A DNA stretch of 64,000 bases from a virus. Positions 1 to 64,000 of this stretch are shown here, piece by piece. The stretch covers positions 44,671-108,670 of IMG/VR virus record IMGVR_UViG_3300023184_004051, one strand, 5' to 3'. The notes under the pieces are model-generated. The model did not search any database, was not told where the DNA came from, and saw only the letters and a list, made by a program, of their open reading frames with translations. The position numbers were made by a program, and so were the translations under genes. The stretch's first letter is position 1, and the number at the start of each line of letters is the position of its first letter.

Positions 1-1005
1 CCATCACCTAACGTAAACAACGTTCACATTGACGCAATCTTGACCAACATCTCGGTTGCGTACTTGCAGAACACCAACAACTTTGTCGCTGACAAGGTTT
101 TCCCAATCGTCCCTGTGGACAAGAAGTCAAACATCTACTTCAAGTACACGAAGGATGACTGGTTCCGTGACGAGGCTCAGCGTCGTGCTGATGGAACTGC
201 CTCGGCAGGTTCCGGCTACGGCTTGACCACCGACAACTACCTTGCGGATGTCTACGCATTTCACAAGGACATCGGTGACCAGACCCGCGCCAACGCCGAC
301 AACCCTCTCAACCCGGATATGGAAGCGACGCAGTTCGTCACCCAACGCCTCCTTCTCCGTCGTGAGGTTCAGTGGGCCGCCGACTACTTCACCTCCGGTA
401 TTTGGGGAACCAACATCACGGGTGTCGCATCATCAACCAACTCCGCACCTGCCGCAACGCAGGCTGTGAAGTGGAGCGACTACACCACGGGTGTCACCTA
501 CACCTCAAACCCAATCGTGGATGTTGAGTTGGGCAAGACCACCGTGCTTCAGAACACCGGATTTGAGCCGAACACGCTTGTTCTCTCTTACGCCGTGTTC
601 CAAAAGTTGAAGGCTCACCCAATCCTTGTTGACCGCTACAAGTACACCCAAGCCGGTGCAATCGTGACCGAGGACTTGCTCGCTGCCCTGTTCGGCATTG
701 ACCGTGTTCTCGTCGCAAAGGCTGTTGTCAACCCATCCAACGAAGGTCAGACCGCCGCGTCTTACAGTTTCACGGCTGGAAACAACGCCCTGCTCTGCTA
801 CGTTGCCCCGAACCCGGGTCTTATGACCCCATCAGCCGGATACACCTTTATGTGGACTGGCGTTTCGGGTGGCCTCGGTACGACGGTTGGCGTTAGCCGC
901 TTCCGTATGGAGGAACTGAAGGCAGACCGAGTTGAAGGTGAAATCGCCTTTGACAACAAGGTTGTCGCCGCAGACCTCGGCTACTTTTGGACTAGTATTA
1001 TCTAA
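1..1005 (+). CDS. Major capsid protein (HK97-fold type), 5' end outside the window
   Basis: Frame 1 is open from base 1 (PSPNVNNVHIDAILTNISVAY...FVADKVFPIVPVDKKS), an N-terminus typical of this capsid family. Followed by a strong terminator and head-tail genes. Confidence 0.85.
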   Translation, partial: PSPNVNNVHIDAILTNISVAYLQNTNNFVADKVFPIVPVDKKSNIYFKYTKDDWFRDEAQRRADGTASAGSGYGLTTDNYLADVYAFHKDIGDQTRANADNPLNPDMEATQFVTQRLLLRREVQWAADYFTSGIWGTNITGVASSTNSAPAATQAVKWSDYTTGVTYTSNPIVDVELGKTTVLQNTGFEPNTLVLSYAVFQKLKAHPILVDRYKYTQAGAIVTEDLLAALFGIDRVLVAKAVVNPSNEGQTAASYSFTAGNNALLCYVAPNPGLMTPSAGYTFMWTGVSGGLGTTVGVSRFRMEELKADRVEGEIAFDNKVVAADLGYFWTSII

Positions 1006-1025
1006 GCCAGAAGTTGCAGTCAGTG

Positions 1026-1063
1026 AAATCCCCTCGGCCTTCGGGTCGGGGGGATTTTGCTTT
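1026..1063 (+). terminator. Rho-independent terminator after the capsid gene
   Basis: aaatcccctcggcc-TTCG-ggtcggggggattt stem followed by ttgcttt. Confidence 0.85.
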
Positions 1064-1083
1064 GTGGTGATACGATTTCCTTT

Positions 1084-1386
1084 ATGGAAAACGAACCCAT
1101 TTACCGCATTATGCACCTGTGTCAGTTTGGTGGAAAGACTTATGCCGAAGGCGACACCATCCGCTTCTCCGAGATGACAAGCCACGAATACAACTGGGGC
1201 AACGCTTACGGCCACATCCAAGAGGTTGTTGCTGAACCTGAAGCCGTTGAGGAAGTTGCTGAAGTCGAGCCAGAGGCAGTTTTGGAAATCAAGTCAGTCG
1301 AGAGCGTTGAGGTTGAGAAGCCTGTCGCCGCCAAATCACCAGCCAAGAAGCCTGCGACTAAGACGGTCAAGCGAGCAACCAAGTAG
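1084..1386 (+). CDS. Hypothetical protein with Glu-rich linker and Lys-rich tail
   Basis: ORF; TACGAT -10 box just before the ATG (probably leaderless). Confidence 0.6.
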   Translation: MENEPIYRIMHLCQFGGKTYAEGDTIRFSEMTSHEYNWGNAYGHIQEVVAEPEAVEEVAEVEPEAVLEIKSVESVEVEKPVAAKSPAKKPATKTVKRATK

Positions 1387-1424
1387 GAAGTCGTATTGCG
1401 CGCATAGCGTGATACGATTTCACT

Positions 1425-1682
1425 ATGTCGCTAAAGGATGCCGAGCAACGACTAGAGCAGGTATTCACCTGCAAGTTTGTTGACTTCCACGAGGGATTAG
1501 ACAAAGACGACCAAACGACTTTTGCTCGTTGGGTTGGTGAAATCAAGCCCGCAGGTTGGATTTCCCGTGTCGTGACTGCCGACGGAAAACACCTCAACGA
1601 AAAGACCCTCAAACGGCACTTAGATGGGCAATGCAAATGCCCCGAGAACACCATCCACAAGGGGGTTTATCGTGGCGCTTGA
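1425..1682 (+). CDS. Hypothetical protein (C...H..G.C.C, possible Zn binding)
   Basis: ORF preceded by the same gtgatacgatttc sequence as the 1084 gene. Confidence 0.6.
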   Translation: MSLKDAEQRLEQVFTCKFVDFHEGLDKDDQTTFARWVGEIKPAGWISRVVTADGKHLNEKTLKRHLDGQCKCPENTIHKGVYRGA

Positions 1683-2892
1683 CGACGCAGCAAAGCCGTT
1701 CACCAAGCACAATGTTCCAAAAGGCAACGAGCCGGGTATCAAGTGGGATGGTGAAAAGGGCTTTATTGACAGTCCGGCCCTCCCCGATGAACCCGACCAA
1801 GCCTTATGGGAAACCATCATTGCCGATTGGGGACTTTCACCTGAAAAGACGGAAATCGTTGACGGGTCAGTTCACATTCGTGCGTGGGATGCCGCTATTG
1901 GCGGTGGTGAAACACAAAGGATGCGCTACTACCGAGCGTCTATCCGCAAACGACAAGAGGATGGCTTCCTTTCTGATGAGGTGAAGCGTCTATTCGCTCA
2001 CATCCAAAACCGCAAGCCAACCAAGCGTAGTGAAAACGATGTGGACTACGGCAATCAAGCCTTACTTCTTTTGGCGAGCGATTGGCAGTTGGGCAAGGGC
2101 GAAGGTGGCGGGCCGGAAGCGGCCATTGAGCGCATCTGTTCAGCACAAGACAAGTTCATCGAAAAGGTGCGGTTCCTCCGCAAGATGGGTCGTGGGCCTT
2201 CGGTGATTTATGTCGTCGGAATGGGCGACTTGGTGGAAAACTGCGACAACCACTACGCAATGCAACGCTTCACCGTTCGTTTGGACAGGCGAGAGCAAAA
2301 AGATGCAGTCATCTTTCTCCTTGACCGCCTCATTGAGTTGTTGGTGAAAAACTTTCCTGATTTGGAAATCGTGATGGCCGCAGTTCCGGGTAATCACGGC
2401 GAGAACAGGTCTAACGGCAAAGCGTTCACCTCTTGGACTGACAATGACGATTTGGATGCGGTGGCAATGACCTACCGTGCTTTCACTAAAAACCCCGAGC
2501 GATACGGCAAAGTCTCAATGCCACAGTTTGATGGACTCATCCAAGAGGATATGACTATCACACTGAACATCTGTGGTGTAAATGTGGGTTTTGCACACGG
2601 ACATCAGTTCCGCAACGGCACAAACGCCTCGGCCAAAGCGGAGGGGTGGTGGAAAGGTCAAGTAATGGGCGAGCAACCTATTGCTGCCGCCAAACTCTTG
2701 TTCGCCGGACACCTTCACCACGCAGTCGTTTCTGAAGCCACAGGTCGCACCTTTTTCCAATGCCCTGCGATGGATGGCGGTTCAGCGTGGTTCACAAGCA
2801 CTTCGGGCGCATCATCGCCTGCTGGAATGTTGACCGTTGGCGTTGGAACGGGATACGAACGCAACGGTTGGGGTGATTACGAAATCCTATGA
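1672..2892 (+). CDS. Calcineurin-like metallophosphoesterase (Mre11/SbcD-like)
   Basis: Motifs SDWQLGK, GDLVEN, PGNHGE, HGHQ, GHLHH. Confidence 0.8.
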   Translation: MALDDAAKPFTKHNVPKGNEPGIKWDGEKGFIDSPALPDEPDQALWETIIADWGLSPEKTEIVDGSVHIRAWDAAIGGGETQRMRYYRASIRKRQEDGFLSDEVKRLFAHIQNRKPTKRSENDVDYGNQALLLLASDWQLGKGEGGGPEAAIERICSAQDKFIEKVRFLRKMGRGPSVIYVVGMGDLVENCDNHYAMQRFTVRLDRREQKDAVIFLLDRLIELLVKNFPDLEIVMAAVPGNHGENRSNGKAFTSWTDNDDLDAVAMTYRAFTKNPERYGKVSMPQFDGLIQEDMTITLNICGVNVGFAHGHQFRNGTNASAKAEGWWKGQVMGEQPIAAAKLLFAGHLHHAVVSEATGRTFFQCPAMDGGSAWFTSTSGASSPAGMLTVGVGTGYERNGWGDYEIL

Positions 2893-3263
2893 CAAACAAG
2901 TTCTACATTGCCGGCCCGATGAGGGGTCTGCCGCAAAACAACAGCGCAGCATTTGAGGAAGCCACCAAACGGCTCCGAGAGGCTGGCTACGAGGTTTTTT
3001 CACCATCTGAGGGAGATGACGCACCCGCAACGGATGAAACCTTTACAAACGCAATGAAGGCCCTCCTGCCGGAACTACTGAAATGTGATGCGGTAGCCGT
3101 GTTGCCGGGTTGGGGTCGAAGCGAAGGTGCGAAGTTGGAAGTGTTGGTTGCAGTCAGCACCGGCAAGCCCATCTACTCCTATCATCAGCACCGCCCTCAG
3201 TATTTGGAACTGATGCCCACCGTCAAAATCATTACCCGTGCCGAGGCATTGGCGAATGGCTAA
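2889..3263 (+). CDS. DUF4406 / nucleoside 2-deoxyribosyltransferase-like protein
   Basis: FYIAGPMRG, F.P, CDAVAVLPGW..SEGAKLE. Confidence 0.8.
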   Translation: MTNKFYIAGPMRGLPQNNSAAFEEATKRLREAGYEVFSPSEGDDAPATDETFTNAMKALLPELLKCDAVAVLPGWGRSEGAKLEVLVAVSTGKPIYSYHQHRPQYLELMPTVKIITRAEALANG

Positions 3264-3711
3264 TCACCATTGGACTGACGGAACTGACACAGGCTGGGAT
3301 ATTTCACCTTGGGAACTACTCCCCGGCGTTCGCACAGGCGAGGAACTGTCTCGTGGTGAAAGAGCCGCAGACATTGTTCGCAACAAGATGGGTTCGTGGG
3401 GCTTTGTTTTCACCTTCACGACCTTTATGTTCATCTGGGCAAGTGTCAATGTTGTGGTGTTCGCCAATCGGGGCTGGGACCCGTATCCGTTCATCCTGCT
3501 GAACCTGATGCTTTCGGCTCTCGCCGGACTCCAAGGGTCAATCCTTCTCATCGCAGCGAAGCGGGCTGATGCCGTTGCCGCAGAACAAGCCCTCTCGCAC
3601 CTCACGATTTCCAAAGCAAGTAGCGAAATCATCAAGGAACTGCGTAGTGAAATCCGAGCGGTCAAGACATTGGCCGAGCAAATCCAACACCACATCAAGG
3701 AGGGCAAATGA
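3256..3711 (+). CDS. DUF1003-family membrane protein
   Basis: GERAAD.V...MGSWGF and WDPYPFILLNLMLS motifs; two hydrophobic segments. Confidence 0.8.
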   Translation: MANHHWTDGTDTGWDISPWELLPGVRTGEELSRGERAADIVRNKMGSWGFVFTFTTFMFIWASVNVVVFANRGWDPYPFILLNLMLSALAGLQGSILLIAAKRADAVAAEQALSHLTISKASSEIIKELRSEIRAVKTLAEQIQHHIKEGK

Positions 3712-4202
3712 GCAAGAGTTATGAGGAAATCAACGAGTTCCTTGCCGAACAGGAACGGCTTATCACCTCAGCCAATGCCCCCAAGAACCGACTTGTCATA
3801 GATGGTCGTCGGATTGTTCGTGCGGGTTCAGGTCGTCGTGCGGTTTTCACCTTTGCCGAGTTCCCTGAAGGCGGCGACCCCCGTTTCCGTGCCGTTCTTG
3901 CTGAAATGTTGCGTATCCACATTTCCAAATCAAGCGATTATGGGACTGGCGCTGACCTTTACGCCAACTATCGGTCTGCTGAAGCCATCGGTATTCCGGC
4001 GTGGAAGTCGTGTTTCGTTCGTGCTTTGGAAAAGGTGCAGCGTTTGACGAACGCGGCTGGTGGAAAAAAACTCAACCACGAGGGCATCTCGGACAGTTTC
4101 CTTGACCTCGCCAACCACATTGTCATCAGCAAAGTTCTGTATGACGAAACCCAAGCCAAGAGTGGCGTTTGCGGCAACACTGATTGCGACTGTTCCTGCT
4201 GA
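3708..4202 (+). CDS. DUF1599-like all-alpha protein (nucleotide modification-associated)
   Basis: K..DYG....YANY, R..EKVQRL, E.I.DSFLDLANH. Confidence 0.6.
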   Translation: MSKSYEEINEFLAEQERLITSANAPKNRLVIDGRRIVRAGSGRRAVFTFAEFPEGGDPRFRAVLAEMLRIHISKSSDYGTGADLYANYRSAEAIGIPAWKSCFVRALEKVQRLTNAAGGKKLNHEGISDSFLDLANHIVISKVLYDETQAKSGVCGNTDCDCSC

Positions 4203-4269
4203 AAAGGCAAGATTTTCCAAACCTTGTGGCAGACTAGGTGTGTCCGACCAACCCTTCTAGGAGACAAAA

Positions 4270-4944
4270 GTGGCGCAGATTTTCCCCAACGATGGCTTGA
4301 ACTACCTTTTCACTCAGTTGAGTATGGGTGGAACGAACGCATCTGCCGTCAGCGCCACCTACTACGCCGGTTTGCTTTCTGGTGGAACCACTACGACTGT
4401 TCCCGCCGCTACCGCAGTTCTCGGAACGCTCGGTGGAACTTTCGTTGAAACGACTGGCTCGGGCTACGCTCGCCAAACGGTGCAGTTCAGCACCATCGCT
4501 ACCTCTAACACGGCAGTTCTCTCCGGTGCGACCATCTCCGCCGGTGGTGGAAACGGCTCTTGGGTCGTGACTGTCGCTTCTAACACTAATGTTCGTGCCG
4601 GTATGACCGCAACCCTTACGGGCGGCTCGGGAACGGAAACCAAAATCGTGACGAACACCATCGGCTCAACGCAAATCGTGTTGTCCTCGGCTATCGCTTC
4701 GGGAACGCAGACTGCGATTTCAGTAGGCGACCTCTACGCAGGTCGTAAGGTTTATCCGGGTTCAGCAATCTCTTTTGGGCCAGCAACGGGAACTTGGACA
4801 GCCGCAACGGGATACTTCATTGCGACCACCTCAGATAACTCGGGTAAGTTGTTATATGTGAGCAACTTTGCTGATGCCACTTCGCCAACCCTCGGTGCGA
4901 ACGACACTCTGACGGTCACCCCAACTATCCTGTTGAGCAACTAG
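4270..4944 (+). CDS. Putative virion structural protein
   Basis: Thr/Gly/Ser-rich; E..GSGYARQ.V.F...F..ATGTW pattern; aggag RBS. Confidence 0.55.
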   Translation: MAQIFPNDGLNYLFTQLSMGGTNASAVSATYYAGLLSGGTTTTVPAATAVLGTLGGTFVETTGSGYARQTVQFSTIATSNTAVLSGATISAGGGNGSWVVTVASNTNVRAGMTATLTGGSGTETKIVTNTIGSTQIVLSSAIASGTQTAISVGDLYAGRKVYPGSAISFGPATGTWTAATGYFIATTSDNSGKLLYVSNFADATSPTLGANDTLTVTPTILLSN

Positions 4945-4960
4945 TCGGGGAAGCCCGACA

Positions 4961-7900
4961 ATGGCTACCCTTGTCAGCGCCTTTGGGTCCGCTAGTAGTG
5001 CGGCACTAACGGCTAGCGCCGCTTTCACTGTCCCCTATACCAACCTTCTAAGCGTTGCCCCTGCTGCGGGTGATTATGTGTTCGTTGCCCTTTGGCTGAC
5101 TCGTAATGCCGCCGCCACGCAAGCACAGTCATCAAACGGCACTTACGCCTCGGTAGCGTGTGGCTCGGTCTACCTGACCTGTATGGAGAACACCTCGGTT
5201 CCGACCAACCTCTCGGCAACCTCAACGACGCTATTTCACCAATATGGCGTTCCGGGCAACCTTTCCGCCAATGCCGTGAACCTTGCTGTTTTTGGAGCGC
5301 CTTACACGGCAGGTATGGCACGAGGCATCACCGTCACAGGGTTCAACGCCGGTGCTGCTACCGCAGTCCTTCTCTGCACCGCTATGGCAGTTCAGGGCAT
5401 CTACACGCCCCCAACAAACCCTCGGACAACGTGGTGTAAAACCATTGAGAACGGTGGAGTGGTTGACACGACATCGGGTTCCGGTTTGGCTTGGGCGAGC
5501 AATGGCGTGACCCCAAGTATCACCGCATTTGGAAGCACGAAGGTCAATAACAGCAACTTGACTTCCGCCATCGTTGATGATGTTGTAGCCGGTGCGGTGA
5601 CGGGCATCTTGAACCTTGGCTCTGCTGGCTACCAGACCACAGATTTTTCCACTAGGTATTCCAATCAAGAAGGTCTTTTTATTGGGAACCTAGATGTCAT
5701 TGGCTTTGGCGGCAATGGTGGCTCAGCAAACGTCATCGTCACAAACTCCAACAACCCCGTTCCGCCGGCCCTTTCAGGTGGCCCTAGCACTTGGACTGGC
5801 AAATACCTTGGGATTGGACAAGCGATATCGGGTGCGGATATTCCACAAGACACTTACATCACAGGCTTCAGTTATGACCCGAACTACTTGGGCTTTTTAG
5901 GCCCCACTTGGTTCGTCAACACCAATAATCTCGTCACCCCCTCCGGTCAGTTCTGGGCGGGTGCTGAACAGCCTGTCCTTGTCGTGATGTTCACCAACAA
6001 CTCAACGACTACGGCTGCTACAACTTCGGTTGGAAACACCGGAGGAACCGTCAACAACGGTCTGACCTACCTTGACCCCCAAGGGTCAACGATGTATTTC
6101 ACCTCATTTGGGTCGGCATCGGGAACTGTGGGAACGGGAACAAACACCTCGTTGCCAACTGCGGGCAGGGTGGTTGTGCCGACTTATGGTGGAAACACCA
6201 CTCTTTCGTGGACTTCCAAACCGTCTAGCACCTCCCTTGCGGGTTGCACCGCTCCATCATCACCACTTGATAAAGACCTCTATCAGTTGTGGATGGACAA
6301 TGTGCAAACCGGCTCGCAGTTTTGGGACTGCACCCCCGTCGTGACGAATAGTGGAAACGCAACCTCTCCTGCTAGCGCCCCTCCGGGCATTGAGACAGTC
6401 AAGACAGTTCTTGCTACAACCACAACGGGTTTCCAAACCGGAACTTTGGTGATGGCGTATGGGGCGAACCGTTCAGGAATAAGTCCGGTATCCCTTTTCG
6501 GACACCTTCGGCACGGCTCGGTATCATCAACCAACTTTGGATTTGGAGCGGCTTTTTCCTTCAAGCCCAACAAGTCATCCATCATTGGCACAGTGGGCGA
6601 AGTGGTGGAAACAAGAACAACTCCCGGCTCTGGCGTGTCTCGTGGGGCTATCCGCTCATCGGAAGTCATTGAGTTGGACACAGGTGAAAGTAGCGGCGCT
6701 GCTCGCACTTTGCCAAAAACCTCGGAACCATCACTATTGGCAAAAGGTGAAATCCAAAACTCAAAACAGAGCAATGTGGCATCTCAGGTCAATGAAGTGC
6801 TTTCAGCACAAGACAAGCGTGGCACAAATATTGGCGAGAAGGGCGCTGCAACTTATGGAACATTGTTCCAAGAAGTTGTTAGAGCCGTGTTATTCAGCAA
6901 ATCTAATACGGTCACGGAACTGCTTGACACGCAAAGCGTGAGAGCGCAAACGGCATATCGCCTGAGCGCCGTTAGTGAAATCTTGTCCTCAACCAGCCAG
7001 AAAACCCTGCTGCTCAACACCCTCACCAAAGCCGTCACATTTGCTCGCGGTGGGTATGTTCCAAAACTGAACAGCATCACCGGACTCGGCATCTTGGGTC
7101 AAGAAGCATTGGGCTATGGCAACTTCTACCCGACGAACAACTGGTACAACACCACTCTCGCCAAGAACTTCACGAAAACCTATGTCGAGGCGGGGGCGGT
7201 TTATCTGCTTTCCACTACCGAAAACACGAAGGCTACGATACGAAATGTCATATCAAGCGTTGCTGATGTTCCAACCTCAGCCAGCCAGCGAGCAGTCACA
7301 ATCCCACGCTCTGCTGCGGTTGCTGAAGCGCCGACAACCACATCTCAACGGTCTACCATCCGTTCCTTTGTCGCCGCCGTTGCTGAAATCTTGTCAGGAG
7401 AGAACACACGCAGCGTCAACAAGGGCAAAGTAAGCGAGGTCAACCTCACTCCAAGTGGTGAAAACCAACGACAAGTGGCGGGCAATGTCGTCGGCTCGGT
7501 TGCTGAAGCCCCCAAGAGCGCAAACGGAACTTCCAAAACTCTCGCTCGCATCACCACTGTTGTTGAAGCACTCAACACGGTGGCAACCAAAGTCCTCGTC
7601 ATAAATCGTGCCTCTGAAGTTGCTGAAAAGCCATCAGAAAGCAATACGAAGTCATCGGCATTTACTCGGTCAAGCCAAGTCTCGGAACGACCCACAACCA
7701 CATCGCAGCGTTCAGCAAGTCATTCATTTGCCACAACTGCCAACCTGTTGCTATCAGCAACCGTCACTCGTTCTGTTGGCGTGGCGAGGGCAAGTTCGGT
7801 TTACAAGGCGATTTACACCACCGCCTTTGCCATTCTCATCAAACTGACAAGCGGGTTCGTTGCGACCTTCACGGAATACCCAAAGACTGAGGGTTTCACC

Positions 7901-8014
7901 GAATATCCAAAGACGGAAACGATGATGGATGCCACAAATGCCGTTTTCACTACCTCAAATACGGCAATCGGTTTTCAGGATGATGGGGTAGCCTCTTACA
8001 CGGAAGGACAATAA
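4961..8014 (+). CDS. Large putative virion fibre/decoration protein with ~20-aa C-terminal repeats
   Basis: 1017 aa, Thr/Ser-rich; periodic VAE...S..RS units. Confidence 0.55.
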   Translation: MATLVSAFGSASSAALTASAAFTVPYTNLLSVAPAAGDYVFVALWLTRNAAATQAQSSNGTYASVACGSVYLTCMENTSVPTNLSATSTTLFHQYGVPGNLSANAVNLAVFGAPYTAGMARGITVTGFNAGAATAVLLCTAMAVQGIYTPPTNPRTTWCKTIENGGVVDTTSGSGLAWASNGVTPSITAFGSTKVNNSNLTSAIVDDVVAGAVTGILNLGSAGYQTTDFSTRYSNQEGLFIGNLDVIGFGGNGGSANVIVTNSNNPVPPALSGGPSTWTGKYLGIGQAISGADIPQDTYITGFSYDPNYLGFLGPTWFVNTNNLVTPSGQFWAGAEQPVLVVMFTNNSTTTAATTSVGNTGGTVNNGLTYLDPQGSTMYFTSFGSASGTVGTGTNTSLPTAGRVVVPTYGGNTTLSWTSKPSSTSLAGCTAPSSPLDKDLYQLWMDNVQTGSQFWDCTPVVTNSGNATSPASAPPGIETVKTVLATTTTGFQTGTLVMAYGANRSGISPVSLFGHLRHGSVSSTNFGFGAAFSFKPNKSSIIGTVGEVVETRTTPGSGVSRGAIRSSEVIELDTGESSGAARTLPKTSEPSLLAKGEIQNSKQSNVASQVNEVLSAQDKRGTNIGEKGAATYGTLFQEVVRAVLFSKSNTVTELLDTQSVRAQTAYRLSAVSEILSSTSQKTLLLNTLTKAVTFARGGYVPKLNSITGLGILGQEALGYGNFYPTNNWYNTTLAKNFTKTYVEAGAVYLLSTTENTKATIRNVISSVADVPTSASQRAVTIPRSAAVAEAPTTTSQRSTIRSFVAAVAEILSGENTRSVNKGKVSEVNLTPSGENQRQVAGNVVGSVAEAPKSANGTSKTLARITTVVEALNTVATKVLVINRASEVAEKPSESNTKSSAFTRSSQVSERPTTTSQRSASHSFATTANLLLSATVTRSVGVARASSVYKAIYTTAFAILIKLTSGFVATFTEYPKTEGFTEYPKTETMMDATNAVFTTSNTAIGFQDDGVASYTEGQ

Positions 8015-8015
8015 A

Positions 8016-8357
8016 ATGACCACGGTTGCCACTTATCCAACACCAGCATCAAGCCTGCCAGACCTGACATTCGTTTGGACTGATGCAACGCAGACCCTCA
8101 TCAACTTCGGAGTGGCGGGTTGGTCATACAGTATGAAAATCAGTCAACCTCCAAATGCCCCCACAATCACCAAGACGACGGGCATTTCTGGCGCTTCAAC
8201 TTCACCAAACATCACGGTTCAGTGGAGCGTGAACGAACTTGCAACCCTCACACCGGGTCGTTGGTACTTCCAACTGACCGCCACTTACGGCCCTAGTGGT
8301 GGAAAACAACGCATTATGACGGGTTCTATCGTCATTGACCAAGCGATTATGGCGTAG
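8016..8357 (+). CDS. Hypothetical beta-sandwich structural protein
   Basis: ORF coupled to the previous gene; ends PGRWYFQL...IMTGSIVI. Confidence 0.5.
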   Translation: MTTVATYPTPASSLPDLTFVWTDATQTLINFGVAGWSYSMKISQPPNAPTITKTTGISGASTSPNITVQWSVNELATLTPGRWYFQLTATYGPSGGKQRIMTGSIVIDQAIMA

Positions 8358-8361
8358 TGAA

Positions 8362-8856
8362 ATGAGTTGGACTTACTCTGCCGACCCAAGTTCCTCAACG
8401 AAAGATGCCGTTCGTTTTCTCATTGGTGATACCGATGAGACAGCCCAGCAGATGACGGATGAGGAAATCTACTTCAACCTCACCGAAGTTGGTGGTGAAA
8501 TCTATCGTGCCGCTTCCAATACTTGCTACAACCTTGCCGCCCGATACACGGGTGAAGCGCAAAGCACGAGCAAGAGCGTTGGTGGGTTGTCTCTAAGCAA
8601 GAGCCTTGGCGACAGAGCGCAACGCTATGAACGCCTTGCCAAAGACCTGTTGATACGCTCACGCCGTATTTCACCACCCGTTCCAAATGCCGACCCAGAT
8701 GCCCTCGGTGCGGAACTGTATGTGGGCAAGTTTGACCGCTACTACGCCACCCCGAACTATTGGCCGTCTAGCAGCGTGACGGGCGTTTCCACCACCTATG
8801 GCACAAACTACGAACCCGGTGAGGGAGGCGTGGCCGGAAGCGGTCAAGAGCCATAA
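8362..8856 (+). CDS. Head-tail adaptor/connector
   Basis: MSWTYS.DP...KDAVRFLIGDTD...SVGGLSLS; position in the morphogenesis operon. Confidence 0.65.
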   Translation: MSWTYSADPSSSTKDAVRFLIGDTDETAQQMTDEEIYFNLTEVGGEIYRAASNTCYNLAARYTGEAQSTSKSVGGLSLSKSLGDRAQRYERLAKDLLIRSRRISPPVPNADPDALGAELYVGKFDRYYATPNYWPSSSVTGVSTTYGTNYEPGEGGVAGSGQEP

Positions 8857-9275
8857 TGCCCATTGAGCCGGAACTCTACGAACTGTTTGGGCAGACCGTC
8901 TACTGCGAGAACCCTCTGCCTATCACCACTTACACAGCGCCCGGTGCAACCAACCCGTCGCCTGTTTTGGATGCGTATGGTCGCCACGTTCTTGCTGATG
9001 GAACAACGCCATCAACCTCAGCCGCCGCTTGGACTTCAGCAATCGCCTACAGATGCCGTTTGGAATACTCCGAGCAAGTCATCACTGATGCTGAAGGCAG
9101 AAACCGTGTGAGTAAGGGTCGTGCCTACCTGATGGGCGTTTTCCCTGAAATCACCACAGAAAGTCGGGTCACGGTTGATGAAGTCCAGCCGGCCCTGCAA
9201 CATCCTGTCCTCATAAATGTCACCACTGACAACGACCAATACGGGCCGCAAAACACGACCCTCCACTTTGAGTAG
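8856..9275 (+). CDS. Putative head-closure (stopper) protein
   Basis: Synteny; DAYG and CRLE...V.D..G pattern. Confidence 0.5.
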   Translation: MPIEPELYELFGQTVYCENPLPITTYTAPGATNPSPVLDAYGRHVLADGTTPSTSAAAWTSAIAYRCRLEYSEQVITDAEGRNRVSKGRAYLMGVFPEITTESRVTVDEVQPALQHPVLINVTTDNDQYGPQNTTLHFE

Positions 9276-9287
9276 GAGAGTAGTGAA

Positions 9288-9674
9288 ATGGATATCACGG
9301 TTCAGGTAGACACGAGCAACCTCGTGCTTCACCAAAAGTCACAACAAATCAACGAGATGATTGCTCGCAGCGTAAGCGATGTCATCGAGAAGGTCTTTGC
9401 TGAAAGCCAAATCCTTGTTCCCGTCAACACGGGTGCATTGAAAGCCTCCGGTCAAGTGGTGAAAGAGTCGCCTGAGGAAAATGGGGCGCTCAGTTCCTCC
9501 TACATCACTTATGGTGATGCAACCGTTGATTACGCTGTGTCAGTTCACGAGGACTTGTCTATGCCTCACGCTGCCCCAACGCAAGCCAAGTACCTAGAAA
9601 CCCCGTTAGTGAAAAATGTGCCGCTTTTGGAAAGTCTCATCCGAGCGCGGCTGAAAGTGATTTTGTATTCGTGA
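9288..9674 (+). CDS. HK97 gp10-like neck/tail completion protein
   Basis: VPVNTGALKASG...YAVSVHE...QAKYLE.P. Confidence 0.75.
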   Translation: MDITVQVDTSNLVLHQKSQQINEMIARSVSDVIEKVFAESQILVPVNTGALKASGQVVKESPEENGALSSSYITYGDATVDYAVSVHEDLSMPHAAPTQAKYLETPLVKNVPLLESLIRARLKVILYS

Positions 9675-10102
9675 CTACCCTCCTAGATGCACTTGGAACC
9701 TATCTGCCGACCAGAACTGCCACGCTGCCCGCCGTTCAGCAGTTGCACTTGGGGTCAAACCTATTCTTGGCTCGCATCCCAGCCGAAGCGCCTGATGCTT
9801 GTGTCGTCGTTCAGCAGTATGAGGGTCAGAACCCGACCTTCACAATGGGGCCTGTCGTCAGCGAGTTGGAACATCCCCGTATCCAAATCACCGTAAGGGG
9901 GATGAGAGAGGACTATCCGGGCGCATACGACCTCTCCATTGCCATCCGCAACATCTTGGGTGCAATCACCTCTACGACCTCGCTAAGCGGCATCAGCGTC
10001 ATCCGTATCGAGCCTTTGGGACTTCCAAACCCCATCGGCTACGACCAAGTGGAGCGACCCCGTTTCACTACCAACTTCCAAGCGCATTACAAATCATCGT
10101 GA
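9671..10102 (+). CDS. Tail terminator / minor capsid-family protein
   Basis: P.IQITVRG...Y, G.DQ..RPRFT.NF; synteny. Confidence 0.65.
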   Translation: MTTLLDALGTYLPTRTATLPAVQQLHLGSNLFLARIPAEAPDACVVVQQYEGQNPTFTMGPVVSELEHPRIQITVRGMREDYPGAYDLSIAIRNILGAITSTTSLSGISVIRIEPLGLPNPIGYDQVERPRFTTNFQAHYKSS

Positions 10103-10335
10103 ACGAACTTGACCTCGTAATCCAAAGCATCAAAGCGGCCAAACAAGCCTGCCTTGCATCAGTTCACGCATTGGAGGCAGTCGAGCGGCTTCTCGGTGCT
10201 GATGACATTTCCAAAACTCAGCCAGTCGAGGCTGCCGAGGCATCCGGTTGTCAGCACAAAGATGCGGCTAAAGTCACCACATCGGAAGGTGTGTTTCTTG
10301 TCTGCGGATGTGGCGAACAAAAAGAAATCCAATAA
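10099..10335 (+). CDS. Hypothetical protein, C-terminal Cys/His cluster
   Basis: ORF overlapping the previous stop; C.H...CGCG. Confidence 0.5.
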   Translation: MNELDLVIQSIKAAKQACLASVHALEAVERLLGADDISKTQPVEAAEASGCQHKDAAKVTTSEGVFLVCGCGEQKEIQ

Positions 10336-10340
10336 ATGAC

Positions 10341-10387
10341 TTGTCGTGAATACTCAACTGTGCTACACTTCCAAAACCGACTAAGGA
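10341..10387 (+). promoter_or_regulatory. Promoter plus ACCGACTAAGG leader box
   Basis: TTGTCG-17-TACACT, then accgactaagga at 10376-10387 merging with the SD. Confidence 0.6.
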
Positions 10388-10394
10388 GTAGCCT

Positions 10395-10679
10395 ATGACC
10401 CGCAGAACACCAGTAGCCGAGGTCGTTCCGAACTACACCCCCACTTGGGTGACAGTATTGGAATGGAACGGCTTGACACCGGGCGACCCCGTGAAAATCA
10501 CGGGCGAGCGAGGGGACTTCACCTTCGCCTCTGTCCACGAACGAGATGGCGAGGTCATCTCTGTCAATGTTCACGGCGGGATGAACGGTCACCAAATGTG
10601 TAGGTCGTTTTATCCCCAAAAGGTCAGCAAAAAGGTCGCCAAACGGTCACGCCTTCGCTCGGCTCCGGCTGGCGACTGA
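10395..10679 (+). CDS. Hypothetical protein with its own promoter inside the tail operon
   Basis: ORF with strong aaggag RBS. Confidence 0.65.
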   Translation: MTRRTPVAEVVPNYTPTWVTVLEWNGLTPGDPVKITGERGDFTFASVHERDGEVISVNVHGGMNGHQMCRSFYPQKVSKKVAKRSRLRSAPAGD

Positions 10680-10764
10680 CTGAGATGGGCTAACCCCCAT
10701 CTACCCACAGGTGATTTTCCAATCGGGTGCTACGATTTTAGTAGGCATCATACGGGAAGGCACT

Positions 10765-10977
10765 ATGGCTAAGGCTAAATCACAGGCGTATCAAGTCACC
10801 GATAAGTCACCTTTGTCCTACAACGGCAAGGATGTGTCTTGTGGTGAAGTGGTCACTGACATTCCCGGCGAAAGCATCTCTTGGCTTCTTGCTGATGGTT
10901 TCATCGTTCCCGTCGAGTCAGTCGAGGAAGCCACTCCCGCAGTTTTGGATGAGGCTCCTGCGGATGGTGAAAACTAA
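10765..10977 (+). CDS. Small hypothetical protein preceding the tail tube genes
   Basis: GEVVTDIP...ISWLLADGFI; coupled to the next gene (TAATG). Confidence 0.6.
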   Translation: MAKAKSQAYQVTDKSPLSYNGKDVSCGEVVTDIPGESISWLLADGFIVPVESVEEATPAVLDEAPADGEN

Positions 10978-11933
10978 TGCCCACCTTCCTTCACGGCAAG
11001 AATACGCGCGTGGTGCTTGTCAACCCGAACTTCACCTCGCAGACCTTCACGGCTACCGTCACGAGCGGTACTGCAGTTATCACCATCGTGAGCGCCAACT
11101 TGTCTTTGGTGCCCGGTATGGGTATCACCGCAGCCTCAGGCTTGCCTGCCGGAACCGTCATTCTCTCGGCTTCAGGGCGCTCTCTCACCCTGTCCAACAA
11201 CTTCACCGGAACCGGAACGATTACTTTCACCGCTTCTAGCACGGGTATCGCCTACGACATCTCGCAGTTTTTCAATGATGTTTCGGTTTCCTTCGCGAGC
11301 GAAGCCGCTGAAATCACGACTTTCCAAACGGCAGGCTTCAAGTCTTACATCGCTGGCTTGCGTGAAGGCAACATTTCACTAAACGGGTTCTACGACGGAA
11401 CCATCACGGGTGTTGACGCAATCCTGTACACAGCCATTGCTAATACGGGCGACGAAGGCTGCATCGTGTTTACCGATGGCAATAACTCCGCTACTTCTGC
11501 CTCTCGGTGCTACATCACCAGAGGTATTGAGACAAAGTATGACCTCAAATCGCCTGTTTCTGGCGTTGTTGCGGTTGATACTGAAATCCAAGCAGACGGC
11601 GGTGTGTGGCGTGGCATCGGTCAAAACTTCACCCAAAGCGGTGCGGCAACGACTTATGCACCGTCAACAAATGGCTACGACGGCGGTAGCGCAACAACGA
11701 ATGGCGGGTTGCTGATTGTGGGCGTGACGGCATTGACCGGCACAAGCCCAACTGTGGCCTTGACTTTTCAGCACTCCCCAGACCAATCCACTTGGACTGA
11801 CCTCGCAACAAGCAACACGGGTGGCGCTGTCACCATCGTCGGGGGAAGCATTTATCGCTACACAAGGCTCAGAGTTGTTTTGGGTGGCACAAGTCCTTCA
11901 GCAAACATCTACTACGGGTTCGCCCGCTTCTAA
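10977..11933 (+). CDS. Major tail (tube) protein paralogue 1
   Basis: MPTFLHGKN...E.TTF....KSYIAGLR...TKYDLKSPVSGVV. Confidence 0.7.
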   Translation: MPTFLHGKNTRVVLVNPNFTSQTFTATVTSGTAVITIVSANLSLVPGMGITAASGLPAGTVILSASGRSLTLSNNFTGTGTITFTASSTGIAYDISQFFNDVSVSFASEAAEITTFQTAGFKSYIAGLREGNISLNGFYDGTITGVDAILYTAIANTGDEGCIVFTDGNNSATSASRCYITRGIETKYDLKSPVSGVVAVDTEIQADGGVWRGIGQNFTQSGAATTYAPSTNGYDGGSATTNGGLLIVGVTALTGTSPTVALTFQHSPDQSTWTDLATSNTGGAVTIVGGSIYRYTRLRVVLGGTSPSANIYYGFARF

Positions 11934-11942
11934 GGAGTAAAA

Positions 11943-12650
11943 ATGGCAACTTTCCAGCACGGTAAGAACGGATTTCTGGCCCTCGGCTACGAAACCGCAA
12001 CGACTATCCCGACCCTGACCGCAGGTATCTCGGCAACGACGGCATTGGGAACCATCGGCGGTTTCACTAACTCGCTGCTTGATGGCAACAAGGCAAACCC
12101 CGTTATCACGGGTGGCTCGACCTACGGCGTGTTCCTCGGTGGTGTTCCAAACTACCTGACCGCTTCGATTGCAGCCTCGGGTGGAACGCTTGCTCAGGCC
12201 GCAACTGTCGCCACCAGCGCACAGGTTCTCTCAATGGTCAACTTTTCACCATACATCAACGACATTTCGTTCCCACAGGCGATTGAAACCAACGAAACCA
12301 CCACGTTCTCGTCGGCGGGTGTCAAGACCTACATCGTCGGTCTGAGGGGTTGGACTATCTCCTTTGGTGGAATGTTGGACTTGACCGTTGGCGCGACGAA
12401 CGCTCCGGGTGGCGTGGACAAGATTATGTCTGACATCATCGCTTTCCAAAATGTTTCCAGCGCAAACCTTGTCTCGTTTGTCTACGGCCCAGCATCGCCC
12501 GGTGCTTTGGGTGGTGGAACCGCCGACCTGAAGTATTACGGTCAGAGCGTCTTGACGAAGTACGACCTCAAATCCTCAGTCTCGGGTGTGGTCACTTTTG
12601 ATGGTGAACTTCAGGTCACTGGTGCTGTTTACCGCACGACGACTCTCTAG
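11943..12650 (+). CDS. Major tail (tube) protein paralogue 2
   Basis: MATFQHGKN...ETTTF....KTYIVGLR...TKYDLKSSVSGVV..GELQVTG; directly precedes the chaperone. Confidence 0.75.
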   Translation: MATFQHGKNGFLALGYETATTIPTLTAGISATTALGTIGGFTNSLLDGNKANPVITGGSTYGVFLGGVPNYLTASIAASGGTLAQAATVATSAQVLSMVNFSPYINDISFPQAIETNETTTFSSAGVKTYIVGLRGWTISFGGMLDLTVGATNAPGGVDKIMSDIIAFQNVSSANLVSFVYGPASPGALGGGTADLKYYGQSVLTKYDLKSSVSGVVTFDGELQVTGAVYRTTTL

Positions 12651-12687
12651 TTGATACGATAAGTAGAAACTAGCCCAAGGAGTATTG

Positions 12688-13074
12688 GTGTCAAACCTTT
12701 CAGCAAAGATTTTCGCAGCATCCGACATTGAGAGTGAGTTGGTGGATGTCCCGCAATGGGATGTCACGCTGTTAGTGAAATCCATCACGGCGAAAGACCG
12801 TGCAGTAATGATTTCGGGTTCTGTCGAGAACAATGGTGAGTTTCGGTTGGAGGAAATCCTCCCCGACCTCGTTATTGCCGCTTGTTATGACCCCGAGACT
12901 GGCGAGAAGGTTTTTCAGCCCGGTGACCGTGATGCGCTTATGGCAAAATCAGCCGCACCCATTGAACAGTTGGCGCAAGTCGCTATGCGTTTGTCGGGTA
13001 TGGAGGAAACTTCGGTGGATAACGCGGGAAAAGATTTTACGCCAACCCCGAGCGACGCTTCCTCTTTGAGTTAG
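12688..13074 (+). CDS. Tail assembly chaperone (G)
   Basis: E.V.VPQW...LLVKS; lies between tail tube and tape measure; slippery site near the 3' end. Confidence 0.8.
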   Translation: MSNLSAKIFAASDIESELVDVPQWDVTLLVKSITAKDRAVMISGSVENNGEFRLEEILPDLVIAACYDPETGEKVFQPGDRDALMAKSAAPIEQLAQVAMRLSGMEETSVDNAGKDFTPTPSDASSLS

Positions 13075-13220
13075 CCGAGAAGTTAGGGAGAACGGTTGGC
13101 GAACTCCTAGAAGGTTCTCCCGCACATAGGCCGATGTCCGCTAGTGAAATGGTGGAGTGGCAGGCAGTTTGGAAAATCCGAGCGTATGAGCAAGAGGAAG
13201 CAATGAAGGAGAATGGCTAA
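13026..13220 (+). CDS. -1 frameshift extension (GT) of the tail assembly chaperone
   Basis: G GGA AAA at 13026-13032; the -1 frame reads GKRFYANPERRFLFELAEKLGRTVGELL...MSASEMVEWQA to TAA at 13220. Confidence 0.8.
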   Translation, partial: GKRFYANPERRFLFELAEKLGRTVGELLEGSPAHRPMSASEMVEWQAVWKIRAYEQEEAMKENG

Positions 13221-13244
13221 CTGCTAAGAGGAAGGTGGTGAAAA

Positions 13245-16200
13245 ATGGAAGAAAGTATGCGTATCCGAATACTCGGAGATGCGTCTAGCGCCCAAACCGC
13301 TTTTCAGCAAGCAGAGAAGGCCGCTCAACTTGCGGCTGACAAAATCAGTCACTCTTTCAATCACCTCGGAAGCCTGTTCAAGCGAACCATTGGCTTCGCT
13401 GGCATCGCCGTTGGTCTTGATACCGCGCTGGAAAGTGCATCGCACCTCATCAACGCTCAGAAGGCACAGGCTCAACTCCTGTCCAACCAAGCGAAACAGC
13501 AGGGCAGTATCATCAAGTTGCAGGACTTTGAGTTGGAAGGCAATGCAAAGGCTTACGCTTGGAAGTCCAAAACGCTTGACCAGATGGCGACGCAGTTATC
13601 ACTAAACAACGCCATTTCCAAATCAGACATCGTTCAGGCGCAGAACCGGCAACTCACGAACACGGACTTGCTGAAGTTCTACTCCAAGGGCAACGCTGCG
13701 CTTTCACAACAGAACCAGACTTACAAAGACATCGTGAACGAAGCCCGCCTCCACGGGGTAGCAATGTCAGGTTCTCAGGCAGCAATGGCGACGACGCTGA
13801 CCACCGCAGCCAACCTTGCTGAAGTCACGGGTCAAGGCATCAACGGCTCAATGATGATGTTGACTCGTTTGATGGCTGACCCTGCCAAGCGAATGTCGGC
13901 AATGTCCCGTATGGGTATCCAAATCGCCAAGTCTGACCAAGAGCGCATCAAGGCGCTGGAAAAAACCAAGGGTCTGATGGCGGCTCAGGGTGAGTTGCTG
14001 AATGTTTTGGATAAGACCTATCACGGGATTGCCGCAACAGCAGCCTCGCCGGTAGAAATCCTGAAAAACGCCTTGGCAAACGTTTGGACTGCATTGGGCG
14101 AAGGTCTTATGCCTGTGCTGGAAAGTTTGTCTGCCGTTGTTATTGAGGTGGTGACACCACTTCTCCCTGTCCTTCAGAGTATGGGCAGCCTCATTGAGGA
14201 AGTAGCAAAACGACTCGGTACATCGCTCGGTTCGTTGATTTCCGACCTCATCCCCTTCATCGACCTCTTAGTGAAAGGGATGCTGCCCGCATTTTTTGAC
14301 CTCATCACGCCTCTCGTGCAGATGGCCGACAAAGCGATTACACCACTTGCCCAAGCGTTCTCGCAGTTGGTTGGTGAGGGTGAGAAAATGGGCCCCCTTT
14401 CCCAAGCGTTTTTGGATATGGGCAAGACCATTGGTGAAAACTTGAAGCCTGCGGTGGACTTCATCGCTGATGCCTTCAAGAAAATGTCCAAAGACGGCAC
14501 TCTGGACAAGATGATGAAAAGCCTTTTGGATACCTTCAAGGCTCTTGCTCCCATCCTTCCCGACCTCGCCGTTGCATTGGCGAACTTGGTGATTGCGATT
14601 ACTCCCGCCTTCATCGCTGCACTTCCCATAATGGTTGATGCCTTTGCATTGTTCGTGCAAATCCTGACTGCGATTACACCACTCGTCGTGGATGTGGCAA
14701 ACGGCATTGCCGACTTGGTGAAAAAGATTACGGACAACAAGGGCTTGACCGGCGTTATTGGCACACTCATCGGCCTTTGGTTCACCAAGAGCCTGTTCAT
14801 CACTCCACTCGTCGCCATTACTTCGGGTATTGGAATGATTATCACCAAAATCATTTCGGCTGGCTCGGCTCTGAAGGGCGTTGGCTCAATCGCCAAGGGG
14901 CTTTTCACTAAGGGCTTTGGCGGGGCTTCGGCTGCACGACTCGGTTCATTGGATAGACGAGCCGACATCGCCACGAGCAAGGCAACAGCGGCATTTGGAA
15001 TGTATGGTGGTGAAAGTGGTCGCTACAAGCGAGCAGCCGCCAAGCAAAAAGAGGCAGTTGAGCGCGCTGAAGCGTTCCGTGGGCGGGTCAACACAGTTGC
15101 CGGTGCTGGCGGTGGTGTAAAAGGACTCCTGAAGTCGGTATTCGGTTTTGGACTTGGAACAGGTTTCAAGCCCGCAAGTGAAGTTGACGCAGTAAACCAA
15201 AACACCCAAGCACTCATTGAGTTGACCGCAACCCTCGGTCGAACAGCAGGCGGTCTGTCCGGCGGTTTTGGAAGTGGGGGTAGTGGAAAATCTAAGCCGA
15301 TGACTGACTTGGAAAAGACTTATGCTGAACTTCACGCTAGGCAATATGGCGGAAGTAGCGGAAGGGGAGCCATACCGGGGCTTCAGTCTTTGCAAACCGC
15401 TCTTGCTGAAAATGGCTATGCCGGTAAGAACGGAAAGCCACCGTCAGGTGGAAAGTTTGGCCGCTTCGGTTCGTTTATGAAAAATGAGTTCTCGGCTATG
15501 GGCGAGGATGTCAGGAATGGCGCTGCCCGAACCAGTAGGATTGGCTCAAAGATTGCCGGATTTGGCAGACTTGGAAGGTTCAGCGCCGGTTCTGGCATTG
15601 TCGGTGGTCTTGCCTCGGCTGGTATTGGAATGGCAATGCCTCTCCTTCAGAAGGTGATGCCAAAGAAAGCGGCAAATGTCCTTGGTGGGGTCGCTCAGGG
15701 CGCTTCTATGGGAATGATGTTCGGCCCTTGGGGTGCAGCCATCGGAGCGGCAATCGGCCTAGTGAAATCCTTGTTCCAAAACTGCAAGCCTTTCCACGAC
15801 TTCGTTATCAAGGTCGGCCACAAACTGATGGAGTGGGGCAAGATTATTTGGACAAAAGTTCAGCCTGTCCTGAAGGTGGTTTGGGAAATCATCAAAAAAA
15901 TCGCCACCATCTACATCAAGGCAATGATTTTCGGGTTCAAGATTGTGTGGGGTGTCATCAAGATGGTTTGGAACGTGCTGAAAACCGTCTGGGATGTTCT
16001 GTACGCCATTGGTAAGTGGGTCGTTGGCGTGCTGATGGCTTACTTCAAGGGTTGGTGGACAATCATCAAAGCGGTTTGGGGCATACTGAGTGGCATTTGG
16101 GATGGCCTTGTATCTGGTGGAAAGACCGCTTGGGGCTGGCTGAAGGGTATGTTTGGGTGGATAAAAGACGCAGGGGGAAACGTGTGGGATGCGCTTTACA

Positions 16201-16595
16201 ACGGTTTTGTTTGGGCGGTAAACAAGATTATTGGTCTTTACAACGGAACCCTTGGCAATCTGTTGAGTTGGATTGGCGTGGATGCCAAAATCGGCACACT
16301 GACGTATGTTGACCACCACAGCAAGCCCAAGAAGCACCACTCCGGCGGTATCGTTCAGGGGCCACGAGGCAAGGAAGTTCCGGCCATCTTGCAGGCGGGT
16401 GAGGCTGTCACTTCGCTAGCCCAAATGAACGCAGGTCGCAACAGGGGAGCGGGCAACACCCTCAATGTCCAACCAAACGCTGTCACCATCGTGGTCAACG
16501 GCAATGCCGACGCTGCGACTACTGCTGAAATCAAGAAGCACGTTGATGCTCAGTTCAAGGAACTGCACCGCACCCTGAGGGGTATGGGTCGGTAA
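13245..16595 (+). CDS. Tape measure protein
   Basis: 1116 aa, helical, Trp-spaced repeats, C-terminal HSGG.V.GP...EVPAILQAGE; follows the chaperone. Confidence 0.9.
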   Translation: MEESMRIRILGDASSAQTAFQQAEKAAQLAADKISHSFNHLGSLFKRTIGFAGIAVGLDTALESASHLINAQKAQAQLLSNQAKQQGSIIKLQDFELEGNAKAYAWKSKTLDQMATQLSLNNAISKSDIVQAQNRQLTNTDLLKFYSKGNAALSQQNQTYKDIVNEARLHGVAMSGSQAAMATTLTTAANLAEVTGQGINGSMMMLTRLMADPAKRMSAMSRMGIQIAKSDQERIKALEKTKGLMAAQGELLNVLDKTYHGIAATAASPVEILKNALANVWTALGEGLMPVLESLSAVVIEVVTPLLPVLQSMGSLIEEVAKRLGTSLGSLISDLIPFIDLLVKGMLPAFFDLITPLVQMADKAITPLAQAFSQLVGEGEKMGPLSQAFLDMGKTIGENLKPAVDFIADAFKKMSKDGTLDKMMKSLLDTFKALAPILPDLAVALANLVIAITPAFIAALPIMVDAFALFVQILTAITPLVVDVANGIADLVKKITDNKGLTGVIGTLIGLWFTKSLFITPLVAITSGIGMIITKIISAGSALKGVGSIAKGLFTKGFGGASAARLGSLDRRADIATSKATAAFGMYGGESGRYKRAAAKQKEAVERAEAFRGRVNTVAGAGGGVKGLLKSVFGFGLGTGFKPASEVDAVNQNTQALIELTATLGRTAGGLSGGFGSGGSGKSKPMTDLEKTYAELHARQYGGSSGRGAIPGLQSLQTALAENGYAGKNGKPPSGGKFGRFGSFMKNEFSAMGEDVRNGAARTSRIGSKIAGFGRLGRFSAGSGIVGGLASAGIGMAMPLLQKVMPKKAANVLGGVAQGASMGMMFGPWGAAIGAAIGLVKSLFQNCKPFHDFVIKVGHKLMEWGKIIWTKVQPVLKVVWEIIKKIATIYIKAMIFGFKIVWGVIKMVWNVLKTVWDVLYAIGKWVVGVLMAYFKGWWTIIKAVWGILSGIWDGLVSGGKTAWGWLKGMFGWIKDAGGNVWDALYNGFVWAVNKIIGLYNGTLGNLLSWIGVDAKIGTLTYVDHHSKPKKHHSGGIVQGPRGKEVPAILQAGEAVTSLAQMNAGRNRGAGNTLNVQPNAVTIVVNGNADAATTAEIKKHVDAQFKELHRTLRGMGR

Positions 16596-16623
16596 ATCCC
16601 GACTTCGTGGGGTAGAGTGGTGA

Positions 16624-19600
16624 TTGAGCGAGATGAAAACTTACTACGCCAATCCAAACTACGCCGAGGCTGGCAACTCCGATAACTGGGTAGTAGTAGG
16701 GGCGCAAAGTGCTGATGTTTCCGTCAATGACTTGACACAGTTGGCCGTTGGCAACATTTCAGCACCAACAAGTGCCTCAACTACCGGGTATTACTTCGCC
16801 CAAGTAGAGGATTTGACCCGCCTGACAAAGGGATGGTCATACCTCACCAAGACCAATCTCGGCCCTCGCAACCAAGCGAATGACACCTTTCAAGGCAACC
16901 GCCCGCAAGCGCCTGTCTCGGAACCCTATGTCTATGTTGCTGAAATCAACGGCTTCCTCAATGGCGACACTCTGGCAGTTTTGGAAGGTCAGCAAGAGAA
17001 CCAACCTCCATTTTCCAATGCCGCCACTTCATCTGACTATGGGACAAGTCAGTGGTCAGTCGTTCGCAACGCCGGTCTTATCCCGCTCGTCAGCACCGAC
17101 CCCGGAAACTCCACCACATCGTTCTTGCAACCCGAGAACTCGTCATCCCTCGCTTCACGCCTCATCGCCTACAACAACATTGACTATGGCGACACGAACT
17201 ACGGAAACACCTACACGGATGACGGTGGCAACACTCTGCCTGTCCCTGCAACCAAGAACTACGGCTCAAAGTTCACCCCAACTCCCGACAACTTGGGAAA
17301 TGGAACAACGCAGAACTGGTATCTCGTCGCTTCAGGTGATGACACGGCTCAGGCAAACCTTCTCACGATGCTGCCGGATTTCACTACCGATGGCGAGCAA
17401 GTTGTCAGCGTGCAGGTTGGGCAGACCGCAACAACCGTCACTTTGAGTGCGGCAAACTCCGCTTTCACCGTCGGTCAGACCTTGACGATTGTGACGAACA
17501 GCACAGGGGTGAGCAGTTCGCTGCCTTACCTGTCTACAAGCGCCCCGATGGGTTGGTTTGCTGGAAAGATTACAAGCATTGCCGGTGCGACCCTCTACAC
17601 CGACCTCAACGACACCACTTCCAATACCGGAACGCTTGACCCCCTGCCCGGAAGCCTCAATAATGCTTTGACATTCACCGGCACAGTTTTGGGAACGAAC
17701 ACGATTACGATTTCAGCAGTTGGCTCAACATCCAACTATGGCATCGCCGCCGGTCACACCCTGACTCTGACCAACACGATTTCCACTATCAGTTCAACGG
17801 CCTCAACCTTCACGGTCACCACGAGCGCCACGCACTACATCGTTGCAGGTCAACAGGTCACCATCGCTGGCGTGACAGGGGCTACTTACACTCCTTACAA
17901 CGGGACTTGGACTGTCGCTACGGTTGGGGCAACCACTTTCACCGTGACAAGCACCATCAACCCCGGAACGGTTAGCCCTGCGAGTGCAACGGCTTCGCAA
18001 CAGGCGTATGTCGGCTCAATCATCGGAAACGGCGTGGGTGCTGTAATCACGCTAGATGCCTATGGTGGGCCAATGGGACTCAATACCGCCATCACAAACG
18101 GCTCTGGCATCTCGTTTTCAGCAAACTACCTTGACAACAATGTGCGAGCATACGCAGCGACAATCACCAACTACACGCTCCGTGTCAATGACGACGGCAA
18201 CAAGTTGGACTGCCAATACTCAACTGCGCCTTATTACGCCCAAAACTGCAAACTCTCCCTCTCATCGGCACTTTCCACTACCGGCGCTACGACGCAGGTT
18301 GTTCTCCGCAACAACGATGTGTATGACTACACCATCTATGGGGCGACGAACGGTGGAGTAGTTGTTGCAGTCATCTCAGGCGACAACTACCAAGAAATCA
18401 CCGTCACGAGCGACACAACCATCTTGGGTTTTGGAACAGCAACCGCCACGGCTACAAGTTTCACGCCAAACTTCGCTTACCCCGCTCGCATCACCTCGCT
18501 TTACGATGTCACTCAGACAAAAAGTGGTGATAATGACCGATACGGCAAAGTTCTTGTCCTCCCTGTCATCCCGCAGATTTACCGCAACGCCCCAATAGCG
18601 CAGTTCAAGAGTATGACCGCTTTGAGTGGTGGAATAACCGAAACGATTTCCGGCTCTACCTATTACTACGGGACAGTTGGAAGCACTTACTTCTCGTCTG
18701 ACCCCTACACGGTTTCAGTAGATGATGTTTCCAATATCAACGTTGGCGACACGCTTACTTTCCGCAACGACTACAACCCGTGGTTCAGCAACTACACGAC
18801 CAAGCCTCCGACATCCTCTGAATGGTCAACCTATGGCGACAATGTGCCTTGGAGTTGGACACTCACCGATAGCGGCGCTTCAGGTTTCACCTGCACGAGC
18901 GGGGCGACCTTCATCATCCTTCCTGATGCAAATGGCTACTCCCTCCCCCTAGTGAAAGGGCAAGCAGCGTTCGGTGCGCCAACCTATGTTCCAAATGGGG
19001 CAAAAGTCACGGGTTGGAACGCCACGCAGATTTTCTTTGACCAAAACACCACAGCAACCGTCGCCACCCCTGCCCAAAACATCCGCTTCTACCCCGGAAC
19101 TTCAGGCTTCAACTATTGGAAGGTTTACTCGGTCAACACGGCGGATAACACCTTCGTCATCTACGGTTCGTCGGGGGCATACGAGCAGATTTCAGCATCT
19201 TACGGAACCAACGGCGACAGTCAGAACTACATCTTTGACTACAGTAATCACCTCTACGCAGGGAATACTGTAGACATTTCCAGCACGATTGGCGTTGGAG
19301 CGGGCGTTGTCGGACTGTCAAGTGCGGTAAATGTTGGGCCAGAAGTCAACCTTTCTTGGCACACAACCAACACGGTGATTGCCTCATACGCAGAGGGTGG
19401 GCGCTACATCGGTAGTGAAAGCCTTGGCGACCAAGAAGTAGCAATCCCTTACCGCCTCGGTTCGCTGATTGGCTCAACCCTTGCAGTTGACATCATCGCT
19501 CAGACAAGCACCGCCATCGTGGTGAACGCACTTCCAAATACGGCTGCATCGGGTATCTACAATCCGTCATACACCCTTACGGACTACAACCAATATGGAA

Positions 19601-19968
19601 ACTCGCCAGCGCAACTTGCCAACCTCGGCCAAAACGCAGGCTTCGCCATTTTGTCAACCGAAAGCGCATATTCCACCAACTACTCAGTGGGCAATGTGTT
19701 CCCTCTTGTCGTGGGTGGCGGGGATACGCAGGAAGTCGTGTTGGTTCAGCGTGGCACATCCAAAGTCCCTAACCCCATTGACGGTGGCACGAGCCTCAAC
19801 TCTCCGATGGTTTGGAACTTGGCTTCGGGGCAGTCTTTTCAGTATGACCACGATGCGGGCGACCCAGTTTGCCTTCCAAACTTCATTTACAAATCAGCAG
19901 GTACGATTAGTCACGCCGCCAATGCGCCAGTAGTCGGCCTACCAGATACGGGAACTGTTTATGGCTAA
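16624..19968 (+). CDS. Large minor tail protein
   Basis: 1114 aa after the tape measure; contains a TVTT...H....GQ.VTIAGV....YNG.WTV module. Confidence 0.65.
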   Translation: MSEMKTYYANPNYAEAGNSDNWVVVGAQSADVSVNDLTQLAVGNISAPTSASTTGYYFAQVEDLTRLTKGWSYLTKTNLGPRNQANDTFQGNRPQAPVSEPYVYVAEINGFLNGDTLAVLEGQQENQPPFSNAATSSDYGTSQWSVVRNAGLIPLVSTDPGNSTTSFLQPENSSSLASRLIAYNNIDYGDTNYGNTYTDDGGNTLPVPATKNYGSKFTPTPDNLGNGTTQNWYLVASGDDTAQANLLTMLPDFTTDGEQVVSVQVGQTATTVTLSAANSAFTVGQTLTIVTNSTGVSSSLPYLSTSAPMGWFAGKITSIAGATLYTDLNDTTSNTGTLDPLPGSLNNALTFTGTVLGTNTITISAVGSTSNYGIAAGHTLTLTNTISTISSTASTFTVTTSATHYIVAGQQVTIAGVTGATYTPYNGTWTVATVGATTFTVTSTINPGTVSPASATASQQAYVGSIIGNGVGAVITLDAYGGPMGLNTAITNGSGISFSANYLDNNVRAYAATITNYTLRVNDDGNKLDCQYSTAPYYAQNCKLSLSSALSTTGATTQVVLRNNDVYDYTIYGATNGGVVVAVISGDNYQEITVTSDTTILGFGTATATATSFTPNFAYPARITSLYDVTQTKSGDNDRYGKVLVLPVIPQIYRNAPIAQFKSMTALSGGITETISGSTYYYGTVGSTYFSSDPYTVSVDDVSNINVGDTLTFRNDYNPWFSNYTTKPPTSSEWSTYGDNVPWSWTLTDSGASGFTCTSGATFIILPDANGYSLPLVKGQAAFGAPTYVPNGAKVTGWNATQIFFDQNTTATVATPAQNIRFYPGTSGFNYWKVYSVNTADNTFVIYGSSGAYEQISASYGTNGDSQNYIFDYSNHLYAGNTVDISSTIGVGAGVVGLSSAVNVGPEVNLSWHTTNTVIASYAEGGRYIGSESLGDQEVAIPYRLGSLIGSTLAVDIIAQTSTAIVVNALPNTAASGIYNPSYTLTDYNQYGNSPAQLANLGQNAGFAILSTESAYSTNYSVGNVFPLVVGGGDTQEVVLVQRGTSKVPNPIDGGTSLNSPMVWNLASGQSFQYDHDAGDPVCLPNFIYKSAGTISHAANAPVVGLPDTGTVYG

Positions 19969-22900
19969 TACCTCATACACCGCAGCGCCATCTCTGGTTG
20001 CCACGAACACCACCAACAAACCGACTATCACGACGAATACAAAACTCAACATCACCTCGCCGTGGCTCGCCTCAGGAAACGCCGGTCAACCGGACATTTC
20101 CACCACTTTGTCTGCAACTGCTTTGGAAGGCGCTTCGACGCTCTCGATTGTCTCAGGTGAAAACTTCCCCACCTCCTATCCGAGCGTGTTCCAAAGTGGC
20201 ATCACCTACCTCCCACCGAGCATTGGCCGCTTGGCAGGCTCAGTCATTTCCGGCACGAATGTCATCCCGTTCGTTGCTGATAATGAACTGCCGACCCAAG
20301 CCCCTACCTTCGTGCGCTTAGGTAGTGAAATCCTCCAAGTGTTGAGTTTTGGCAATGTGACGGTTGGAGCCACAAACTACAGTTGCCTCAACACGGCAAC
20401 AAACACGGCTTCAGCACACCCGGACTTCACGCCCATCCACCTGAACTCGCTGCCGACCAACACGCAATACACGAGCATCACAGTTCCGCATTTTTACCTC
20501 GCAGATGTGAGTGCAACCGGAACGATGTCGGGAACGAGCAATACCATCACCACCGCCGCTTTGCCAGCAACCCTCGGCAAGGGGCAAACGATTACGACGG
20601 CAACAGGCGGAACAACCTACCTGCCTTCGGGAACGACGGTTGTGGACTATTCCACTAACTCGGGTCTCATCACGCTTTCCAATGCGTTCAGCACAGCCGC
20701 AGCAGGCATCACTTTCGTCAATGCGGCGAACTTTACAGCAAATATGAACCCTGTGATGTTGTCATCTATCGCCTCAGTGACAAGCCCTGCCGGTGGCACA
20801 CACACCATAATGTCCAGCCTTCCAAACATCGGTTCGGTGATGACCGGAACGGGTATGGCATCACCTACTTACATTGCCGCCATTGACACGACAAACTTGC
20901 GCCTTCAGGTTTCAGCAAACCCGACCTCGTATGGAACGACTGTTGCGCTCACTTCGACGCTCACTTTCACCTGTAGCACCGTTTCTGGTAGCAAAATCCT
21001 GACCATCAAGAACATCACCGTCAACGGAACTTCATATCCAAAAGTCGGCTCGACCAACCCAACTTGGAACGGGAGGTCGCTCGCTTCCTACATCAAGGTT
21101 GGCGCTCCTATCACCACTACGACTGGCGGTGGCATCGCTGCAAAGTATGTGACTGCAATCAACCCAAGCACGGGTCAGGTCACGATTTCAGCAAACGCAA
21201 CCGCAACTGTGGCTACGGCAACAGTCACCTCGGCAATCACGATGACTGCCAACACAGGGCGTTCGGTCAATGTCGTCAACAACGCAAGTAGTGAAATCAA
21301 CAAAATCATCGCTGCGGGAAGTTCATTCTCGGACACCGCAGGTGTGACTACCTACATCGCTGCTGGCACGACAATCACCAAAACCCTCGCCGTCAGTTCT
21401 ACCCAAACTGAACTCACGATGTCTGCTCCATCTGGCACAACGGGTGCGTGGGCAGGTCGTGTGGCTCAACTTTCCACCACTTTCACGGGGACATCAAGTT
21501 TTTCCAACCAAATCACGGGAGTCGTCAACGCCTCCACCCTGTATCAAGTCGGCTCGGCGGTCTATGGGAACCAATACATCCCTGATAACACCACCATTAC
21601 GGGTATTTCGGGAACGACGCTTACTCTCTCCAACGCTTTGACCAACGGTTTCACCACTTACACGGGGCAAACCTTCAAGGTGAGTAGCAGCCTGAGTATT
21701 GGAAAAACCTATTCAAGCCTGCCGGTGACACCACTTCCTTGTTCAATCCCCGTCGGCACGACGCTCTACCTGTCTTTTGGAAACTATGTCCAAAACTTGA
21801 CGGTCACCTCACTCGGAAGTGCGGGCGACACAACCCTGTCGGTCACGGCGTTCCAACCTCGCTACAACTTTTCCACTACCTCTTACTCCTATGGCGTTGC
21901 CGTCGGCTTGACGGGTGGGTATGGCTATGGAGCAAGCATCACCACCGGCCTGAACGCCGACCTCTACACAGGTCAAGTCATCTTGCTTCAGGCGAACAAC
22001 AGCACGGATTTGACCACTCCTGTCACAGTCAAGTCGTACACTCGGATGACTTCACGAACCATTGAGACAATGCCCTTCGTGTCTCCCTACGCCTATGACG
22101 GACAAAGTGTGGGCTTTTCCACCACAGCGAACTTCACGGGCGGCAGCGACCAAGTGACGAGCGTTGGGTCAACGGGCGGATTGACGATTGGGCAACAGGT
22201 TTTCAGCACTTGCCTGCCGACGACGGCTCAATGCTTCATCACGGCCATCTCTGGCACGACACTCACCATCAGCACTCCGGCCACTTCGGGTGGAACGGGT
22301 GCGACCCTTTCGGTCTACTCAAACACCTTCCTTGCATCTATCCCATTGACTTTGGATAAGGGCAAAGTGCAAGAGGTTGTCTACCCGATTTCACTACCGA
22401 CGAGCAATGGTTCGTCGTGGGACATTAGCCTCGCTAGCCAGACAACTTATCAGCACAACAACAACGCATCGCTCGTCTACTACCACTGGCCTACGCCAAT
22501 CAAGACTGGTGATGTCACTTACCGACCCGACCTTGGCAAGTTGTTGATGTGGGATGGCTTCGGTTGGAGAACAGCACGAGTCAACTCCGTGAGCGGCGTG
22601 TATTCCATTCTCGGTGCAGTTGGCGGTGGTGAAATCTCAGACATCACGCTCTACGACCCGACGACCAACAAGGAAACAGCAGCCGACACATACAAAGGCT
22701 CTCCTTCAACCAAGTATTCCACCTATCACGGTGGCAAGCGGGCGGTTGACCCCAACGGCAATGAGTGGACAGGGGCAACGATGTCCCGTATTCAGTTTCA
22801 CCTCAAAGTCAAGGTTCCTCAGGGCAAGTCGGTGGGCTTCCGCAGTCTGGCGCTCCAAAGCGAATACAAGGCAGCGCCGTCGGTCAGCAGCGTCCACTTC

Positions 22901-25900
22901 ACTCCGGGCGACAACTTTGAGATTTCACCTTTCTACACGGGCAACTCCGTATTTTGGTACTACTCAGATTTGGAAAAGGAACCCCAGACCGGATGGCAGG
23001 TGAACATCTATGACGACTACACCTACAACCGACCTGACTTTGACCCTGACAATGCGGCGATTGTTCCGTTTTGGAAAGCGTCGGGTGCTGATGACACGAC
23101 AGATGTAGAAATCACGGGCGCTCACGGGTGGGTCAATGGTGAACGCTATTGGGCGTTTGTCCGTGTTGCCAAGCAGTTTCACCAAAAGCAATGGTGGGGG
23201 GATTGGAACTCTCAGCGTTTCATCGTTTCGGTTGACCAACCTGCAAGACCGATTATGTCCATCTACACGGATAGTGAAAAATCTGTCAACAAGTTGGCAA
23301 TCCAAACCACCGACAACCTTCTCGGCTTCAACAACGGCACATTCGTTCAGGGCTTGGGTCAATGGTCACGGTCAGTCAACGACACGGTTTCCAGCACCGT
23401 CACTGACCTCAATGACGGCATCCCATTGGGTGCGACATTGGCGGCAGGCAACCACATCACCTCTTTGCCTGTGGGTGCAACCGGCTTCGTCATCGTGCAG
23501 GGGGCGTTGAGCGGTACGGGAACTGGTACCTTCAAGGTTTCAGCAAGCACCGCAGGTGGGCAAGACGCACTCGGCTTCCCGCAATCAGGGCGTTTTTGGG
23601 TCACCATCGGAACCGAGAAAATCCTCGTTGAAAACAAGAACGACGGCAACAAGACCGGCGACACTTTCACTATCATCACTCGTGGCTACAAAGGCACAAC
23701 TGCCGCATCTCACGCATTGAACAGCGCAGTCTATTTTGGACTTCAGAACGATGTCTATGTTGGCTCGGTAGCGACAATCAAGTTCACGCAGCACAACACG
23801 GTTTCGTGGAACACCAAAAGCACCGCAACGGTTCGGAACTACAACGGCTACGGCGGGTCTTGGGAGAACCGAACAAGAACACCACTTTCCATCCTTTCGC
23901 AGACGCAGGGCGCTCACAAACATTCCACTGACCGTGTGATGGTCTACGACGGCGCTGGCTTGATTTCGCACGCTGATGTCGGCTCAACAGTCGTGTTGAG
24001 TTTCCGTCACTGGCACGATGCGAACAAAAAGAATGTCATTGGTCGAGATGCTCAGGGCAACCGCACGGTGAAAACAGTCAGTGTCCCTGACAAAGTTCTC
24101 ACGGGTGGCGATGTCCGTGAGGTGGAAATGAAAATCAAGGCTGTCCAAGACATCTGGGATGACACCGCACACAAAGCCATCAAAATCAACATCGGTGCGA
24201 CGGTCAACCAGATTGCAGGTGGCCCCGGCGACCCAACCAACCACATCACCATCTACCCGTGGCTCAACAAGTCGCAACAGTTTGACTTTTCCACTAACCA
24301 AGTCTGCATCTCACGGAACTACATCCCTGCTGGGCAGAAACTCACGATTTCGTCAGTCGGGTTCCGCGACCCCAATGCACCGCACAAGAATATTCCCGCC
24401 GCTTCTATGTCGGTTTACCTCACCAAAGACTGGCACCCCACCGATAAGACGCTGCACATCCGGGCAATCACCAAAGCACCCGGCTGCCAAGTCGGAAATG
24501 GCCAGTGTTTCATCATTCCAAAAAACTCGACAATCAGTTGGCAACCGCCTACGATTTTCACCTCACGCAAGGTCATCCACTTTGACGGCTCCTACCGTGA
24601 CAAGAAGGGTTTTGAGGCTCAGAAACTTCAGCCCGGAGATGGACTTTATGTTCTAAAGGGTCGCTACTTCCCCGGCAAGGCGAACACCGCAACAGGAACC
24701 CACCAAGTCACCACCGTTGTCCCTCACACAAAGAGGGTTGATGTTGACAGCACCCAAGCCTTCGTCGTGGACTTCCTCGTTCAGCCGACCATCTCAACGG
24801 GTGGCGTTCTTGGAACTCTGACGGGAAGCAGTTTCACTATCGCCACAGGCGCTAGCACCCAATACAACGCCATCGCATTTTCAGCGACACCCGGCTCGAT
24901 TGCAGGTGCTTTCGCATCCACTCCGGGTCTTTCACCAAACTCAACGGTTCGTGCGGTCACGACGGTTGTTGGCGGAACCTATGCGGGCTACTACGCAGTC
25001 ACCTTCAACAACAGTTCGCTAACGCAAACCACTGTCAAAGTCCAATACACCAATGTTTCGGGAAATGCGGTTTCATCACCTACCTACACGGGCATCAACG
25101 CCACTTTCTCGCCCTCTGACATCCTAAAGATTTCAGCAGGCGCACAAAGTTTGCCGGTTCGACCCGCCATTCCAAACTTCGCTTACCAGAAGTATCTCCC
25201 CATCAAAATCACCTACCCACCCATCTATGGCGACAATGTTCTCGCAGTAGACCCGACTACGGGTTCGGGTGGCTCGGGCGACATTAGTGAAATCTCCCTC
25301 TACCCCGCAGGCTGGTCGTTCACCGACCAAAACCCTGTGAGAGTCAATGCCGGACAGACTTATGGACTTTCCGCTTACAGCAAGTTGGTTGTGGGCAATG
25401 GAACACCAACCTTTGCGCCACACATTGACTGGTACGACGAAGTGGGAAGCCTGCTGAAATCCTCGTATGGAACCGAGAGCCTGAACAACCCCGGAACCAT
25501 CAACTCGGTCACCATCGGTGTCCAAATGAACACAAGCGCAAGCCTGTGGGGTCAGGGTTGGCATCCGGTGGCAATGGTCGCAAAAGCACCAACTGTCACT
25601 CTTGGAACGGCTACTTTCACCTCAACCTCAACCTCAACGGGCAACTTCGTTATTGGGGCGCAGGCAGGTTTTTCAGCAGTCAACCTGAAGGCGGGTGCGT
25701 CGCTCGCCGGTAGTAATGGAACCACTTACACCTTGACAACGGATGTGACCGCTACAAGTTCTGGCTTCACACTTCCGGTTCGTTTTACTGCTGGAATAAC
25801 TGTGCCAAGTAGCACCGTCTTGACCATCAAATCCACTCGTGCCGTGCCGGTCTTGCGCTGGACAAATGTGAACAGCACCGATGCGTATGGCGTGTCGGGC

Positions 25901-27088
25901 GTGTTGTTGAAGGCTTTGGAAGCACCATCGCTCGGTAGCAACGCAACTTCGTCTACTGAAATGCCAAAACTGACGCAACCCATCACGGTTGCCGATAACA
26001 ATGTCAACAACGCATTTCCAATCCCCTCAACCACGCCGATTGCCGGCCTCAACACCTTGTATGTGTTTGACCCTGTTGGTGATTATGGAACTTATGAACT
26101 GCACTCCGGCGGAACGATTGACACGCTTTGGACTAGCAGCGTCGGTGCGGTGGCGATTGGAACCACCCAAGTCACGTTGAACTCGGTTGAAGGTCTTGCT
26201 CCGGGCGTTGCGCTGATTTTCCAATATGGCGGCGACAATCAAGAAACTGTGTATGTGGACAGTTCGTGGGCGGGCGGTGCGATTGTGCCGATTGCCGCTC
26301 CGTATTTCACTAGGACTCATCCGAAGGGAAGCCGCGTTTACTCCTACACGGCTGGATTGGCAAGCGAAGTCATCACCACCCAAGCAACCAACACGCCGGT
26401 TGCCGTGTTCAACTACGGGCCAGATGGCTACATCGCCTCAGACAAGAACACCTACTACTACACGGTGCAAAAGTCGGAGGATGAAGGTCTGACTTGGACA
26501 ACTCTGCGTCACGGAGATGCGGTGAAATCCAACGACACCGGGGTGGCTTACATCACGGACTACGAGGCAGTTGCAGGAGTCACCACCTACTACAGGGCGA
26601 AGGCAACTCACTATGTTCCACCAGACCCCTCTAATCCTGATTACACGGTCACGGGGCCGCCAAGTGTGCAACTCGCTGCCAATGTCATCACCAATAGCAA
26701 CTGGTGGCTTACAAGCACGAGCAACACTTCCTTGCGCTTCCCTCTGCTAGTGAAAACCGGCTACTCAGAAACGCAGCGCCACCCATCCGGCGTGTTCTAC
26801 CCTCTTGGCTCGTCACGACCAATCACCACGGCTGGCGTTCCGACAGGTCGAGATGGCAGTATTACTGTGACTTGGATTGACGACAGCACCTTCCAAGACT
26901 TCCTTGACTTGCTGAATAAGGGCGAAACGCTAGTGTTGGTCAACCCAGTAGAGAGTGACCGCAAATACATTTTCATCAACCAAGACATCAGCATCACTCA
27001 CAATGCCGCCGCAAACCCTTGGCGTGAAATCAGCATCAACTATGTCGAGGCAGCGCCGCCCGGTTTTGGATACACCTATGGGAGTTAG
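19961..27088 (+). CDS. Very large minor tail / adhesin-like protein
   Basis: 2375 aa, Thr-rich beta modules; C-terminal DYEA..GV...YRA region resembles actinophage tail proteins. Confidence 0.7.
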   Translation: MANTSYTAAPSLVATNTTNKPTITTNTKLNITSPWLASGNAGQPDISTTLSATALEGASTLSIVSGENFPTSYPSVFQSGITYLPPSIGRLAGSVISGTNVIPFVADNELPTQAPTFVRLGSEILQVLSFGNVTVGATNYSCLNTATNTASAHPDFTPIHLNSLPTNTQYTSITVPHFYLADVSATGTMSGTSNTITTAALPATLGKGQTITTATGGTTYLPSGTTVVDYSTNSGLITLSNAFSTAAAGITFVNAANFTANMNPVMLSSIASVTSPAGGTHTIMSSLPNIGSVMTGTGMASPTYIAAIDTTNLRLQVSANPTSYGTTVALTSTLTFTCSTVSGSKILTIKNITVNGTSYPKVGSTNPTWNGRSLASYIKVGAPITTTTGGGIAAKYVTAINPSTGQVTISANATATVATATVTSAITMTANTGRSVNVVNNASSEINKIIAAGSSFSDTAGVTTYIAAGTTITKTLAVSSTQTELTMSAPSGTTGAWAGRVAQLSTTFTGTSSFSNQITGVVNASTLYQVGSAVYGNQYIPDNTTITGISGTTLTLSNALTNGFTTYTGQTFKVSSSLSIGKTYSSLPVTPLPCSIPVGTTLYLSFGNYVQNLTVTSLGSAGDTTLSVTAFQPRYNFSTTSYSYGVAVGLTGGYGYGASITTGLNADLYTGQVILLQANNSTDLTTPVTVKSYTRMTSRTIETMPFVSPYAYDGQSVGFSTTANFTGGSDQVTSVGSTGGLTIGQQVFSTCLPTTAQCFITAISGTTLTISTPATSGGTGATLSVYSNTFLASIPLTLDKGKVQEVVYPISLPTSNGSSWDISLASQTTYQHNNNASLVYYHWPTPIKTGDVTYRPDLGKLLMWDGFGWRTARVNSVSGVYSILGAVGGGEISDITLYDPTTNKETAADTYKGSPSTKYSTYHGGKRAVDPNGNEWTGATMSRIQFHLKVKVPQGKSVGFRSLALQSEYKAAPSVSSVHFTPGDNFEISPFYTGNSVFWYYSDLEKEPQTGWQVNIYDDYTYNRPDFDPDNAAIVPFWKASGADDTTDVEITGAHGWVNGERYWAFVRVAKQFHQKQWWGDWNSQRFIVSVDQPARPIMSIYTDSEKSVNKLAIQTTDNLLGFNNGTFVQGLGQWSRSVNDTVSSTVTDLNDGIPLGATLAAGNHITSLPVGATGFVIVQGALSGTGTGTFKVSASTAGGQDALGFPQSGRFWVTIGTEKILVENKNDGNKTGDTFTIITRGYKGTTAASHALNSAVYFGLQNDVYVGSVATIKFTQHNTVSWNTKSTATVRNYNGYGGSWENRTRTPLSILSQTQGAHKHSTDRVMVYDGAGLISHADVGSTVVLSFRHWHDANKKNVIGRDAQGNRTVKTVSVPDKVLTGGDVREVEMKIKAVQDIWDDTAHKAIKINIGATVNQIAGGPGDPTNHITIYPWLNKSQQFDFSTNQVCISRNYIPAGQKLTISSVGFRDPNAPHKNIPAASMSVYLTKDWHPTDKTLHIRAITKAPGCQVGNGQCFIIPKNSTISWQPPTIFTSRKVIHFDGSYRDKKGFEAQKLQPGDGLYVLKGRYFPGKANTATGTHQVTTVVPHTKRVDVDSTQAFVVDFLVQPTISTGGVLGTLTGSSFTIATGASTQYNAIAFSATPGSIAGAFASTPGLSPNSTVRAVTTVVGGTYAGYYAVTFNNSSLTQTTVKVQYTNVSGNAVSSPTYTGINATFSPSDILKISAGAQSLPVRPAIPNFAYQKYLPIKITYPPIYGDNVLAVDPTTGSGGSGDISEISLYPAGWSFTDQNPVRVNAGQTYGLSAYSKLVVGNGTPTFAPHIDWYDEVGSLLKSSYGTESLNNPGTINSVTIGVQMNTSASLWGQGWHPVAMVAKAPTVTLGTATFTSTSTSTGNFVIGAQAGFSAVNLKAGASLAGSNGTTYTLTTDVTATSSGFTLPVRFTAGITVPSSTVLTIKSTRAVPVLRWTNVNSTDAYGVSGVLLKALEAPSLGSNATSSTEMPKLTQPITVADNNVNNAFPIPSTTPIAGLNTLYVFDPVGDYGTYELHSGGTIDTLWTSSVGAVAIGTTQVTLNSVEGLAPGVALIFQYGGDNQETVYVDSSWAGGAIVPIAAPYFTRTHPKGSRVYSYTAGLASEVITTQATNTPVAVFNYGPDGYIASDKNTYYYTVQKSEDEGLTWTTLRHGDAVKSNDTGVAYITDYEAVAGVTTYYRAKATHYVPPDPSNPDYTVTGPPSVQLAANVITNSNWWLTSTSNTSLRFPLLVKTGYSETQRHPSGVFYPLGSSRPITTAGVPTGRDGSITVTWIDDSTFQDFLDLLNKGETLVLVNPVESDRKYIFINQDISITHNAAANPWREISINYVEAAPPGFGYTYGS

Positions 27089-27090
27089 CC

Positions 27091-28752
27091 TTGTATCCCA
27101 CTAGTGAAAAGTTTTTGCGCTCGGTAAGCGGCTCGCACCGCCCGTTCATCGTGGTGAAAGCAAAATCCATTGACGGCTCGTTCGTCAACTTGCCGGTTGT
27201 GAGTGGAAGCGTCACCATTGACCGCACCAGTCAGGACATCCGCCGAACCTGTAGCCTCACGCTGAACAGCGTTGACCTCGTGCCGGTTTTAGCAACCGAC
27301 CCACTCAACATCTACGGCAACCACATCTATGTCTACCGAGGCGTTCTCTGGCACGCTGGTGAAATCCCATCGCAACTGTGGGATGCTCCGCCCCCGCTCA
27401 ACAAGTACCTAATGCGCTTTGATAACCTCACTTCAACAGCGCCGAAGTGGGCTTTGCAATACCAAGATGACCCTCCTTACGAACTCGTGCCGCTTGGTGT
27501 TTTTCGCATCAACGAAGCCGACACGAGCGAGGATACGGATGGAAATGTGACCATCTCCCTCAATGCTTCAGACATTTCAGCAAACATCTCCAAGAACGCT
27601 TGGACAGGGCCGGTCACGGTTTGGAATAAGCCCTACAAGGTTCCGGTGGCAAAAACCAAATCCAAAACTCAGGCCCTTCCTGAAGTCACCTATGTGGCAA
27701 CGGGTGTGCAGGAAGCCATCAAGTTGCTCATCAACGACAGGTGGGGCAACCGCAAGTCAACCTTTGGTGAACCACGCTTTGAGTTTGGAGGCGTTGCCAA
27801 CAAGCCGCTTACGAAGCCCGTCGTGATGGGTTCTAATACGGTTTCCACTAGCGGAAGCAACTCCCCGTGGACTGACATCACGGGCCTTGCGGCAGCCATC
27901 GGTGCTGAACTCTTTGTGGATAACGAAGGCGCATTTCGTCTGCAAGCAATCCCTGACCCCAATACGATTTCACCTGTCTGGGACTATTTTGACGGGGAAG
28001 GCGGTCTACTGACGAACGCTTCTCGCAAACTCAATGACTCCAAAGCGGTCAACTATGTCATCGCAAGTGGTGAAAATACAAGTGCGAAGCAACCCCTAAA
28101 GGCCATTGCCTACGATGGCGACCCTGCATCACCAACCTATTACAAGGGCGAGTTTGGAAGGGTTGTCGGGCGTGAGAGTGGCAGAAAGAAACTCAATACG
28201 CAGGCTGAGGTTCAGCACGCCGCAGACACTTACCTGAACTGGTTTGTCGGAGGCGATGAGACAGTCAGCATCGAAGGCATCGTGAACCCCGCTTTGGATA
28301 CAGGTGATGTCATTCGTGTCCGCCGCAAGAGGATTGGCATTTACAACGCCGCAACCGTAATCACCGAACTCAACGCCGACTTTCCAAACAACGCCGAGAA
28401 CATCACGCTTAGTGAAATCGTCGTCGCTCCCCTCAAAAAGGGCTTAGCGAAGGGGCAACAACTTGTGATTTACACCACTTCGGCTTACGACACGGTTGTT
28501 CTTACCAACGCAGTCGCCACCGGCGGGACAACGCTTGCGGTTTCACCATTCCGCCCGCAGCGCCAATACCGCAAGGGAACGATTATTTTTGACCCCACCG
28601 ACCTTTCCAATGTCGGCTCGGTTCCGCACTACATTGACAGTATGACTATTCCACTAGACATAGATGCGCCAATCCAAATCACGGCTCGCGCCCGTCGAGT
28701 GGGAAGCCGCCAAGACGCTATCCGTGTTGCTGAATACAGTCAGGGCTACTAA
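27091..28752 (+). CDS. Minor tail / hub protein (DUF5047-like)
   Basis: MYPTS..F......SH, GSVT.DR....RRTC.L, VPLGVFRI, D.DP.SPTY..G.FG, NPALD.GD. Confidence 0.75.
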   Translation: MYPTSEKFLRSVSGSHRPFIVVKAKSIDGSFVNLPVVSGSVTIDRTSQDIRRTCSLTLNSVDLVPVLATDPLNIYGNHIYVYRGVLWHAGEIPSQLWDAPPPLNKYLMRFDNLTSTAPKWALQYQDDPPYELVPLGVFRINEADTSEDTDGNVTISLNASDISANISKNAWTGPVTVWNKPYKVPVAKTKSKTQALPEVTYVATGVQEAIKLLINDRWGNRKSTFGEPRFEFGGVANKPLTKPVVMGSNTVSTSGSNSPWTDITGLAAAIGAELFVDNEGAFRLQAIPDPNTISPVWDYFDGEGGLLTNASRKLNDSKAVNYVIASGENTSAKQPLKAIAYDGDPASPTYYKGEFGRVVGRESGRKKLNTQAEVQHAADTYLNWFVGGDETVSIEGIVNPALDTGDVIRVRRKRIGIYNAATVITELNADFPNNAENITLSEIVVAPLKKGLAKGQQLVIYTTSAYDTVVLTNAVATGGTTLAVSPFRPQRQYRKGTIIFDPTDLSNVGSVPHYIDSMTIPLDIDAPIQITARARRVGSRQDAIRVAEYSQGY

Positions 28753-29717
28753 TGGTTGATATGCGTGACCTCGCCAACTCTCTCGTGGCGAATGGGCAGT
28801 TTCACCTGCCCCCCAACGATGTCATCCGTATGGGAGTGGTGATTGGCTACGACCCGAACTGGGACAGCGACACCGGCTCGCACGACCATCCCTACCTCAC
28901 GGTCACAATGGCTGGCGATGACACGCCGATGCACGGAGTCCGGTTTGCTGATAACTACACGCCGAACATTGACGACACGGTTTGGATTGTCGTTTCTGGC
29001 ACAGACGCTTGGGTGATGTCCAAACTCACCGATGTTCCAAATGGCAATGGCACAGTCCGTTCACCATCCACACCCGGCGTTGCAGGACACGGTTATTCCA
29101 CTGACACGACATCCATTACAAGTAGCACGGCGACTACCTTGACCGGCTCTGGGGTCACCACAGCCCTCCTTCCAAACCGGCTTTACAAGGTGGAGGCTTC
29201 ATTTGGTTTCACCATCTCCAATGCCGATGCCACCGATGTTTTCTCGGCAACTTGGGCGAACAACTCCACAACACTTACCATCACTGGTGGCAGCACCACA
29301 GGGCTTTACGCCAATATGGGGATTGCTGGTGATGGCATCCCATCAGGCACAACCATCTTGACAGTTGGCTCGACAACCATCACGATTTCACAACAAACGA
29401 CCAAGGCGCAAAGCACCGCCACGCCCATCACGGTCACCTCGTCGCACTTCTTGTCGGTTGGGATTGTGACCCCATCCGGCTACTACGAAACAAACACCAG
29501 AACTGTGACCAACGGGGCCTACACCTCAAATGGAATGACGACTTGGGCGAACACTTCCACTAGTGGAACTTATCCCTACAACTGGACAGACACCTACCCC
29601 GATACGCAGTTCACTTGGTATCTAGCGGCAAAGGTTTCAGCAGTTGGCGGCACTCCACCCACCGCAGTTGGGGTTTTCCAAAACATCACCATTCACGACT
29701 TGGGCGTACACAGTTAG
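28752..29717 (+). CDS. Tail tip/spike-like protein
   Basis: Y.P..DD.VW pattern at the N-terminus; Thr-rich C-terminus. Confidence 0.55.
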   Translation: MVDMRDLANSLVANGQFHLPPNDVIRMGVVIGYDPNWDSDTGSHDHPYLTVTMAGDDTPMHGVRFADNYTPNIDDTVWIVVSGTDAWVMSKLTDVPNGNGTVRSPSTPGVAGHGYSTDTTSITSSTATTLTGSGVTTALLPNRLYKVEASFGFTISNADATDVFSATWANNSTTLTITGGSTTGLYANMGIAGDGIPSGTTILTVGSTTITISQQTTKAQSTATPITVTSSHFLSVGIVTPSGYYETNTRTVTNGAYTSNGMTTWANTSTSGTYPYNWTDTYPDTQFTWYLAAKVSAVGGTPPTAVGVFQNITIHDLGVHS

Positions 29718-29754
29718 AGCCTGAGTTTTGGAAACGCTGGTCTAACATCGTTGT

Positions 29755-30120
29755 ATGACCGTAGCGAGTTCACCATACATTGTCGCTGCGATAATCACCG
29801 CTATTCCCGCTACGCTCGCTGCGAGCGCAGGCTGGTATCAGGCTCACAAAGGGCGCAAAGAAAACACAGGCGACCACGCCAAAGTTGTCGCTCACCTTCA
29901 GCAGTTGGACACAAACATCCAAAGGGTAGACATCCGTGTAGAGCGGATGGATTTGCGATTTGACTCCATCGAGGATAAGGTTGAGCGCCACCTTGGATGG
30001 CATCGCTCCGAAGCAACATCAGCAAACCGCCTCAACGAGGCACTAACAAAGGAATACAAAGGTGACGAACCCGACTACCGACCCATCAGCCGAGCCGACG
30101 ACATCAGCACCGAAGGTTGA
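29755..30120 (+). CDS. Membrane-anchored coiled-coil protein (lysis-module associated)
   Basis: N-terminal TM helix, coiled coil, HL.WH motif; next to the holin. Confidence 0.5.
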   Translation: MTVASSPYIVAAIITAIPATLAASAGWYQAHKGRKENTGDHAKVVAHLQQLDTNIQRVDIRVERMDLRFDSIEDKVERHLGWHRSEATSANRLNEALTKEYKGDEPDYRPISRADDISTEG

Positions 30121-30352
30121 CCCAAAGGCAGTCCAAGCGGCGGTAGTTCGCTACGCGGTTCCCGCTCTGGTCGGCGTTGCCGTAGCCCTCGCTGCAAAGG
30201 CTGGCTTCGCCCTATCACCACAGGAAGCGTTGGGGATTGTAGCACCAATCGTCGGCACAGTCTATTCCACGCTCGCTCACATTTTGGAAGCCAAGTTCCC
30301 CGCTCTGAAGCGCGTGTTGGGGTCGCCACGCCCATCATCATTTATCAAGTAG
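30062..30352 (+). CDS. Putative holin
   Basis: Two TM segments; VRY.VP..VG...Y......LE...P.L...LG. Confidence 0.65.
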   Translation: MTNPTTDPSAEPTTSAPKVDPKAVQAAVVRYAVPALVGVAVALAAKAGFALSPQEALGIVAPIVGTVYSTLAHILEAKFPALKRVLGSPRPSSFIK

Positions 30353-30379
30353 ACTTCACCACCCATTATTGGGCATAGC

Positions 30380-30427
30380 GAAGCCCCCCGCCTGCCCGAA
30401 TAACGGGTTGGCGGGGGGTTCCGTTTT
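30380..30427. terminator. Terminator between convergent operons
   Basis: gccccccgcc...ggcggggggt stem. Confidence 0.7.
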
Positions 30428-30432
30428 GGTGA

Positions 30433-31032
30433 TTACTCAGCGACCTTGACGGTCACGGAGATGCCACCTTCGGTGTGCTGAAGCCCGTCAATCGGGGTTC
30501 CGGTTGCGGGGTCGAGAACGGTGTCGCCCGCAAAGTCAGCAACCTTCTTGATGCTGGCGATGTCGGCTTCACGCTTCACACGCACCCACTCAGAGTGACC
30601 GTTGGCATCAGCCCAAGCGAGGAACGCTTCAGCGTCAGTCACGGCGACCTTAGATGGGGTCACACGGCTCGTGGCAACACCATCGGGGAAGTCAAGCGAC
30701 TTGCGACCATCCTGCTCGTTCTGGCGAACAGCAATCAGGTATTCGGAGAGAGCGAGGTCAAAGAAATCAACCTCTCGTCCGTGAGTGACCGTGTTGCTCT
30801 CAACCCAATGGTTGATGCGGTCAATCTCAATCTTGGCTTGACGCTTCACCTCGTCAATCCGACGCTGAGCCTGAGCCAAACGACGCATTGCCCAAAGAGC
30901 CTCGTCGTCGTTGGTGATGACAAAGGTGCGCTCAGTGAGTTCACCATTTTCATCGGTGTGGTTCTCGGCAAAGCCCTCAGGCTCACCAAGAGTGGACAGG
31001 AATGTGGACAAATCCACGATGTCGTTGCTCAT
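30433..31032 (-). CDS. Mu Gam-like host-nuclease inhibitor
   Basis: F.I.ND..A.WAMRRL, KSL.FP.G....R. Confidence 0.7.
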   Translation of the reverse strand: MSNDIVDLSTFLSTLGEPEGFAENHTDENGELTERTFVITNDDEALWAMRRLAQAQRRIDEVKRQAKIEIDRINHWVESNTVTHGREVDFFDLALSEYLIAVRQNEQDGRKSLDFPDGVATSRVTPSKVAVTDAEAFLAWADANGHSEWVRVKREADIASIKKVADFAGDTVLDPATGTPIDGLQHTEGGISVTVKVAE

Positions 31033-31250
31033 CGCAACTCCCCTTTCGCTTGTGTTTCGGTAGGTTCTGACACTTGGATGGTGACCTTGCCACCCAATCC
31101 AAATGCGTCGTAGTGGGCCTCGTATTCAGCCTCAAAACGCTCGTCATAGATTTTGACTGCATCCTTCAGGATGAAGTAAGCATCATTGCTCTTGTGGGCT
31201 TCTAAGGCTTCGAGCGCCTTGTTCACCAGTTCCAATACTTCCAAGTCCAT
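31029..31250 (-). CDS. Hypothetical protein
   Basis: ORF after a TTGCAT-17-TACAGT promoter and an accgactag leader. Confidence 0.55.
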   Translation of the reverse strand: MDLEVLELVNKALEALEAHKSNDAYFILKDAVKIYDERFEAEYEAHYDAFGLGGKVTIQVSEPTETQAKGELR

Positions 31251-31378
31251 CGTTGGCCCCTGCTTTCTAGTCGGTTTCTACAACAGAAAGAACTGTAGCA
31301 CCCTCTAGTGGACAATGCAAGCCAATCACCAACATTTTTTCCAATGTCAAAACACCCTGAAAAATAAAGGGCATTGGC

Positions 31379-31407
31379 TTGACACGGGTTTAGTGACGCA
31401 TTAGTAT
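31379..31407 (+). promoter_or_regulatory. Sigma70-type promoter for the recombination/replication operon
   Basis: TTGACA-17-TAGTAT, divergent from the gam promoter. Confidence 0.6.
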
Positions 31408-31466
31408 TACGCCACCGATACCAGAACCGATGCCGTGTGCATTGACAACAGAAAGGCAGGGAACCT

Positions 31467-32384
31467 ATGAGTTCACTGTTCACCAAAGCGACTAAGGCGG
31501 AAGCCAAAGCGCGTATTGCCGTGACAGGCCCATCAGGGTCAGGCAAGACTTACTCATCTCTCCTGTGGGCTACGACGCTCGCTGAGGGTGGCAAGATTGC
31601 CGTCATTGACACCGAGCGAGACAGCGCCAAGTTGTATGCTGACCGCTTTGACTTTGACGCTCTCTCGATGTCTGCCCCCTATCACCCAGACCGCCTCATT
31701 GAGGCTCTGAAGGTCGCACAAGACGAAGGCTATGCCTGTGTGGTGATAGACTCCTTGACCCACTTTTGGAACGGTCAGGGTGGCATCTTGGAAATCGTTG
31801 ACCAAGCGGGTGCGGCGGCGAAGGGCAACAACTTCGCAGGATGGAAAACAGCAACCCCCATCCAACAACGAATGGTGGATGCCATCCTCGCCTTTGATGG
31901 TCACATCATCACGACCATCCGCTCCAAGACCGAATGGTCGTTGGAGAAAAACGAATACGGCAAGATTGCTCCCAAGAAGGTTGGACTTGCTCCGCAACAG
32001 CGTGACGGCATTGAGTACGAATACACGCTCGTTTTGGAAATGGACACCGAGCATCGCACGCTGATTGGCAAGACCCGTTGCGAGTTGATGGCGGACAAGG
32101 TGTATCCCCCAAATGCGGCTACCGAAGGCGCTACCACTTTCCTCACTTGGCTGAAGTCGGGCGACCCACTCATCACCGACACCGAGCGTGACGCACTTGA
32201 TGGTCGCATCCGTTCGCTCTCCCCTGAGCAGCGCCGAGCATTGAAAGACCTTTGGGGTGATGCCGGTCTGCCGAAGGTCGCCTCACTGACCAAGACCCGA
32301 TACCCCGAAGCGATGTCGCTCGTGGTCACCGTTAGCCTTGACGGTGCTGATGACGAACTGACCGCCGAGGAAGCCACCTCCTAA
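31467..32384 (+). CDS. AAA-family (AAA_24/Sak4-like) recombination ATPase
   Basis: Walker A GPSGSGKT, IDTE, Walker B VVIDS, QRDG.EYE. Confidence 0.8.
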   Translation: MSSLFTKATKAEAKARIAVTGPSGSGKTYSSLLWATTLAEGGKIAVIDTERDSAKLYADRFDFDALSMSAPYHPDRLIEALKVAQDEGYACVVIDSLTHFWNGQGGILEIVDQAGAAAKGNNFAGWKTATPIQQRMVDAILAFDGHIITTIRSKTEWSLEKNEYGKIAPKKVGLAPQQRDGIEYEYTLVLEMDTEHRTLIGKTRCELMADKVYPPNAATEGATTFLTWLKSGDPLITDTERDALDGRIRSLSPEQRRALKDLWGDAGLPKVASLTKTRYPEAMSLVVTVSLDGADDELTAEEATS

Positions 32385-32405
32385 TCACCTCACCGCAGTC
32401 GAGTT

Positions 32406-32443
32406 GCTAGCCCTGTCATCTCTACGGAGGTGGCAGGGCTAGT
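32406..32443 (+). terminator. Stem-loop after the AAA gene
   Basis: gctagccctgtca...tggcagggctagt. Confidence 0.5.
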
Positions 32444-32516
32444 CGTCGTTGCAATGTTCCGCACGCTGGCGAGCCGGTTGGTGTAATGTCGGCGCTCTCT
32501 CTCGCAACGACAAGGA

Positions 32517-33338
32517 GTGGTCGTGACCATCCGCCGCAGCCCATCACCAATCCGCAAGAACTTCACCATCCTGCCTAATGCAACGCTCAACGACAGGCGA
32601 CTGTCGTGGGAAGCGCGTGGGATGTTGGCCTACCTACTTTCCAAACCTGACCATTGGAAGGTCGTTCCAAAAGCGTTGGTGAACGAGACATCGGCGGGTA
32701 AATCCGTCGTGTATCGAATACTCAAAGAGTTGGAGGAAGCGGGCTACATCACCTCCGAGCAAAAACACGCCGACGACGGCACATTTAGTGAAATCGAGCG
32801 TGTTGTTCACGAGATTTCGTGCGTTTCCCCTGATGACACCGCATCCCAGTTTTCCGTATCCGGTTTAGCCGGATACGGTTTAGCCGGATACGGAAAATCA
32901 GGTCACATAGAAAGAACTGAAGTAGAGAAAGAACTGACTGGAGAAAGAACGGAAAAAAACATATTGCCCACTTCTGTCGAAGCGGGCAGCGCGGAAAAGG
33001 GGGTGGCTAGTGAAAACCTCCCCTACAAAGCCGAGTTTGAGGAACTGTGGGCGCTCTATCCGCGCAAGGCCGCTCGCAAAAAGGCATACACGCAACTCAT
33101 CGCTACTCTGCGTCGTGGCGTTTCACTAGACGACCTTCGCGTGGCAGTCCAAAACTATGCTGATGCCCGCCGAGGTCAAGATGCGGCCTACACTCTCCAC
33201 GCCGCTACATTCTGGGGGCCATCAGACAGGTGGGAGGACTTCCTTCCAAATGGCGATGGGCTGAAATCTGCGAAGCCCGAAAACAAGCCAAAGGGCTTCA
33301 ACGCCATCCAAGACTTCTTGAACCGAGGAAACCAATGA
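32517..33338 (+). CDS. Replication initiator (winged HTH)
   Basis: NFT.LPN....D.RLSWEARG.LAYLLSKP..W; C-terminal FEELW..YPRK...K.A...LH.ATF. Confidence 0.8.
   Translation: MVVTIRRSPSPIRKNFTILPNATLNDRRLSWEARGMLAYLLSKPDHWKVVPKALVNETSAGKSVVYRILKELEEAGYITSEQKHADDGTFSEIERVVHEISCVSPDDTASQFSVSGLAGYGLAGYGKSGHIERTEVEKELTGERTEKNILPTSVEAGSAEKGVASENLPYKAEFEELWALYPRKAARKKAYTQLIATLRRGVSLDDLRVAVQNYADARRGQDAAYTLHAATFWGPSDRWEDFLPNGDGLKSAKPENKPKGFNAIQDFLNRGNQ
32850..32960. repeat. Candidate replication origin inside the initiator gene
   Basis: 15-bp direct repeat cggtttagccggata x2, framed by inverted ttttccgtatccgg / ccggatacggaaaa, then an A-rich tract. Confidence 0.55.
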
Positions 33339-33913
33339 CCCGTGAGGAAACAGCAATCGTCTGCGCCACTTTGTCGGCTGCGTTTCCAAACTGGGTCGTC
33401 ACTAGTGAAACCATCGAGATGTGGCAAGCGATGTTGCAGGACTTGGATGGCTCTGTGGTGTTCCAAGCGGCACAAGAGTGGGTTTTGACCGACGAGCGGT
33501 ATCCGAGTATTGCTGGCATCCGCAAGAAGTGTGCTGAAATCACAGGCTCGCTCGCTCCAAGCGCCTCCGAAGCGTGGGCTGAGGTCATTGAGATGGTGGA
33601 AAGATACGGGAGCAGTCGAGGTCATCGCCCCGATTGGACACACCCCCTCGTCAGCAAAACCGTCAAGGCGATTGGCTACCGGCATATCTGTATGAGCGAC
33701 AACATCATCGCCGTCAGAGCGCATTTCACCAAAATGTTCAACGAGTTTGCGGTTTCATACAACAACGACATCATCACCTCAAAGCGATTTGAGTTGGGTG
33801 GCGAAATGGTTGCGCTGCCATACTCAACTATGGTAGGGTTGCCAAGCCAGAAAAACCTTCCGGCATCCGACCAAGGAGTATTGGACTATGAGCCAAGACA
33901 CACCACCCGTTGA
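33335..33913 (+). CDS. Replicative helicase loader/inhibitor-like protein
   Basis: MTREE......L..AFP...W...L.D...PSIA.IR...EAW.EV; ATGA-coupled to the initiator. Confidence 0.65.
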   Translation: MTREETAIVCATLSAAFPNWVVTSETIEMWQAMLQDLDGSVVFQAAQEWVLTDERYPSIAGIRKKCAEITGSLAPSASEAWAEVIEMVERYGSSRGHRPDWTHPLVSKTVKAIGYRHICMSDNIIAVRAHFTKMFNEFAVSYNNDIITSKRFELGGEMVALPYSTMVGLPSQKNLPASDQGVLDYEPRHTTR

Positions 33914-34472
33914 GCCAACGCCAACGCCGAAATCCAATGGCCTTATCACCACTTGGAACTCACTTTCCAAAGGCGTGAAAATCACCATTGCCGTCATTGC
34001 TGCCTTCGTCATCATTGTTGCCATCGCAGGCAATAGCGGTGGTGGAAACCAGACCCCATCAACCGAGCCAACCACGCCTCCTACAACGATTGACACCACG
34101 CCGACTACCATCGGCCTGTCTGAGCAATGGAGCAGTTGGAAGTTGGAACTTGCCCCTGTTATCAGCCAAATGCAGACTGACTACACGCAAACCCAAGCCG
34201 ACCTGTCAAACACGGATTTCACCGCCTCTACGCAAGATTTTGCGACCCTCTCGCAAGATGCAACCGAGATTGCCAAACTTGCAACGAGTCTTGACAGCAC
34301 CGTGAACAGCGACCTGATTGACCTCGCTTCGTCGTTGCAGGAAATCGCCTCCACAGGGATTTCAGCAATGAACAGTGGCGACCTGTCACAGTTCACAACT
34401 GCGCTGAACCACTACCGCACAGCGAGTGACACCCTCGCAACGGACATCACCACAGGCAACGACTTCTACTAA
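33888..34472 (+). CDS. Membrane-anchored protein with Pro/Thr linker and helical ectodomain
   Basis: TM segment ITIAVIAAFVIIVAIAG, then PSTEPTTPPTT. Confidence 0.6.
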   Translation: MSQDTPPVEPTPTPKSNGLITTWNSLSKGVKITIAVIAAFVIIVAIAGNSGGGNQTPSTEPTTPPTTIDTTPTTIGLSEQWSSWKLELAPVISQMQTDYTQTQADLSNTDFTASTQDFATLSQDATEIAKLATSLDSTVNSDLIDLASSLQEIASTGISAMNSGDLSQFTTALNHYRTASDTLATDITTGNDFY

Positions 34473-34496
34473 ACCGAAGGGTTCTCGGCACTTATC

Positions 34497-35000
34497 GTGA
34501 GCGACATCAAAAAATGCGGTAAGTGTCGGGAAATCCTGCCGGTCAGCGACTTCATTCCCCGAAGGGACAAGCCAGACAAGTATTTGCCCAACTGCAAAGC
34601 CTGTCGTGGTGAAATCCAAAAGGAAAAGTCCCTGAAGCGTGGAACTGCGCTGAAACGCACTCCGATGAAGCGTGGCACTTCGCAACTGAAGCGAACGGCA
34701 ATGAAGCCCATCTCCGACCATCGCCGTGAGGTGAACAAGCAACGCAAGATTGTGCTGGAAACGCACTTCGGCCCACGAGAGAAGTGGGTATGCTCGGTAT
34801 CTCATCTGATACCAACTCCTTGCTGGGGAGCGGTCAATGGACACGAAATCACCTCACGAGCGAGAGCGGGTCGCACCGACGAGAACTTGCTTGATGTGAG
34901 TGGCATCATCCTCGTCTGCAATCACCACAACACTTGGATTGAGGACAACCCCGCCGAGGCTCACCGACTTGGCCTGACGAAACACTCTTGGGAAGCCTGA
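34497..35000 (+). CDS. HNH-like endonuclease with N-terminal Zn finger
   Basis: CxxC...CxxC; HE...R.R.G...C..H..WI..NP..A...G. Confidence 0.6.
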   Translation: MSDIKKCGKCREILPVSDFIPRRDKPDKYLPNCKACRGEIQKEKSLKRGTALKRTPMKRGTSQLKRTAMKPISDHRREVNKQRKIVLETHFGPREKWVCSVSHLIPTPCWGAVNGHEITSRARAGRTDENLLDVSGIILVCNHHNTWIEDNPAEAHRLGLTKHSWEA

Positions 35001-35102
35001 GTTTTCAGCACCTAACGGGTAGTCGCTCAACCCCAACTGTCGGGCTGAAAAAAAATCGTCACTTACAGTTGATTGCTCAGACAAACCAAGTGGGGGAAAT
35101 AA

Positions 35103-35633
35103 GTGCCGGAAACGAAAGTCAACAAGCCTGCAAACGCAATCCGAGTAGGTGAAATCGGGTTTGCCCGAACCAAAGGTGCGATGGCGAAACTCATTCGTGC
35201 GAGCGAATGGCTGAAATGGCGTTCGTGTCAGTTCAACCACACCTTCGTTGTGGTCACGGCAGGAAACACCTACGAGGAAACTTGGATTGTCCAAGCCGAA
35301 CTTCGAGGCGTGACGCTGCGCCGTTTGTCCGAACTCCTGCCGGATGCTAGTGAAATCCACTTTGTCGCCCCGCCGGAAGGCGTTGACCGCAAACGGGTTG
35401 CCCTGTTCGCCCTTGCCGAACTTGGTCGCCCGTATGGGATTTTGAGTATCATCTGCATTGCGCTGGATATCACCACACCGGATTGGTTCCTTGCGTTTCG
35501 CCGCAAGAACACTTGGATTTGCTCGGCTCTTACAGCAGAGGCTTGTCGTTATGCTGGTTGGTTCTATGACTTCCCCGACATCTACCTCGTCACCCCAACC
35601 CGACTTTGGCAAGCCCTTCAGGAAGCGAAGTAG
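35103..35633 (+). CDS. Permuted papain-like (YiiX/YebB, NlpC/P60) protein
   Basis: His first (FNHTFVV), then LGRPYG, Cys in WICSAL, and TP. Confidence 0.65.
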   Translation: MPETKVNKPANAIRVGEIGFARTKGAMAKLIRASEWLKWRSCQFNHTFVVVTAGNTYEETWIVQAELRGVTLRRLSELLPDASEIHFVAPPEGVDRKRVALFALAELGRPYGILSIICIALDITTPDWFLAFRRKNTWICSALTAEACRYAGWFYDFPDIYLVTPTRLWQALQEAK

Positions 35634-35795
35634 CGTGCTGAAATCCTTTCTGTCAATCATCACGACTTTGGATGTGAACTTGCCACGCACCAAACCATCA
35701 TCTAGTATGGCAATCACCAATCGAGCCTCCCTGCGAAAGAAAAACGCAGAACGCACAGAGGCTCATCAAGCAATGAGAAGGGTAGTGAAATAACT

Positions 35796-36062
35796 ATGAC
35801 GAACAAGATGTTCATTAGCCGCCACGAACACAACTTCAAGTCAACTTTCGCCAATGAGGTTGCCAAAAGCCAACCGCTTCGTGGTGCGATGATTTACACC
35901 CCACACGACTGTGAGATGCCCGACCCTTGGGAAACACCACTTGGGTCAATCTGGGCTTGCTACGGCTTCCGCAATGGAAAGATGTGCTACGACCAATGGA
36001 TTTGTGAGGACAACTCCGGTGCGAAGCGTTGGGTGCTATTTCAGCGAAACCTGAGCGTCTGA
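35796..36062 (+). CDS. Hypothetical protein
   Basis: ORF with Cys/Trp motif H.C..P......GSIW.C. Confidence 0.5.
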   Translation: MTNKMFISRHEHNFKSTFANEVAKSQPLRGAMIYTPHDCEMPDPWETPLGSIWACYGFRNGKMCYDQWICEDNSGAKRWVLFQRNLSV

Positions 36063-36259
36063 TGCCCCCCAAGAAAAAGGTGGCGACCCCAAGAGTTGCT
36101 ACTGACCACGACACTGAAGTGGTGGAATACAAGTCAGCGATGATGATGCGAACCTTCTACGAGCCAACTTGCTCGTGCGGGTGGGGAAGCCTGCGGTATT
36201 TGACCAAACCACAGGCTTTGGCCGCTGCTGAAAAGCACGCCAAAAACCCCGTTTTCTAA
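36062..36259 (+). CDS. Small Zn-finger-like protein
   Basis: H...CSCGW...A..H. Confidence 0.5.
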   Translation: MPPKKKVATPRVATDHDTEVVEYKSAMMMRTFYEPTCSCGWGSLRYLTKPQALAAAEKHAKNPVF

Positions 36260-36310
36260 AGAGAAACACTCTAAGGCTGTTAGTGAAAAAACGCTAGTAG
36301 CCTGTGGGGT

Positions 36311-36793
36311 ATGACCGTCATCGCTGGTTGGCACGACAAAGAACGAGCGTGGATTGGCGGCGACAGTGGTGCGTTTGACGAGGACAGCGTAAGCCTCACC
36401 GAGACAAAGGTTTGGAAAGCCGACGGCTTCCTTCTTGGCGCTTGTGGGGGGTTCCGCCTTGCTGAAATCGCTTACGATAGCGGTATTGGAGAGCCATATC
36501 GCCTCCGTGACCACTTGGAGATGTGGTGGAAAGACCTCGGCTCAGGGGAGAATGACACGACCTTCCTGTGTCTCAACACACTCGGGATTTGGATTATTGG
36601 CTCGGATTTCAGCGTCATTCGTTGCCGTGAGAACTACGCTGCCATCGGGGGCGGGGGATTGTCTGCGATGTCAGCACTTCGGGCGCTACAAGATGTGTCT
36701 ATGGGGGGCAAAGACCGCATCACCACCTCCCTCAAAACTTCCGCTTACCACACGAGCAAGGTTCGCACCCCGTTCCGGGTGATTTCACTATGA
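36311..36793 (+). CDS. Ntn-hydrolase (HslV/proteasome beta-like) protein
   Basis: N-terminal Thr (MTVIAG), GGDS, KVW, AIG.G. Confidence 0.7.
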   Translation: MTVIAGWHDKERAWIGGDSGAFDEDSVSLTETKVWKADGFLLGACGGFRLAEIAYDSGIGEPYRLRDHLEMWWKDLGSGENDTTFLCLNTLGIWIIGSDFSVIRCRENYAAIGGGGLSAMSALRALQDVSMGGKDRITTSLKTSAYHTSKVRTPFRVISL

Positions 36794-37170
36794 GTAGGAA
36801 AATCCAAAAGTCTTACACGCTTCGCTACGATGTCCGACCCGACTTCACGCTCAACAAGGAACGAACGGTGCATCACCACGCTCGTGCCAAAGTGGTCAAG
36901 GAGTGGCGACAGGCGTTTGCTGATGCCGCCCAAGCCGAGATGATACCGAGATTGGAACAAATCACGGTTGAAGCGCAGCCCTATGTGCTGAACGCTCGCT
37001 ATCGCCAAGATGTCGGTGCGTGTTTCCCTGTGGTGAAAGCGGCGATTGACGGACTTGTGGATGCAGGCGTTCTCGTTGACGACCACGCAGGGATTGTGGT
37101 GAAACTGACGATGCTCGCTCCCATTTTTGGCAGCGACGCTTTGGAAATCACGATTGCTAGCGTAGGATAG
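36790..37170 (+). CDS. RusA-like Holliday junction resolvase
   Basis: D.......KAAIDGLVDAGVL.DD. Confidence 0.7.
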   Translation: MSRKIQKSYTLRYDVRPDFTLNKERTVHHHARAKVVKEWRQAFADAAQAEMIPRLEQITVEAQPYVLNARYRQDVGACFPVVKAAIDGLVDAGVLVDDHAGIVVKLTMLAPIFGSDALEITIASVG

Positions 37171-37178
37171 GTGCTGAA

Positions 37179-40100
37179 ATGGATTTTCCTACCTATGAAA
37201 ACCCGACGGCTTACCACGCCCAAGCAGTTTTGGATAACACCGACCTCAAAGCGGTTTCGGTAGCCCCAAACTTCACGGGTGTCGCTTCCGGCTGTGCGGT
37301 TTCAGCAAATGCAACGATGGGTGTTGCCATTGCTTCGGGAACCATCCTCATCAACGGTGCGCCCTACACGACTGTTGGTGGAACTTCTGCCGTTTCCTCC
37401 GCAAGTGTGGGTGACCGCCGTGACATCGTTTACGCAACTTGGTCTGGCTCGGCTGTAGTTTTCACCACCGCAGCCGGAACCCCTGCAACTGCCGGATGGA
37501 CTTTTGGAACGCAGGGAACACCACCCATCAAGCCAACTCTGCCCGACAACGCAGTTTTGCTTGCGGAAGTGTATGTCGTTGGAACGGGGGCAACCCCAAC
37601 AACTGTCATTACAAGTGCTGAAATCGTAGACAAGCGATGCTTCGTCACGCAGTTCACCAACGATGTGACTGCCACGACGGGTGGCTCAATGACTCTAAAG
37701 GCCGTTGGAACCGCAGGAACTTACGGTGGTGGAAACGCCCTCCCATCCATCACGACGGATAGTGCGGGTCGGATTTCAGCAGCAAACAACATCGCCGCAA
37801 TCCCCTCGACCTACACGGCTGGAACACCAACTTACATTGGCTCTGCCACTACCCCTATTACGGGAGGAACCTTCACCTCAGGGTCGTGGACTTTCAATGC
37901 GTCTATTACTCCGACGGCGTGTTCATCAACAGCAAACTTGATTACATTCTCTGTGAGCGCCACCACAGGTTTTGTCGTTGGGCAAATGATTACTGCCGCC
38001 GGTTTCGCTAACGCTGCCTACAACGGCGTGTTTTATGTTGGAGCAGTTTCAGCATCGGCAGTCACGGTTTATGCGGGAACTAACCCCGCTTCCATCCCAT
38101 CAAACACCACAGGCAAGTTGTATCCGACGATTGGAGTTGGCTCGCAAGTTGGCGTGGCGGCGGTCAACGGCTCTGCAACCATTCCTATCGGTGGTATCAC
38201 CACAAACGGAACGACTTGGACAGTCACCACTTCGGCTGCACACGGCTTTGTCAACGGTGCTTCGGTCACTATCGCTGGTGTCACACCCTCCGGCTACAAC
38301 GGTTCATTCACGATTGCCTCTATTGGCTCAACGACTTTCACTATCACGAACGCCACTCAGCCCGTTCCAGTCACGGTTGCAGGAACGGCAACGGCCACAA
38401 TGGGGGCGATTTCTTTTGCCCCTGTTATTGCTTCATCTCTAGGCTCGTTCACAATCACCACTCAGCCAAACGGTATTACGCCTGTCAACTCGCCTGCGAG
38501 CGGAACCCTGACCTATCCTGTGCCGCTTTACAGCGCCGCATCGCCCGCAGTTGGGTATTACCAAGCGTGGTCGGGAACTTCGCCTGTCCAAGTCCCAACA
38601 TTTGGTGGTGGAAAGAACGCCCTCATCAACTCGGCAATGGACATTTGGAACCGTGGAACTTCCATCGCCATCAACACGAGCATTGGTGCATCAGCATCGG
38701 CGTGGACAGCAGACCGTTGGTATGTGACCGCTCTCAACGGCAGCGTCACGGCTTCGCAAGACGGCACGGCAACGATGCCGAACAACGCTCCTTACGGCCA
38801 TCGCATCACCACTGGCTCGGCAGGAAACGCTGGCTACATTATGCAACAGGCTTTAGATAGCGTCACCTCAAAGGCACTCGCTGGTCAGAACTTGACTGTT
38901 TCGTTCAACGCTCGCTTCAATGCCAACAACAATAGAACTGCCGTATCTATTTTCACCTCTAGCATCTCCAACTCCATCACGGGCAACACTTGGAACCACC
39001 TGTCAACCGCTAGCGCAAATACGCCAACGACCTATGCCACGACCCTTCCCCTACAAGCAGTTAGTGGCATTATCCCAACCGGAACACTTGGCGTGATGGT
39101 GCAGATTACGCCGGTTGCTGCAATCAACAGCATTGCAAACTCTGGCACAACGCCCAATATTGTTTGGACAGTTACAACCGGAACGGTTCACGGTCTTACC
39201 ACAGGCGATACGGTTGTCATTTTTGCGGCTAACGCTTCATACAACGGAACTTGGACAGTCGCTTCAGTCCCATCAGGAACAACTTTCACCATCGGTAGCC
39301 AGACCACAAACCCCGGAACAGCAACCGGATACGCAACTGCCGCCTTTTCTCCGGTTATGTCGGTTTCGGCTTTCCAAATCACAAGTGCCACCGTTTTCAC
39401 CTACACGGCTGCGCTGCCTGCCGCTTCAGGTGGCAGTTCGCCCTCTACTTATTTTCAGCCCGGTCAAACAGTCACGATTGCGGGTCTTACAGGTGGAGCC
39501 GCAGTAGGCAATGGAACTTTTGTCCTTGCTTCAGCCAGCGCCTCAGGCTTTACGGTCACCACTTCTGGTCAGACCGCAGGCTCTTTGATTTCTGGTCAGG
39601 CAGGAACGGCTACAGCCGTTACCACGCACGATGTCACCAAAGTGCAGTTGGAGTTTATGGGCGGCAACAACATTTACTCCATTTACAACCGGCACGGTGG
39701 GGCAAATGAAACTGCTGAAATCATTACAAATGGGCCTGCCGGAACCAATGGCGTTCTTGTCACGACGGGCGCTCTTGACTCAGGAACGGGTCAAGGAACA
39801 CCATCTTGGCTCACAGTCGGTGCAACCAACACGGCTTTGATGTCTAGTGGAACCCAATCCGTCTTTGCCTACAGGCAGACACAGGCTCTCGCCTACACAA
39901 CAAGCGGTGGAGTTATTGGAACCAATGTTGGTGAAACTATCCCTGTCTGGGGGGCAAATGCCGTCTACACAACCGTCGCTTCCAATATGCGTCTTACCGC
40001 CGTTTACCTCACCGCGGGGCAACAGGTCACCAACTTGACTTTCTTTGGCATCGGGGCGGGGTCGGGTCTTAGTACCGCTTGGGGTGGGCTTTTCACCCTT

Positions 40101-40433
40101 GCATCAGGTTCAGGCTCTAGCGGGGTGACAACATTGGTCGCTGCTACTGCCACGCAAAGCATTTCCACTACCTCCGCTACGGCTTTTGCGACTTGGGCAT
40201 TATCAAGCCCTTACACCGTTCCGTCTACGGGTCTTTACTATGTGGGTTTTCTGTTTGCAGGAACATCACCTACTTTTCCGACCCTTGCGGGAGCAAGTAG
40301 CCAAATCTCGGCGGTTCTCAACACGCCACGCCCATCGGCACAAATCACCACCGCACCGGCAACTCCGCCCGCTATCGGCGCAACATACAATGTTGGTGGT
40401 AGTGCTTGGAGCATCTACGCCGCACTTACCTAA
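37179..40433 (+). CDS. Tail fibre / receptor-binding-like protein outside the tail operon
   Basis: 1084 aa; repeated TVTT...HG...G..V.I......YNG modules; KN.LIN..MDIW.RG...ADRW carbohydrate-binding-like segment. Confidence 0.65.
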   Translation: MDFPTYENPTAYHAQAVLDNTDLKAVSVAPNFTGVASGCAVSANATMGVAIASGTILINGAPYTTVGGTSAVSSASVGDRRDIVYATWSGSAVVFTTAAGTPATAGWTFGTQGTPPIKPTLPDNAVLLAEVYVVGTGATPTTVITSAEIVDKRCFVTQFTNDVTATTGGSMTLKAVGTAGTYGGGNALPSITTDSAGRISAANNIAAIPSTYTAGTPTYIGSATTPITGGTFTSGSWTFNASITPTACSSTANLITFSVSATTGFVVGQMITAAGFANAAYNGVFYVGAVSASAVTVYAGTNPASIPSNTTGKLYPTIGVGSQVGVAAVNGSATIPIGGITTNGTTWTVTTSAAHGFVNGASVTIAGVTPSGYNGSFTIASIGSTTFTITNATQPVPVTVAGTATATMGAISFAPVIASSLGSFTITTQPNGITPVNSPASGTLTYPVPLYSAASPAVGYYQAWSGTSPVQVPTFGGGKNALINSAMDIWNRGTSIAINTSIGASASAWTADRWYVTALNGSVTASQDGTATMPNNAPYGHRITTGSAGNAGYIMQQALDSVTSKALAGQNLTVSFNARFNANNNRTAVSIFTSSISNSITGNTWNHLSTASANTPTTYATTLPLQAVSGIIPTGTLGVMVQITPVAAINSIANSGTTPNIVWTVTTGTVHGLTTGDTVVIFAANASYNGTWTVASVPSGTTFTIGSQTTNPGTATGYATAAFSPVMSVSAFQITSATVFTYTAALPAASGGSSPSTYFQPGQTVTIAGLTGGAAVGNGTFVLASASASGFTVTTSGQTAGSLISGQAGTATAVTTHDVTKVQLEFMGGNNIYSIYNRHGGANETAEIITNGPAGTNGVLVTTGALDSGTGQGTPSWLTVGATNTALMSSGTQSVFAYRQTQALAYTTSGGVIGTNVGETIPVWGANAVYTTVASNMRLTAVYLTAGQQVTNLTFFGIGAGSGLSTAWGGLFTLASGSGSSGVTTLVAATATQSISTTSATAFATWALSSPYTVPSTGLYYVGFLFAGTSPTFPTLAGASSQISAVLNTPRPSAQITTAPATPPAIGATYNVGGSAWSIYAALT

Positions 40434-40697
40434 GCCCTAGTTATTTCACCAAACAACTTGACTTTATGACCCTCACGCAACCGCAGTTGTTGTAGTAGGG
40501 TTTCCAAAACACGAAGGGGTTGTGATAGTGAAATCCGACGACGACGGACATTGCCTGATTTGCCGCATCAAGACCTACCTGATTTCGGGGGATTGGTTTC
40601 ACTACAATCAAGAGGCCAAGCGCGCCGCTTCCAAACTGTGCCACCCCTCGCACCCCAAGCCTGCTGATAACTAAGTTCTGAGAACAAGGAGAAACCT

Positions 40698-40955
40698 ATG
40701 GAACCCGTCACCCCGCTTCCAAAGCGCCAAGAAGTTGACACAAACTTTTCACCAGAGGTCGCCTCGCTGCTGCAACACATCAAGGATGTCTGCAAGCAGA
40801 TGCGTGACCACGAACGAGCGGTGATTGACTTGGGCGTTGAGCGTCGCCAGACCGTCACTCGACTCCGTGACCACGGCATCACTTGGCGCAAGATTGCTGA
40901 ATGGGCCGGCACGACTGACCAAGCCCTTTACAAGCACCACAACCGAGACAAGTAG
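40698..40955 (+). CDS. HTH DNA-binding protein
   Basis: LR..G.TW..IA...G.T.QA; aaggag RBS. Confidence 0.65.
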   Translation: MEPVTPLPKRQEVDTNFSPEVASLLQHIKDVCKQMRDHERAVIDLGVERRQTVTRLRDHGITWRKIAEWAGTTDQALYKHHNRDK

Positions 40956-40987
40956 TTGACATCACCACTCGCACCTACTAAACTAGG

Positions 40988-43456
40988 GTGCGTATGCCGA
41001 CACCTGACCCAACTTTAGTTAGAGCCGTGCAGACGCTTGCGGGCGTTTGCGATGGAGCCGCCACCCAAGATGGTGTTGGCTTCAATGGGCCTGACAGCAA
41101 GTTTGGGAAGTCTCTTGGTGAAGCCCCTGTAGAGGTTTGGACTGATGCCCTCGCCAGAGATGCGTGGGAACTCATCGCCAAGTATCGGGGGCAACTCAAA
41201 AGGGTTGGCATTGACTACGACAGCATCCCAGAGCCTCCTAAGGCGCACGGTGTCAAGGGCGTAAGAGCCGTAGATGTCCGCTCAGGCAAGGTTTTGGTGT
41301 TCCTGCCCTATGGGGACTCAGCCTATCCAAAACAGGCGTTATCAGCAACTTGGAACCGTGACCTGCGGGGTTGGCAGGTAGCCGTATCCAAGTATGGCTC
41401 AGTCTTGTCGTGGGCTGAAAGAAACGACATCCCCGTGACCGACAGGGCGAAGGCAATCCTGTCATCAGCACCTCAGCCAGACAAGCCAGACTACGGTGGC
41501 ACAGCCCTTTTGGAGTTTGGTGAAATCGTGTTGAAGTTTGACTACAACCCCAAACTCGTAGATGCCGTTCGTGCCATTCCCGGTAGGCATTGGAACGGTC
41601 ACGAGAAGGTTTGGATTATCCCTGCCAAGTGCGTGAGCCTCGTTCGTCAGTTGGCGGAGGACTATCACCTCTTTCTAACCGAGGATGTCAAGCGCCTACC
41701 TGACCACGAAGTGACCACAGCACCGACTGTCTCCGTCAAAGGGAAGTCGTTTGCCATCTCGTTCACCTACGATGCCGACCTACTTTCCAGCGTTCGCCAA
41801 ATGCCCGGTTCTACTTGGTCACCTAAGGACAGAGTTTGGCTTGTTCCGATTGAGAGCGTTGAGGAAGTTCAGAAGTTTATCGCCCAATCAAAGGCAAAAA
41901 CTTCACCAGAAGTCGCCAAGTTGGTCGCTGAGGCAAGTGTCGTTCAAGCGGTTATTGACGCATCAGCAGCGCACGATGCCGAAATCCAAATCAAGGGATT
42001 TGGCTCAGAGAAGTTCCAACTATTCCCATTCCAAAGAGCCGGTGTCGCCTACGCTATGCGTCAAATGGGCTTCACCTGCGACGATGATGGAGTGTGGATA
42101 CAAACCGAAATAAACTCCGGTGGTGTTCTTATTGGCGACGAAATGGGGCTTGGAAAAACCTCGCAAGGTCTTGGTGTTCTGAAGGCTACGAACTCGTTTC
42201 CTGCGGTGATTGTCTGCCCTGCCAGCCTCAAACTCAACTGGAAGCGTGAAGCCGAACAATGGATACCGGGCGTTCAGGTGAAGGTTCTTTCAGGCACTAA
42301 AGGCAACTTGCCTGATGCCGACATTTACATCATAAACTACGATATTCTCACGCATTGGACAGATAAGTTCGTGAGTATCAAGGGCTTGGTTTTGGATGAA
42401 AGCCACTACATCAAGAACGGTTCAGCACAGCGTTCCAAAGCCTGTATTCGTATGGCGGATAAGGTTTCCGAAGGTGGCGTTAGAGTCTGTTTGTCAGGAA
42501 CACCAATCGTCAATCAACCTTTAGAGATTATGACGCAACTCCGTGTCATCAACCGTTTGGATGAGTTTGGCGGAGCCACTTCATTCCGAGGAAACTACGG
42601 GCGGGCATCAGCAAAGAGCCTCGCAGCACTCAACCGGAAACTCCGTAGCACTTGCTATGTCCGTAGGCGTAAGGCTGATGTTTTGACCGAACTGCCTCCG
42701 AAGCGTTGGGCGCACTTGGTCGTAGAAGGCGACCCTGTGGTGATGAAGGAATACAAGAAAGCCGAAGCCGACATCGTGAAGTATCTGTCGCAGTTGGCGA
42801 TGCAACTCGCTTTGGAAGCCGGTGCTGATAACGAGGAAGCCCGACGAGAGGCTTGGCAAAAGGCGCTACGAGCCAGAGCCGCCGAGAACCTTGTCGCCAT
42901 CACCACCTTGAAGCAACTCGCCGCCAAAGCCAAAATGAAGGTCGCTAAGAGTTGGATAGATGACTTCCTCGCCAACGACAAGAAGTTGGTGGTGTTCGGA
43001 TGGCATCGTGACATCGTGGATATGGTTGCTGAAAACTTCAGTAATGGCGTGAAAATCCAAGGCGGATTGACCGCCGAGAAGCGTCAGGAAGCCGTTGACC
43101 TTTTCCAAAACTCAGACGAGCAGAAGGTGATTGCCTGCAACATCAAGGCAGCCGGAGTGGGTCTAACCCTGACCGCAGCCAGCGATGTGCTGTTCGTTGA
43201 GCAGGGATGGACACCGAGCGATATGGAGCAGGGTGCTGACCGTTGCCACCGCATCGGACAGACCGACAGCGTGACCGCTTGGCTGATGCTGACCGCCGAA
43301 ACGATTGACGAGGATATCGCCACGCTGATTGACCACAAGAGAAGCATCGTGGACAGGGCGATTGACGGAAGCGATGACGACGATGACGAGGAAACCTCCA
43401 TCATTGGTGATTTGCTTGTCGGCCTTGCCGAGCGTGGGATGCAGGAAGCGTCGTAG
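40988..43456 (+). CDS. SNF2-family helicase with N-terminal HARP-like repeats
   Basis: DEMGLGKT, DESH, SGTP, DR.HRIGQ; repeated F.Y...V..VR..PG..W units. Confidence 0.9.
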   Translation: MRMPTPDPTLVRAVQTLAGVCDGAATQDGVGFNGPDSKFGKSLGEAPVEVWTDALARDAWELIAKYRGQLKRVGIDYDSIPEPPKAHGVKGVRAVDVRSGKVLVFLPYGDSAYPKQALSATWNRDLRGWQVAVSKYGSVLSWAERNDIPVTDRAKAILSSAPQPDKPDYGGTALLEFGEIVLKFDYNPKLVDAVRAIPGRHWNGHEKVWIIPAKCVSLVRQLAEDYHLFLTEDVKRLPDHEVTTAPTVSVKGKSFAISFTYDADLLSSVRQMPGSTWSPKDRVWLVPIESVEEVQKFIAQSKAKTSPEVAKLVAEASVVQAVIDASAAHDAEIQIKGFGSEKFQLFPFQRAGVAYAMRQMGFTCDDDGVWIQTEINSGGVLIGDEMGLGKTSQGLGVLKATNSFPAVIVCPASLKLNWKREAEQWIPGVQVKVLSGTKGNLPDADIYIINYDILTHWTDKFVSIKGLVLDESHYIKNGSAQRSKACIRMADKVSEGGVRVCLSGTPIVNQPLEIMTQLRVINRLDEFGGATSFRGNYGRASAKSLAALNRKLRSTCYVRRRKADVLTELPPKRWAHLVVEGDPVVMKEYKKAEADIVKYLSQLAMQLALEAGADNEEARREAWQKALRARAAENLVAITTLKQLAAKAKMKVAKSWIDDFLANDKKLVVFGWHRDIVDMVAENFSNGVKIQGGLTAEKRQEAVDLFQNSDEQKVIACNIKAAGVGLTLTAASDVLFVEQGWTPSDMEQGADRCHRIGQTDSVTAWLMLTAETIDEDIATLIDHKRSIVDRAIDGSDDDDDEETSIIGDLLVGLAERGMQEAS

Positions 43457-43489
43457 TCGCCTTACCCTTGCTGAAAAGTAAGGAGAGGG

Positions 43490-43849
43490 TTAGAGCGTGT
43501 TGCCCGCAGCGTTGTCGGTAAAGCCTGTGTTCACAGCGGCAGTTGCACTCTCGGCGGCGCTAGAGGCATCAGCAGCCATCTCAATCGCATCTTTGTGCGT
43601 GTCGTCATCTTTGCCTGATGTGATTTCAGCAGCCTTGTTGTGTGCCGTAGCCGCTTGGTTGTGCAGACTTGCGGGGAAAATAAACCCCTTCTTGGTCAGG
43701 ATTTCAGCAACCTTGCGATGATACTTCGCCTTTTGCTTGTGATGAGCCGCTTGCTCTCTCGACTTCTCGACGGTTTCACCAGCGATTTTCAACACACCCA
43801 CTGAAGCCCACGAGGGCAACAGAGCGTCGGTGGCGAAAGGATTTGTCAT
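43490..43849 (-). CDS. Helical His/Ala-rich protein carrying a partial family leader (NPF...LL.P.W....VLK)
   Basis: N-terminus resembles 52237; AH..AA repeats resemble 46067. Confidence 0.6.
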   Translation of the reverse strand: MTNPFATDALLPSWASVGVLKIAGETVEKSREQAAHHKQKAKYHRKVAEILTKKGFIFPASLHNQAATAHNKAAEITSGKDDDTHKDAIEMAADASSAAESATAAVNTGFTDNAAGNTL

Positions 43850-43899
43850 AACAAAAGTCTATCCTGCGTTAGTGAAATCCCTGAAGTAGAGTGGCATCT

Positions 43900-45102
43900 A
43901 TGAATATCAACGTGAGAGCCGAACTTGTTGCGATTGACAGCATCAAGGCGCACCCGCAAAACCCCCGACTTGGTGATGTCGCCGCTATTGCCGAGAGTTT
44001 GGAAGTCAACGGTCAGTATTCACCAGTCGTGGTTTGGAACGACACGATTATTGCCGGAACCCACACTTGGAAGGCCGCAAAGAGTCTCGGCTGGACAGAA
44101 ATCGCCGTCACCTACTTTGAGGGCAGCGAGGATGAGGCGCTTCGTGTGCTGATAACCGACAACCGCACGAGTGACATTGCCGTTTACAACAACGAACTGC
44201 TCCTTGACCTGCTGAAATCCCTGCCGGATTTGGAAGGAACGGGCTTTGACACCGAGTATTTAGACGAACTTGACGGTCTACACAACGACACCTCCGGTGG
44301 CATTTCCAAACCTCTCCTTGACGACGAGCCAACCGACGACCCAACACCACCTGTTCCAATCGTTCTTGGTGACTTTCGGGGCTACTTGGACTACGGACTG
44401 CACGACATCTGGCTCTCATCTATCCAAGATGCGGTTGGTGAAAAGAAAGCCAAGATTACTAAGGAAATCCGCAATCGCTTGGACATCCCCAACGACCCAA
44501 AGCCGCCAAAGACGGAAAAGGTCAAGACTTCCAAAACTGCCGACCAAAAGATGACGATGGTGGAAACTACTCTCGTTCCCATCAAAGAACTGAAGCGGTA
44601 TCCAAACAACCCTCGCGAGGGGGACATCGGGGCGATTAGTGAAAGCCTGCGGGTTCTTGGGCAATACCGACCCGTCGTGGTGAATAAGCGCAACAACCAA
44701 ATCCTGAAGGGCAACCACACGGCTGCCGCTGCATCAGCACTTGGCTGGACTGAAGTTGCCGTCGTATGGGTGGATGTGGATGACGAAGCGGCGGCAAAAA
44801 TCGTGCTTGCCGACAACCGAACAGCAGACAAGGCGACCTACGACAACGACCTGCTTCTCTCTGCGATTTCACTACTGGACACTTTGGAAGGTTCCGGGTT
44901 TGACAGTGAGGATGTAGCCGACATCGCACAGGGCAAGAACAGCACCCCCGTCATTGCAAAGGTCAAGTTCCAAATCGGGGATTACTCGTTCTCGACTACA
45001 CAGGGCGCTTACGACGCTTGGGCTGCTGAAACCAATATTCCTGATGAGGCGCTTCACCAACTTGGCTTGCCCCTAACCGCACTTCTAAGGGAAGCAGACT
45101 GA
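43900..45102 (+). CDS. Protein with two tandem ParB/Srx N-terminal domains
   Basis: Two copies of P.NPR.GD..AI.ESL...GQY.P.VV...G.HT..AA..LGW...DNRT.D; probable leaderless ATG at 43900. Confidence 0.85.
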   Translation: MNINVRAELVAIDSIKAHPQNPRLGDVAAIAESLEVNGQYSPVVVWNDTIIAGTHTWKAAKSLGWTEIAVTYFEGSEDEALRVLITDNRTSDIAVYNNELLLDLLKSLPDLEGTGFDTEYLDELDGLHNDTSGGISKPLLDDEPTDDPTPPVPIVLGDFRGYLDYGLHDIWLSSIQDAVGEKKAKITKEIRNRLDIPNDPKPPKTEKVKTSKTADQKMTMVETTLVPIKELKRYPNNPREGDIGAISESLRVLGQYRPVVVNKRNNQILKGNHTAAAASALGWTEVAVVWVDVDDEAAAKIVLADNRTADKATYDNDLLLSAISLLDTLEGSGFDSEDVADIAQGKNSTPVIAKVKFQIGDYSFSTTQGAYDAWAAETNIPDEALHQLGLPLTALLREAD

Positions 45103-45116
45103 TGTAGAATGGTCGT

Positions 45117-45338
45117 ATGGGCAAAGACAACCTGACTGTTATTTTAGCAACGCCACTCGCTTATCCAAAACCGAGCAAGGCTCTGTCCGATGTCGTTTTC
45201 TCGTTGTCACCCGACAAAATGCGTGACTTCTACGCATCTTTAGACCAGACTTTCAGCAAGTTCGGGAACAACGCAACCGTTGGAAACTTGCCACCTGCGC
45301 TGCAAACAGCAGTCGTCGCCAACTATCCGATTGACTAG
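45117..45338 (+). CDS. Hypothetical protein
   Basis: ORF after a TAGAAT -10 box. Confidence 0.5.
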   Translation: MGKDNLTVILATPLAYPKPSKALSDVVFSLSPDKMRDFYASLDQTFSKFGNNATVGNLPPALQTAVVANYPID

Positions 45339-45340
45339 TT

Positions 45341-46018
45341 GTGTCAGGCTTCACCACTGAGGCATTGCTCTACCCTCTTGCCAAAGGGGACATCAGAGGA
45401 CACGCCTTCCACGGGAACCAGTACGAAGTGGTCGCTAGCGAGGGCCAAAGCGAAAGCAGACCGCCGACTGGACAGTTCCAACTCTCAGGTAGTGAAATCC
45501 GTGAGTGGGTCAAGTCATTTCGTGAAGAACGCCACGTTGCGGGTATTCTCACACAAGAAGCCATCCTTGACTCAGGAGCCGTCGCTCTTTCCAAAATGCT
45601 CGGGTTTGACAAGCCGGCCCAGCAACCCAAAACGCCACCCAGCCGAGAACCAAACCTCTATCGGGGATGCAGTCCTGAAGGTGCTGAAAGCCTGTTGCGA
45701 CCTTTAGAACACTACGGGAGTGGCGGTGGGGCGGCTTATGGCAACGGGGTTTATTCCGCAGAGAACCGTTTGGTGGCGGAGCAATACAACGTCGGCGCAA
45801 TGGTGAAAATCTGGCTTGACCCCGATACAACGATTGCAGATGGCGAGGATGTGGAAAAGGCTTACAGGGCATTTGATGTCATCTTGCCTAACGAGTTTTC
45901 ATCGTTCGCTTATCAGCCCGTCAATGCAGCACTTCTCTTTGGCTACCAAGCCATTGAATGGGGTGGAACATTCGTCATTCTTGACCGTTCCAAAATGACT
46001 ATCAGCACCGAGTCGTGA
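45341..46018 (+). CDS. KGD-GHxFxGNQ tagged protein; ADP-ribosyltransferase-like C-terminus
   Basis: Tag LAKGDIRGHAFHGNQY; LYRG...G.GVY.A....A..Y. Confidence 0.6.
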   Translation: MSGFTTEALLYPLAKGDIRGHAFHGNQYEVVASEGQSESRPPTGQFQLSGSEIREWVKSFREERHVAGILTQEAILDSGAVALSKMLGFDKPAQQPKTPPSREPNLYRGCSPEGAESLLRPLEHYGSGGGAAYGNGVYSAENRLVAEQYNVGAMVKIWLDPDTTIADGEDVEKAYRAFDVILPNEFSSFAYQPVNAALLFGYQAIEWGGTFVILDRSKMTISTES

Positions 46019-46066
46019 CAGGCGGATTGGGCAAGTCGTAGTAGCATTAGCGGAAGGAGGTTCCCT

Positions 46067-46561
46067 ATGTCTATCAACCCTTTCCATTACGAAAATCTGC
46101 TGAAATCTGCTGGCAACTACCCCATTGCAAAGGGAGATTTGCCCGGACACCCGTTTCGGGGGAACCAGTACCAAACTCTCAACTCTGCGCTAGACCACAT
46201 TTCACAAACGGCTTATCGGAGCGGCGGGAGGATTGAGAGGGACTCGGTTGCCGATGCCCACCGTGCAGCGGCAAAGGAGCATTACAGCAGAGCAGCCGGA
46301 CTCCTTCAGCACGCCCAAAACCAAGTTGACGCTGGATTGTCAAACACGACTGAGCAATACAAGCAAGATGTTCACGATGCGATTGGCGCTCATCTGCTTG
46401 CTGGAAAAGCGCACGATGCCGCCGCTGATGAAAACTCACGAGGGGTGGCTTATGGCCCCGGAGAGGTAAAGCCGTACAACGCTGAACAATCTGCATCCGC
46501 CTCAAAGACGGCTTTACGCCGTTCGGGTGAAGCACGAGCCACTACAGAACTTCTTTCCTAA
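46067..46561 (+). CDS. Tagged protein; helical AH..AA-repeat C-terminus
   Basis: Tag IAKGDLPGHPFRGNQY. Confidence 0.65.
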   Translation: MSINPFHYENLLKSAGNYPIAKGDLPGHPFRGNQYQTLNSALDHISQTAYRSGGRIERDSVADAHRAAAKEHYSRAAGLLQHAQNQVDAGLSNTTEQYKQDVHDAIGAHLLAGKAHDAAADENSRGVAYGPGEVKPYNAEQSASASKTALRRSGEARATTELLS

Positions 46562-46573
46562 GTAAGTAGTGGA

Positions 46574-47170
46574 ATGTCTGCCAATCCTTTCCAAACCAGC
46601 GAGTTACTGAAATCGCTATCAAACTACCCCGTTTCCAAAGGTGGAGACTTACCCGGTCACGAGTTTCACGGAAACCAACACACAGGTGGCATTGGTGGTG
46701 GTGGTGGGGATGCCCGTCAGTCTGACCCCGGGCGCAACAGCAATCCGGGTCGGAACCAAGCCAGCACCCAAAGCAACGGACTTGGAAGCAAAATCCGTGC
46801 CAAACTCTCCCAAATCAACCATTTCGGTGCTACGAAAGAGGAATGGGATAAAAAACAGGCAGCCGCCGACAAGATAAGTAGGGCGCACCACGCGGCAGAG
46901 GCAGAGAAGGAACGTAGGATAAACAACGAGTTGGCTTACCACGACCGCCTCGTGCAGGTCGCTGACAAATACAAAGAAGAATGGCGACGGACTGGTGACA
47001 AAAGGGCGCTTGACAAACACGACGAACTGAAAGCGGAGTTCCACGCAGGTAAGCACTTGGCCTTCACCTTGAACACAGACAAAGAGCGCAAATACGGCAC
47101 GAACATAGACTTCTCGGTGGGTGAAGAAATCACACCAGACAAAATGCCCAAGTATGTCCCCTTCTCGTGA
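46574..47170 (+). CDS. Tagged protein; charged helical C-terminus
   Basis: Tag VSKGGDLPGHEFHGNQH. Confidence 0.65.
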   Translation: MSANPFQTSELLKSLSNYPVSKGGDLPGHEFHGNQHTGGIGGGGGDARQSDPGRNSNPGRNQASTQSNGLGSKIRAKLSQINHFGATKEEWDKKQAAADKISRAHHAAEAEKERRINNELAYHDRLVQVADKYKEEWRRTGDKRALDKHDELKAEFHAGKHLAFTLNTDKERKYGTNIDFSVGEEITPDKMPKYVPFS

Positions 47171-47385
47171 CTCAATGGTGGTCGTGGTGCTTAGACGGCC
47201 TCGGCTTGACTTGCACCTACCTAGTTGGTAGAAAGTTCTGGTGGGGTTGGCTCTGCTATCAGGGCTACAACCTCATTTGGATTACTTACGCCATCACCAC
47301 ACGGCAATGGGGCTTCATCCCCGGCTGCATCGTCTATGCCACCCTCAACCACAAGAATATGAGGTCTTGGCGCAAGGGCGCTTGA
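47167..47385 (+). CDS. Small PnuC-like membrane protein
   Basis: WSW......G.K.WWGW......W..Y......QWGF. Confidence 0.55.
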   Translation: MTQWWSWCLDGLGLTCTYLVGRKFWWGWLCYQGYNLIWITYAITTRQWGFIPGCIVYATLNHKNMRSWRKGA

Positions 47386-47419
47386 CAGATAACACTAAAC
47401 CCCGATAGTGTGAGGGGCA

Positions 47420-47827
47420 ATGACCTCCCCCTTCAATGAAGTGCCGAGCGAACCCGAATACCCTGACCCCTCGCTGATTGCCTCGATTGAGCATCAAGCC
47501 GAGAAGTTGGGCTACCTAGTGAAAAAGGTAGAGGACTTGTTCGCCAAGCGTGCGCGTGAAGCACGACACATTGCCCTGTTTCAGCACGGGTTAGAGAACA
47601 TCTACATCCTTCGCAAGTGGACTAATGGTGAAATCAACGACGAGGAAGCCGCCGAGTTGCAGGCTCAACTTGCCGAGCGCACCTCTGCGATGCACGATGA
47701 GGTCAAAGACCTTTTCACCACGAATATGAACCGCCTCAACGAAATAGTGCTTCGCCATCTTGATATCGGCAAGGGTTCAGCGAGCGAGTTGGACAACTTC
47801 CTCAACGAGATGTTCCGAGGCGAATAA
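47420..47827 (+). CDS. Hypothetical protein
   Basis: ORF after a TTGACA promoter. Confidence 0.55.
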   Translation: MTSPFNEVPSEPEYPDPSLIASIEHQAEKLGYLVKKVEDLFAKRAREARHIALFQHGLENIYILRKWTNGEINDEEAAELQAQLAERTSAMHDEVKDLFTTNMNRLNEIVLRHLDIGKGSASELDNFLNEMFRGE

Positions 47828-47969
47828 TGAGTCAGCAAGAGAACACGGACACTTGCCAACTCTGCGGCCATTTGCTTTATCACCACAATCCAAAATGCGG
47901 GTTCAATCCGTGGTGGGTCAACAGCAATGGCGAAAAAGTCAACCCGTGTCAATGTGAAGGAGAACAACA

Positions 47970-48266
47970 ATGAGCCTAGAGAACGACATCAGCCGCATCA
48001 GGGAACTTTTGGAAGTCGTCACGGAGGTTGTAGTGGAAAAAGCCGACAACAAGCCTGCTTGCCTGTGCCAGCCACCGGAGAACAACGAGGCAAACATTGA
48101 GTATCTGTCGCCATACAACGACGGTGCTGAAATGATTGAGGAACTTCGGGATTGGCTCGCCAGCCAAATCAACTTCGCCTACCAAGCCCAATCAGACACC
48201 CTCGCCTTCCAAACCACTTTGGATATGTTGAACGAAATCGTGAACAAACGGGCGCTGAGTCACTGA
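47970..48266 (+). CDS. Hypothetical protein
   Basis: ORF with aaggag RBS. Confidence 0.55.
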   Translation: MSLENDISRIRELLEVVTEVVVEKADNKPACLCQPPENNEANIEYLSPYNDGAEMIEELRDWLASQINFAYQAQSDTLAFQTTLDMLNEIVNKRALSH

Positions 48267-48354
48267 TTTCGGCAAAGAAAACACAACCCCCCTATTGCAT
48301 AGGAGCGTGGATTTGTGTATGCTTCACCTCTAGCCGACTGCAAAAGGAGAACCA

Positions 48355-48606
48355 ATGACCATTGCATCACCTTGGAACGACGAGAGCGACTACCACACCC
48401 CACAGTCGCAGTTTGGGGAGTTCATCGTCGTCACCCCCGCAGGTGAAGTGAGTTTCCTCCCCGAAGGAAGCATCATCTTGCCTGTTGCCGAGATGAGCGT
48501 TGCCGAAAAGAATGAAGCGGTCACGCTCATCAGTAAGCCAACCGAGGCTCGTCACACTTGGGCGCTGAAGGCTCGTACCGACGCTTGGGTGCGGAACGGT
48601 CACTGA
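48355..48606 (+). CDS. Hypothetical protein
   Basis: TTGCAT-17-TATGCT promoter, ccgact box, aaggag RBS. Confidence 0.55.
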   Translation: MTIASPWNDESDYHTPQSQFGEFIVVTPAGEVSFLPEGSIILPVAEMSVAEKNEAVTLISKPTEARHTWALKARTDAWVRNGH

Positions 48607-48612
48607 CCCCGA

Positions 48613-48870
48613 ATGGCAATCACCACTTGTATCTGTGGCGAGGAAATCGCAACCGTGTATGGCGATGGTGAAAACCTGTCCGTATGGTGGCATACCGCAT
48701 ACGCACGACCTGAGTGCCTGTCCTCCCAAATAGCAACACCAGCCGTTCCCGAAACATTGCCAACTGTTGAGTGTGAGTGTGGTGAAAAGTTTGTTGGCTC
48801 AACACGAAAGCACGACCTCGCAATGCACCGAGATGCCTGTAAATGGGGAGATGAATGGCTGACCTCGTAA
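48613..48870 (+). CDS. Small Cys-rich protein
   Basis: CICG...CECG...H...C. Confidence 0.5.
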   Translation: MAITTCICGEEIATVYGDGENLSVWWHTAYARPECLSSQIATPAVPETLPTVECECGEKFVGSTRKHDLAMHRDACKWGDEWLTS

Positions 48871-49070
48871 ATCACCCACCGCACTACACGAGCGACCCAT
48901 CAGGCGTGGAGTGCATCACCATCACCCAACATCGGAACTTCTGCGTCGGCAACGCCATCAAGTATCTGTGGCGAGCAGGACTCAAAGACGACACCAAAAC
49001 CATTGAGGACTTGCAAAAGGCCGTGTTCTACATCAACCAAGAAATCAAGCGGCTAGGAGGCAAACCGTGA
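48855..49070 (+). CDS. DUF3310-family protein
   Basis: D.VNHP.HY....ECI...GNA.KY.WRAG.K...EDL.KA.FY. Confidence 0.85.
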   Translation: MADLVNHPPHYTSDPSGVECITITQHRNFCVGNAIKYLWRAGLKDDTKTIEDLQKAVFYINQEIKRLGGKP

Positions 49071-50144
49071 ACAGAGAGTGGTGGAAAGTTAGACAAGAAG
49101 CCGAGGCAGCAGCCCAAACCAACCAGCCATCCGGCATTGACGGACTGAAGGAACACCTCCGCCACAAAGAAGCCGAACTCGCCTATCTCAAAAGGCAGAA
49201 GGCAATGGTCAAGTTTGAGGTCAAGGCGCTTCGCCGGTTGGTGGAAAACTATGACCAGCAATAGTATGCAGCGCAACAGTATGAACCAAGCCGAGCGTAG
49301 TGAAATGCGAGCCAAGCACATCTTGGAGACATACGAGGACAGAGTAACTAAGCAAGAAGTTGAAACCTGCGGTCATTGCTGCCTTGATGAGTGGCCCTGC
49401 GATGTAATCAAGGTGCTTGACGCTACTGAGCCACCGTGCGACCACGTTGAAGGTGGCGAAATCCCTCACACCACCGAAGGCATCAACGTTTGGCTCCACT
49501 TCACCTACTGCCCCTTGTGTGGAGAGAAACTATGAACCAGCAAGAACAAAATGAAGTTCGGGCGTTGTATTATTTTTGGGAAAACAGCCTGAACAACCGT
49601 ACACAGGAAGCGTCATCTGTAGACGCTTGGGAAGCCGTAGCGAACACTAACCCCGATAATGTTAGCCAAGGCGACCTAGTGAAAAAGGCGCGGCGTTTGC
49701 TCGCAGAGGTCACGCCAGAGGAATACGGCCTTGCTTACGCACAGGGATACCAAGTGGCAATCCAAGACCTTTTAGGCGATGTCGTTTTGGAGGAAGCCAC
49801 TCCTACAGGTGCAACTTTCTCCAAAGGCGAACACCAACCCCCTGCAAAATACCCAACTAGGGGGGAGAAGTAATGGATACGCCTTCAATGATTTTCACCA
49901 TCTGCATTATCTGGCTTCTTGTTATTGCGGCGATGCGATGACAACGGCACAAAATCGAGCCGAGGAACTCCTTTTGGAACTCATCTATGAGCGAGTGCTG
50001 GTTAGTGCGCCAACCAAGATTGAAGAACTGGATTACCCGGCTAGTGACCATTACAAGGGCTACTACGAAGGTTGGTGGGAAGCGGTAGAGGCGCTACGGA
50101 ACACCATTGACAACCATAACGAGGGCAACGGGTATCGCAAATGA
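49067..50144 (+). CDS. Run of four small coupled hypothetical ORFs (49067-49264, ~49251-49535, 49532-49873, 49938-50144)
   Basis: Overlapping start/stop codons and SD-like sequences; one ends YCPLCGEKL. Confidence 0.45.
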
Positions 50145-50614
50145 GCCGCCAACAGGACATCGCCAACGCACAGAACCCTGAAGGTGAAAAGCGCCTTGCC
50201 CGCATCCTGAACCGCCACATCGGTTGGTCGGAGCAGGGTTGGTCATCCATCTCTTGTGAAAAGTTGCCACCCTCCTACTACCTTGACTTCTGCATCGTGC
50301 GTGACAACCGCTATGTCGAGGCGTGGTTAGAGGTGAAAGAGCGTGGAGCGTTCTACGGCGACTGGCTTTTCCCGCTTGCAAAGTGGATACGAGGTTTGGA
50401 ACTTGCTGAAATGAGTGACAAACCGTTCTACATTTGCTTCTCTTACCCTGACAAGATTTCAGCAGACGAGCGCATCTGCTATTTGGAAGTCAACAAAGAG
50501 ATGAAGCCACCTGTGGTTTGGGCGGGGCGCAAAGACCGAGGCTACGAGAACGATATGTTCCCTCACATTGAGTTGCCCCACAAGTGGTTCACAGATATCT
50601 CAGACTTGGGATAG
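50141..50614 (+). CDS. PD-(D/E)XK nuclease-like protein
   Basis: Y.LDF........LEVK.R pattern. Confidence 0.55.
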   Translation: MSRQQDIANAQNPEGEKRLARILNRHIGWSEQGWSSISCEKLPPSYYLDFCIVRDNRYVEAWLEVKERGAFYGDWLFPLAKWIRGLELAEMSDKPFYICFSYPDKISADERICYLEVNKEMKPPVVWAGRKDRGYENDMFPHIELPHKWFTDISDLG

Positions 50615-50639
50615 GGTTTCACCACTGAACTAAAGGAGA

Positions 50640-51621
50640 GTGAGGCAACCAATGTTCACCATTTTCTGCCAATCACACGGCAAAGAGGAAGTCTGTCCAA
50701 GCGAGCCTTACAAGGTCTGCCCTGAGTGCTTCCACATCTTTCATACCCCTGAGGCGCTGCTAGCCGACGCAAACATCGAACGCTTGCAGATAACCCCGAG
50801 TAGTGAAAATGTCACGCTCATCACGGACACGGAAGCCGTGTTGTCCTGTCCGCATTGCGTTCACGACTTCTAAGGAGGGCTTGATGTCTGCTGAAATGTC
50901 TTACGAGGACTTGGCGCTTAGGTTTTTGTATTTAGCCAACAACAGCGGCGTGAACTACGGGCAAGGAAATCGCTATCTAGCCGAGGCTCAGGTCTGGGCG
51001 ACCCTTCACCTCGCAAAAGCGATGGGCAACATAGCAGAAACTCACCAAACTGATGAGTTTGCGCTATGTCAGCACCGCACCCTCAATACCCATAAGATTG
51101 AGAACGATGTTGCCGACGGGTTTTGGACTGAACTCAACACTTACTGCCCGCAATGTGGTGAAAAGTTATGACAAGCCGCTTGATGAGAAACTTCTACTTC
51201 TTTGCGAAGCGCCAAGCCGCACGAGTAGCCTGCCTGTTCGGTCACCACAATCACAAGATGGGCGTTCCGGCTAAGGGTGGCGGCGGTTTCGGATGCCTGT
51301 GGTGTAAAAAGCCCCCAAAAAAGTAGTTCCGCCCCACAAACAGGGCAAAACTATGCTGAAAACGGTATTGTTCTGGCAAAAGAGCGCCGGAACCGATACT
51401 CTTTTGACCCACGAGGGGGAATGATGCCGAGTATTCCAATCAGCAAGACAAGCAAGAAATGGCGCAGAGAAGGATGGCTGTCGCTCTCGCTGCGTGACTT
51501 CGGTTTTGGATTTCACCTCTACTTTTGGCGACGAAAGAACGCGTGGGGAACATCCGGCTTCTCCGTCAACTGCTACTTGCTTTTTGTGGATTTTCACCTA
51601 GAGGTTTGGAAAACTAAATGA
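50640..51621 (+). CDS. Small hypothetical ORFs (50640-50873, 50884-51171, ~51277-51621)
   Basis: ORF track; CxxC motifs in the first two. Confidence 0.45.
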
Positions 51622-52070
51622 CGGTTCAATCCAACTTCAGCGAAGGTGGACAGTTAGAGATAGTCCAACACCCACATCCAATCCTCGCCACTGTTGCCAC
51701 TCCCGTCACGGATTTCAGCACTATCCCCGCTCTTGTCTTGACAATGCGCCAAGCAATGAAGGAACACCGTGGCGTTGGGATTGCGGCAAACCAAATCGGT
51801 GACCCAAGAGCCGTGTGCATCGTCAAGGGAACCGTGATGGTCAACCCAACGGTAGTGAAAACCAGCGGCAGGGCGTTGTTGGCGTTAGAAGGCTGCCTCT
51901 CTGTCAAGGCGAGCGGCGAAGCCTATCCCCGCACGGCTCACGACTTCATCACCGTGGCGTTCCAAAACTCCAAAGGTGAAAAGGTTGTCCAAACCTTTAG
52001 CGATTGGGATGCTCGCATTGTCCAACACGAACTCCGTCACCTCAACGGGAAAACGATTGCCGATGCCTGA
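51618..52070 (+). CDS. def: Peptide deformylase
   Basis: Three signature motifs: GVGIAANQIG, EGCLS, QHELRHLNG. Confidence 0.9.
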   Translation: MTVQSNFSEGGQLEIVQHPHPILATVATPVTDFSTIPALVLTMRQAMKEHRGVGIAANQIGDPRAVCIVKGTVMVNPTVVKTSGRALLALEGCLSVKASGEAYPRTAHDFITVAFQNSKGEKVVQTFSDWDARIVQHELRHLNGKTIADA

Positions 52071-52197
52071 AGCACCACCGCCCAACAACCCTTTGGCGAC
52101 TTTTAGTGAGTGTCCTCATTGTGGTGAAATCCTCACGCCAGAACACGCCCACTTCAAGTGCCGAGGATGCGGTTGGCGTGATAGTTGCTGCGACTAG
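52063..52197 (+). CDS. Tiny Zn-ribbon protein
   Basis: CPHCG....PEHAH.KC..CG..DSCC. Confidence 0.55.
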   Translation: MPEAPPPNNPLATFSECPHCGEILTPEHAHFKCRGCGWRDSCCD

Positions 52198-52236
52198 AGA
52201 ACAGAAAAGTGACACCCCTGCTGTAATCTAGGGTCT

Positions 52237-52884
52237 ATGGCGACTAACCCTTTCTCTCTTGAAAACCTTGCACCAACTTGGGTGCAGGCTACTGAAATCC
52301 TCAAAGGTGACTTCGTTGGTCACCCCTTCCGTGGCAATCAGTGGGAACCCGGCAATAACCTCGGACTAAGCGAGATGACTTACACCGGAAGCGAAAAATG
52401 GAAAACAGTTGACCCGGCGCAAACTTACCAAGTTGGTTTTGGTCGAGATGACATTGGTACAACCCTCACCAGTAAAGGCGATGTTGGCATTTCCATTTAC
52501 GTTTATGACGATTGGCACGACGATATGGGTCAGTTGAATGTCCTAAAGAGCAGCGAACTGAAGTGGGTTTTGGATGGCATCAGTGGCGGAGAAGCCACTT
52601 GCCGCTCTTGCGAAACGACTTCCCCCCTCAAAGATTTCACTACCCCCGAAGTCATTGCTCCTACCGAAAAAGTTGTTCCGGCAAGCCTCGTCAAGGGCGG
52701 TTGCCCACATTGCGCGCAGGAAACGAGCATCGCAACCGTCGGTCAACTCCTTACGGCCTACACCAAAAACCCAACCAGCAAAGAGATAGACGACCTCACG
52801 GATGCTGTTCACGAGTCAATGACTGGAAACTACGGCGGCTACGACACAATGGATGAATACCGCAGCAGTAGCGGAGACTACTAA
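52237..52884 (+). CDS. Tagged protein; C-terminus with two CxxC pairs
   Basis: Tag ILKGDFVGHPFRGNQW; CRSC...CPHC. Confidence 0.65.
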   Translation: MATNPFSLENLAPTWVQATEILKGDFVGHPFRGNQWEPGNNLGLSEMTYTGSEKWKTVDPAQTYQVGFGRDDIGTTLTSKGDVGISIYVYDDWHDDMGQLNVLKSSELKWVLDGISGGEATCRSCETTSPLKDFTTPEVIAPTEKVVPASLVKGGCPHCAQETSIATVGQLLTAYTKNPTSKEIDDLTDAVHESMTGNYGGYDTMDEYRSSSGDY

Positions 52885-52889
52885 GTCCA

Positions 52890-53249
52890 ATGTCCGGTTT
52901 CACCACCAACGAACTTCTCTACCCCCTAACCAAAGGCGACCTACCCGGTCATCCCTTTCACGGAAATCAGTATGAGGCTGGCGCAGGTGAACTGACCCCT
53001 GATGACAGGGTAGACATTGAGGAACTGATTAGCGAACATCAAGGGAGCATCGGTTCGGCGCGTAGTGAAATCTCTGGGTCAAACCAATATCGGGACTCTG
53101 TTGGCGCAGGTGAATACCGGGCGCAACAACTTGAAAACGACATCGCTAACCACGAATACGCCATTGACGCGTTCAAGGTGGCGCTGCACTCTGGCAAAAA
53201 AGAAGATTTGGAATGGGCAAAAGCCCTTTCCGCTAGTGCATACAAGTAG
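52890..53249 (+). CDS. Tagged protein; short helical C-terminus
   Basis: Tag LTKGDLPGHPFHGNQY. Confidence 0.65.
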   Translation: MSGFTTNELLYPLTKGDLPGHPFHGNQYEAGAGELTPDDRVDIEELISEHQGSIGSARSEISGSNQYRDSVGAGEYRAQQLENDIANHEYAIDAFKVALHSGKKEDLEWAKALSASAYK

Positions 53250-53255
53250 GCAACC

Positions 53256-53960
53256 GTGAGTGATTTCACCACGACCTCCCTACTCAAAGGTCTTTCTCGC
53301 TACCCCCTAACAAAGGGGGATTTACCGGGGCATCCGTTCCACGGGAACCAGTGGACAACAGTTGGTGGAATAACCCCCGATGTTGCCAACTTCCTTACGA
53401 AAAACGCTAACAAGTTTTACAGGGCTGGTGGAAAGGTTGAGGTTGTCAAGTTCTACCAACGCAACCTTGCCAATGGTCGCAGCCGTGGAGATGAAAGACA
53501 GCGCCTCTCAAAGGTGCTGGACAAACTCTACGACGAGCAGCGCAAGGAATACGAAACCTCAGGGGATAGTGAAAAATACAAGGAGATTGAGCGCCTGATT
53601 TCGGGCTACTCCTTCACCAAACTTGCCTTGATGGGTTTTGGAAGCGCCATCGTCGCCACCGATAAAGACGGCAATGTGGTCGGGGCAATGAGTTACACCA
53701 CAAATGACGAAAGAATGAAAGTCGGCATCCTCGGCTCATCTAATGAACCTGATGGCGTGGCTACAGCCATTGAGGTGAAAGCGGCATCATTGGCAAACGA
53801 AAACTCCCTAAGGGTTGATAGCGAAGCCACTACAGACGCAGAGCCATATCACCGCCTCATCGGGAGAACCATTAGCGACCCACAAACCCTTGGGAGCAGT
53901 TGGTCAGCAGAGGAAGTCAAAGCAATCGCAGGCTTACCCGTCGGGCCGGAACACATCTAA
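53256..53960 (+). CDS. Tagged protein; GNAT-like C-terminus
   Basis: Tag LTKGDLPGHPFHGNQW; VATDKDGNVVG...LGS...GVAT...A..YH..IG. Confidence 0.6.
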   Translation: MSDFTTTSLLKGLSRYPLTKGDLPGHPFHGNQWTTVGGITPDVANFLTKNANKFYRAGGKVEVVKFYQRNLANGRSRGDERQRLSKVLDKLYDEQRKEYETSGDSEKYKEIERLISGYSFTKLALMGFGSAIVATDKDGNVVGAMSYTTNDERMKVGILGSSNEPDGVATAIEVKAASLANENSLRVDSEATTDAEPYHRLIGRTISDPQTLGSSWSAEEVKAIAGLPVGPEHI

Positions 53961-54664
53961 TGACACGCTTGGATTTCACTACTGAAGGCTTGCTCTATCC
54001 CTTGACCAAGGGGGATAGCCCCGGACATCCCTTCAGGGGGAACCAATGGCAAACCGTTGGGGGCATCACGCCAGAGGTAGCGGAGTTCATCACCACCAAT
54101 GCAAACAAGTTCTACAAAGCGGGCGGCAAAATCGTCAAAATCAAATCGGGGGCAACAAAACTCCGCAACGGCAAAGACCTTACAGAGGCCCGCCAAGAAA
54201 TGACCGCCAAGATTGAGCAACTGTCCACTAGACAGATGACCCCCGAAACAGAACGCCTCATAGAGGGCTACAAGATGATGCGCCGCAACCTCTCTATGCT
54301 GGACAGGGAAAAAGGCCGTGAAGCCTATGTCGCCTTAGACAAAGACGGAAACATCGCTGGTGTAATCGGCGCAATCCAACAACGCGCAGGGAAAGATTGG
54401 AAAATCACGGAGTTAGGCTCCACTAACGAAATCCCCGGAACCGCAACCGCTTTGGAACACTACATCGCTTCATCGGCAGGGAACACCAACTTAGAAAGTA
54501 TCTCTACAGCAGATGCCGTCAACTACCACACGGCTATTGGTAGAACCCTTGAACCCATCATCCACCCTTATGACAAAACCCCTACAGGAGACTTCACCTC
54601 AAACTGGTCACTCTCCGAGATGCAAGCGATTGCCAAACTCCCCATAGGCCCGAAACACATCTAA
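53960..54664 (+). CDS. Tagged protein; GNAT-like C-terminus, paralogue of 53256
   Basis: Tag LTKGDSPGHPFRGNQW; shares TVGGITP.VA.F...NANKFY.AGGK and the LP.GP.HI end with 53256. Confidence 0.6.
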   Translation: MTRLDFTTEGLLYPLTKGDSPGHPFRGNQWQTVGGITPEVAEFITTNANKFYKAGGKIVKIKSGATKLRNGKDLTEARQEMTAKIEQLSTRQMTPETERLIEGYKMMRRNLSMLDREKGREAYVALDKDGNIAGVIGAIQQRAGKDWKITELGSTNEIPGTATALEHYIASSAGNTNLESISTADAVNYHTAIGRTLEPIIHPYDKTPTGDFTSNWSLSEMQAIAKLPIGPKHI

Positions 54665-54703
54665 CCCTTCCATATTTCACTACAGGGGTTTAGACTCATC
54701 ACT

Positions 54704-55318
54704 ATGTCCGACACTTCCAATACTCCCGAGTTCACCTTGCCGCCCCTTCCCGAAAAGGGTAAGAGGACAGGCAGAAAGACCCTTCTCACCCCAGAGGTCA
54801 CCGATGCCGTTGTAAGGCTTCTCAAAGCCGGAAACTACCTCAGTCAAACAGCACGGTATCTCGGCCTAGACCCAACCACTCTGAACAGTTGGAGGGCAAG
54901 AGGGAACGAACTGATGGCAAGTGGGAGGGAGGATTTGGATGAATACGAACAAATGTTCGTAGACTTCTCCATTGCCGTAGAGAGTGCAAAGGCTGAGGCT
55001 GAAATCAGGGCAGTAGACATCATCCGCAAGGCTATGCCGAAAGATTGGCGAGCAGCAACTTGGTATTTGGAAAGAACCAACAACCGAGATTGGGGAGCAA
55101 CCCAACGGACAGAGGTATCAGGCCCAGATGGAGGGGCTATCCCGATAGATGTGGACAGTGTGTATCGGAAGTTGGAAGCGGTCACCCAAAGGGTCGTTTT
55201 GGAAGCCGAGATTGCATCTCAGCCGACAGAGAGTGCGGAACTACCAGAGAGTGCCGGAGATGGTGAAATAGAGGCCAATGAGCCGGTTGTAGAGAGTGAA
55301 CCGAATAAGGCGTTATGA
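54704..55318 (+). CDS. terS: Terminase small subunit
   Basis: GRKT.LT, HTH, DWRAA.WYLER...WG...E.SGPDGG.I; lies upstream of terL. Confidence 0.75.
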   Translation: MSDTSNTPEFTLPPLPEKGKRTGRKTLLTPEVTDAVVRLLKAGNYLSQTARYLGLDPTTLNSWRARGNELMASGREDLDEYEQMFVDFSIAVESAKAEAEIRAVDIIRKAMPKDWRAATWYLERTNNRDWGATQRTEVSGPDGGAIPIDVDSVYRKLEAVTQRVVLEAEIASQPTESAELPESAGDGEIEANEPVVESEPNKAL

Positions 55319-55447
55319 CCCAATATTGGCGTTATGACAGCCCTGCCCTTACGAGCCTCGGAACTTCCCTTCCCAAAACTCAACCGTCGTTTAGTGAAAT
55401 CCAATAAAAGACTTGACTTTGGATGTGGGTTGCGTTAGCCTGCGTTT

Positions 55448-55584
55448 GGCCGCAACAAGGCGGCCCAAAAACATAGAAGTTCAGGGACTACACACCCTGC
55501 ACCTCTACCGCAAACAGCGAACAAGAGCCGGCCCCGCCACAAGACTGACCTGTCCAAGTCAGAGGGGTCGGCTTGTTGCGTTGT
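55448..55584 (+). ncRNA. Predicted structured small RNA (RNA-C)
   Basis: TTGACT(55413)-17-TAGCCT promoter; three consecutive hairpins; no ORF with an RBS. Confidence 0.45.
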
Positions 55585-55633
55585 AGGGCATTGACGGTTA
55601 GTGAAATGTGCGATTACGCTCTTGGTTGAAGTG

Positions 55634-55716
55634 GCCGCTACAGAAACCCATAGGTCTAAAGGGTCTGCAACCTTTACTGACGAGTAGGGCGCTGCTTCTA
55701 GGGCAACAGCAGACCC
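55634..55716 (+). ncRNA. Hammerhead ribozyme candidate (type II topology with pseudoknot)
   Basis: GAAA 55643-46; stem III ACC/GGT; GTC cleavage triplet 55654-56; stem I TAAAGG/CCTTTA; CTGACGA 55677-83; stem II CTAC/GTAG; loop I GTCTGC can pair with GCAGAC 55709-14. One extra A at 55642. Confidence 0.65.
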
Positions 55717-55718
55717 GC

Positions 55719-55785
55719 CTCCCTTTTGCGACGGCGGGGAGTTTTTGGCTAAGACCTCCGCACTATGCGGGGGTCTTAGTTATTT
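55719..55785 (+). terminator. Two tandem terminator hairpins
   Basis: ctccc...gggag-ttttt, and ctaagacctccgca-c-ta-tgcgggggtcttag-ttattt. Confidence 0.6.
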
Positions 55786-55896
55786 CACTACGATGCGCTC
55801 GCTCGACAAAAAACCCCGAGTTTTGGAAAACTCCGCAGATTTCAGCAGATTTTCGTAGACGAAAAACCCCCCGTTCCAAAACGCAACACGGGCAGA

Positions 55897-56019
55897 CAAA
55901 AACCCCCTCGCAAGCGAAAACAAGGGGGCTTCGTCTTAGTTAGGGAGGGCAACACCGCAGCCGTCGTCGAATGAATACCGACTAAGGAAAAACAGAGAAA
56001 CGACGACTACGGGTTGCCG
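55897..56019 (-). ncRNA. Predicted antisense sRNA-A
   Basis: TTGACA(56049-54)-17-TATGAT(56026-31); long stem with a pyrimidine-rich loop containing TTCCTTAGTCGGTAT; terminator at 55897-55933. Confidence 0.65.
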
Positions 56020-56104
56020 ACTCACATCATAAAGCGAACACAGGTTCGTGTCAAGCGGTATGTGACACCCCCCTCGTAAACTTGTTCCCGGAGGGGTCTG
56101 TCTC

Positions 56105-56198
56105 CGTACAGCGCAAGACCCCCACCGGAGGTCGGTGAGGGTCTTATGCGCCCGACTAAGAGCGAGCGGCGGCGACGAAGTGGGGGCTTCATCACCTG
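56105..56198 (-). ncRNA. Predicted antisense sRNA-B
   Basis: TTGCAT(56227-32)-17-TAGAGT(56204-09); 5' hairpin, linker containing CTTAGTCGG, 3' GC-rich hairpin. Confidence 0.55.
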
Positions 56199-56239
56199 CA
56201 ACTACTCTATCACGGTTGAGTGACCAATGCAAATCGGGC

Positions 56240-56661
56240 AAAGAAAAAAGCCCCACCCCGAAGGGTGAGGCTCTGTCTCGCAAGGCTACTTATCGGATTT
56301 CCCTTTTCCTCAGGCTAACCGCTCTCGCTCCCCACTTCCTAGACAGCGCGGCTACACCTCCTACGAGTGCCACTTCTAGGCTTGCCCGCACACTTGCGCG
56401 ATTGGGCTTTGAGTATTTGTGACCCGATGAGTCTGGCGTGTCACCCTGCTAGCCCACACGCCTTTGGATGGAAGGTCAAGCGCAACCTGCCGGCCCGCTA
56501 TCGCTCGTCATCCTCCGGCGCAGAACGCACATAGGGATTTCCCTTTCTAAGAGGTAGACCCCCCCAAACTGCTCAGCCTTAGAAGCCCGCAGCCCAAAGT
56601 GACACAACACACCCATCGGATTTCGTTGTCAAGGAACTTCGTGAGGTCTACCGCCCCTCAC
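56240..56661 (-). ncRNA. Predicted ~360-420 nt structured RNA of unknown class
   Basis: TTGACT(56691-96)-17-TATGGT promoter (weaker second TTGACA at 56627-32); multiple stems; TTCG-loop terminator with T-run at 56240-56272. Confidence 0.5.
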
Positions 56662-56722
56662 GCAACTACCATACACCACTCTAGTTTGGAAGTCAAGTCA
56701 TTTGGAAAGAATATTTCCAAAC

Positions 56723-56836
56723 TCAACAACCTTCCTCTCGCATCTGGCTCAACAGCATCTCATCTGCGAGTGCTTCCAAGTCCTCGTCGGACATACCCTC
56801 GAAGTTGCTCGCTACCATCTCATCCCAAGTCATCAT
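56723..56836 (-). CDS. 37-aa acidic microprotein
   Basis: MMTWDEMVASNFEGMSDEDLEALADEMLLSQMREEGC; gaggtg RBS; TTGACT(56895-900)-17-TAGAGT promoter. Confidence 0.55.
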   Translation of the reverse strand: MMTWDEMVASNFEGMSDEDLEALADEMLLSQMREEGC

Positions 56837-56965
56837 CAGTCACCTCGTTCTCGTTGTATCTACTACACCACACTCTATCAAGAGGGTGTCACATAGTCAA
56901 GTCATTTTGGAAATATTATTTGGCGGCCCCTTGCTCGACACCACCCCTCCTTGTATTTTGGAAGT

Positions 56966-57145
56966 ATGAGCGCATACAACGGATTAGACACGACCACAGG
57001 AAACATCACCCCACTCTGGCTCTGCGATGAGGCAGGCTGCAATCTCGGATGTGAGGTTGGAACACCAGAGGCCGAAGGCTGGCTTGCCACCGAGGAAGCA
57101 CACTTCTGTCCTACCCACGTCATTTCTCGCTTCGGCAGCAAGTAG
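56966..57145 (+). CDS. Small Cys/His protein
   Basis: CD..GC...GW......HFCP.H. Confidence 0.45.
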   Translation: MSAYNGLDTTTGNITPLWLCDEAGCNLGCEVGTPEAEGWLATEEAHFCPTHVISRFGSK

Positions 57146-57310
57146 CAGCGGCCCAGCAGCGAGTTTTGGAAAACTGGGCCATACCCCCCTATTTTTTGTC
57201 CGAGCAGGGCTACGATAGGGGGATGAAGCATTACCTCCCATACCTCTACTCCTTCTTGGCAGGCTTTGGAACTGCGATGACCGTCGCTTTCTTTCGCCGT
57301 AGGTAGTGAA

Positions 57311-58276
57311 ATGAACCAAATCATCCAGCGGCTTTTGGAAGCCGGCCCCGAACAGAAGCGGCAAATCTTGTCGAGTCTGTCAAAAGACGAGTTAGCAGTC
57401 GTCTACCGTGAGTTGGAAGTCATCGAAAGCAGCCCAACACGGCGTTGGTATTGCCCCCGTGAGGTCTGCAACGGCGAGCCACACGCAGGATTTCACTGGT
57501 GCGACCACCCGATTGACGGGAACCACACGCCATACTGCAAGCACGCTCGAACACCACAGCGCCCGCCGGAGGAAACGGCAGACAAGCCGTGGCTTACTTG
57601 GTTCTTTAGCGGCGGTCGAGGAACGGGAAAGACACGAGCCGGAGCCGAGTGGGTTTTGGATTTGGTATGGAACCAAGGCTACAAGCGCATCGCACTTGTC
57701 GGTCGAACACCAGCCGATGTCCGAGATGTGATGATTTACGGGGATAGTGGAATAATGTCCGTGAGCGACCCCCATCCCCGCCCCACACACGAGCCGACCA
57801 AGCGCAGGCTCATCTGGCCGAATGGGGCGCAAGCCTTCACCTATTCCGCCGCCGCTCCGAGTCAGTTGCGTGGCCCTCAGCACGATGCGGCGTGGTGCGA
57901 TGAGTTGGCCGCTTGGACTGACGCTCCAAAGGGCGATGTTTTGGACACCTCTTGGAACAACCTGATGCTCGGCTTGCGTCTGGGGACAAATCCAAAGGCG
58001 CTCGTCACCACCACTCCAAAACGAGTCAAGTTGGTTCGACAAGTTATGGAGCGTCGAACAACCGTGATTACACAAGGAACGACCTACGAGAACCTTTCCA
58101 ATATGGCCGCTTCCTTCCGTGAGAACGTGCTTGCGGCCTACGAAGGCACACGCATTGGCGAACAGGAGTTGATGGGAACCCTCCTGACAGATGTTGACGG
58201 TGCAATGTGGACTTTGGAAATGCTCGAAAATCGAGCCGAACTTGTCGCAAGCGTGCGAGCGGGGCTAGATGATTAG
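57311..58276 (+). CDS. terL: Terminase large subunit, ATPase half
   Basis: GGRGTGKT, LRGPQ...AWCDE, TTTPK, QEL.G. Confidence 0.85.
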   Translation: MNQIIQRLLEAGPEQKRQILSSLSKDELAVVYRELEVIESSPTRRWYCPREVCNGEPHAGFHWCDHPIDGNHTPYCKHARTPQRPPEETADKPWLTWFFSGGRGTGKTRAGAEWVLDLVWNQGYKRIALVGRTPADVRDVMIYGDSGIMSVSDPHPRPTHEPTKRRLIWPNGAQAFTYSAAAPSQLRGPQHDAAWCDELAAWTDAPKGDVLDTSWNNLMLGLRLGTNPKALVTTTPKRVKLVRQVMERRTTVITQGTTYENLSNMAASFRENVLAAYEGTRIGEQELMGTLLTDVDGAMWTLEMLENRAELVASVRAGLDD

Positions 58277-58898
58277 AGTCACGCCAGACGATTTCACTCG
58301 CATCGTCATAGGGGTTGACCCATCCGTGACTTCAGGCGAGAGCGCAGACGAAACGGGCATCGTTGTAGTTGCAGCCGGCCCACACCAGCCCGATACTTGC
58401 GTGATTGAGACTTGCGACAGCCACGGCTATGTGCTACAGGATGCGACGCTCGCCAAGACCAACAAGAACAGCGTTGACGCTTGGGTGCAACGGGTCATCG
58501 AGGTCTTTGACGATTGGAACGCCAACCTTGTTGTGGTGGAAAGTAATCAGGGCCACGAACTTTTGGAAATGGCGCTGCGGACAAAGCGGCCTGACCTACC
58601 CATCAGCAGACCGAACGCCAAGGAGAACAAGAAGGCACGAGCCGAACCCATTGTGGCGCTCTACGAGCAGGGTCGAGTTCACCACGTTGGCGACGCTGCG
58701 CAGTTCGCTCAGTTGGAGGAACAGATGACGACTTGGGTTCCATCACCAGACGGCAAGCGGCGAGGCAAGTCACCTGACCGCGTTGACGCTCTTGTATGGG
58801 CGCTCGCGGAACTGAACTTGCAGGGCAAGAAATACCGCAAGCAGTTGGAAGCGTTTGCTCCGGTCAACTTCGAGCAACGCAATATGTGGCGTATCTAA
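58269..58898 (+). CDS. terL: Terminase large subunit, nuclease half (separate ORF, +1 frame)
   Basis: RIVIGVDP......DETGI, E.NQG, K..RAEP...LYEQGRVHH, SPDR.DALVWA. Confidence 0.85.
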   Translation: MIRVTPDDFTRIVIGVDPSVTSGESADETGIVVVAAGPHQPDTCVIETCDSHGYVLQDATLAKTNKNSVDAWVQRVIEVFDDWNANLVVVESNQGHELLEMALRTKRPDLPISRPNAKENKKARAEPIVALYEQGRVHHVGDAAQFAQLEEQMTTWVPSPDGKRRGKSPDRVDALVWALAELNLQGKKYRKQLEAFAPVNFEQRNMWRI

Positions 58899-59043
58899 CA
58901 CCACACTAAACGGGGGTAGTAAGATACCGGCCCGATGATTTGAGAGCCTTAGAAGGCATCACAGAGCGAGGCTTTTCGCCATCACCACCCGAAAACGGGC
59001 AAAGCCGTAGGGGGCAGGGCATCTAGCCCCACCCCCCTCGACT

Positions 59044-59379
59044 TCAGTTGCTCGGGGCAGTCGCCACTTCCAAAGCCTTTTGGAAGTAGCGGTGCGCTGT
59101 CGGGTAGGAAACGCCAAAGTTCTTGGCGATGGTCGGGATGCTGTCACCGGCTGCAACACGAGCGTTCAGGTTTGCAACCTGAGTCGGGTTCAGCGCAGGG
59201 CGACGACCACTTCCCTTTTTGCGTGGCTTGCGGGTGGCAGTCACCACAGGGGCAGGAGACTGCGTGAGGCTTTGGAGAGCCTGTGCCGTCAACTTGGTTG
59301 CCTTGCCGTGGTCATCGGCCATCACCGCCACGATTGCTTCGGTCAGAAGCGATACCGTCTTTGCGTTGTGCTTGTTCAT
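59044..59379 (-). CDS. Protein with C-terminal HTH (resolvase-HTH-like)
   Basis: GRRPAL.......GDS...IAK.FGVS..T..RY. Confidence 0.65.
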   Translation of the reverse strand: MNKHNAKTVSLLTEAIVAVMADDHGKATKLTAQALQSLTQSPAPVVTATRKPRKKGSGRRPALNPTQVANLNARVAAGDSIPTIAKNFGVSYPTAHRYFQKALEVATAPSN

Positions 59380-59684
59380 TGTTCACCTCCTTTTGGAACA
59401 TAGGAAATGAATAGCGAGTAGGTTCCATCGCCGTTGCGACGGGTGCGACCCTTGTAGTCAAGTGTCTTGCGACTCACATAACGGGCGGCCCCACTTGGAT
59501 AGCCAGAGAGCAACAGCATCACCTTGCCGATAACTTGGTCGCTATGGGCATCGTCTTGCCAGAGAAACCATTTGTGCGGGTTCTCACGGAGTTGCTTCCG
59601 CCTCGCCTCATACATCTCGGCATCATCACCTAGCAAGCCTGCACGCTGCGGAGGGGTTGCCTCTTGCATTGTGTAGTCGGTCAT
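59376..59684 (-). CDS. Hypothetical protein
   Basis: Coupled ORF with gaggtg RBS. Confidence 0.5.
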   Translation of the reverse strand: MTDYTMQEATPPQRAGLLGDDAEMYEARRKQLRENPHKWFLWQDDAHSDQVIGKVMLLLSGYPSGAARYVSRKTLDYKGRTRRNGDGTYSLFISYVPKGGEQ

Positions 59685-60043
59685 TACTTCACCTCTTTCG
59701 GTTGGAAGTTCCACGCCTCGGCAAACTCCCACGCCTCTTGCAAGAGGTCAGCAGGGGCTTCCTTAGCCGTGATGGTCAACTCAATCAGGCCAAACTCAGC
59801 CAGCCTCATCAAGAACGCTTCATCGCTCATCTCATCGTCAATGAGGATGCGATACTGCACGAACACCCGATAGGCAATGCCACGCTTCGGGTATTTGTGG
59901 TCCATCGGGTTGTAAGACCGCTCACCAATGATGGCGAGGATGTCAAACGCTGATGGTTGGATGATGATGTCCTTACCCCACCTCACCTGCCATACAGCAG
60001 ATGAGGGGGAGAACAGAGCATCGTTGGGCATCTCGGGCATCAC
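59684..60043 (-). CDS. Hypothetical protein
   Basis: ORF coupled to the GATase gene. Confidence 0.55.
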   Translation of the reverse strand: MMPEMPNDALFSPSSAVWQVRWGKDIIIQPSAFDILAIIGERSYNPMDHKYPKRGIAYRVFVQYRILIDDEMSDEAFLMRLAEFGLIELTITAKEAPADLLQEAWEFAEAWNFQPKEVK

Positions 60044-60771
60044 GCAATCGCCTTTCTGCTCTCGCCAATGGCGAGGCTTTCCAAAATCTCACCGTTGCGA
60101 ACACGGAGGTAAGTCATAGGCTCAATGTCCTCAGCCCACGACAGGTCAACCCGTGCGTCAGCACACGCGGCGACGAGCAGAGGCATCGTGGAGGCAAAGA
60201 ACAATGATCCAGTTTTGGTTGCTCCCACCGCCAACGGAGAGCCGTCAACACGAGCGAGGTGGAGGTCACGCTTGTCCTTAGCGTCAAGCCACGCCAGAGC
60301 CGCACGACCTTTGAGCGAACGCAACACCTCAGATGGGGCGTAGACCGTTCGGTTGAGAAGTGCGAACGCAGCCTCACTGTCAACCTGAGCCTTACGAGCC
60401 TCACGGAAGTAGTCAAACACCGCCTTGTCGTTGGAGAGGACACCGTTGTGAACACCAACGATGCGACCACTCACGATGGGATGGTTGTTCAGGTTGTTCT
60501 CCGGTGAGCCTTGCGTCGCCCAACGAGTGTGCAGGATGACCCGCTTCGTGGAGGATGGCATTTGCTTCAGGTAGGGGTCAAACGAGTAAGCGGGGATTGG
60601 CGCTTTGCTGACGGCTATGGTAGCCTTCTTGGTTTGCTTGTTGCTTTGCACCCAAGCCGCTCCTGTCGCATCCTCACCACGAGAAACGATTTGGTTGAGT
60701 AGTGCCATAGACACCTTTCGAGCGTTGATGCTCTCGTCTTTGTGGAGACAAAATCCAGCGATACCACACAT
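60040..60771 (-). CDS. Class II glutamine amidotransferase
   Basis: MCGIAG, RG.DATG, HTRWATQG, NNHP, HNG, DSE. Confidence 0.9.
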   Translation of the reverse strand: MCGIAGFCLHKDESINARKVSMALLNQIVSRGEDATGAAWVQSNKQTKKATIAVSKAPIPAYSFDPYLKQMPSSTKRVILHTRWATQGSPENNLNNHPIVSGRIVGVHNGVLSNDKAVFDYFREARKAQVDSEAAFALLNRTVYAPSEVLRSLKGRAALAWLDAKDKRDLHLARVDGSPLAVGATKTGSLFFASTMPLLVAACADARVDLSWAEDIEPMTYLRVRNGEILESLAIGESRKAIA

Positions 60772-60811
60772 TTTCTTTCTGCTTTCTGTAGTCGGTTTGT
60801 TGAGAGGTTGG

Positions 60812-60845
60812 TCACCTCCCCCCGCCCGCAGGAGAGGGGAGGTGA
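60812..60845 (-). terminator. Stem-loop between amidoligase and GATase
   Basis: tcacctcccc...ggggaggtga. Confidence 0.5.
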
Positions 60846-60851
60846 GAGCGA

Positions 60852-61901
60852 TTAGGAACGGCTACCCGTGAGGCGAGTGGCACGACGGTTGAGGAATGAC
60901 TTGGTGTCATTCCCAAGTGAGGTTGCATCCATCAGCGCCGAGAGGGAACCGAAGTTCTCGGAGGCAACCGGCATCGCAACGGCAGACTCAATGAGAGCCA
61001 AGACGAACTTGACCCACGAAGCCACCTTCTCGCCGTTCAGGGTGCCTTGGTGCTGACGGAACTCAATCGTTCCGTACTTGGCGTAAGCGGTCAAGTTGAT
61101 GACCGAGTAGCGACCAAAGTTGCGAGAGGCATCACTGATTTGCGATGGGGTCACCGCAGAGCGCACGGTGGCGTAGTTGCCGTAGCGAGTCCCGACACCC
61201 AAGTTGAGTGGCGAGCAGTAGCCGTTGGTCTGGCGTGACCGAGCGATGATGGTGTTGATGTGACCCTGATTTGCAGAGTAGAGGTCAAGCACCTTCATAA
61301 TGTCAGCACCCGTGAGGTTGTTCATCCCAACGTGAACGTGAAGTCCGCAGGTGCGGTCAACACGACCACCGGCACGAAGCAAGGTTGAGACTGCCAACGA
61401 TGCCTCAGCGAGTCCAGCCTCGCCCTGAAGGATTGGCGACACCAACTCCAAGCCACCGACACCCGTGCCGGTTCCGGTCACCGAGCCATCGGTCACGATT
61501 TTCCAACCGGACATCACACGGTGCGTGTAGCCCTCGTATGAAACCGAGATGCCAACGGCACGGAGAGCGTCAACAGCAACCGTCGGGCGGATGCCAAAGA
61601 ACTCAGCCTCGATGCCGAAGGTGCGGTTGGAAGGCATTGCCCCCGTGACCCGAACGGCAGGTGCAGTCTGAGTTGCCACCGATGCCACAGCACCAGAGGC
61701 AAGGCGGGCGGATGCGGCTCGGCAGGCTTCAGCCGCACCCTGAGCGGCTGCGTAGCCAAGTCGGTTAGCGATTTCGGCGTAAGCCAATCCACGCTGACGA
61801 AGTGCAAGCGCCTCGTTCTGACGAGCGTGCGTTGCGGAGATGGAACGGTTGCCACTGAGGTTGCTGCGGCGGTAGTTCGTTGGTCGGTTCGTTGCAGGCA
61901 T
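60852..61901 (-). CDS. Putative amidoligase (COOH-NH2 ligase) with N-terminal HTH
   Basis: RTFGIE.E, W....DGS, ELVSP.L, CGLHVH, RY...NL, TIEFR.H.GT. Confidence 0.85.
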   Translation of the reverse strand: MPATNRPTNYRRSNLSGNRSISATHARQNEALALRQRGLAYAEIANRLGYAAAQGAAEACRAASARLASGAVASVATQTAPAVRVTGAMPSNRTFGIEAEFFGIRPTVAVDALRAVGISVSYEGYTHRVMSGWKIVTDGSVTGTGTGVGGLELVSPILQGEAGLAEASLAVSTLLRAGGRVDRTCGLHVHVGMNNLTGADIMKVLDLYSANQGHINTIIARSRQTNGYCSPLNLGVGTRYGNYATVRSAVTPSQISDASRNFGRYSVINLTAYAKYGTIEFRQHQGTLNGEKVASWVKFVLALIESAVAMPVASENFGSLSALMDATSLGNDTKSFLNRRATRLTGSRS

Positions 61902-61908
61902 CTTGCCC

Positions 61909-62194
61909 TCCTTAGTCGGTGTTGGTATTTCCCAACAACAAGAACGATAATGGGGTTGAGTCCAAAAGTCAAGTCAATGTCAAAAAAAGTTTGTCCCCGA
62001 TATCCCTTGCAAATAAAGGGCTTTCGCCGTGTGTCCAAAAATCTCTAAAAAAAACTTTGGCGAAGTCAGCCTGCGGGCAACGAAAAAACGACACCTCAAA
62101 ACAGGCTCTAAAACTTTCTTGCGAAATGACTTGACAACTAAACACGGGTAGTGCATAATGACTACATCGCAACAAGGCGATACCGACTAAGGAA
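61909..62194. promoter_or_regulatory. Divergent promoter region; both leaders carry ACCGACTAAGGA
   Basis: Minus strand: TTGACT-17-TATCGT, box at 61909-61920. Plus strand: TTGACA-18-CATAAT, box at 62180-62194. Confidence 0.65.
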
Positions 62195-62201
62195 GTGCAG
62201 T

Positions 62202-62651
62202 ATGACCGCAACCACCACCCGCCAGCAACGGCTCATCACTTGGATTGAGCGTGTGTCCGGCAAGCCGTGTGACCTCTCAATCGTTGAGGGAAAGATGGCA
62301 TCATTCAACGAGAGCCGTTTGCGCTTTCGCATTGAGCAGTTGACCGGCAAGAAGTTCGTGTTCGGCTTCGACCCAACCGACGACTCAATGGCCGTTGACA
62401 AGCCCAACACCTACGATTGGTTCCTCTCCGACACGGACATCGTGATGGAGTGGACTGACGAGGATTTGGAACTTGCCACCGACTGCGATGGCATTGACCA
62501 CTTCCACACGGTCAACATCGTGACCGACCCCTACGGTTGGACACGACAGACTTGGGAATGCGAGAACGCCGATGGCGACATCACCGAATACTCACAAATC
62601 TCGTTGGACTTCGTTCACGAGTTGGCTTACATCGTGGGAGGTGGCTTCTAA
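62202..62651 (+). CDS. Hypothetical acidic protein
   Basis: ORF following the promoter and RBS. Confidence 0.6.
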   Translation: MTATTTRQQRLITWIERVSGKPCDLSIVEGKMASFNESRLRFRIEQLTGKKFVFGFDPTDDSMAVDKPNTYDWFLSDTDIVMEWTDEDLELATDCDGIDHFHTVNIVTDPYGWTRQTWECENADGDITEYSQISLDFVHELAYIVGGGF

Positions 62652-63118
62652 TGACCACCACCTTTGAGCCTCGCACCGAAGTAGTGGAGCGCATCATCGG
62701 CTTGCTCAGTGAGCCAGCCGTTGATTGCTCCGGCAATGTGACCAAGCAAAGTCGCTCACTGACCGCACCAACTTTGATGGCATTGCTTCACGACATCGAG
62801 TTGCCCGAAATCCGAGTGACCCTCTATGCCCTCGTTCAGCGAGGCATCGTGAAGTGGGATGGCTTCGCCAATCCTTACGGCTCGCCACGAGGCACGATGC
62901 GCGAGCAACGCTTCGCCCTCGTCGCAACCGACTGCCTTGCGTGTGGTCACGACATCGCACACCACCAGACGGCTCGCTACCTCTACCCCGAGAGCGAGAT
63001 GGATGGATACGAGCAACACTCCTGCACGGAGTTTGACTGCGTGACCTCTGGCGACCCTCACGGGTATGGCGAGTACACCTCACGATGCGATGGGTTCGTG
63101 GGGGAGGATGAGTCGTGA
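62651..63118 (+). CDS. Hypothetical protein (wHTH-like N-terminus, Cys/His C-terminus)
   Basis: ggaggt RBS; CLACGH....H...C...C. Confidence 0.55.
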   Translation: MTTTFEPRTEVVERIIGLLSEPAVDCSGNVTKQSRSLTAPTLMALLHDIELPEIRVTLYALVQRGIVKWDGFANPYGSPRGTMREQRFALVATDCLACGHDIAHHQTARYLYPESEMDGYEQHSCTEFDCVTSGDPHGYGEYTSRCDGFVGEDES

Positions 63119-63299
63119 ACGCTAACGAGGTTCTTGCCGACATCCTTCATCACGCCTGCCCTGAGAGCGTGAGCGATGATGGAGTCTACACCTTCCGCAT
63201 CACGACGCATTGCGCAGAGTGGGTTCTCACGGCACGAAGCAACGGAGTCTACTCCTACAACATCTTGACCGCAACTTTGGAAGCCGAATAGGAGGCTTG

Positions 63300-63584
63300 A
63301 TGCGACACCAACCCAAACACGCACGACGACGGAGGCGGGGCAACGAAGTCACGCCCCTCCTTCACGCCCTCGCTCTTGTGGCGGCGTGGCCGATGACCCT
63401 CGTAACGATGCAGACGCTCACGAGCGGGATGCTAGCCCATCTCGGCACACCTCTCGTGACAATCATCGCTCTCGGCATCTTTGCCGTCTACGAGATTGTC
63501 TTTGCGTTCGTCATCGCCTTCGTATGCGTCGTGACTGAGCGATACGAGGAACGGCGCATCCAACGGATACTGGATCGTCGCTAG
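63300..63584 (+). CDS. Membrane protein
   Basis: Two hydrophobic segments; aggagg RBS. Confidence 0.5.
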   Translation: MRHQPKHARRRRRGNEVTPLLHALALVAAWPMTLVTMQTLTSGMLAHLGTPLVTIIALGIFAVYEIVFAFVIAFVCVVTERYEERRIQRILDRR

Positions 63585-63667
63585 CACACCACACCACATC
63601 TGTCAAGTCAATCCGTAGCGATACGGCATCTCGACCCTGCCCCTACATCGGGGGTAGGGTCTTTGCC

Positions 63668-63922
63668 GTGACATCGGACATCTCTTGGTTCTCGCCATAC
63701 GCCGACCAATGGGAAGGCTTCGACTACCGATACGAACGCTTCCATTTCCTCGTAGAGCGCGTAGCGCCTACCGCCTACGCCCTGAGTATCCAAAACTCAC
63801 ACGACACCGCCTACGGCATCACGCTTGATGAGTTTGGTTCGCTGGCCGCTGCCCAATACGCCGCCGAAAGATTTGGTGCGCTACTGCGTGACCTGACCGC
63901 CCCTCAACCGCCCACCGAGTAG
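63668..63922 (+). CDS. Hypothetical protein
   Basis: ORF after a TAGGGT -10 box. Confidence 0.45.
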   Translation: MTSDISWFSPYADQWEGFDYRYERFHFLVERVAPTAYALSIQNSHDTAYGITLDEFGSLAAAQYAAERFGALLRDLTAPQPPTE

Positions 63923-64000
63923 CCCCCCGTAGGCTTGCGTTGCCGGCCTCTATCTGGTGCGTATTTATGCGAGCGTGCAGGCATACGACCTCGATGCACC

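What the first reader, a model, noticed from the sequence alone, without database searches (positions are those of the whole stretch)
56105..56232. A second, separately promoted sRNA-B carries the same anti-box seed
Seen: directly upstream of sRNA-A lies another promoter (TTGCAT-17-TAGAGT), a 5' hairpin, an unpaired linker containing CUUAGUCGG (plus-strand ccgactaag, 56152-56160) and a 3' hairpin. The scaffold is unrelated to sRNA-A but the 9-nt seed is the same, which argues against coincidence. Inference: redundant or differently timed regulators, with seed flanks setting target preference.
Basis: partly seen in the sequence, partly recalled or inferred. Interest (0 to 1): 0.75.

Follow-up and report, generated by a model that had tools for sequence, protein, structure and literature searches.

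The report
Second conserved phage anti-leader RNA
An uncultured freshwater phage carries, next to a first small-RNA gene, a second conserved folded RNA unit with the same 9-letter mirror image of the tag on the ribosome-binding sites of its early genes. It probably helps switch those genes off, but no transcript has been seen and the mirror segment is partly folded away.

Summary
The sequence facts hold. TTGCAT-17-TAGAGT lies on the minus strand with an unreported TG extended -10. A 5' hairpin, CUUAGUCGG (plus strand 56152-56160) and a long 3' hairpin follow. The 9-mer is the only word of 8 or more bases shared with sRNA-A.

Its plus-strand form CCGACTAAG occurs 9 times in the 108.7-kb phage (about 0.8 expected). 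Seven copies lie directly 5' of GGAG/GGAA and an ATG, mostly just after sigma70-like promoters.

Two metagenome relatives (TerL 93% and 90% identical) keep the unit. The 20-nt block CGCUCGCUCUUAGUCGGGCG is the longest invariant run in the three-way alignment. The sRNA-A loop is the second longest. The flanking hairpins keep pairing through compensatory and G-U changes that fit only the minus strand.

Corrections:
- The seed is not in an open linker. The block folds on itself (-7.6 kcal/mol; opening cost 4.3-7.9).
- There is no clear U-tract terminator.
- Predicted binding to box leaders is weaker and less specific than for sRNA-A.
- The block also contains the lambda boxA word CGCUCUUA, a rival reading.

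Best reading (about 0.5): a real second anti-box RNA, the weaker partner of sRNA-A. The scan has noted similar anti-leader RNA candidates in other phages. No expression data exist.

The parts
56241..56274 (-). Intrinsic terminator of the upstream minus-strand unit (large ncRNA candidate). It isolates sRNA-B from read-through.
   Evidence: 12-bp stem, 7 GC pairs, followed by TTTTTTCTTT. A homologous terminator is present in L200 and L201.
56204..56232 (-). Candidate promoter P_B: TTGCAT (56232-56227), 17-nt spacer containing CTCAACC, TG (56212-56211), TAGAGT (56209-56204). Predicted start at A 56197.
   Evidence: Sequence. TGnTA(A/G)AGT is kept in L200 and L201, and L200 has TTGACT-17-TAAAGT with TG, 9 of 12. 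The CTCAACC spacer is shared with promoters of box genes. No transcript data.
56171..56196 (-). 5' hairpin starting 1-2 nt after the predicted start.
   Evidence: fold. 6 of 10 pairs changed on both sides among the 3 homologues while pairing is kept.
56149..56168 (-). Invariant 20-nt core CGCUCGCUCUUAGUCGGGCG. It contains the anti-box seed CUUAGUCGG (56160-56152) and the lambda-type boxA word CGCUCUUA (56164-56157), and folds into a small stem-loop.
   Evidence: Longest invariant run of the 3-way alignment (P about 0.003 for a run this long). Self-fold of -7.6 kcal/mol. Unpaired probabilities and opening energies. lambda boxA sequence from PMC2724277.
56111..56151 (-). Long GC-rich hairpin (core stem 56145-56133 / 56127-56115) with a variable loop. 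Possible weak terminator.
   Evidence: 16 pairs, 2 compensatory, 6 changed on one side through G-U. The tail is U-rich in L201 and L200 and was flagged as terminator-like in L201, but not in the window.
56055..56110 (-). Poorly conserved spacer or third hairpin up to the sRNA-A promoter. It holds GGTGTCACAT (56069-56060).
   Evidence: weak conservation of pairing. The 10-mer occurs only twice in the genome, as an inverted pair with 56885.
55897..56054 (-). sRNA-A unit: TTGACA-17-TATGAT promoter, about 20-bp stem with an open loop carrying UCCUUAGUCGGUA (plus strand 55976-55988), and a terminator.
   Evidence: z = -7.9; structure kept in L200 and L201; second-longest invariant run; box leaders take ranks 1-7 of 342.
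10377..10388 (+). Leader box CCGACTAAGGAG, 6 nt before an ATG (94-aa DUF7246 protein), about 7 nt after -10 TACACT.
33867..33878 (+). One-mismatch box CCGACCAAGGAG before ATG 33888 (194 aa).
61908..61919 (-). Leader box before the amidoligase gene, preceded by the hairpin GTTGG-gaaata-CCAAC and the promoter TTGACT-17-TATCGT.
   Evidence: Box and hairpin are kept, with compensatory stem changes, in L200 and L040.
62183..62194 (+). Leader box (GGAA variant) before the gene at 62202, preceded by the hairpin ATCGC-aacaag-GCGAT and the promoter TTGACA-17-CATAAT.
   Evidence: Kept in L200 and L040.

Best explanation
sRNA-B is a real, conserved RNA element read from the minus strand. It lies in an RNA-gene island between terS and terL of an uncultured freshwater phage.

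Inferred transcription: host RNA polymerase starts at a weak -35 / extended -10 promoter near 56197. The RNA begins with a protective 5' hairpin. It then forms a small stem-loop that shows CUCUUAGU in its loop and holds the rest of the anti-box (CGG) in its 3' arm, followed by a long GC-rich hairpin. Part of the transcripts probably end at that hairpin (about 85-90 nt). The rest run on into sRNA-A.

Inferred action: the loop contacts the ACUAAG(G)AG stretch of the shared leader box (A-CCGACUAAGGAG, 6-8 nt before AUG). That box sits on 7-8 promoter-proximal, mostly early-type phage mRNAs. The duplex then extends to 9-11 bp, covers the Shine-Dalgarno sequence and lowers translation.

sRNA-B would be the weaker, second partner of sRNA-A, which shows a longer anti-box (13-15 nt) in an open loop.

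Shown here: the sequence, the fold, conservation, strand and complementarity. Inferred only: transcription, RNA ends, pairing in vivo, and repression rather than activation.
For: 1. The box is real. CCGACTAAG occurs 9 times against about 0.8 expected. Seven copies lie directly 5' of GGAG/GGAA, 6-8 nt and ATG. Most follow TTGACw-17-TAnnnT promoters and a 5' hairpin. It is the top start-associated 8-mer in this phage and in relative G005.
2. The only two other copies are in the island, both on the strand that gives CUUAGUCGG in a minus-strand RNA.
3. Among window, L200 and L201 (pairwise 64-77% identical here), the two longest invariant runs are the sRNA-B core (20 nt) and the sRNA-A loop (13 nt). 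What they share is the anti-box.
4. The boxes are kept at homologous leaders in L200, L040 and L283.
5. Structure: 96% of cells pair against 39-48% in slid controls. Eight pairs changed on both sides against 0-3 in controls.
6. Strand: 16 G-U cells would be A-C mismatches on the plus strand. The promoters and terminators are on the minus strand. A tRNA-Ala lies downstream on the same strand in L200 and L201.
7. Promoter: the extended -10 is conserved, the -10-to-hairpin distance is conserved although the hairpin sequence differs, and the CTCAACC spacer is shared with box-gene promoters.
8. The region is not coding. Indels of 1, 2, 5 and 7 nt break every frame.
9. With accessibility included, all seven box leaders fall in the top 46 of 342 start regions for sRNA-B (-8.2 to -13.3 kcal/mol against a mean of -3.9).
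Against: - No transcript evidence of any kind, and the host is unknown.
- The promoter in the window matches only 7 of 12 positions.
- No U-tract terminator follows in the window.
- The seed is half sequestered, with an opening cost of 4.3-7.9 kcal/mol.
- Pairing to the box is 9 bp plus one wobble. Box leaders are not the top-ranked targets. A plain duplex scan with the 20-mer does not list them in the top 22.
- The invariant block is 11 nt longer than the seed, and box pairing alone does not explain that.
- Box and anti-box never vary in the three homologues, so there is no box/anti-box covariation.
- Box-less relatives (G004, G001) have neither the RNAs nor a matching substitute system.
- The block also equals lambda boxA over 8 nt.
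Confidence: 0.5

Rival explanations
1. The conserved block is a boxA-type (nut/rrn-like) site. NusB/NusE would bind CGCUCUUA on the nascent P_B transcript and make RNA polymerase resistant to Rho and to the hairpin terminators. The untranslated array downstream (sRNA-A, and tRNA-Ala in the relatives) would then be transcribed. On this reading the match to the anti-box is partly built in, because CUUA resembles the anti-Shine-Dalgarno sequence, and partly chance.
For: - CGCUCUUA (56164-56157) is identical to lambda nutL/nutR boxA (PMC2724277).
- It lies about 33 nt after a promoter, between hairpins, and upstream of non-coding RNA genes.
- In L200 and L201 a tRNA-Ala follows sRNA-A after a terminator-like hairpin with no promoter of its own.
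- BoxA regulation beyond rRNA is documented (PMC5725501).
- This reading explains why CGCU, 5' of the seed, is invariant.
Against: - The match was found after the fact.
- It fits the gamma-proteobacterial consensus GYTCTTTAANA at only 6 of 10 specified positions.
- There is no other boxA-like word after any other promoter in this phage or its relatives.
- The long hairpin has a variable loop, so it is no boxB-like protein site.
- sRNA-A has its own near-consensus promoter downstream of the site, so the array does not need it.
- The window phage has no tRNA and has three tandem terminators, yet it keeps the block unchanged.
- Given a boxA, the next five bases GUCGG matching the box has P of about 0.001.
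- Earlier notes of this scan on boxA-like words in prophage leaders were mostly not borne out. Those are unchecked AI notes.
Confidence: 0.2
2. sRNA-B is not a separate RNA. It is the 5' part of one B-A (and, in the relatives, tRNA) precursor. The two anti-box copies would then act together on one molecule, or the B part would only be a processed leader.
For: - No U-tract terminator lies between B and A in the window.
- The B hairpin tail runs straight into the sRNA-A promoter.
- In L200 and L201 the tRNA must be co-transcribed with sRNA-A.
- From my own knowledge, P1 c4 RNA carries two short antisense segments on one processed RNA.
Against: - sRNA-A has its own conserved promoter, 11 of 12 in the window.
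- The long GC-rich hairpin is followed by a U-rich tail in L201 and L200, which may terminate transcription.
- The spacer after it is the least conserved part of the unit.
Confidence: 0.15
3. The invariant stem-loop is a binding site for a phage or host protein, for example an RNA chaperone or nuclease, or a DNA operator read as the near-palindrome CGCTCG...CGGGCG. The match to the box would then have no pairing role.
For: - The block is exactly self-complementary and is invariant over 20 nt, more than a 9-nt seed needs.
- Another candidate operator pair lies nearby.
Against: - This does not explain why the shared part of the two most conserved blocks of the island is the anti-box.
- The stem needs a U-G pair, so it is a better RNA hairpin than DNA palindrome.
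- No second copy of the 20-mer exists in the genome (one search lists only itself as a perfect match).
Confidence: 0.1
4. The functional strand is the plus strand. The two island copies would then be box-bearing decoys or relics of gene leaders: a hairpin followed by CCGACUAAG, as in real leaders.
For: On the plus strand the long hairpin is followed directly by CCGACUAAG. That resembles the hairpin-A-box layout of true leaders.
Against: - No plus-strand promoter lies between 55600 and 56900.
- There is no start codon after either copy.
- 16 G-U pairs would become A-C mismatches on the plus strand.
- Terminators and the relatives' tRNA are on the minus strand.
Confidence: 0.03

Closest known systems
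c4 antisense RNA of phages P1/P7 (immI region)
   Same: A phage-encoded, short, folded, non-coding RNA that blocks expression of phage genes through short complementary segments near a ribosome-binding site (role of C4 in ant repression: PMC8198154; details of the paired segments are from my own knowledge).
   Different: c4 sits in the operon it controls and acts on one transcript. Here two separately promoted units with unrelated folds would act in trans on 7-8 dispersed leaders. No Rfam C4 match appeared in the island even at E up to 5.
Start-associated sequences (SAS/ESAS) of Cluster K mycobacteriophages
   Same: A phage-specific motif of about 13 nt that includes the Shine-Dalgarno core. 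It sits 3-7 nt before start codons of non-structural genes and is often preceded by an inverted repeat. Rare copies lie in the opposite orientation away from gene starts. The authors left open whether an RNA or a protein binds it (PMC3203893).
   Different: The sequence (GGGATAGGAGCCC) and host differ. No partner RNA is known there, and the authors found little support for RNA hairpins upstream. Here the upstream hairpins show compensatory changes, and the reverse copies sit in conserved promoter-driven RNA units.
Sibling sRNAs with a shared seed (OmrA/OmrB, Qrr1-4)
   Same: More than one sRNA carries the same seed and would regulate an overlapping target set, which allows redundancy or different timing (my own knowledge).
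   Different: Those siblings are duplicates with related scaffolds. sRNA-A and sRNA-B share only the 9-mer and present it differently: an open 30-nt loop against a small stem-loop.
boxA of lambda nut sites and rrn leaders (NusB/NusE site)
   Same: An identical 8-mer CGCUCUUA, close to a promoter, flanked by hairpins and upstream of untranslated RNA genes.
   Different: It does not fit the rrn-type consensus. There is no conserved boxB-like loop, and an N-like gene was not looked for. The conserved block extends 3' as GUCGGGCG, which boxA does not explain.
T4 RegA (translational repressor) and RegB (cuts GGAG in early mRNAs)
   Same: A phage device that shuts down a set of early mRNAs at their ribosome-binding sites (my own knowledge).
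   Different: Those are proteins. Here the proposed effector is RNA, and specificity would come from 6 extra bases 5' of the Shine-Dalgarno sequence.

Membership tests
Trans-encoded base-pairing sRNA | Own promoter | tested here: inconclusive
   TTGCAT-17-TG-n-TAGAGT matches 7 of 12 in the window. The extended -10 is kept in 3 of 3, and L200 reaches 9 of 12 with TG. This is sequence only, with no start-site data.
Trans-encoded base-pairing sRNA | Rho-independent terminator at the 3' end | tested here: inconclusive
   No terminator was called in the window after the long hairpin. A terminator-like call was made in L201 and the tail in L200 is U-rich.
Trans-encoded base-pairing sRNA | Conserved seed complementary to target translation-initiation regions | tested here: met
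   CUUAGUCGG is invariant in 3 of 3 inside a 20-nt invariant block. It is complementary to 7 exact leader boxes.
Trans-encoded base-pairing sRNA | Seed accessible (single-stranded) | tested here: inconclusive
   The loop CUU is open (unpaired probability 0.75-1.0, at least 0.96 in the relatives), but GUCGG is mostly paired. Opening costs 4.3-7.9 kcal/mol. Net predicted binding is still -8 to -13 kcal/mol.
Trans-encoded base-pairing sRNA | Expressed as a discrete RNA; regulates targets in vivo | not testable with these tools
   No transcriptome is available, the phage is uncultured and the host is unknown.
boxA / Nus-factor antitermination site | boxA sequence | tested here: inconclusive
   8 of 8 to lambda boxA CGCUCUUA, but only 6 of 10 specified positions of GYTCTTTAANA.
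boxA / Nus-factor antitermination site | Promoter-proximal position upstream of untranslated or terminator-containing transcription units | tested here: met
   About +33 from the predicted start. sRNA-A, terminator-like hairpins and (in L200 and L201) tRNA-Ala lie downstream.
boxA / Nus-factor antitermination site | NusB/NusE binding and terminator read-through | not testable with these tools
   Needs biochemistry or reporter assays.
Rfam families (including C4 antisense RNA) | Covariance-model match | tested here: not met
   No match at gathering score in the 64-kb window. With E up to 5 on the island, only five weak hits appeared, none over sRNA-B and none to C4.
Protein-coding gene | Reading frame kept among homologues | tested here: not met
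   Indels of 1, 2, 5 and 7 nt among the three homologues break all frames.

The most novel reading that the evidence does not exclude
The phage runs an RNA-only shut-off of its sigma70-driven early regulon. Two structurally unrelated small RNAs from one RNA-gene island each present the mirror image of a start-associated leader tag. One does so in an open loop for strong binding. The other does so in a kissing-type stem-loop, which may double as a boxA-like antitermination site controlling read-through into sRNA-A and the tRNA. This would be the first identified partner for a start-associated-sequence type motif and an RNA counterpart of T4 RegA.
Probability: 0.25. Interest if true: 0.75.

Novelty: new variant of a known kind. 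Interest (0 to 1): 0.55.

Why it matters
Phage-specific motifs fused to the Shine-Dalgarno sequence of many non-structural genes have been known since 2011 without a known binding partner (PMC3203893). Here the motif's mirror image is the most conserved part of two promoter-driven RNA units. That gives a concrete, testable partner: reporter fusions with compensatory mutations.

If both RNAs act, the pair shows two unrelated scaffolds carrying one seed in a virus. It would be a compact RNA timer for early-gene shut-off.

If the boxA reading is right instead, it would show Nus-type antitermination protecting a phage RNA-gene array.

On its own, sRNA-B is the weaker half of the story. Without sRNA-A and the boxes it would not stand out.

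Tried and rejected
- blastn of the island against 50,697 phage records found no match.
- blastn against 79 TerL-related viral loci found no match. Only metagenome loci L200 and L201 share the island.
- Exact-pattern scans of viral contigs:
  - The box-plus-ATG pattern gave only single, apparently chance hits.
  - The sRNA-B core gave none.
  - The sRNA-A loop pattern gave ribosome-binding sites of unrelated phages, plus L283, a true relative carrying boxes.
- A covariance model of sRNA-B searched over 85 sources (0.9 Mb) found no further homologue.
- The genome-collection scan with the 20-mer gave one hit, in a Treponema MAG. It is 26 nt identical but lies at the end of an ORF (..AAARS*) in an unrelated context. 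I judged it chance in GC-rich coding sequence.
- The box/anti-box covariation test in box-less relatives G004 and G001 was not possible. They have no anti-box RNAs. G004 has a different start motif (AAGGAGGAAC) with no reverse copies.
- The TerS-based locus search found no close relatives.
The contigs of TerL relatives P0002-P0007 (85-92% identical) could therefore not be fetched.
- Target-ranking methods that failed:
  - Plain duplex energies are dominated by GC-rich runs.
  - Cofolding cannot model pairing in sRNA-A's loop.
  - My first accessibility script failed on over-long duplexes. One search is the working version.
- Small-ORF readings (115 aa and 59 aa on the minus strand, 95 aa on the plus strand) were rejected because of frame-breaking indels.

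Full report
**Setting.** The window is the last 64 kb of a 108,670-bp IMG/VR phage contig. Genes run on the plus strand up to a small-terminase gene (54704-55318; phrog_4102). A gene-poor island of about 2 kb follows, then a split large terminase (57311-58276 and 58269-58898). Rfam finds no known RNA family there. ARAGORN finds no tRNA in the window.

**The observation.** On the minus strand I read:
- TTGCAT (56232-56227), 17 nt, then TAGAGT (56209-56204), with TG at 56212-56211
- a hairpin at 56196-56171
- CUUAGUCGG at 56160-56152
- a long GC-rich hairpin, core 56145-56115

The consensus scan did not list this promoter, which matches 7 of 12 positions. It did list sRNA-A's promoter (11 of 12) and a strong terminator just upstream of the unit (56274-56247). 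The 138-nt RNA folds better than all 200 shuffles (z = -4.2). sRNA-A folds with z = -7.9. The two RNAs share no word longer than the 9-mer.

**What the 9-mer mirrors.** CCGACTAAG occurs 9 times in the genome against about 0.8 expected.
- Seven copies read (A)CCGACTAAGGAG or ..GGAA, then 6-8 nt, then ATG. One more copy has a single mismatch.
- Most follow TTGACw-17-TAnnnT promoters by 10-35 nt.
- Several are preceded by a 5-6-bp hairpin with an A-rich loop.
- The genes are small and mostly of unknown function, plus an amidoligase operon.
- UAAGGAG is itself a strong Shine-Dalgarno sequence. The phage-specific part is ACCGAC.
- The motif is the top start-associated 8-mer in this phage and in the fragment G005.

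The closest published parallel is the start-associated sequence of Cluster K mycobacteriophages. Its binding partner is unknown, and it also has rare reverse copies (PMC3203893).

**Relatives.** TerL searches gave many relatives at 70-85% identity without any similarity in the island. Two metagenome contigs, L200 (93%) and L201 (90%), align across sRNA-A and sRNA-B.
- In the three-way alignment (448 shared columns, 58% invariant), the longest invariant run is CGCTCGCTCTTAGTCGGGCG (56168-56149). The second longest is TCCTTAGTCGGTA in the sRNA-A loop.
- A run of 20 has P of about 0.003 under independence.
- The shared part of the two best-conserved blocks of the island is therefore the anti-box. 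I regard this as the strongest single argument that the 9-mer match is functional.
- The boxes are kept at the homologous amidoligase and neighbouring leaders in L200 and L040, and at four leaders in L283. Their upstream hairpins carry compensatory stem changes.

**Structure and strand.**
- The 5' hairpin of sRNA-B has a different sequence in the window than in L200 and L201, yet it still pairs. Six of its 10 pairs changed on both sides.
- The long hairpin keeps pairing mainly through G-U changes.
- Overall 96% of cells pair, against 39-48% when partners are slid. Eight pairs are compensatory, against 0-3 in the controls.
- Sixteen G-U cells would be mismatches on the plus strand.
- Promoters and terminators also point to the minus strand. 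L200 and L201 carry a tRNA-Ala(UGC) on that strand about 25 nt after sRNA-A's last hairpin.
- Indels break all reading frames.

**Promoter.**
- TGnTA(A/G)AGT is kept in all three. L200 has TTGACT at -35.
- The hairpin starts 1-2 nt after the predicted start in all three, although its sequence differs.
- The spacer word CTCAACC recurs in promoters of box genes.

This supports a start here, but it is not proof.

- The seed is not in an open linker. The invariant 20-mer is self-complementary (CGCUCG/CGGGCG, CU/AG, loop CUU; -7.6 kcal/mol).
- Unpaired probabilities are high for CUU and low for GUCGG.
- Opening the 9-mer costs 4.3 kcal/mol in the window and 5.9-7.9 in the relatives.
- This looks like a recognition stem-loop rather than a free seed.
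- There is no clear terminator after the unit in the window.

**Target ranking.** I wrote an accessibility-aware ranking that adds duplex energy to the opening energies of both partners. I applied it to 342 candidate start regions.

| RNA | Ranks of the seven exact-box leaders | Energies (kcal/mol) | Mean (sd) over all regions |
|---|---|---|---|
| sRNA-A | 1-7 | -12.5 to -17.6 | -3.1 (3.6) |
| sRNA-B | 6, 10, 20, 22, 34, 44, 46 | -8.2 to -13.3 | -3.9 (3.75) |

The top sRNA-B hits use GCCGCC, a stretch that is not conserved in the relatives. sRNA-B is therefore a plausible binder of the box, but clearly weaker and less specific than sRNA-A.

**Rival.** The core contains CGCUCUUA, the lambda boxA word (PMC2724277). 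It lies about 33 nt after the promoter and upstream of untranslated RNA genes. Nus-factor sites outside rRNA are documented (PMC5725501).

Against this reading:
- It fits only 6 of 10 specified positions of the rrn-type consensus.
- There are no other such sites in the phage.
- sRNA-A has its own strong promoter downstream.
- The window phage lacks the tRNA but keeps the block.
- The extra GUCGG matches the box (P about 0.001).

The two readings are not exclusive.

**Verdict.** sRNA-B is very likely a real conserved minus-strand RNA element (about 0.9). It probably has its own start (about 0.65). Its most likely role is pairing with the leader box as the secondary partner of sRNA-A (about 0.5).

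An earlier follow-up on sRNA-A in this scan reached a compatible view. Similar anti-leader RNA candidates were noted in other phages. Those are unchecked AI notes, and I do not count them as evidence.

Noticed in passing
window 57311-58898; loci L003-L026: The large terminase is split into an ATPase ORF (about 315 aa) and an overlapping nuclease ORF (about 209 aa). The same split recurs in most relatives, so it is not an assembly error. Other relatives carry intein, Hint or homing-endonuclease domains in TerL (P0017, P0025, P0029, P0066, P0067).
   Followed up: partly
L200:1847-1920 (-), L201:871-946 (-): A tRNA-Ala(UGC) lies about 25 nt after sRNA-A's last hairpin on the same strand, with no promoter between them. 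The window phage has three tandem minus-strand terminators there instead (55805-55930).
   Followed up: partly
L201:1310-1800 (-): An insertion of about 400 nt between the large ncRNA candidate and sRNA-B. It carries its own TTGACA-17-TACAGT promoter, a small ORF and a terminator. The island is a stack of exchangeable minus-strand units.
   Followed up: no
window 61920-61940 (-), 62160-62182 (+), 55440-55465 (+); L200, L040, L283: Box leaders and another promoter-proximal unit begin with a 5-6-bp hairpin with an AACAAR-type loop. The stems differ between relatives by compensatory changes (GTTGG/CCAAC versus GTGGG/CCCAC; ATCGC/GCGAT versus GTCGC/GCGAC).
   Followed up: partly
window 56885-56894 (+) and 56060-56069 (-): GGTGTCACAT occurs only twice in the 108.7-kb genome, as an inverted pair. 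One copy is inside the spacer of the 56900 promoter. The other is just upstream of the sRNA-A -35. It is a candidate operator pair.
   Followed up: partly
whole genome G000; also G004, G005: The 10-mers TGCTGAAATC (36x), TAGTGAAATC (33x) and TTCCAAAACT (24x) are hugely over-represented on both strands. TAGTGAAATC is also enriched in relatives.
   Followed up: partly
window 56286-56340 (-): The 3' part of the large ncRNA candidate upstream of sRNA-B is well conserved in L200 and L201 (blocks GCGGTTAGCC and CCGATAAGTAG). No Rfam family matches it.
   Followed up: no
G004 (L288-L293): This 113.7-kb relative lacks the box. It has AAGGAGGAAC(C) at 14 ribosome-binding sites, and a repeat AAGGGCGGGCCTGGTTC occurring 10-16 times.
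   Followed up: no
L301:120-150 (-): A Treponema MAG contig shares 26 identical bases with the sRNA-B core and its window-specific 5' flank. The match lies at the end of an ORF, and I judged it chance.
   Followed up: partly
window 56723-56836 (-): A 37-aa ORF with a GAGG ribosome-binding site follows the TTGACT-17-TAGAGT promoter at 56900. It is a micro-protein candidate in the island.
   Followed up: no
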